Assembly (NCBI RefSeq): GCF_000012285.1
Contig: NC_007181.1
Location: forward strand, 660,001-692,000
DNA: 32,000 bases
DNA from: Sulfolobus acidocaldarius DSM 639
GTDB lineage: Archaea; Thermoproteota; Thermoprotei_A; Sulfolobales; Sulfolobaceae
Reading direction: 5' to 3'
This document shows, piece after piece, positions 1-32,000 of this stretch. How positions within the stretch are numbered: position 1 is the first letter of the stretch; the number at the start of each line of letters is the position of its first letter. The position numbers and the translations under genes were made by a program. A model generated the notes under the pieces. It did no database searches. It saw only the letters and a list, made by a program, of their open reading frames with translations, and had not been told where the DNA came from.

Positions 1-239
1 ATACGCAATGGAGATACGTTATTAGAGATTAACAACACTATATTTCCAGACGGGGCTATAGAGTAGTTTATATCTAGTGGTTTATAAGTGAAATTTTGAA
101 TTATCTTAATCTCGAACTCAGGTAATCCAGGATAAGATATCGTGTTTGAGTATAATGAAGTAGACCCAAATAGGATATCACATCTCAACGGCAATATGAT
201 TATGGTTAAGAGTATTAGCGGGAGGATTTTTTTGCTCAT
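1..239 (-). CDS. hypothetical secreted or membrane-anchored protein, N-terminal part only (gene runs off the left edge)
   Basis: Minus-strand ATG at 239-237. My hand translation MSKKILPLILLTIIILPLRCDILFGSTSLYSNTISYPGLPEFEIKIIQNFTYKPLDINYSIAPSGNIVLLISNNVSPLR stays open to position 1. A basic N-terminus followed by a hydrophobic stretch suggests a signal peptide or anchor. It is absent from the ORF track because it has no stop codon in the window. Confidence 0.45.
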   Translation of the reverse strand, partial: MSKKILPLILLTIIILPLRCDILFGSTSLYSNTISYPGLPEFEIKIIQNFTYKPLDINYSIAPSGNIVLLISNNVSPLR

Positions 240-300
240 TTATAGTTCAGTTTATTTTAACGTATATTTTATTAGCTTTGATAAATAGTGTATAGTTGAT

Positions 301-1065
301 ATGTCTAATCAAAATCAGCCTTACAATCCATACAACTGGAAAATGATTTTGCTATCACAAACTTCTATAGTTATAATATCTTTCGTACTATCTCTTTATT
401 CGCAGTATTTCTTGCCAGTGTATATTGCATATTTGATAATTTACTTCATAATAATGACTACTATAATGGCTAGAAGTAATCCTATGCTATCTGAGAGGAA
501 ATACCTTTCAGAGATAGTTAATGCACGAACTATACTTGAAGAGAAAAAGGCTGGTGAGTTAATACAAAATGATGAGGAGTATATTAAAAAGTTCCAAGCA
601 ATAACCAGTGCTAATCTAAAATCATTTGGAATAATGTTTGTTTACTTGATAGTCATACTAATATTCTATAATTTTGTGGTTCTCAGATATGTTAGTAGCG
701 TGACTCAGATACAAAAATTGATAGTATTCCTAGTCTATTCAGAAGCATTATTCCTATTTGGTATGTTTGTTAACAGAAGAATAATGAGGGTTCAAATGAT
801 GGAAGTAATGGCACCATTTACATACAAGATAACTGAAAAAGGGATAGTTTCAACTGATAGAAGTGCAGTATTTTTGCACTCTAGACATCTCGTAAACGCA
901 TCTATAGTAGAGAACAGGGATAAGAAGTACGTTGAAATATCTCCTACTACTCTAAAACTTCCATATAAATTAAGACTATATAGTAATGATATAGATAGGA
1001 TATTAGACGCAATAAACAGAGTAAAGAGATTAGAGTTAAAAAGACAGCAATCTTCTAGTTCTTGA
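301..1065 (+). CDS. hypothetical integral membrane protein (about 4 hydrophobic helices plus a C-terminal soluble domain)
   Basis: 254-aa ORF with long hydrophobic segments (ILLSQTSIVIISFVLSLY, PVYIAYLIIYFIIMTTIM, FGIMFVYLIVILIFYNFVVL, LIVFLVYSEALFLFGMFV). A TATA-like TTGATAAATA lies about 25 nt upstream. I recognise no family with confidence. Confidence 0.6.
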   Translation: MSNQNQPYNPYNWKMILLSQTSIVIISFVLSLYSQYFLPVYIAYLIIYFIIMTTIMARSNPMLSERKYLSEIVNARTILEEKKAGELIQNDEEYIKKFQAITSANLKSFGIMFVYLIVILIFYNFVVLRYVSSVTQIQKLIVFLVYSEALFLFGMFVNRRIMRVQMMEVMAPFTYKITEKGIVSTDRSAVFLHSRHLVNASIVENRDKKYVEISPTTLKLPYKLRLYSNDIDRILDAINRVKRLELKRQQSSSS

Positions 1066-2340
1066 AAAGTGAAAGTGTGAGTAAGATCCTAAACTATTCT
1101 CCACGTAAACTCCATCTTTTCCATTCCATATACCCTTTCCGTGTTTATTTTTGAAGGCAAAATTTACATCCCCAACACTTACAGCTTTTGACACGTGAAA
1201 TTCATGTCCTCTTATACTTTCTCCTTTGCTGGAAAGTAAGTTATCCTTTTCCGTCTCAAGTTCGGTATAGCCAATAGTGAGTTTATCCTTTGCCTTTATC
1301 TGTATATCGTATAGTCCTATCATTCTGTAACTTTTTTCATTTATTATTTCGTTCGACAAAAACATGAATCCACCACATTCCGCTAAAAGCTTTACTCCTT
1401 TCTCCACGTTTCTCTTTATCCAATCTTTAGTTTTAGTAGAATTTTCGAGTTCCTCTAAATGTAACTCTGGATATCCACCACCTATGTAAATAAAGGATGG
1501 TTGGTCAGCTGGGGCATCATTATTAAGTGGGCTAAAGAATTCCACGTCATACCTCTTTTTTAAAATATCTATATTCTCGTCGTAATAAAACGAAAACGCT
1601 GAATCATATGCCACATAAGCCTTACCTACTACATTTCGTTCCTCAATTTCATTTGACTCCTGTAGTTCATTTGCTTCCTCTGCAATTTCCACTATTTTGT
1701 CAACATCTACATTCATTTCAATCAAGTTAGCTGTTGCATTAATGACATCCTTTGCGTTCTTAAAATCCTCAGTTGTATAAAGACCTAGATGTCTACTGGG
1801 TACAGAAAGACTCTTATCTATAGGGAGATACCCAAGTACTTCAACGTTTTCAGGTATCGATTTTTTGCAGTAATCTAGATGTTTCTCAGACGCAATGTAG
1901 TTGAATATTACACCTCTCACGTTAGCGTTTCTGTATTCTCTCAATCCTTTAACTATAGCACCAACTGTAGAAGATAGATTGCTACAGTTGATCACAAGGA
2001 TCAGAGGTGTATGAGTCAATTCAGACAATTTATATGTACTATAATCTTCGTATAATCCGTCATAAAGACCCATCACTCCTTCTATGATTCCCAAGTCAAA
2101 GTGCTTACCATATTTTGCAAGACTCGAATATACCCCTGATTCTCCCATTAACCATAAATCAAGGTTTATCACTGGATGTCCACTAGCTATTTTATGATAC
2201 ATAGGGTCGATAAAATCTGGACCTACTTTATATCCTCTTACCTTATATCTCTTCGATAGTACTTTGATTAGCCCGGCTGTAACTAACGTTTTACCTGAGT
2301 TACTTCTATCAGAGGAAATAATAATACGGGGAAACCTCAT
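1036..2340 (-). CDS. cbiA: cobyrinate a,c-diamide synthase (CbiA/CobB family amidotransferase)
   Basis: N-terminal P-loop-like SSDRSNSGKTLVTAGL, then GPDFIDPMYH. The C-terminal glutamine-amidotransferase domain carries the nucleophile motif LLAECGGFMFL. Length is 434 aa. Confidence 0.85.
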   Translation of the reverse strand: MRFPRIIISSDRSNSGKTLVTAGLIKVLSKRYKVRGYKVGPDFIDPMYHKIASGHPVINLDLWLMGESGVYSSLAKYGKHFDLGIIEGVMGLYDGLYEDYSTYKLSELTHTPLILVINCSNLSSTVGAIVKGLREYRNANVRGVIFNYIASEKHLDYCKKSIPENVEVLGYLPIDKSLSVPSRHLGLYTTEDFKNAKDVINATANLIEMNVDVDKIVEIAEEANELQESNEIEERNVVGKAYVAYDSAFSFYYDENIDILKKRYDVEFFSPLNNDAPADQPSFIYIGGGYPELHLEELENSTKTKDWIKRNVEKGVKLLAECGGFMFLSNEIINEKSYRMIGLYDIQIKAKDKLTIGYTELETEKDNLLSSKGESIRGHEFHVSKAVSVGDVNFAFKNKHGKGIWNGKDGVYVENSLGSYSHFHFSRTRRLLSF

Positions 2341-2377
2341 GATAAAAAATAAAGTTATGTCAGATAAATTGTTAATT

Positions 2378-3121
2378 ATGCGTATAGTTTATGATGACGT
2401 AAGAGACTTGAAAAACATAGTAGAGACTTTGACTAAGTTTATAGATGAGGGTTTGTTTGAAATAGGTCAGGACGGCATAAGACTAGTGGCTGTAGACAAA
2501 GCGCATGTATCCTTAATTAATATCGAATTGTATAAGGAGCTATTTAAGGAGTATGAAGTAGAAGATGAGTTTAAATTTGGTTTTAACAGTCAGTATCTAG
2601 CTAAAATTTTAAGTATCGCCAAAAGAAAAGAGGAAATTTCAATAGAGTCCGATTCTCCTGAAAGGGTTAAAATAACATTAGGCGGTGCCTTAAATAGGGT
2701 GTTTATAATAAATAATATTCAGGTATCCCCGCCTGAGGTTCCTGAAGTTAATTTGGAATTTGAAGTTAAAGCCTCATTGTCATCAAAAGCGTTTAAGACT
2801 ACAATTAACGAGATATCTGCAGTAACAGATACAGTGGATATTATTGCAGTGGAGGATAAAGTTATTTTGAAAGGGGAGGGAAAGGAGGGTAGTCAAATAG
2901 AAAATGAATTTAGCAAGGATACTGGAGCTATTTCTGATATGGAGTTTAAGAACGAGGCTAAATCTCCATATGATGTAAATTACCTCAGTGATATTTTATC
3001 TTTGACAAATCTTTCAGATTATACTAGGTTAGCATTCTCTACCGAGAAGCCTTTAGAATTGGAATTTAATATGGAAGGAGGAGGGAAAGTTACTTATTTA
3101 CTTGCACCCAAACTATCTTGA
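2378..3121 (+). CDS. pcn: DNA polymerase sliding clamp PCNA (PCNA3-like paralogue of Sulfolobales)
   Basis: MRIVYDDVRDLKNIVETLTKFIDEG...EFKFGFNSQYLAKIL...[14 protein letters not shown] closely follows the Sulfolobus PCNA3 sequence as I remember it. I chose the ATG at 2378 (247 aa), not the ORF-track start at 2264, which would run through the cbiA start. Confidence 0.9.
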   Translation: MRIVYDDVRDLKNIVETLTKFIDEGLFEIGQDGIRLVAVDKAHVSLINIELYKELFKEYEVEDEFKFGFNSQYLAKILSIAKRKEEISIESDSPERVKITLGGALNRVFIINNIQVSPPEVPEVNLEFEVKASLSSKAFKTTINEISAVTDTVDIIAVEDKVILKGEGKEGSQIENEFSKDTGAISDMEFKNEAKSPYDVNYLSDILSLTNLSDYTRLAFSTEKPLELEFNMEGGGKVTYLLAPKLS

Positions 3122-4095
3122 TGAAATTTTATACAGCATTAGTAGGAAGCTACCCTAAACCTGTAAAGATAGCTAAGGTAATATCTAGGCTCAAAAGTGG
3201 CAAGATAGAGAAAAGTAAGGCATATGAGGAGCTAATGAAGTTTGAAAAAAGAATTTTAGAAGAGGTAAAGGAATACGAGCTAGATTATACTACAGACGGT
3301 ATGGTAGGATGGGATGATATTGCTGATCTCACAACATCTTTTCTAGAGGGTGTAGAAAAAGGCGCTTTAGAGAGGTTTTTCGATAATAATTTCTACTATA
3401 GAAAGATTGTGATAAATCAAAAGTTAGGTTATAAATCTCAAAATGACTATGTACAGTATTTTAAGCAAGTAAAAGAAATTTCTAAGGATCTAAAGTCAAA
3501 AATTAAAATAGTAATATTAGGTCCATTAACTTTCCTACAGCTGGCTGAAAACAATTATTATGACGATGTCGGAAACATAATTGACGATTACGCTAAAAGC
3601 ACTAATAGCTTATTGAGAGACTTAATTGACTATTACGATGTTGTAGAGGTTCATGAACCTTCATTGTTTCAGAAAGGGATTAAAGGAGCATTACTTCAAA
3701 GTTCTCAACAAGTATATGAAAAACTGTTTAATGGAATTAATAAGGAGAAACACGTTTTAACATATTTTGATATTAGGTTTGATAGAATTCAGTATTTACT
3801 AAACTTGCCCGCTGATTATTTTGGATTTGATGTAACAGAACAGAACAAGACTAAACTTGGAAGATTATACGGTTATATGAAAGATATGAATGTCTATCTA
3901 GGAGTAATAGACTCAAGAAATACTAAAATGGATAAAATATCTACCATTAGAAGGATAATTGAAAAAGTTCATGAGAAAGGTGCTAAAAGTTTGATTATTG
4001 GTAATTCGAGTTTCAATGATTTCATACCTGAGATTGTGGTGAGGAGAAAGCTTAAATTACTTCAAAAAACTAAGAGGTTGGTCGCAAATGTCTGA
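3118..4095 (+). CDS. MetE-like protein, non-catalytic half (resembles a cobalamin-independent methionine synthase barrel but lacks the Zn ligands)
   Basis: The N-terminus LVGSYPKP parallels VIGSYPRP of the downstream MetE. Where MetE has HVCYG and NPDCGL, this protein has HVLTYFD and IIGNSSFND, with no Cys. It overlaps metE by 8 nt. Confidence 0.65.
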
Positions 4096-5107
4096 TGAAA
4101 TCACTATTTTACCTACCACAGTTATTGGAAGTTATCCTAGACCAAAGTGGCTAAGGGAAACTATCAGACTACACAGAGCTGGAAAAGTTAACCAGGAGGA
4201 TCTTGAGGAAGCATTTAATGATGCAGTTGTAACAGTAGTTAGGGATCATCAAGAGGCAGGGATTGATGTTCCAACTGATGGTGAAATGAGAAGAGACGAA
4301 ATGGTGGAGTTTTTTGCAGAGAGACTGTCAGGATTTAAATTTTATGGTCACGTTAGAGTTTGGGGAGATCATTATTATAGGAAACCTTCAGTTACTGGAA
4401 AAATAAAGTACAACAATCCTATGCTTTTAGATGAAGTAAACTTTGCTAAAAGCGTATCTTATACCCAGAATCTTAAAGTAACAATTACTGGACCATATAC
4501 CATTTCAGAATGGTCTTATAACGAGTATTATAAAACTCAGAGGGACATGGCTTTCGACCTCGCTAAGGTTATAAATCAAGAAATAAAGAACTTAGTTGAT
4601 ATAGGAATAAAGGTTATTCAAGTCGATGAGCCTGCTATACATACGAGAAAAGAAGATGTTGAATGGGCTATTGATTCAATAAATGAGTCTATTAAAGGTG
4701 TAAATGTTAAAGTAGTCTTACATGTATGCTATGGTGAGTATTCGTATTTAGAACCCCACTTGGACAAATTGAAGGTTGATCAAATTAATCTTGCCCTAAA
4801 GAACTATAATTATACACCTGTGAAATTATTTAAGAAATGGGATAGGGAGATCGGAGTAGGAGTAATAGATGTCCACAACAGGAAAATCGAAAGTGTGGAA
4901 GAAGTAGCTGAAGATCTGAGAAAATTACTCGAGTATTTTAAACCTGAAATGGTATGGGTAAATCCTGATTGTGGTTTAAAGTTACTTCCAAGAAAAATAG
5001 CTCTCCAGAAACTTATTAATATGGTAAAAGGTACGCTGATTGTAAGAGAAGAACTTAAAAAGAAAGGTTACACAAATACTACACTCAAGCCATTAATTAA
5101 TAGGTGA
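4088..5107 (+). CDS. metE: cobalamin-independent methionine synthase, short archaeal form (MetE catalytic barrel)
   Basis: [20 protein letters not shown], and the Zn-ligand motifs LHVCYGEY and WVNPDCGLK. Length is 339 aa. Confidence 0.85.
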
Positions 5108-5112
5108 GCTGA

Positions 5113-5574
5113 TTGAATAAGAAGAGGGCAAAGGGAAACTCACACTCAATAAGACCTGTTAGGAGCGGACCTCCTAAGTGGGTGAGGTTCACAAGAGAGG
5201 AGGTAGAGCTATTAGTAGAGGAGTTAGCAAAGAGAGGTTATCCACCTAGCATGATAGGAATGGTGTTGAGAGATCAGTATGGCGTACCTTTGGTAAAACA
5301 AATAACAGGGAGGAAGCTTACGGCAATTCTTCAGGATAGGAATATGAAGCCGAAGATACCTGAAGATCTATTTAATCTTATGAGAAGGGCAGTAAACATT
5401 AGACGTCACTTATTTGAATACCCTAAGGATAAAAGTGCTAAACGTGGATTGGAGGAAGTCGAATCCAAGATAAGAAGATTAGCAAGTTATTACAAAGAAA
5501 CAGGCAAGTTACCACAAGAGTGGAGTTACGATCCAGCCAAAGCCGAACTATTGGTAACTGGTTCCCTCTACTGA
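5113..5574 (+). CDS. rps15: 30S ribosomal protein uS15 (S13e type)
   Basis: [38 protein letters not shown]...NIRRHL...KDKSAKRGL is diagnostic. TTG start, preceded by GGTGAG. Confidence 0.95.
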
Positions 5575-5919
5575 TAAAGCCTTTTCTGCTTTTTCCTTAA
5601 GTATATCTACTATTCTTTTATCGAATCCTATTGGTTCTGCTATAATGATCTTAGCTTTATTAGAAGTCTCCTTTAGTTGATTTGGTATATCCCTTTTGAA
5701 ATGCATACCAGCAGCAAACAGTAATGGAACTACAACAATTGTATCAGCACCTCTCTCTACTAACTTTTTAGCAGCTTCATCAATTTTAGGCTCATTAATT
5801 TCTATGAATCCATACTCTACCAGTGGGAAATGTCGTTTTAGTTCCTCTGCATAATTAATTACAATTTCTTGCCACTCTTTTATCTTGCTTCCATGAAGCA
5901 CTAATAATAATCCTATCAT
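5548..5919 (-). CDS. cbiX: sirohydrochlorin cobaltochelatase, small form (CbiX-S)
   Basis: 123 aa. LLLVLHGS...[23 protein letters not shown] is the typical single-domain CbiX motif set. Confidence 0.8.
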
Positions 5920-5937
5920 AGATAAACTTTCGACTTC

Positions 5938-5949
5938 GATTTTAAATAC
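5938..5949 (-). promoter_or_regulatory. TATA-like box for cbiX
   Basis: The minus strand reads GTATTTAAAATC, centred about 25 nt upstream of the cbiX ATG (5919). Confidence 0.3.
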
Positions 5950-5952
5950 TTG

Positions 5953-5964
5953 TTTTTTAATTTA
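5953..5964 (+). promoter_or_regulatory. TATA-like box for rps6e
   Basis: TTTTTTAATTTA, centred about 25 nt upstream of the TTG start at 5983. Confidence 0.3.
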
Positions 5965-5982
5965 CCTTAATAGTGGTAAATA

Positions 5983-6624
5983 TTGCCTGACTTTAAGATT
6001 GTGGTATCTGATCCCAAAACGAAAGAGGATAAGAAGGAAAAACTAAAAGTGAAAGTTTCCGATAAGGTTAAATCAAATCAGGGTGAGAAAGAAGGAAAAG
6101 CCATACCTTTGGCGAGAATTAATGATAAAATCAAACAGGCTTTAAACTTAGATGATTTTCTGACGCTGGAAATAACTAAGCAAGAAGGAGATAAAAAAGT
6201 AAAGATTAAAGGTCATTTTAAGATAGAAGTAGATAACACAGTGCCTGACGGAGAAGTGTGGATATCAAAATCTATGGCAGAAAAATTTGGTGCTGAAGAG
6301 TTTGAGGCTTTGGCATATAGGACTAGAGCCTTTCAATTATCTTTAGATCAGTCTAAATTACCTAATTTGGTTGGAACCAAAATCGGTGATGTTATAGATA
6401 TTAATGTATCAGGTGTTAATCTTAAATTAAAGATAACCGGAGGTTCCGATAACTCAGGCTTCTCTATGAGATTTGACGTAGGAGGCGGAGCCAAGAGAAA
6501 AATACTAGTTAGTGGTCCACCAGGCTATTATCCCAAAGAAGATGGATTAAGGAGAAAGAGAACTGTCAGGGGAAATATGATAACTCCTGAAATAGTTCAA
6601 ATTAATACTATAATGATTAGGTGA
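5983..6624 (+). CDS. rps6e: 30S ribosomal protein S6e carrying a large internal insertion
   Basis: The canonical ends are [10 protein letters not shown] and [33 protein letters not shown]...[20 protein letters not shown]. About 100 extra residues lie between them (see findings). TTG start. Confidence 0.9.
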
Positions 6625-7883
6625 TGATCCGTTTGGCATGGCCAAGAGTACAACCTGAAGCCAATATAGGTGTTGTGGGTCATGTAGACCATGGTAAAAC
6701 TACTTTAGTTCAGGCTCTAACTGGAATTTGGACTTCGAAACATTCTGAAGAGTTAAAAAGAGGTATGACAATCAAACTGGGATATGCTGAAGCTAACATA
6801 GGTTTATGTGAGTCTTGTAAATTACCAGATGGTTATGTAACTGAACCATCATGTTCACAATGCAATTCTAGTGAAGAACCAAAATTTTTAAGAAAGGTCT
6901 CATTTATAGACGCACCAGGTCATGAGATATTAATGGCTACTATGCTTTCTGGAGCTGCATTGATGGATGGTGCAATTTTAGTTGTGGCTGCAAATGAACC
7001 ATTTCCTCAACCACAAACTAGGGAACACTTTGTCGCTCTTGGTATAGTTGATGTTAAGAGATTGGTAATAGTTCAAAATAAGGTAGATGTAGTAAGTAGA
7101 GAAGAAGCTATAAAGCAGTATAAACAGATTAGGGAATTTCTGAAGGGTACGTGGGCTGAAAATGCGCCTATAATTCCCGCAAGTTCACTACATAAGATTA
7201 ACATAGATGCTGTTATTGGTGCATTGCAAGATCATATACCTACACCTGAGAGAGATTTGAGTAAAGATCCGATAATGCTGATAATAAGAAGCTTTGATGT
7301 AAACAAGCCAGGAACCAGTTATGATAAGTTGAGCGGCGGTGTTATAGGTGGCAGTATAATCCAAGGTAAATTCAAGGTAGGAGACGAAATAAAGATATTG
7401 CCAGGTATAAGGATTGAGAAACCTGATGGAAAGGCTGAATATATTCCACTCTATACTACAATATCATCTATAAGATTTATGGACTTAGAGGTTGAAGAAG
7501 CTAAACCTGGTGGATTAGTAGCAATAGGAACAAAACTTGATCCATCATATGTCAAGGCTGACAATTTGATAGGTAGTGTTGCAGTGAAGGCTGATAGGGA
7601 TATACCAGTAGTAACCGAAGTGACCATAGAGAATTTTCAATTATTAGAGAGAGTTGTAGGAACAAAGGAATTAGTTAAGGTTGATTCCATAAGACCTAAG
7701 GAATCCCTTATGATAAGCTTTGGTTCAGCTACCACTATAGGTGTTACAAAATCTGTAAAGGGAGGTAGAGTCGAGGTAGAACTTAAAAGACCTATAGTAT
7801 TATGGGACAAGAATTTGAGAATAGTAGTTAGTAGACAAATAGGCGGAAGATGGAGATTAATAGGATGGGGAATAATAAGCTAA
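6621..7883 (+). CDS. eif2g: translation initiation factor aIF2 gamma subunit
   Basis: [28 protein letters not shown], a Zn-knuckle CESC..C..C, and the C-terminus GRWRLIGWG. The real start may be the TTG at 6633, giving MAWPRVQPE as in Sulfolobus homologues. Confidence 0.95.
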
Positions 7884-8281
7884 AGATCTTAGTAGATACG
7901 AATATTCTTATGAACGTATATGACGGTATTGATCCTTTTGAATTGGTAATTTCTTATCTTGAATATAAGCCTGAATTTTATGTCTCAAAGGCTACTATAA
8001 TGGAGCTTGATAAGTTTTTGAATGAGGAGAAAAGTGTCATAAAACAGAAGAGAGCCAGAGTCGCAATGTTATATTTAGAGACCAATAAGAGTTCATGGAC
8101 ACTAATAGATGAAGCTGATAATATCCTAGTGGACAATTTATTATTAGAGCTATGTAAGCAGTATAACTTTATAATTTTCACTTCCGACAGGATATTGAAG
8201 AACAGAGCACTAAAAGAAGGAATAAAGGTTATATACCTCGTACCAAAAGGTAAAAATATAAGTCTTAATTTTATTATCTAG
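7850..8281 (+). CDS. PIN-domain protein of the conserved aIF2gamma-PIN-Rpo7-Spt4 cluster
   Basis: ILVDTNILM (first acidic residue) and [13 protein letters not shown] (PIN TSD motif). An alternative start is the ATG at 7865 (MGNNK). Confidence 0.7.
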
Positions 8282-8282
8282 T

Positions 8283-8837
8283 TTGATGTTTAAGCTAGTT
8301 AGAGCTAAAGGTATTGTTAGAATTCCCCCTGAGTATTTTGGTCAGTCTGTTGATGAAATCGCTATAAAAATTTTAAGGCAAGAATATCAGGAGAAACTCA
8401 TTAAGGATATTGGTGTCGTATTAGGTATTGTAAACGCTAAGGCTAGCGAAGAAGGTTTCATTATATTTGGTGACGGTGCGACATATCACGAAGTGGAATT
8501 TGATATGTTGGTTTATACACCTATAATACATGAAGTTATTGAAGGAGAAGTAAGCCAAGTCGACAATTACGGTGTTTATGTTAATATGGGTCCCGTTGAT
8601 GGTTTAGTTCATATATCTCAAATAACTGACGACAATTTGAAGTTTGACTCTAATAGAGGAATATTGATAGGTGAAAAGAGTAAGAAGAGCATACAAAAAG
8701 GTGATAGAGTTAGGGCTATGATAATTAGTGCATCTATGAGCAGTGGGAGACTTCCTAGAATAGCATTAACTATGAAGCAACCCTATCTAGGTAAAATAGA
8801 ATGGATAAATCAAGAAATAGCAAAGGCGAGTAAGTAA
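8283..8837 (+). CDS. rpoE: DNA-directed RNA polymerase subunit E' (Rpo7)
   Basis: [19 protein letters not shown]... plus an S1 domain ([27 protein letters not shown]). An ATG at 8286 immediately follows the TTG. Confidence 0.9.
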
Positions 8838-9043
8838 TGTCAGAGAAGAAGGGTACCAGTTTTAAGGCATGTAAGAACTGTAGAGCATTAGTACCTCCAG
8901 AAACAAGTATATGTCCACTTTGTCATTCATCTTCCTTTAGCGACGAATGGAATGGCATGGTAATAATACTAAATGAGAAATCAGAAGTTGGACAGATGTT
9001 TGGGGCTACAACTCCTTGGAGATACGCAATAATAGTGAAATAG
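8837..9043 (+). CDS. spt4: transcription elongation factor Spt4 (RpoE'')
   Basis: 68 aa. Zn ribbon CKNC...CPLC followed by W.G.VII motifs. It sits directly after rpo7, as in other archaea. Confidence 0.85.
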   Translation: MSEKKGTSFKACKNCRALVPPETSICPLCHSSSFSDEWNGMVIILNEKSEVGQMFGATTPWRYAIIVK

Positions 9044-9552
9044 ATCTTTGCTTTATCTTGCCAAGAAGTTTAAGGGCAGAACTCAGTAAACCATATGGGG
9101 TTCTTTTTATCAACGAGAATAAATTAAAACAATTTCTTATAAATAAGTCCAATAGTAGGCTAATAACAGTAGGCGATGTCGTCACCCAAACTATACTTAA
9201 ATTCCATATTAAACCATTTTTGGCAATAGTAGACGGTAAAACGAAGAGAAAGTTAGTTAAGGAAAATTTTGGACAATTTGAATACATAAAAGTTAAAAAT
9301 GAACCTGGTCTTATACGGCTTTCAACTATAAGAGAGATAAAAGATATTTTAGTTCATAATGAAAATGATAAGATTTTGATGGTTGATGGAGAGGAAGATC
9401 TTTTGGTTATTCCCGTTGTAATATATGGTAATTTTGGTGACATAATAATATACGGTCAGCCTAATGCAGGCGTAGTCGTAACGCTGAATAATGATTTTCT
9501 TAAGAGAAGAGTTTTGGAAATTTTCAAAAAATTTCAGGTCACTTCATGCTAG
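9016..9552 (+). CDS. DUF359 protein, probable GTP-dependent dephospho-CoA kinase
   Basis: LRAELSKPYG...LITVGDVVT...AIVDGKTKR...GEEDLLVIPV matches the DUF359 signature. Its position after spt4 is conserved. Confidence 0.7.
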   Translation: MEIRNNSEIDLCFILPRSLRAELSKPYGVLFINENKLKQFLINKSNSRLITVGDVVTQTILKFHIKPFLAIVDGKTKRKLVKENFGQFEYIKVKNEPGLIRLSTIREIKDILVHNENDKILMVDGEEDLLVIPVVIYGNFGDIIIYGQPNAGVVVTLNNDFLKRRVLEIFKKFQVTSC

Positions 9553-9587
9553 ACTAAATCCGACCTGCGCGGGATCATCATAATTTC
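9528..9587 (-). ncRNA. candidate C/D-box sRNA
   Basis: The minus strand reads GAAATT-ATGATGA-TCCCGCGCAGGT-CGGA-(21 nt)-CTGA-AATTTT. It has a canonical C box (9581-9575) and D box (9537-9534), a 12-nt GC-rich guide ahead of a degenerate D' box, and a 6-bp terminal stem. It is the only GC-rich patch in an intergenic gap. Confidence 0.4.
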
Positions 9588-9604
9588 AGACCTTTCGAGC
9601 CTCT

Positions 9605-10846
9605 TCATGCTCCAAATTTCTCGTACCTATATGAATAGTTCAGTAATAGATTTATTACATCCAACCCTTTTATTCTTAGAGACCCTTTACGTAACTGTTT
9701 TTCATTAAAATCATCTACGTTATCAGCAACTATATTATATGGAACGTATAACAAGAAAGGTACAGGGTCACCTGTGTGTTCCTTTACCTCAACAGGAGTT
9801 GCATGGTCTCCTGTGATAGCTATTATTAATTCTGAGCCATAAATGTCTAATACTCTACCTATCATTTTATCTATCATACTTATAGCATATAACTTACCGT
9901 CAATATTTCCGTCATGCGATGCTGCGTCAGTAGCTTTTAAGTGAAGAAATACCATGTCATATTCTTTAAGTAATTTCGATGCCTCTTCTGCTTTACCTAT
10001 ATAGTTTGTATCTAGTCCGCCTGTGGCTCCCTTGGGAGTAACTACATTCATTCCAATTTGGCTACATATACCTTTTATTAATGCTGTTGCAGATACTGCT
10101 GCCGCGTTAATCTTAGTGTAATCATAAAATTTTGGCAGGTCAACATATTGTGCTGCCCCCCTAAGAAGTACTATATTTGCAGGTAACTCTCCTCTTTCAA
10201 TTCTTTTTTTATTCAATTCTGAACTAGAAAGTATATCGTATATTCTATTTGTGAGTTTATTAAGAACTTCAGCAGTAATTTTAGCCTCTCTTGTATCATC
10301 AGTTGCCTCACTTTTTTTAACTTTAACGCCGGTCTCATGAGGATCAGTATCGCTAATTTTATCGCTTAAGCCTTTACCACTAAGGACAACTGCTACTCTA
10401 TGTTCTGTACCATGATAGAATTTAACTTGAACTCCATCTATTTCTCCAATCTTTGAGTTTAACTCTTGCACCAGGTCTTTTGCTTCATCAACCTTCCTTC
10501 CTGCTCTCCTATCTATCACAGTAAGGTTATTATCTACAGTTGCGAAGTTCCCTCTAAAAGCTACATCTCCTGCTTTGAGTCTTGCACCAGCTCCAATAGC
10601 TTCGAACGCTCCTCTTCCCCTATAATACTTAAATGGATCTATACCAAAGATAGCTAAATGGGATGTATCACTTCCTGGTACTATTCCAGGGGATATAGGG
10701 TCCATTAACCCAGCTATGGAGTTCTTAAGTAATTCACCTATATTTGGTTTCTCCACTGCCTCAAGAGGCGTCTTATGTTCTAGTTTAGTGACAGGCCGAT
10801 CTCCTAGACCATCTGCAATGAATAAGAGAATTTTATATTGCTTCAT
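9605..10846 (-). CDS. apgM: 2,3-bisphosphoglycerate-independent phosphoglycerate mutase, archaeal type
   Basis: [12 protein letters not shown]...[11 protein letters not shown]...[12 protein letters not shown]...ITGDHATP. Length is 413 aa. Confidence 0.9.
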
Positions 10847-13086
10847 GCTATCGCCCTCTTTAGCTCCTTTGAAAATCTCTCGTATCTTTGTATATCAGCT
10901 TGAGTAAGGGAAGCTTTTACAACATTCAAGGCTTTTTCGAAATCCTCTTTACTTACCTTAAATGAGGTTTTGTTCATACATTCTTTTATGTGCTTTTGGT
11001 AGCATTCCATGTTACCCTTGCATTCGTCTCTAGACTGTTTGTCACACATAGAGTAAATAGATCTCATGGCGTTAATAGTAGCTTCTCTAACCAAAGCCTC
11101 TAGGTCTGCTCCTGTATATCCTTCTGCTTTTTCTGCAATATCCTCAAGTGACACATCTTCAGCCAATGGCACATTTTTAGTGTGAACCTTCAAAATCTCA
11201 AACCTTGCAGTCTTATCAGGTGGAGGAACATAAATCAACCTATCAAACCTACCTGGTCTAAGCAAAGCAGGATCCAAAATATCAGGCCTATTAGTAGCTG
11301 CAATTATAACCACTTTATTTAATGGTACTATTCCGTCCATTTCTGCTAGTAGTTGGTTTACTATTCTTTCTGTTACTCCGCTGTCTGTTGATAGTCCTCT
11401 TATTGGTGCTATTGAGTCTATTTCATCGAAGAATATTACTGTTGGTGCTGCTTGTCTTGCTTTTCTGAATATTTCTCTTATTGCTTTTTCGCTTTCACCA
11501 ACCCATTTTGATAGTATTTCTGGTCCCCTTACTGCTATGAAGTTTGCACCACTCTCTGTTGCAACAGCCTTTGCAAGCATAGTCTTACCAGTACCAGGAG
11601 GACCAAACAACAAAATACCCTTAGGAGGTGTTACACCTGACTTAGTAAATAACTCAGGGAATCTCAAAGGCCATTCCACAGCTTCTCTTAGTTGTTGCTT
11701 AACGTTATCCAGTCCTCCAATATCATTCCAATTTACTTTAGGAACTTCTACATATACTTCTCTCAATAGAGATGGCTGTATTGATTTCAGTGCATTCAGG
11801 AAATCGTTCATAGATACTTTTAGTTCCTTTATTATTTCTGCAGGAATAGTTGGTTGATCGAGGTTTAATTTCTTCTCGTCTACGAATCTTCTTAGTGCAT
11901 ATATTGCAGCTTCTTTTGCCAAAGCCGCTAAATCTGCTCCAGTATAACCATATGTCATCTCGGCTAATTTATCGAGATCAACATCATCTGTAATAGGCAT
12001 ATTTCTAGTGTGAACTTGAAGTATATCCTTTCTTCCCTTGGTGTCGGGTGGTCTTATTTCAATTTCCCTATCGAATCTACCTGGTCTTCTAAGGGCAGGA
12101 TCTATTGCGTCTGGTCTATTTGTGGCACCAATAACTATAACTCTACCTCTGCCTTTAATTCCATCCATAAGTGTCAGTAGTTGCGCTACCACTCTTTTTT
12201 CTACTTCTCCGGTAACATCTTCTCTTTTTGGTGCTATGGCATCTATCTCGTCAATAAATATTATTGACGGTGCATTTTCTTCGGCTTCTTTAAATATCTC
12301 TCTTATTCTTTGCTCGCTCTCTCCATAGAATTTACTCATTATCTCTGGTCCATTAACGGTTATAAAGTAGGCTCCGATCTCATTTGCTAACGCTCTTGCT
12401 AGTAAGGTTTTACCTGTACCTGGTGGACCGTATAATAATATTCCCTTAGGTGGGTCAATTCCTAGTCTCTGGAATAGTTCTGGATGTCTCATTGGCCATT
12501 CCACAATTTCTCTTATTTTCTGTTTTGCTTCCTCTAGATCGCCTATATCTTCCCAGCTTACTTTAGGATAAGCTAATGAGCTCTCTTTTACTGGTTCTTC
12601 TCTTATTTCAATATTTGTACTACCTGTAACATAAACGTAATTTGAGGGTTGTGTATTCACAACTGTCAGTTCTAAGGTTCCCGTATAGATTGGTATTGGA
12701 AGTGTCTCTCCTTTAGCTAATGGTTTGTCCATTAGTGTATCTTTTACATATTCTACAAAACTATTGTCAAATCTAATTGGTTGTGTAGGTGCTAACACTA
12801 CTTTACTTGCTGGTGACACATTGGTTTTTCTGACAGTTACATCATCTCCTATTCCAACTTTTATAGACTTTCTGATGTAACCATCTATTCTAATTTCGTC
12901 ATCGGATATATCGTATGCAGGCATTACTTGAGCTAAAGCAGAATTCCCATCTTGTCCTATAATTTCTATGTAATCTCCGGCTTCTACATTTAATTTTCTC
13001 ATGGAAGTTTCTGAAATTCTAGCTACTTTTTTTCCAACGTCTCTCTGTCTAGCTTCAGTAACTCTAAACTTAATACTTTGACTCAT
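10843..13086 (-). CDS. cdc48: Cdc48/VAT-type AAA+ ATPase (N domain plus two AAA modules)
   Basis: Two Walker A motifs (GPPGTGKT), two DEID Walker B motifs, and an N-terminal double-psi barrel ([22 protein letters not shown]...[11 protein letters not shown]). I prefer the ATG at 13086 (MSQSIKFRV, 747 aa). The ORF-track start at 13185 would overlap the reverse gyrase start region. Confidence 0.95.
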
Positions 13087-13105
13087 GTGACATATTACTT
13101 TAACC

Positions 13106-13116
13106 TTTTTAAATAA
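13106..13116. promoter_or_regulatory. single A/T-rich TATA-like element between the divergent cdc48 and reverse gyrase genes
   Basis: TTTTTAAATAA lies 20-30 nt from both start codons (13086 on the minus strand, 13140 on the plus strand) within a 53-bp spacer. Confidence 0.3.
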
Positions 13117-13139
13117 GTCTAACTGTAATAAAATACTGT

Positions 13140-16100
13140 GTGCAGTCTTTGAGTGATATTCCACCCTCAATATATTTATTCTCATGTCCTAATTGTGGGA
13201 GATCTATTTCGACATATAGGTTACTTCTAGGATCAGTATGCAATATATGTCTAGAGGAAGATAAAGAATATAAAAATATTGGGGACTTAATAAAGGACAT
13301 AGAAAAACAGGGAAATTTAATCAAATTGAAAGATATTCAGAGAGTGCTAGATGATTATGAAAGTTTTGTTTCTGTATTTAGGAGATTATTGGGCTTTCCA
13401 CCCTTTGGTCCTCAAAAAAGTTGGATATATAGGTTGCTAAGCGGAGAGAGTTTTGCAATAATAGCTCCTCCTGGTTTAGGCAAAACCACCTTTGGTCTTA
13501 TTTCATCTATTTACCTCTATTTAAGAGGCAAGAAATCAATATTAGTGTTTCCAACTAAAAGCCTTGTAAGGCAAGCTATTGATAAATTATCCTCTTATAT
13601 ACAAAATCTAGCCGAGATAAAGGAGAATCCTCCAAAAGTCATTTATTATTACTCAGGAATGTCAAGCTTCAGAGAGAAAAGAGGCAGATGAAGGATTACA
13701 GTCAAAGACATTTGATATTTTCATATCTACAAACAGATTTTTGATTGATAATATAGATCAGATCTCCTCAACTAGTTATCAGTTCTTATTTGTAGACGAT
13801 GTAGATACCGCATTGAAGTCTAGCAAGAGTGCGCAGGCTATTCTTAAATTACTAGGATTTACGCCTAGTGACCAAGACAAAATTAAAGAGAGTTTGAAAA
13901 AATATAGAGAAAATACTCAGAAAAATGAACAAAATGAATACATTTTTGAGGAAATAGATAAAATTAGAAAAGATAGATTAGCATCAAAGACTGTTATATT
14001 TTCGTCAGCAACCTTAAATCGTAGTAATCCAATTTTAACGTCATTAGTGGGATTTAAGCCGGGAAGTTCAGTAATATATATCAGAAAAGTATATGACATG
14101 TATGTTAAGCAGCCTGATAAAGAACAAGAGACTTTTAACCTAATTAAATCTCTCCTGCATAGGTTGGGCGACGGCGGATTAATATTTGTGCCAGTAGACA
14201 AAAAACAAGAATACATCAAAAGATTACAAAGCGAGTTAAGTAATGAGTTCAATGTAGCTGCCATAACATCGACATCAGCAACTAAAATAGACGATTTCGC
14301 TAATGGTGAAATAGACGTATTAATCGGTTCTGCAACTCATTACGGTATTCTTGTAAGAGGGTTAGATCTTCCCTGGAGGGTAAAGTACTCAATATTTGTC
14401 GGAATACCTAAGTTCAAGTTCAGATTGGGAGAAAAGGTAAATCTACTCACTTTAAGTCGATTATTAAGTTTGATAGCGCTCATTACAAAGGATCAAGAAG
14501 TTATATACATATCAAGAAGAGTTAAGGATAAAATACGAAGGCTATCTCCTGCAGCATTAACCATGTTATCAGTTCAGGCAAAGGAAGGTAAACTAGAGGA
14601 TAGTATATTACTTAAAGCATACGATTTGTTAAATAAGTATCTTAGTAATCAAAATGTACTGAAGAGAATAAGCGAGATAGGAGATTTCGTATTATCTCCT
14701 GATAATGATATACTGATTCCAGACTATCTTACCTATGTTCAGGCTAGCGGAAGAACGTCCAGGATATATGCAGGAGACGTTACCACTGGTCTATCTATTC
14801 TATTAGTCGATGATTTTAATTTGTTTAGACTTCTAAATAAAAAGTTGCAATACATATTAGATGATATACAATGGCGAGAATTAGATGTTGAAAAGTGGAC
14901 AGCAGGAGACGTAGAAATAAAGAATCTAATTTCAAAAATTAATGAAGAGAGGAATGAGATATCGAAACTAAAAAATGAGGGTAATGTTGCGCCTGCACTG
15001 CAAAAAGTAAAGACTGTTCTCCTCGTTGTAGAATCTCCCAATAAAGCTAAAACTATATCCAGTTTCTTTTCAAGACCTAGTATTAGGCAAATTGGAAATA
15101 TGAGAGTATATGAGACAGTGCTAGGTGATAAAGTTCTTATGGTTACAGCATCTGGTGGTCATGTTTATGACTTAACTACTCAGGACATGGGTATTTATGG
15201 AGTAGATATAATGAAACAGAATTCCTCTTTAGTCTTCATTCCTATATATAATAGTATAAAGAAGTGTGAAAATAATCATCAGTTTACCGATTTCTTTGAA
15301 TCAAATAAGTGTCCTAGGTGTATGACAACAAAGGTGCGCTACGACAGTTTGAAATCTATAAACGTTTTAAGGAATTTAGCTGTAGAGGCTGACGAGGTGT
15401 TAATAGGCACCGATCCTGATACGGAAGGTGAGAAAATAGCATGGGATCTGTATTTAGCTCTAAGACCTTACAATAGTAATATCAGGAGAGCTGAATTTCA
15501 TGAGGTAACTAGAAAAGCTATATTACAAGCTATCAATCAGCCTAGAGAATTTAACGTAAATTTAGTTAAATCACAATTGGTAAGAAGAATTGAGGATAGA
15601 TGGATTGGGTTTAAACTATCGTCAATATTGCAGACTAGGTTTTGGCCTGAATATTGTAAATCTCTATCGTCGAATAAACAGCTTAACTGTAATGAAAATA
15701 AGAACCTGAGCGCAGGCAGGGTTCAGACTCCTGTCTTAAGCTGGATAGTTGACAGGTACACTGAATATCAGAGAAATAAGAGTAGAGTATATTATGGAAA
15801 GATAGACCAGTTACAAGATATAGTTATCTACGTCCCTAAGCAAGATGGTGTTAGAAAGAATAGTAAAATTGTTGTAGTTTTTAATGAAATTAATCAATTG
15901 GAGGAAGAGTTTGGTCCTCTACCCCCATATACTACAGATACATTACTTTCTGACTCTAACAATTTCTTTGGTCTTTCTGCACCAGAGACCATGAGAATTG
16001 CTCAAGATCTTTTTGAACTTGGACTCATAACTTATCATAGAACTGATAGTAACAGGATATCAAATACTGGAATTAGTGTAGCAGAGAACTATTTGAAAGA

Positions 16101-16887
16101 TGTTCTTGGTGATAAGTACACTAATATTTTTAAACCAAGAAGCTGGGGAGATGGTGGAGCTCATGAGGGGATTAGACCAACTAAACCTATCGATGTAGAA
16201 CAACTAAGATTATTAATAGAGGAGGGTGAGTTAGAGTTAGCGAAAAGATTAACTAATAATCATTTCAAAGTTTATGATATAATATTTAGACGATTTATTT
16301 CTAGTCAAATAATTCCTTTAAAAGTTCGCAAAGAAATTGTTAAAATAGAATTATATGGAGAAAATAAGAAAGAAAAAATAAATAGTAATCAAAATATAAT
16401 AGAAGTTATAACGGGGATTACTTTGCCCGGAATCGATACTGAAATCTCTAAATTTGCATATGTACCCGTAAGGAATGTATCAAGATCTGTGGCAGAGAGG
16501 CTAAAGGAGCTTGGGCGTTCTATACCAACAGATTTTTCAATTGAAATTTCTAATTCGTTTATCAAAAGCACAGTTAATTTATATACTCAGGCAGATTTAG
16601 TTATGGAGATGAAGAATAAAAAGATCGGCAGACCTAGTACTTATGCGACAATTATAGGTACTATTCTCAGAAGAGGTTATGTCTTAGAAAGTCTTAAAAC
16701 TAAAAAATTAATACCAACAAGGCTGGGCGTAGAGGTCAATAAGTATTTAAATGAAAATTACGGTAGATTTGTTTCAGAGGATAGAACAAGAAAATTGTTA
16801 CAGTTGATGGATATGGTTGAGGCAGGTCAAGAAAAATATGAAGAAGTCTTGAAACAAGTTTATGAAGAAATAAACGAAATACGGTGA
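13140..16887 (+). pseudogene. rgy: reverse gyrase locus interrupted by a 1-nt frameshift near 13665 (fragments 13140..13691 and 13621..16887)
   Basis: Fragment 1 carries the Zn finger CPNCGR...CNIC and helicase motif I APPGLGKT. Fragment 2, open from 13621, carries motif II FVDDVD, SAT, QASGRTSR, TOPRIM (VVESPNKAKTI, GTDPDTEGE), a second Zn finger, and the type IA active site ITYHRTDS. Skipping one A at 13664/13665 joins them into one 1248-codon frame. Confidence 0.9.
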
Positions 16888-16891
16888 AAAA

Positions 16892-17785
16892 ATGCTCATA
16901 GGTTTACTTCATTTAAGATTAAAGGAAGCTAGCAGAAAAGCTAACATTGAGAAAGCTCGTAGACTAATAAAAGTGGCTAAAGAGAAAGGAGCTAAACTGG
17001 TAGTCCTTCCCTCATTATTTCCTATAGGGAATCTTTTTGAGGTCTATGAAAACGAGAAGAAATCTCGTAGTGTAATACGAAATTTAGCTGAAAAGATTCC
17101 AGGTTCTATAAGCGAAATGCTAATTAATCTAGCGATGGAGGGAGAAGTTCACTTAATGGCTGGTCCAATTTTAGAGCAAGCCGGTCCAAAAATATTTCTT
17201 ACTAGTCTAATTATTTCACCTCAAGGTGAAATAATAGGTAAATATCGTAAAGTCATAATATCCGAGAAAGATACGAGGCTAGGAATATCTTCAGGAAAAG
17301 AGCCAATGTTCTTATCATTAGACAAGCGATACGGAATTATATCAGAAGACGATTTGTTTTCGCCGGAGATAAATAGAATTTTGGCGTTAGGAAGTAGTGT
17401 CGCTGTTATTGGCTCAATTAAGGCATATTCAAAGAATAACAGTAGCGACATTATTAAACATGTAGCTATATCAAGAACTCTAGAAAACGAAATACCATAT
17501 ATTTTAGTTGGTGAAATGATAGAGGACGAAAATGGAGATATTATAGGTAGTTCGCCAACCTTTGTTACCAGTGTAAACTCATTAGTGTACAAGCAAGCTG
17601 AAGAAGATGATACTGTATTATACGTCGAGACAACAGTCCTTCTACAGGAGAGTGGGGCTCAGGATAAATTAGGTAAAGTAGGTAATTTAGAAAATATTAT
17701 ATTAGGTCTTTGTAAAAATGCCAAGAAAATGAAAGGAGTAGAAAGAAAGAGGATCATGGATAAAGAAAAGATAGAGGATAACTAA
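16892..17785 (+). CDS. carbon-nitrogen hydrolase (nitrilase superfamily) homologue lacking the catalytic Glu and Cys
   Basis: [11 protein letters not shown] (normally LPE), GKYRKV (Lys retained), [13 protein letters not shown] (normally xxCxD..FPE), and RTLENE. It starts 5 nt after the rgy stop. Confidence 0.7.
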
Positions 17786-17801
17786 GTAAAACAAGTAATT
17801 T

Positions 17802-18131
17802 CTAAGAATTTAATTGATAAACTACAATTCTTCTGTTTTTTGTAACTTTAGCAAGCATCCCTTGTCTTTCTAGTTCCTCAAGAATCTTTTTAGCTACACT
17901 AATGGTCACATTTATTTTGCTTGCCAGTGTATACGGTGTTATAATTTTCTCCTTCTTTAATTCTTCTTGTACTTTAGACACAGTGTCTTTGTCTATAGTT
18001 ATAGATTTGGACGTTATCTCTTTTCCTGTTTTTGAAGTAGTCCTTTTCTGTCCTTTTTTCTGTTGTTCCTCCTCCATTTTCTTTACTCTTTTTTCTATTG
18101 TACCAATCGGCTTTTTACTTGCTCCGCCCAT
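17802..18131 (-). CDS. rps25e: 30S ribosomal protein S25e
   Basis: 109 aa. A Lys-rich N-terminus precedes a winged-helix tail: ITPYTLASKINVTISVAKKILEELERQGMLAKV. Confidence 0.85.
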   Translation of the reverse strand: MGGASKKPIGTIEKRVKKMEEEQQKKGQKRTTSKTGKEITSKSITIDKDTVSKVQEELKKEKIITPYTLASKINVTISVAKKILEELERQGMLAKVTKNRRIVVYQLNS

Positions 18132-18180
18132 TACTTACACCAGCTAATACTTTAATCCTTTAAACTATTAAACGTTTCTC

Positions 18181-18936
18181 ATGAGTAAACAGATTTCAGT
18201 AGATGAAATAATAGGAAGAATAGGTAAGATAGGATCCGTCTTTGGTATAAGTAGAAATGAACTAAAAGTGTATTTCCTCCTTTTAGTTAACGGAAAAATG
18301 ACAGCCAAAGACGTTTCCAATAGCATGAATATATCATACACGAAAGTATATAGTATTCTATCTAAATTAGAGGCTAGGGGATGGATAAAGAGAGTTGGAA
18401 AAAAGCCATCCCTTTATTCAGCTAACCCAGTAACAGATGTTTGGGTTAGCGTAAAGAGAAATATCATGGATATGGTTGAAAGAATAGAAAGAGAATTAAT
18501 CATTCCAATGAGTATTTTATTTTCTTCAACGACATCATTATATAACGTCATATCGGTGTCTTCAGAGAACTTACCTAATATGATTACCCAATTATTAGCA
18601 GAGCCATCGAATATTTACTATTTCGCATTATCATTTGACGGAATATTAAATGATCACATAGTGAAATTGTTAGAGAGTAATTCATATAGAAGTGACGTCA
18701 AGGTTATTTTAGTAGATAGTATGAAAATAGAGCTACCACAAGTCGTTCAAAAGAAATATGTTAATTCAATGTTTGGTAGCGGTCTTATTACGGATAAGGG
18801 TATCTTACTTATCATAAAGTCATCTGAGGAATCATTATATGGGCTATATTCAAATCACGTTTATTTCATAGATATAGGAAAGGTTTATTTTCAGTATTTA
18901 TGGGGTCAGTCTGAGAATTTAGGGAAAAATGCTTAA
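18181..18936 (+). CDS. TrmB-family transcriptional regulator
   Basis: N-terminal wHTH (ELKVYFLLLVNGKMTAKDVSNSMNISYTKVYSILSKLEARGWI), a coiled segment, then a C-terminal domain. Length is 251 aa. Confidence 0.7.
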   Translation: MSKQISVDEIIGRIGKIGSVFGISRNELKVYFLLLVNGKMTAKDVSNSMNISYTKVYSILSKLEARGWIKRVGKKPSLYSANPVTDVWVSVKRNIMDMVERIERELIIPMSILFSSTTSLYNVISVSSENLPNMITQLLAEPSNIYYFALSFDGILNDHIVKLLESNSYRSDVKVILVDSMKIELPQVVQKKYVNSMFGSGLITDKGILLIIKSSEESLYGLYSNHVYFIDIGKVYFQYLWGQSENLGKNA

Positions 18937-18973
18937 AAATGTAAGCGTTTCAAAGTGATATATACGATATAGG

Positions 18974-19126
18974 ATGAGAATAATTACAGTAAAGCTTCCG
19001 GAGCAATTCCTAGAAGCCATAGATGAGTTGGTTAATACAGGAAGATACACGTCTAGAAGTGAAGTTATAAGACTTGCATTAAATGATTTTATAAGGAAGG
19101 AACTATGGGTAAGTGATAGTGAGTGA
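18974..19126 (+). CDS. ribbon-helix-helix (CopG/NikR-type) DNA-binding protein, 50 aa
   Basis: Hand translation: [50 protein letters not shown]. This is the classic RHH pattern (beta-strand ITVKLP, G.Y.SRSE.IR.AL). It is below the ORF-track length cut-off, and the listed antisense ORF 18919..19149 covers it. Confidence 0.65.
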
Positions 19127-19171
19127 TGAAAGCTGGTATTTTTGATCAATGAAATAAGACATCAGAACTGA
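19123..19171 (+). ncRNA. candidate C/D-box sRNA with canonical 12-nt guide spacing
   Basis: GTGATGA (C) - AAGCTGGTATTT (12) - TTGA (D') - TCA - ATGAAAT (C') - AAGACATCAGAA (12) - CTGA (D), which is 7-12-4-3-7-12-4 = 49 nt. It lies in the gap between the RHH gene and trmI. The terminal stem is weak. Confidence 0.4.
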
Positions 19172-19183
19172 TTTTAAATTATA
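19172..19183 (+). promoter_or_regulatory. TATA-like box for trmI
   Basis: TTTTAAATTATA, centred about 26 nt upstream of the ATG at 19204. Confidence 0.35.
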
Positions 19184-19203
19184 CTCCTAGTATATTCTTC
19201 CCA

Positions 19204-19971
19204 ATGCCATTAAATGAAGGAGATCCTGTAGTAATATGGGTTGATCCAAAAAGAATATATTTAGTTAAGCTAATCCAAAACAAGGTTTTTAGTACAGATA
19301 AGGGTTACATTGATCTAGGTAAATTAATAGGCTTAGAATATGGTTCAGAAATACTGCTTTCCACTGGGATTAAGGCATATTTACTGAAGCCAACGCCTAT
19401 AGATCTATATAGAGGATTGAAAAGACTGTCCCAAGTATTGTATCCAAAAGATATAGGATATATAATCTACTCTTCAGGTGTTCAACCAGGGAGTACTATT
19501 GTGGAAGCAGGAACGGGATCAGGATTCCTTACTCTTTCACTTGCATATTTTTTAGGTAATTCGACGAAAATCGTGACTTATGACGTTAGGGAAGATATGC
19601 AAGATATTGCCAAAAGGAATGCATCCTATTTAGGGCTCTCAGATAGAATAATATTTAAGTTAAAGGATATAAGGGAAGGTATAGAAGAGGTCAATGTAGA
19701 CGCAATATTCTTAGATATGCCAGACCCTTGGAATGCAATGGAGACTGTGAGAAAAGCACTGAAGCCCTCAGGGTCTTTAATCATATTTGTTCCCACTGTA
19801 AACCAAATAGAAAAAGTAATACCATCACTAAGTGATTTCGTAGATGTTCATGCTGAGGAGTTAATAATAAGGGAGTATCAAATGAAGGAGAATGCTGTTA
19901 GACCAAGAAATATAGGAGTAATCCATACTGGATACATAATTAGAGGAAGAAAACGAATAAAAGTGAGTTAA
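19204..19971 (+). CDS. trmI: tRNA (adenine-N1)-methyltransferase TrmI (Gcd14 family)
   Basis: The N-terminal beta domain plus the SAM motif [11 protein letters not shown] and [11 protein letters not shown] are diagnostic of m1A57/58 methyltransferases. Confidence 0.85.
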
Positions 19972-19988
19972 TATTAATTCATACCAAG

Positions 19989-20318
19989 ATGTCTTCAAAG
20001 ATTAAAGTTTATGCGGACGCCGTAGTTAAGTATGAAACTAATCTGAAAGAGATAGAGAAAAAGATCGCTGAAGACGGAAAGAAGCTTATTTTACTTTCTG
20101 AAAGTCTTACCCAAAAATTGAAATCCGTAGCAGAAGAATACGTAACCAGTATTTCTGCTGAGTTGGAAAGGAAGTATGCAGAAGAAGCAAATAAACTTAG
20201 ACTAAAGTATGGTGAAGAGAGAAGTAAGGAGATTAATAAAATAAAGCAGTTAGCAGAAGCTAATCTAGATAAGGCTGTAGATTTTGTTATATCAAAACTT
20301 CTGGAGGCTTATAAATGA
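19989..20318 (+). CDS. coiled-coil protein, possibly an A-type ATP synthase peripheral-stalk subunit (H-like)
   Basis: 109 aa, Lys/Glu/Ala-rich and predicted all-helical. It is coupled by an ATGA overlap to the subunit C-like gene. The assignment rests on context and composition only. Confidence 0.35.
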   Translation: MSSKIKVYADAVVKYETNLKEIEKKIAEDGKKLILLSESLTQKLKSVAEEYVTSISAELERKYAEEANKLRLKYGEERSKEINKIKQLAEANLDKAVDFVISKLLEAYK

Positions 20319-21274
20319 GTACAAACGTATATGTAACAGCATTAGCTAGGGTATATAAAGCTAATACTCTAACCAAATCCACAGTATTAGAGCTATTAGA
20401 CACTAAGAACTGGAAAGACGCTGTTACAATACTTAAAGACAAAGGTCTAATTCCAGAGATTCCCTCAAAGTTAGAGGATGCGGAAAATTTATTGAGGGAC
20501 AAGGCTGTAAAAACTGTTGCAACATTGAAACAATACACATTAAACTCTAAGGTGGCTGCTCAAATTTTAGATTTATACGAATTTATACTAACTCTGGAGG
20601 ATATAGAAGCTGTAATATCAGCTAGTGTTCTAGGTAAGAAGGATGGTGTAAATGTTAGGTACTTAAAGGAGCTTGTTGATGTAAGACCACAATCATTAGA
20701 GGATGTAGTTTCTACTGTGAAAGGAACCTATAAGGAAGCTCTTAGATTTTCTCTGGATAAAGCAGGGAATAAAACGCCATCTCGAATAAATTCCTACTTA
20801 GAATACTATTTCGTCGATCGGCTATATCAAATCATAAGTAATATAACCGGAGATGCGAGGATGAAGGCACAAGAGATTATATGTGGTTATGTTGACTATG
20901 TCGCAGTTTCCCTTGCATTCACGTTAAAGGAGCAGGAGAGGTCTATATGTAAGATCTCATCAGATATAATTAGAGATATAATTAACATGGCTAGACCAGA
21001 TGAACTTAGTAATATATTGAGCAGAACGAGTTATGCAAAACTTCTCACCTTAGGTAATCCTTATGATTTATTAGCCTCATTTAAACGTGCTGCTAGAGTT
21101 CTTGCTCGAAACGCTTCAATAAACGCATTTATGAATTCACCATCTGTAGTGTCTGTTTTGGCAATTGCGGAGTTAACAAAATTAGATTATGAGGATTTAG
21201 TAACAATACTAAATGGTATAGCTCTTAAAATAAATGACAAGATAAAGAACCAACTATCATTTGATATAGTCTAA
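20315..21274 (+). CDS. atpC: A-type (V-type) ATP synthase subunit C (AC39/d family)
   Basis: The N-terminus NVYVTALARVYKANTLTKSTVLELLDTKNWKDAVTILKD follows the family pattern Y..aRvr.....Ll......L.......a...L. Length is 319 aa, all helical. Confidence 0.6.
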   Translation: MSTNVYVTALARVYKANTLTKSTVLELLDTKNWKDAVTILKDKGLIPEIPSKLEDAENLLRDKAVKTVATLKQYTLNSKVAAQILDLYEFILTLEDIEAVISASVLGKKDGVNVRYLKELVDVRPQSLEDVVSTVKGTYKEALRFSLDKAGNKTPSRINSYLEYYFVDRLYQIISNITGDARMKAQEIICGYVDYVAVSLAFTLKEQERSICKISSDIIRDIINMARPDELSNILSRTSYAKLLTLGNPYDLLASFKRAARVLARNASINAFMNSPSVVSVLAIAELTKLDYEDLVTILNGIALKINDKIKNQLSFDIV

Positions 21275-21613
21275 AATTTTTGAATCTATTATATATTCAC
21301 CATCTTTATTTCTAACTATTGTGTAATCAGGTATCTCAGGTGGGTCTGGCATATTTGGATATGGTTTCTCCCTGCCTAGATAAATCCATCTAAGTTTACC
21401 TTTATTCTTTTCTAACTTGTACCAGTATTTACCAATGTAAATGTACTTCTTATCGTTCTTGTAGACTAAATGATAAGGCTTTAAATATACTCCAAAGTCC
21501 TTTATACTATCGTTATAATCGTAAACTTTTGACTTCAATTCTGATATAATTGTCTCAAAAACTCTTTGTGGTACTTTTACCAGCATTGTATACACTAATC
21601 TTTTTACTTTCAA
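21257..21613 (-). CDS. hypothetical protein
   Basis: 118-aa ORF with normal codon usage and the Tyr/Lys-rich motif YIYIGKYWYKLEKNKGKLRWIYLGREKP. I cannot assign a family. Confidence 0.55.
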   Translation of the reverse strand: MKVKRLVYTMLVKVPQRVFETIISELKSKVYDYNDSIKDFGVYLKPYHLVYKNDKKYIYIGKYWYKLEKNKGKLRWIYLGREKPYPNMPDPPEIPDYTIVRNKDGEYIIDSKILDYIK

Positions 21614-21645
21614 AAAAAGAAATCAGTAATGCGAAGGGTATTAGC

Positions 21646-22626
21646 ATGAGAACAAGAACTATAAGTAATACAGGGATCGAGATTTCCGAGCTAGGGATTG
21701 GGCTTTGGAGTTTGGTGACGAAAGAATGGGGTGCTGACGTTAATAAAGCTGAAGACATACTAAGACGTGCTTTTGAATTAGGGATTAACTTTTATGATAC
21801 TGCCGATGTATATGGAGAAGGATTAGGGGAAAGTATTTTAGGTAAAGTATTCTCCTCTAAGCGAGATAAAGTAGTGATTCTAACTAAAATAGGTCTAGAC
21901 TTCTACCATAACTCGGTGAATGGGAAATACCCTCGAAACTATAGTCTTGATTATCTATCATTTGCTTTTGAAAAAAGCCTTGAACGTTTGAACACAGACT
22001 ATGTTGATATACTTATGATTCACAACCCTAAAATAAACGATATAAAGAATAAAAAATTGTATGACTTTTTGGATAGCCTGAGAAAGGACGGTAAAGTACG
22101 GGTTATAGGTGTAGCTTTAGGTCCAACTTTAGGGTGGGGTGAGGAAGGATTAGAGGCAATAAAAATGGGATATGGTTCTCTTGAATATATATATAACTTA
22201 ATTGAACTAAGACCAGGAATCGAGTTCTTGAATTATGACATAGCCCACTTTGTTAGAGTTCCTCATGCATCAGACGCTTTAAATGAATCTAAGTGGCCTA
22301 TATATAACGATCCTAAATTTCATAGAAGATATAAGGATATAAACTGGATAAATAAAGCAATTGAAAGATCAAGAGACCTTATATCATTTGCAAGGTCTAA
22401 GCATATGACTCTAGCTCAATTAGCACTTAAGTTCATTTTATATAATAAGAGAGTTACCTCAGTAATTCCCAATGTAGCATCTATTAGTGAGTTAGAAGAA
22501 TTTGCAAAAGTTGAAAATTTGGAACAATTAACCGAAACAGAATACGATTATCTGTATTCTTACTCAATACGAAATTATAGAGATTTAAATGACGAGAGTA
22601 TTGAGGAGACTAAACAGTATAAGTAG
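21646..22626 (+). CDS. aldo/keto reductase family oxidoreductase
   Basis: MRTRTISNTGIEISELGIGLWSL...INFYDTADVYGEG..E..LG...DYVDILMIHNP. I chose the ATG at 21646; the ORF-track extension from 21550 overlaps the neighbouring gene and is hydrophobic junk. Confidence 0.85.
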   Translation: MRTRTISNTGIEISELGIGLWSLVTKEWGADVNKAEDILRRAFELGINFYDTADVYGEGLGESILGKVFSSKRDKVVILTKIGLDFYHNSVNGKYPRNYSLDYLSFAFEKSLERLNTDYVDILMIHNPKINDIKNKKLYDFLDSLRKDGKVRVIGVALGPTLGWGEEGLEAIKMGYGSLEYIYNLIELRPGIEFLNYDIAHFVRVPHASDALNESKWPIYNDPKFHRRYKDINWINKAIERSRDLISFARSKHMTLAQLALKFILYNKRVTSVIPNVASISELEEFAKVENLEQLTETEYDYLYSYSIRNYRDLNDESIEETKQYK

Positions 22627-23185
22627 CTAAATATTCTAAAAATTTTCTAAATGCTATAGCTCTATGAGAATACTTATTCTTCTCTTCTGTACTCATTTCT
22701 CCAAAAGTTAGGTTTACTCCATCTGGTATAAATATAGGATCATATCCAAACCCTTTGGTTCCTCTTATTTCAGTGCTAATACTACCATATACTCTACCCT
22801 CAAATAACTTTAGTTGAGTACTATCAACATAAGCTAATACAGTAGAGAAGTACGCTTTTCTATTTTTTTCCCCTTCTAATAATCTAATAATCCCTTCCAT
22901 CCCTATCTTTCTTCTGACGTAATTACTATAAGGTCCTGGAAATCCGTTTAACGCCTCTATAAATAATCCACTATCTTCTACAATCAGAGGTCTATTGATT
23001 TGATTATACGCTATGATTGCTGAAAATTTAACAATTTCCTCTAGCGAATCAGCCTGAATCTCCACCTTAGGTATGTTAAACCATATCAGTGAGACGTTAA
23101 AATTCTGAGCTATACTATTCATTTCTTTGAACTTATTCTCATTGGACGTGACTAGTATTATCTCTCTTTTTTCTTCTTTCTTCAA
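22610..23185 (-). CDS. non-canonical purine NTP pyrophosphatase (ITPase, HAM1/RdgB family)
   Basis: [11 protein letters not shown]...VEDSGLFIEALNGFPGPYS...GFGYDPIF...KNKYSHRAIAF. TTG start. Confidence 0.85.
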   Translation of the reverse strand: MKKEEKREIILVTSNENKFKEMNSIAQNFNVSLIWFNIPKVEIQADSLEEIVKFSAIIAYNQINRPLIVEDSGLFIEALNGFPGPYSNYVRRKIGMEGIIRLLEGEKNRKAYFSTVLAYVDSTQLKLFEGRVYGSISTEIRGTKGFGYDPIFIPDGVNLTFGEMSTEEKNKYSHRAIAFRKFLEYLATYTV

Positions 23186-23798
23186 CGTATCTTCCCCTCA
23201 TTCTAATCTCCTTCATTTTTTCTATAACTTTGTCTGAGTCCATCATGGTAGAGTATCCTTCCTTGAATCCTTCAAATATTTCGTCTTTAAAATGACTGTG
23301 AATACTTTCTAGGGATCTCAATAAAACATGAATATCTGTTGCAAAATCCTCAATATCATTACTTTTCTTAGCAAGTCCGAAATCAATTAGAAATAATCCT
23401 TCATCTGTGTATATCATATTTGTCGTAGTTAGATCTCCGTGGATTATATTAGCCTTATGAAGAAGGGATATCATTAAGCCCATTTCTTTTCCTAACTCCC
23501 TTAAGTTTCTTCCTTGGTTAAATATATCCCTTAGTGTAGTACCCTCTATATATTCCATTACTATCAGGAATTGTATAGGATCAACCAAAAGTATTGCTGG
23601 TACATTTACCCCAGATTTTAGAGCTGAGTATATCATTCTAGCTTCCAATTTGGTTCTGCTCTCATTAATGGCTCTATCAACAATATCGTTTCTATAACTC
23701 TTTTTTATCCTTTTTTTAAACACAGCATGTATGCCTGCAAAATACCCCTCGTATATTATAGCTTCCGCTCCTCTTTTTATCTCTCTGACTATCTCCAT
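23139..23798 (-). CDS. bud32: KEOPS complex kinase/ATPase Bud32 (PRPK)
   Basis: RGAEAIIY...E.R....A...GV.VP...MEYIEG...[12 protein letters not shown]...LIDFGLA is the atypical RIO-like kinase fold. It overlaps the kae1 stop by 10 nt. Confidence 0.85.
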
Positions 23799-24787
23799 GG
23801 TATATCAACTTTATCTATTCTCCACCTGGGTCTTATTATGGACTTTTCTATAGGTATAAATACTCTGTGTTTAGCCGCCAATAATCCTGTATATGCTATC
23901 ATCGCACCATTATCACCGGAATATTGTGAAGGAACTATTTTTAGCTCAGCCCCCCTATCAGCAGCTAATTTCTCAAGTTTACTCTTTAGACTAACACTAG
24001 CCGCAACACCACCTACAACTAGAATTTCATTTTTTCCAGTAAGAGCCATTGCTCTCTCGGTAGCCTCCAATAGCATGTCAAAAGCTATTTCTCTGACACT
24101 ATAGCAGATATCTGGTAAATTTCTCTTGCTTAACAGTTTTAGGGCTGCAGTTAGTAAACCTGAATAAGACATATCTTGTCCTTTCACTATATATGGTAGT
24201 TCAACATACTCCTTACCTTTGTCTGCACAAATATCTATTTGGTGAACACCATTTACAACATAAGGAGGAGCAAGTCCAGCTTCTCTCACAAATACGTCAA
24301 TCATATTACCTAATGCGATGTCGAGTGTTTCTCCGAAAACTCTATACTTTCTATCAAAGAATATAGAAATTATAGTGTTTCCTCCTGAAAGGTATAAGAT
24401 AAGAGGATCTTTTGCATTCGTAGAGTACATACCAATTTCTATGTGAGCTATTCCGTGATTTACAGGGATAAGTTTCTTATTGAAAGATAAAGCTAATGCT
24501 CTAGCAACTGTAGCACCTACTCTCAATGCAGGACCTATACCTGGACCTAAAGCTACCGCTACGCCATCTATATCTTTCATATTTACTTTGGCTTCATCTA
24601 AAGCTTTTTTCACTATAATAGGCGCTTGTTCAACATGATGTCTAGCTAACTCTGATGGTTTCATGCCACCTTGTGGCGGTATGTAAGTATCCTTAACATT
24701 AGCTAAAATTTTGATACTATTGTTTTCTTCTTTGACTATACCTACACCAAAAGTATGAGCGGTACTCTCTATTCCTAATATTATCAT
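23789..24787 (-). CDS. kae1: tRNA N6-adenosine threonylcarbamoyltransferase Kae1
   Basis: [16 protein letters not shown]...NHGIAHIE...YLSGGNT...VVGGVAAS. Length is 332 aa. Confidence 0.95.
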
Positions 24788-24987
24788 CTGGATTTACCTA
24801 TAAATTCGGTATAGCCACATTTACCGCATGCCCATCGTTCCAGAGGCTTCATGTGATGAGCCATGATACTGCCGCATCTAGGACATTTTTTATTCTTTAG
24901 CTTTATTGAATCTTGTTCTACTTCGTAATAAGTTCTTACTACAGCTTTAGATTGATTTTCATTGTTGTTTTTGGGCACTCTTACCAC
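24784..24987 (-). CDS. rps27ae: 30S ribosomal protein S27ae
   Basis: 67 aa. Zn ribbon CPRCGS...CGKCGYTEF. Confidence 0.9.
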
Positions 24988-25315
24988 CCTTCTTTATCTT
25001 TTGCCCGGTATCTCTTCCTATTAAATATTGCGGTTCAAGTTTTTGGAGACTATCCTTATCTTTGTATACATTCACTCTTGCATAACTTATTCCAGATCCA
25101 TAGTTTGTAAATACCTTCTTTACAACCACAAGATCCTCAGCTGTGCTAAATGTAGAGGCTATAGCTTTCACTAATTCTTTCCTTGATGGAGTTCCAGAAC
25201 CTATGTGAAAGAGTTTAATGTATAGTTCTCTCCTATTAGCAACATTATTTTGAATATCTCTTTCAACTATACCTTCAACCTTATCTGAGACCTTAATTTT
25301 GATTTGTTGAGACAT
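24959..25315 (-). CDS. rps24e: 30S ribosomal protein S24e
   Basis: [27 protein letters not shown]...[21 protein letters not shown] is typical S24e. Confidence 0.9.
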
Positions 25316-25341
25316 CGGATAATAAAAATAGGAAATAGACT

Positions 25342-26139
25342 TTAAGAGTTACGGAGATCCTTTATAATATCTTCAGCAACTTTTTTACCTGACAGAACCA
25401 TGGAACCGAATATTGGACCCATTCTAGGTAAACCTCTAACTTCGGTTACTGACATACCTGCAACATAGAGTCCAGGAGCAACTACACCTGTTTGTTCTAC
25501 AGTAAGTTTTTCAGCCATTTCACTATAAGCAGATCTTTCACCTGGAATAACTATTCCTAACTCTGGTATCTTTCTTGAAGCTACTGCAACAACCTCTGCG
25601 TCATGACCTGTTGCATCAACAACAGCTTTAGCTGATATAAACACCGGGTCAACGTGGAGTCCAGCCATTTGAGTTGCTGTCCATTCTACTGCAACACCTG
25701 CAACTCTAAGTGGATTTTCTCTAAATATTACATCATCTACAGTAACTCCATGTATAATTTTTGCTCCAGCATCAATTGCAGATGCAGCTAGTTTTGCCAT
25801 AAATTCTGCTGAATCTACGATGTAAACCCCATCCTCAACTTTTTCTAGTCTTATATTCATTTCTTTTAATACTTCATCAGCAGGACTCTCAATTACTAAT
25901 TTATGAAATAGCATGGCACCTCCTCCTATACCTCCTCCAAAGCTTAACCTTCTCTCGAAAACTAATGTTTTTAAGCCGTGTTTTGCTAAGTAATAAGCTG
26001 CGCTCATCCCAGCAGGTCCTGCTCCCACAATAACTACATCATTTTCAACAAAGTTCATCCAATCTTCCATAGTTTGCTTTATAATATACCTGCTAATTTT
26101 CACTTCATCTATTGCTTTGATTTTGATTGAATCTGACAT
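25342..26139 (-). CDS. thi4: thiamine thiazole synthase Thi4
   Basis: FAD/NAD fold [19 protein letters not shown]...[10 protein letters not shown]...DATGHDAEV...GLYVAGM...[13 protein letters not shown]. Confidence 0.9.
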
Positions 26140-26157
26140 GTCTTATCAATTAAATAG

Positions 26158-26166
26158 GTTATAAAC
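26158..26166 (-). promoter_or_regulatory. TATA-like box for thi4
   Basis: The minus strand reads GTTTATAAC, about 23 nt upstream of the thi4 ATG (26139). Confidence 0.3.
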
Positions 26167-26221
26167 TCACTTATATGTATTTTTATATCATACTTATTAA
26201 CCTATTTGTAGAGTAATAGTT

Positions 26222-26431
26222 ATGCCAATGCAGTTAAATACGAATATAACAGCCGTAAGGTGCAGTTGGTGCGGTAAAGTCATAAATAATGAACCTATTG
26301 TGGTCAAGACTTGTTGTAATAACAAACCATGGGTTTTTTGTAGCAGGCAGTGTTACAATATGTGGGTGAGAGATTGGCTGAAGAGTCAAGAACAACAGAG
26401 AGGAGCAAAGAAAAAAGGAGGAATGTTGTAG
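26222..26431 (+). CDS. small TRASH-type zinc-finger protein with a basic tail
   Basis: 69 aa. C14-x2-C17-x22-C40-x3-C44 (CSWCGK...VFCSRQC) fits the TRASH / zf-FCS metal-binding pattern. A TATA-like element lies upstream. Confidence 0.55.
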   Translation: MPMQLNTNITAVRCSWCGKVINNEPIVVKTCCNNKPWVFCSRQCYNMWVRDWLKSQEQQRGAKKKGGML

Positions 26432-27024
26432 TAGGCATATCAGGTGCTAGTGGAGTAATTTATGGTATAAGAACAGTAAAAACTTTGAATAATTTAGGCT
26501 ACGATCAAGAAATTATTATCTCGAATGGTGCTATAAAAGTAGCTGAAAAAGAATGTGGTTTAGATTTAGTTTCTACAATTAGTAAATTTGTAGACGGTAA
26601 AATATATAGGGAGGAAGAAATAGATGCTCCACCCTCTAGTTCTAGTCATGTGGTTAAATCTCTGGGAATGGTTGTAGTTCCTTGTAGCATTAAGACTCTT
26701 GCGGAAATATCTAATGGTTTATCTTCTAATTTAATATCTCGTACAGCCTTAAACTTTCTACGAATTAAGGGTAAATTGGTATTAGTTTTGAGAGAAACTC
26801 CCCTAGGGGCTGTAGAGCTAAGGAACGCTTTAAGGGTAACTAATGCAGGTGCAATAGTATTACCTGCATCACCCGGATTTTACCATAATCCAAAAACCTT
26901 TGATGATTTAGTGAATTTTATAGTGGGAAAAATCTTAGATATGCTTGGAATAGAGAATAACTTGTATAAACATTGGGATACTTCTTCTAAAACAGATCAA
27001 CGTCCTTGCGACCAAGTTTCTTAG
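26350..27024 (+). CDS. ubiX: flavin prenyltransferase UbiX
   Basis: VVVGISGASGVIYG...VVVPCSIKTLAEISNG...LVLRETPL...ASPGFYH. The start is uncertain: GTG 26350, GTG 26362 or TTG 26374. The conserved core begins only at about 26425. Confidence 0.85.
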   Translation: MLQYVGERLAEESRTTERSKEKRRNVVVGISGASGVIYGIRTVKTLNNLGYDQEIIISNGAIKVAEKECGLDLVSTISKFVDGKIYREEEIDAPPSSSSHVVKSLGMVVVPCSIKTLAEISNGLSSNLISRTALNFLRIKGKLVLVLRETPLGAVELRNALRVTNAGAIVLPASPGFYHNPKTFDDLVNFIVGKILDMLGIENNLYKHWDTSSKTDQRPCDQVS

Positions 27025-27385
27025 ATAGTAGTTCTTTGACTTTACTATCATAATCATTGTTCTTTCTTAGTTCCTTTTCCATATCCTCATTTTCACCATT
27101 CTTCTTACTGACTGCAAAAGCGCATTTGTTTCCGGGTAACAAAGCTCTCTTTTCACAATAAGCATATTGGCATTCTCCTGTAATACAGACGTCTCCAACC
27201 CACATACAGTAGCCAATCTTCTGTGGCGTACCTTTAATGTATTTCTTTTGTATACTTAATGCTTTTTTATTACATCTGAAAAATGGGCAAAGGTAATTAC
27301 ACTTTTCACCTAAAGGTGTAGGTTTAGGTTCCTGTAGCCCAAAGTCAGTCCTTTCGTGCTTAGGGGCGTTATCTCTTATCACCAA
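26987..27385 (-). CDS. cysteine-rich hypothetical protein (8 Cys, putative metal or Fe-S binding)
   Basis: 132 aa. C-x3-C-x4-C ... C-x6-C-x4-C-x4-C ... C (CNYLCPFFRC, CMWVGDVCITGECQYAYC), followed by an acidic/basic tail. Confidence 0.55.
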   Translation of the reverse strand: MVIRDNAPKHERTDFGLQEPKPTPLGEKCNYLCPFFRCNKKALSIQKKYIKGTPQKIGYCMWVGDVCITGECQYAYCEKRALLPGNKCAFAVSKKNGENEDMEKELRKNNDYDSKVKELLSKKLGRKDVDLF

Positions 27386-27427
27386 ACCTTATATCACCCA
27401 TGAAATCTCTGCTACTTCATAATAATT

Positions 27428-27973
27428 TTATAATTTCAACCATTTAAACATTATGTACCTTATGCTCCTATTCCTTTGATTCACAATAGATAGGATTAAA
27501 TTTTTTCTAGTACTATGCGAAACCCTTCCGAAACCTAGAATTTCATTCGGTGAAATCTCTTGTTCTTCGTCTATTGCTATTACGAGATACGGCGCATGTT
27601 CAAGACCAGGCGCTACTGTATAAATTGCAAAATCAGCACCATACTTCATCCCCGACCTGACCACAAACTTCTTCTCTCTTAAATCCTCATATACAGTATA
27701 TAATAATTCAAACCTGGGTATATTCTCCATCCCGATTTTGTATAAGAGTGCGTCATCGATCACTTTACCATCTCTTATAACCTCTATAATTTTCTTTTTT
27801 GAGAGATACAGGGCTTCTATAAGAGATAGAATAAGAGGTTTTTTTATGTCTTCAGGGCTTTTAGGCTTTGTTATATCTAGTGGTTTGCCGTAATATCCCA
27901 GCTTGTATATTTCTTTAGCTTTCTCTACATCATTAATTAGCACTTTATCTCCTAATATTTCCCCTTGGATCAT
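27428..27973 (-). CDS. endA: tRNA-splicing endonuclease, catalytic subunit
   Basis: 181 aa. The C-terminal catalytic domain VRSGMKYGADFAIY...HAPYLV...SHSTRKNLILS carries the Tyr/His/Lys catalytic residues typical of EndA. Confidence 0.9.
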   Translation of the reverse strand: MIQGEILGDKVLINDVEKAKEIYKLGYYGKPLDITKPKSPEDIKKPLILSLIEALYLSKKKIIEVIRDGKVIDDALLYKIGMENIPRFELLYTVYEDLREKKFVVRSGMKYGADFAIYTVAPGLEHAPYLVIAIDEEQEISPNEILGFGRVSHSTRKNLILSIVNQRNRSIRYIMFKWLKL

Positions 27974-27982
27974 TGAATCATC

Positions 27983-28615
27983 CTATTCTCTTAGAAAGCT
28001 TATATAAAGTATACTATTTGCTACATTTCGTAATAGATCTGCGCAATCTTCCAACCTATCTGCAACATCCTTAGTAAGTAAAATATAAGCAATACCACTT
28101 TGTTCTCTTTCGAAAAGTTTAACCTCAAAATTCCTATACAGATCATCTACCTCTTCCTCGATTTTAATTACATTTCTAGCTTTCTCTGATGCTTTTTTTG
28201 AACTTACCGATAATAAGCGTATGGCTTCTATAGTATTCATTAACGCTGCAATCAATTTTTCTGTTATTGTAATACTTAGATTTTGAAGTACATTATCATA
28301 CACTTTAATTACGTTATTCAAAACTCCAAATCTATAAGACGCCGCGCTTATATTTTGTGATATTTTCTCAAAATCACTTAAAATATCTAAGTATAATTCT
28401 TTGTTATTTATCCCTTCTGCTACTCTAAATATATATTCTCCCAACTTATATTTCAAATCTTCTACGGACGATTTTATTCCATCTATTTTAGAGTAGACTT
28501 GAGTATGGTTAGCGTTGTTCTCGGTAAATTGTTGATATAATATTCTCAGTTGGTCTAATATCTGGTTGGCTATGTACTGTAATTGTTCTTCGATCGAGAC
28601 TTCTGGTAAACTCAT
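27983..28615 (-). CDS. DUF47 / PhoU_div (YkaA-like) family protein
   Basis: Two three-helix repeats. IEEEVDDLYRNFEVKLFE...DVADRLEDCADLLRNVANSI parallels my recollection of B. subtilis YkaA (ENEADDLYRRAIAELFE...IYEHLEDAADKCEDVANIL). The first repeat ends in ISAASYRFGVL. Confidence 0.7.
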   Translation of the reverse strand: MSLPEVSIEEQLQYIANQILDQLRILYQQFTENNANHTQVYSKIDGIKSSVEDLKYKLGEYIFRVAEGINNKELYLDILSDFEKISQNISAASYRFGVLNNVIKVYDNVLQNLSITITEKLIAALMNTIEAIRLLSVSSKKASEKARNVIKIEEEVDDLYRNFEVKLFEREQSGIAYILLTKDVADRLEDCADLLRNVANSILYISFLRE

Positions 28616-28639
28616 TCACTCAGTAGTGTTGATTAATGG

Positions 28640-29038
28640 TTAATAAATGAATTTTAGTATTAAGCCCCTGATTTTTGATATTGTTTCGATATCTTTGTCT
28701 ATATTCTGATCAGTAGAAGCACTTCTTTCTTTAAGTGTTCTCAGGACATTTTCTTCGTCCTCAAGACCTACTACATAGAAGTAATTTATTAAGCCTAGAG
28801 CTTCCTCTTTTAGCTTAGTGTCTTTAACATTTTCCACATAATTTGAAATGGTTTCTATTCCTTGAAGGATTTCCTTCCTTGTCCTCCTTAGCCTCCTTAT
28901 AAGGACATCTATTTTTTCTGTGTCCAGTTCTGGTATCTGGGCATAATTTTCTAATTTATCTAATGTGTTGTTATGTTCTTCTATTACTCTCTCGAAATAC
29001 AGTAATACTCTTCCAACTTCAATATCGCTTTGGCTCAT
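28640..29038 (-). CDS. hypothetical helical protein
   Basis: 132-aa ORF whose ATG overlaps the upstream gene's TGA (ATGA). It has helix-forming composition and no family I can name. YFERVIEEH weakly recalls the PhoU ERIgDH motif. Confidence 0.5.
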   Translation of the reverse strand: MSQSDIEVGRVLLYFERVIEEHNNTLDKLENYAQIPELDTEKIDVLIRRLRRTRKEILQGIETISNYVENVKDTKLKEEALGLINYFYVVGLEDEENVLRTLKERSASTDQNIDKDIETISKIRGLILKFIY

Positions 29039-29403
29039 TTAGATGACCTCACACTTACTGTACTATTATCCTCTAATCCCAATTTCAGCATATCCTCACT
29101 ATTACTCCAAATCTCTGTGGCTGGAACATTATCTTGAACAATTATCTTGAACTTATTTCTTCTTCCTTTAACAGAAATCTCTATTTCATCTTTAGCGTTT
29201 ATTTCGTTTGCTAACTTTGACGATATAATAACTGTTCCAGCATCAACCTCAGTCTTCTTTCTAATTTTTACTCTTTTTTCCTTTACTTCAGTCTTCTCTT
29301 TTCTTAATGAAGATGCAGGAGGAATTATATTCACAAGCGACTTTATATCTACTTTCTTATTTTTCTCCTCTACTTCCTCCTTATCAGTGTCTTCCTTACT
29401 CAT
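29035..29403 (-). CDS. small protein with a Lys/Glu-rich N-terminus and a C-terminal Cdc48-N/VAT-Nn-like (double-psi or AbrB-like) beta-barrel
   Basis: [63 protein letters not shown] shows the two-repeat pattern (..lg...gD.veI.Gk ... i......r.lG...g..V.Vr) seen in the Cdc48 N domain encoded in this window. Confidence 0.55.
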
Positions 29404-31120
29404 TGTTACTAACTAATTTGCCTAGCTTATTAAAATCTTCACCTTTAAATAACCTATCTAATACGTTCATTAGGTCAGTTATATTTACCCTTATCTGTTG
29501 CCAACTATCCCTATCTCTTATTGTTACAGTATTATCAGTCAATGTCATAGGATCTACGGTAATTGAGTAGGGCACACCGATTTCATCAACTCTGGCGTAT
29601 CTTTTTCCGATACTACCACTGTCATCGAAGATTATATCGTATCTTTCCTTTAACGAATCGTAAATTTCTCTGGCTTTCTTTATCAGTTCATCCTTTTCAA
29701 GAAGCGGAAATATAGCTATATCATATGGTGAAAGTCTCTTTGGAAGTGAAAGTATAATCCTACCATCTTTTTCCATATAGGAGTTAAGGAGTGTTAGATA
29801 AAGGCATCTCTCGACACCAAATGAAGGTTCAATAACATGAGGGATAACACGTTCACCGCTGATTTTCTCTTCCCTTTCAACTATTTTCACATACATATCT
29901 ATGTCTTTACCTAGAACTTTCTCCTTATTGAGGATCATTCTTTCTATTTCTTCAACGGTTTTAGTATTTATTATTTCCATGATTGTTTTACTAAAATCTC
30001 TTCCTTCTTTTGTAACTAAGTCCTTGTTTAATATTAATGTTTTCTTCTTAACAATTTTAGGTGTATCAAATTTTTTGAAAATACTCAAATCTTGTCCACT
30101 ATAGGCTGAATGTCTTGATAAGTCATAATCAGATCTATATGCATGACCCGAGATTTCAACTTTTACGTTATCGATAACTACTATCTGGTCAAAGGTTTGT
30201 TTGGAATAATGCGCTCTTTCATGTGGTAGTTTTTCCTCAAAGTAGAATGACGAAATGCCTAGTGAATTGACAAAATTTGAAGCAATACCCATCCAATAAG
30301 CCATCCATTTGTTGATAACTATTTTCTCATTAACTATTTCACTGAACTTGTATTTTGTATATTTCTCTTCGCCTCTTGCTTTGTCGTCTCCTCTGAGAAT
30401 GTTAATCTCTAGATCGTATAATCTATCTAAGGGAGGTTCTACGTCTGAATTTGGGTCAAAGAAGAATTCAACTTCCATTATAGTAAATTCTCTCATTCTT
30501 ATGAGTCCTTGTCGGGGGGAGATCTCATTTCTACCTACTTTTCCGATTTGTGCAATACCTATTGGTAACTTCTGTCTAAATGCTTCATATACTCTCTTAA
30601 ACGATGTAAACATTCCTTGAGCTGTTTCTGGTCTTAAAAATGCTTTATTTGTGGAATAAGGACCTATTCTGGTTTCAAATAATAAGTTGAATAGTCTGAC
30701 TTCTCCGAGCTCTCCACCACATTTAGGACATTTTATTCCTTTCTCTCTAATTATTTTGTCTAACTCAGAAGGAGGAAGACCTTCAGTTGTGACCTTGGCT
30801 ATTTCTTCCACCAAATGATCTGCTCTATATACATTATGGCATGAATTACATTCAACCACTGGATCAGTGAAATTATCCACATGACCACTGGCTTCTAGTA
30901 CTTTATACGGCGTTAAAGCTGGTGTATCTATTTCTACAACAAAGTCAGAATTGTCTTTGATAAAATGCTTTCTCCAAAGGTCTACTATCTTATTTTTTAT
31001 TCTAACCCCTATAGGACCTATGTCATATAGTCCGGCTACGCCTCCATATATCTCATATGAAGGCCAAAAAATTCCTCTTCTTCTGGCAAGCTCGATAACC
31101 TTTGTTTGTAGATCAGCCAT
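29396..31120 (-). CDS. glyS: glycine--tRNA ligase (class II, archaeal/eukaryotic alpha2 type)
   Basis: [46 protein letters not shown] and IEPSFGVER, plus a C-terminal anticodon-binding domain. Length is 574 aa. Confidence 0.95.
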
Positions 31121-31132
31121 ACAAGATTAAGC

Positions 31133-31140
31133 ATATTAAA
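31133..31140 (+). promoter_or_regulatory. TATA-like box for speB
   Basis: ATATTAAA, centred about 25 nt upstream of the ATG at 31161. Confidence 0.3.
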
Positions 31141-31143
31141 GAG

Positions 31144-31152
31144 GATAAAAAA
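31144..31152 (-). promoter_or_regulatory. TATA-like box for glyS
   Basis: The minus strand reads TTTTTTATC, centred about 28 nt upstream of the glyS ATG (31120). Confidence 0.3.
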
Positions 31153-31160
31153 CTTCTATT

Positions 31161-32000
31161 ATGGTCGATTCAAGGCTTTTGTACCTCAACGAGAGTTCAA
31201 GGCAGTTTGCAGGTTTCAATAAAACTACATCTCCTTTTGTAATAGTAGGAATACCACTAGATATTACAAGCAGTTTTAGACCAGGCTCCAGATTCGCTCC
31301 CTCAGTAATCAGAGAAGTTGCACAATATATAGAATTTTATTCCATGAGAACTGGAATAGATATGGGTGAAATAGGATTTAGTGATGTAGGAGACATTGTT
31401 ATGCATCCATCAAATGTAGAAGAAAATATAAAACGCATAAAAGACGTAGTTTCTTACTTCTCCGAGAAGGGGAAAATTGTTGTAAGTATAGGTGGAGAGC
31501 ATAGTATAACAGTGGGTACAACTGAAGGAACAAATGCAGATTGTGTATTGAGCATTGATGCTCATCTAGATCTTAGGGACGAATATATGGGTTATAAGTA
31601 CGATCATGCTTGTGTAATGAGAAGGATTTCTGAAAGGGGAGTAAAGATTATTGAGCTAGGTACCAGAGCAGTATCTAAGGAGGAACTCGAATATGCAAAC
31701 CAAAAGGGTATAATGTATCTAAATCCTCGGCAAGTCAATTTATTAGGAATTAGAGGCACTGCTGAAAAGGTAAAAAGGGGATTAGCGGAATGTAAGAGGA
31801 TATACTTAACTTATGATATGGACGGAATAGATCCTGCATACGCTCCAGGAGTGGCAACTCCAGAGCCCGAAGGATTAGATCCTACTACAGTTCTAGAAAT
31901 AGTTAATATGGTTACGGATAAAAGAATTGTTGGGTTTGATGTGGTGGAAATATCGCCACCTCACGACCCATCCAACATAACTAGTGTCTTAGCATCTAGA
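31161..32000 (+). CDS. speB: agmatinase / ureohydrolase family protein, C-terminally truncated by the window edge
   Basis: Hand translation from the ATG at 31161 is open to 32000: ...[10 protein letters not shown]...[10 protein letters not shown]...[20 protein letters not shown]. These are the Mn-binding motifs of the arginase fold. Confidence 0.85.

What the first reader, a model, noticed from the sequence alone, without database searches (positions are those of the whole stretch)
13621..13741. Reverse gyrase is split by a single-nucleotide frameshift between helicase motifs I and II
The gene reads ...KVIYYYSGMS in frame 0, then runs into SFREKRGR-stop at 13689-13691. The +1 frame is open from 13621 and continues ASERKEADEGLQSKTFDIFISTNRFLIDNIDQ...FVDDVD through to the topoisomerase end at 16887.

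Dropping one of the two A residues at 13664/13665 (tcAAgct) restores one continuous frame of 175 + 1073 = 1248 codons. That is the size expected for a crenarchaeal reverse gyrase.

As written, fragment 1 would hold only the Zn finger and Walker A. Fragment 2 has no start codon before the TTG at 13741. The break is therefore unlike the natural helicase/topoisomerase split known in Nanoarchaeum.

Four readings are possible:
- An assembly or homopolymer error.
- A genuine inactivating mutation, tolerated because Sulfolobales usually carry a second reverse gyrase paralogue.
- A +1 recoding event within the 71-nt frame overlap, for example at AGA-TGA-A.
- An engineered lesion: the extra A creates a HindIII site, AAGCTT, at 13664-13669.

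Reverse gyrase is the hallmark hyperthermophile gene, so a true loss or recoding would matter.
Basis: partly seen in the sequence, partly recalled or inferred. Interest (0 to 1): 0.7.

Follow-up and report, generated by a model that had tools for sequence, protein, structure and literature searches.

The report
One-base error splits reverse gyrase gene
The apparent break in the reverse gyrase gene is one extra A found only in the 2005 genome record of Sulfolobus acidocaldarius DSM 639; every other sequencing of this gene lacks it, so the gene is almost certainly intact and the split is a database artefact.

Summary
ORF 13140..13691 and the +1 frame (open from 13621, first start TTG 13741, ending at 16887) together make one reverse gyrase gene, broken by an extra A at 13664/13665.

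Removing one A gives a 1248-aa protein. It is residue-for-residue identical to Q08582 / AAA72346.1, the TopR1 cloned from the same strain (DSM 639) in 1993. That exact sequence is indexed in 110 blocks of the public assembly collection.

The 1048-aa fragment occurs in one record only, AAY80206.1, on a 2,225,959-bp contig. That is the 2005 DSM 639 genome, window = about 660001-692000.

Eight independent DNA loci all read TCAGCT. Seven differ from the window gene by this single base only.

A published read-mapping table lists exactly this base (673664) as a "reference-only" deletion in all 47 Yellowstone isolates. The N8 and Ron12/I proteins are intact. TopR1 protein is quantified by mass spectrometry in a DSM 639 derivative.

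Best explanation: a base-calling or assembly error in the record (about 0.88). A private mutation of the sequenced stock is possible (about 0.08). Recoding and engineering are not supported. Interest is low.

The parts
13140..16887 (+). The whole topR1 / rgy gene (Saci_0839, reverse gyrase 1) of S. acidocaldarius DSM 639, as it reads once the spurious base is removed (1248 codons plus stop).
   Evidence: The repaired translation is an exact match to Q08582.3 / AAA72346.1 / WP_176586667.1. TIGR01054 scores 1005 bits against a cutoff of 471.7 on the +1-frame part alone. Pfam finds zf_Rg, DEAD, Toprim and Topoisom_bac. All motifs are intact.
13664..13665 (+). The AA dinucleotide, one A of which is extra. 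It corresponds to genome coordinate 673664 of the 2005 record.
   Evidence: L001-L008 all read GGAATGTCAGCTTCAGAG and none reads ...TCAAGCTT.... Anderson et al. [quoted passage not shown] 13741 - 77 = 13664.
13140..13691 (+). Apparent fragment 1 (183 aa): Zn finger, Walker A and motif Ia, followed by 8 out-of-frame residues and TGA. It is not annotated in the 2005 record.
   Evidence: None of eight start-codon variants of this fragment occurs among about 15 billion proteins. The published table calls the position 'intergenic'.
13741..16887 (+). Apparent fragment 2 (1048 aa, TTG start). This is the annotated Saci_0839 CDS, AAY80206.1, an N-terminally truncated annotation.
   Evidence: Exact match to AAY80206.1, seen on one contig of 2,225,959 bp only. 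No gene with this product is on record in the assembly collection.
13621..13691 (+). The 71-nt stretch in which both frames are open.
   Evidence: No relative carries the frameshift, so no recoding signal can be conserved.
13664..13669 (.). HindIII site AAGCTT created by the extra A. It is a coincidence.
   Evidence: There are 12 AAGCTT sites in the 32-kb window. A random one-base insertion creates a palindromic hexamer in 8.6-9.3% of trials and a HindIII site in 0.25-0.34%.
13106..13116 (.). TATA-like element TTTTTAAATAA, about 28 nt upstream of GTG 13140. It is the probable promoter of the full-length gene (inferred).
   Evidence: Read from the sequence. Three Logan contigs begin at 13138, 13139 and 13140. 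Not tested further.

Best explanation
The window is part of the 2005 Sanger genome record of Sulfolobus acidocaldarius DSM 639 (CP000077, about 660001-692000). That record contains one spurious extra A at 13664/13665 (genome position 673664) inside topR1 (Saci_0839, reverse gyrase 1). The extra base is a base-calling or assembly error. It shifts the frame after Ser175 and creates a stop 8 codons later. As a result, the annotators called only the downstream 1048-codon piece from the first available TTG and left the 5' part as 'intergenic'.

In the organism the gene is one continuous 1248-codon ORF. It encodes the classical, biochemically characterised reverse gyrase: a Zn finger, an SF2 helicase-like module, and a Toprim/topoisomerase IA module with Tyr965.

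Shown here:
- the base is absent from every other sequence of this gene;
- the repair reproduces a known protein exactly.

Inferred: the extra base arose in sequencing or assembly rather than in the culture.
For: - The repaired protein equals, residue for residue, Q08582.3 / AAA72346.1 (named in the source as reverse gyrase 1 of strain DSM 639) and WP_176586667.1. It is seen on 56 contigs and indexed in 110 blocks of the assembly collection.
- The truncated 1048-aa product exists only as AAY80206.1, on one 2,225,959-bp contig. It is on record in no other assembly. No start variant of fragment 1 exists anywhere.
- Eight independent DNA loci all carry the single A: two NCBI Illumina drafts, three Logan assemblies of separate sequencing runs, two JGI metagenome contigs, and strain SUSAZ. 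Seven differ from the window gene by that one gap and zero mismatches over 3748 nt. SUSAZ has 109 mismatches plus the same gap.
- Over window 11498-26887 (15.4 kb), this gap is the only difference from L001.
- Anderson et al. 2017 (PMC5554439, Supplementary Table S2, 'REFERENCE-ONLY MUTATIONS') list 673664 as a 1-nt deletion in all 47 Yellowstone isolates mapped to the DSM 639 reference. It is one of 15 single-base indels of that kind.
- The N8 and Ron12/I proteins (AGE70785.1, AGE73056.1) read straight through GMSASERKEADEG.
- Saci_0839 / Q08582 has TMT-MS protein abundances in the data set of the S. acidocaldarius heat-shock study, PMC10653856. That the strain used is MW001, a DSM 639 derivative, rests on my own knowledge.
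- Orthologs conserve the +1-frame residues immediately after the lesion.
Against: - The raw 2005 traces cannot be inspected. A real insertion in the particular culture that was sequenced is therefore not formally excluded.
- The context is only a dinucleotide (CAAG), not a long homopolymer where Sanger or assembly errors are most common.
- Anderson's table prints 'A' for N8 and Ron12/I at this position. Taken at face value this would make the extra A shared by three genomes. It conflicts with their deposited intact proteins, so the reference columns were probably filled by default.
- I could not establish which of the Logan runs come from DSM 639-derived laboratory strains.
Confidence: 0.88

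Rival explanations
1. The extra A was really present in the DNA of the particular DSM 639 culture sequenced in 2005. It would be a spontaneous +1 insertion that inactivated topR1, tolerated in the laboratory because the second reverse gyrase, TopR2, carries the essential load.
For: - In S. islandicus M.16.4, topR1 is non-essential by Tn-seq and by targeted disruption, whereas topR2 mutants grow very slowly (PMC6249222).
- S. acidocaldarius has a topR2 (PMC10653856).
- The sequence context is not a classic error-prone homopolymer.
Against: - The same strain, cloned in 1993, gives the intact sequence (AAA72346.1 / Q08582).
- TopR1 protein is measured in the S. acidocaldarius heat-shock data set.
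- No other assembly or read-derived contig carries the allele.
- The record carries 15 single-base indels against all 47 mapped isolates. By my own estimate from published Sulfolobus mutation rates (own knowledge, not tested here), that is more than a few laboratory passages would fix.
Confidence: 0.08
2. Programmed +1 ribosomal frameshifting (recoding) within 13621-13691, for example at AGA-TGA-A, produces full-length reverse gyrase from a genuinely shifted gene.
For: The two frames overlap by 71 nt, and frame 0 ends in a stop codon, the kind of site where +1 shifts can occur. Programmed frameshifting has been described in Sulfolobales (own knowledge: -1 frameshifting in S. solfataricus fucA1).
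Against: - The shifted arrangement occurs in one record only. All conspecific strains and all orthologs have one continuous frame, so no selected recoding signal can exist.
- A shift at AGA-TGA would replace ASERKEAD by SFREKRGR in a conserved stretch.
- tRNA-Arg re-pairing from AGA to GAU would be poor (inference from the codons).
Confidence: 0.005
3. An engineered lesion: the A was inserted deliberately to create a HindIII site and knock out topR1.
For: The extra A creates AAGCTT at 13664-13669.
Against: - AAGCTT occurs 12 times in the window.
- 8.6-9.3% of random one-base insertions in this sequence create some palindromic hexamer, so the site is a post-hoc coincidence.
- The record is that of a wild-type type strain (AAY80206.1 is labelled DSM 639).
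- There is no marker, scar or other difference within 15 kb.
Confidence: 0.005
4. A naturally split reverse gyrase made of two polypeptides, as in Nanoarchaeum equitans or Methanopyrus kandleri.
For: Natural splits of reverse gyrase exist (PMC8185306). Separately expressed halves of the S. acidocaldarius enzyme can reconstitute activity (cited in PMC2504306).
Against: - The break lies inside RecA-like domain 1, between motifs Ia and II. It is not at the helicase/topoisomerase boundary (N. equitans) and not inside the topoisomerase module (M. kandleri).
- Residues 176-200 would be lost, and fragment 2 would need a TTG start 50 nt after the stop.
- The split is not found in any other strain.
Confidence: 0.005

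Closest known systems
Reverse gyrase 1 (TopR1, rgy, Saci_0839; UniProt Q08582; GenBank AAA72346.1) of Sulfolobus acidocaldarius DSM 639
   Same: It is the same gene. After removal of one A, the translation is identical over all 1248 residues, with the same neighbours (CDC48-type AAA ATPase upstream and divergent, CN-hydrolase downstream).
   Different: Only the extra A at 13664/13665 in this record differs. It truncates the annotated CDS to 1048 aa.
Adjacent out-of-frame reverse gyrase ORFs of Aeropyrum camini (WP_082398367 / WP_082398368)
   Same: Two adjacent ORFs, out of frame by a single base, that together make one reverse gyrase. [quoted passage not shown]
   Different: A different organism and break position. 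Here the error reading can be backed by many independent sequences of the same species and strain.
Naturally split reverse gyrases of Nanoarchaeum equitans and Methanopyrus kandleri
   Same: Reverse gyrase encoded as two ORFs (PMC8185306).
   Different: Those splits are fixed, and each part is separately expressed. They lie at the domain boundary (N. equitans) or within the topoisomerase part (M. kandleri). Here the break is between helicase motifs Ia and II, is a 1-nt frameshift in a contiguous gene, and is unique to one record.
Programmed ribosomal frameshifting in Sulfolobales (own knowledge: S. solfataricus alpha-fucosidase fucA1, -1 shift)
   Same: Two overlapping ORFs in different frames that together encode one protein.
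   Different: In fucA1 the arrangement is real and has a slippery heptamer. Here the shift would be +1, no recognised signal is present, and the arrangement is absent from all other sequences of the gene.

Membership tests
Reverse gyrase (TIGR01054 rgy) | Whole-protein match to the equivalog model above its curated cutoff | tested here: met
   The +1-frame part alone scores 1005.3 bits against a cutoff of 471.7, covering profile positions 159-1172. Fragment 1 covers profile positions 3-165. The two matches abut at the lesion.
Reverse gyrase (TIGR01054 rgy) | N-terminal zinc finger plus SF2 helicase-like module with Walker A, motif II (DDVD) and motif VI | tested here: met
   C16..C37; GLGKT 112-116; PTK 138-140; DDVD 219-222; QASGRTSR 534-541. 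Pfam finds zf_Rg and DEAD.
Reverse gyrase (TIGR01054 rgy) | C-terminal Toprim plus topoisomerase IA module with a catalytic tyrosine | tested here: met
   Toprim 627-788 and Topoisom_bac 805-1238. ESPNKA 631, DPDTEGE 758, ITYHRTDS with Y965. The best solved relatives are reverse gyrases 4ddt and 1gku, E about 1e-190.
Reverse gyrase (TIGR01054 rgy) | A single uninterrupted ORF joining both modules | tested here: not met
   Not met in the window as written. Met in all eight independent loci and in all deposited proteins of the species other than AAY80206.1.
Programmed +1 ribosomal frameshift (recoding) site | The frameshifted arrangement is conserved in related strains and species | tested here: not met
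   0 of 8 independent loci carry it. 120 listed homologues include full-length single-ORF proteins from all close relatives.
Programmed +1 ribosomal frameshift (recoding) site | A recognisable shift-prone site where the P-site tRNA can re-pair in the +1 frame | tested here: inconclusive
   By inspection of the frame-0 codons, AGA-TGA-A gives poor re-pairing (AGA to GAU). No formal model was run.
Programmed +1 ribosomal frameshift (recoding) site | A trans-frame protein product with a junction peptide | not testable with these tools
   TMT-MS abundances exist for Q08582, but peptide-level data were not available.
Naturally split reverse gyrase (N. equitans / M. kandleri type) | The split is fixed in the lineage and each part has its own start | tested here: not met
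   The split is unique to one record. Fragment 2 has no start before TTG 13741, which would drop residues 176-200.

The most novel reading that the evidence does not exclude
The extra A was genuinely present in the DSM 639 culture sequenced in 2005. That laboratory stock would then have been a spontaneous topR1 null growing normally on TopR2 alone. It would be an accidental demonstration that reverse gyrase 1 is dispensable in S. acidocaldarius at laboratory growth temperature.
Probability: 0.08. Interest if true: 0.3.

Novelty: not a real feature. Interest (0 to 1): 0.06.

Why it matters
The biological importance is small. The hallmark hyperthermophile gene is not lost, split or recoded in this organism.

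The practical importance is for annotation. The widely used reference record of a model archaeon carries a truncated Saci_0839 CDS and labels the first 525 nt of topR1 as intergenic. This can mislead promoter, ChIP-seq, Tn-seq, RNA-seq and proteomic analyses that use those coordinates.

The same published table suggests about 14 further single-base indels of the same kind in the record. Several of them lie in long 'intergenic' gaps that may hide other falsely broken genes.

Tried and rejected
- Exact-pattern scans for either allele (CTCAGGAATGTCA N{0,1} GCTTCAG...) found nothing in genome contigs or metagenome contigs, although the pattern works on the window and on fetched loci. The source genome seems to be masked or absent there.
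- The search for related loci with the repaired protein in genome contigs returned no relative. I therefore could not fetch the TopR2 locus of the same genome, and I rely on the literature for its existence.
- Exact-protein look-ups of the 1048-aa fragment and of the 1245-aa N8/Ron12 form in the contig index found nothing, so no N8 DNA was obtained.
- The 2005 genome paper (PMC1169522) is not held.
- Literature searches for an explicit statement that this base is an error in CP000077, or for MW001 re-sequencing variant lists, found none. A search for the run accessions identified none of the three sequencing runs; its only hit was on the JGI sample number.
- The peptide-count columns of the proteomics table are misaligned in the stored text, so peptides on either side of the junction could not be counted.
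- tRNA and Rfam scans of the window were empty.
- Rejected ideas: the HindIII site as evidence of engineering, recoding, and a natural split (see rival explanations).

Full report
**1. The observation**

- A frame-0 ORF starts at GTG 13140 and ends at TGA 13689-13691 (183 aa, ...KVIYYYSGMSSFREKRGR*).
- The +1 frame is closed by TAA 13618-13620 and open from 13621. It runs to 16887, and its first possible start is TTG 13741 (1048 aa).
- The two frames overlap by 71 nt.
- AAGCTT lies at 13664-13669.
- Deleting one A of 13664/13665 fuses the frames into 1248 codons.

NCBIfam's reverse gyrase equivalog TIGR01054 matches fragment 1 at profile positions 3-165. It matches the +1-frame part at positions 159-1172 (1005 bits; cutoff 471.7). 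The two pieces therefore abut at the lesion.

There is one small correction. Fragment 1 also holds helicase motif Ia, so the break lies between motifs Ia and II.

**2. Where the window comes from**

The repaired protein is 99% identical to the reverse gyrase of S. acidocaldarius SUSAZ, which reads GMSASERKEADEGLQ across the junction.

Exact-sequence look-ups gave two results.
- The repaired 1248-aa sequence is identical to Q08582.3 / AAA72346.1 / WP_176586667.1, which the source names 'Reverse gyrase 1 ... strain ATCC 33909 / DSM 639'. It is seen on 56 contigs.
- The 1048-aa fragment is AAY80206.1, 'reverse gyrase [S. acidocaldarius DSM 639]'. It is seen on a single contig of 2,225,959 bp.

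The window is therefore part of the 2005 DSM 639 genome record.

A published variant table fixes the coordinates. [quoted passage not shown] The window is thus about 660001-692000. Other published coordinates agree with this: SNPs 671497 and 671599 in Saci_0838, and ChIP peaks 674867 and 676039 in Saci_0839.

**3. Is the extra A seen anywhere else?**

It is not.
- The intact protein is indexed in 110 blocks of the public assembly collection. The truncated product is in none.
- None of eight start-codon variants of fragment 1 occurs among about 15 billion proteins.
- I fetched eight independent DNA loci:
  - two Illumina draft genomes of 2012 Yellowstone isolates (L001, L002);
  - three Logan assemblies of separate sequencing runs (ERR13709218, ERR13709272, SRR7070787);
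  - two contigs of JGI metagenome 3300017469;
  - the complete SUSAZ genome.
- All eight read GGAATGTCAGCTTCAGAG, and none has the AA allele.
- Seven differ from the window gene by that single gap and no mismatch in 3748 nt. SUSAZ has 109 mismatches and the same gap.
- Across window 11498-26887 (15.4 kb), this gap is the only difference from L001.

Anderson et al. 2017 mapped Illumina reads of 47 isolates to the DSM 639 reference. They list this base under 'REFERENCE-ONLY MUTATIONS' as deleted in all 47, alongside 14 other single-base indels of the same pattern.

That table prints 'A' for N8 and Ron12/I as well. This conflicts with their deposited intact proteins. I take those columns to be defaulted for indels, and I flag this as an unresolved inconsistency.

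**4. Function**

The repaired protein has every feature of a reverse gyrase:
- a Zn finger (residues 16-37);
- the helicase motifs GLGKT, PTK, DDVD and QASGRTSR;
- the Toprim motifs ESPNKA and DPDTEGE;
- the topoisomerase IA tyrosine in ITYHRTDS (Y965).

Its closest solved structures are the T. maritima and A. fulgidus reverse gyrases.

Orthologs conserve the +1-frame residues directly after the lesion, but not the frame-0 tail.

In the S. acidocaldarius heat-shock study, Saci_0839 / SACI_RS04020 / Q08582 has both transcript values and TMT-MS protein abundances. The text also treats topR2 as a second gene of this organism.

**5. The rival readings**

(a) A real private mutation of the sequenced stock. 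This cannot be excluded without the traces or the stock. It would be tolerable, because topR1 is dispensable in S. islandicus. However, the 1993 clone of the same strain is intact. The record also carries many such reference-only single-base indels. I give this reading about 0.08.

(b) Recoding. The frameshifted arrangement is not conserved in any relative, and AGA-TGA-A offers poor +1 re-pairing. A shift there would also replace a conserved stretch. I regard this reading as effectively refuted.

(c) Engineering. AAGCTT occurs 12 times in the window, and about 9% of random one-base insertions create some palindromic hexamer. There is no scar or marker. I reject this reading.

(d) A natural split. 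The known splits lie at the domain boundary (N. equitans) or inside the topoisomerase part (M. kandleri). This break is inside RecA domain 1 and is unique to one record. I reject this reading.

A very similar case has already been flagged in the literature. Adjacent out-of-frame reverse gyrase ORFs in Aeropyrum camini are described as a possible pseudogene or sequencing error.

**6. Verdict**

The split is an artefact of one database record, with confidence about 0.88. The gene is the well-known intact TopR1.

Novelty: not a real feature. Interest: 0.06.

The residual value is as an erratum. The reference annotation truncates Saci_0839 and calls its first 525 nt intergenic. About 14 similar single-base discrepancies elsewhere in the record deserve the same check.

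Noticed in passing
window 13086-13140: The divergent genes Saci_0838 (CDC48-type AAA ATPase, annotated start ATG at 13086 on the minus strand) and topR1 (GTG 13140) are only 54 bp apart. A single AT-rich element, TTTTTAAATAA (13106-13116), sits midway, about 27-28 nt from each start. This suggests one shared TATA region serving two divergent leaderless transcripts.
   Followed up: no
L003, L006, L007 (Logan contigs), 5' ends at window 13138, 13139, 13140: Three assemblies from separate sequencing runs begin within 2 nt of the GTG start codon of topR1. Two of them also end at nearly the same place (window 18094 and 18097). If these runs are RNA-seq, the 5' ends would mark a leaderless transcription start at GTG 13140. 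The type of run could not be looked up.
   Followed up: partly
L001 7726, 8101, 8358 and L002 8110, 8366 (window about 11051-11589, inside the CDC48 gene): The Illumina draft assemblies carry single-N scaffold joins with duplicated overlaps of about 100 nt inside the CDC48-type ATPase gene, so gene callers split it into 2-3 pieces there. In the window the gene is intact (780-aa ORF). This is the opposite situation to topR1: here the drafts are wrong and the 2005 record is right.
   Followed up: yes
window 10843-13185 (minus strand): The longest ORF of the CDC48-type ATPase starts at ATG 13185 and would overlap the topR1 start by 46 nt. The published annotation uses the downstream ATG at 13086 (MSQSIKF...), which fits the short divergent intergenic region better.
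   Followed up: no
outside the window: 2005 DSM 639 genome record, positions 201457, 348976, 359302, 628472, 863050, 863063, 863070, 933759, 963993, 1133248, 1225699, 1225967, 1791107, 2002816: Anderson et al. 2017, Supplementary Table S2, lists 14 more single-base indels in which all 47 mapped isolates differ from the reference. Many lie in long 'intergenic' gaps or between non-consecutive locus tags, so they may mark other genes falsely broken in the record, or real pseudogenes.
   Followed up: no
PMC5554439, Supplementary Table S2, row 673664: The table shows 'A' for N8 and Ron12/I at this position, yet the deposited N8 and Ron12/I reverse gyrase proteins (AGE70785.1, AGE73056.1) are intact. 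The reference columns for indels in that table appear unreliable.
   Followed up: partly
bioRxiv 10.1101/2024.08.28.610084: This preprint twice calls a thymidylate-kinase gene 'saci_0839'. Elsewhere in the same text it is Saci_0893, so this is a typographical swap and has nothing to do with topR1.
   Followed up: yes
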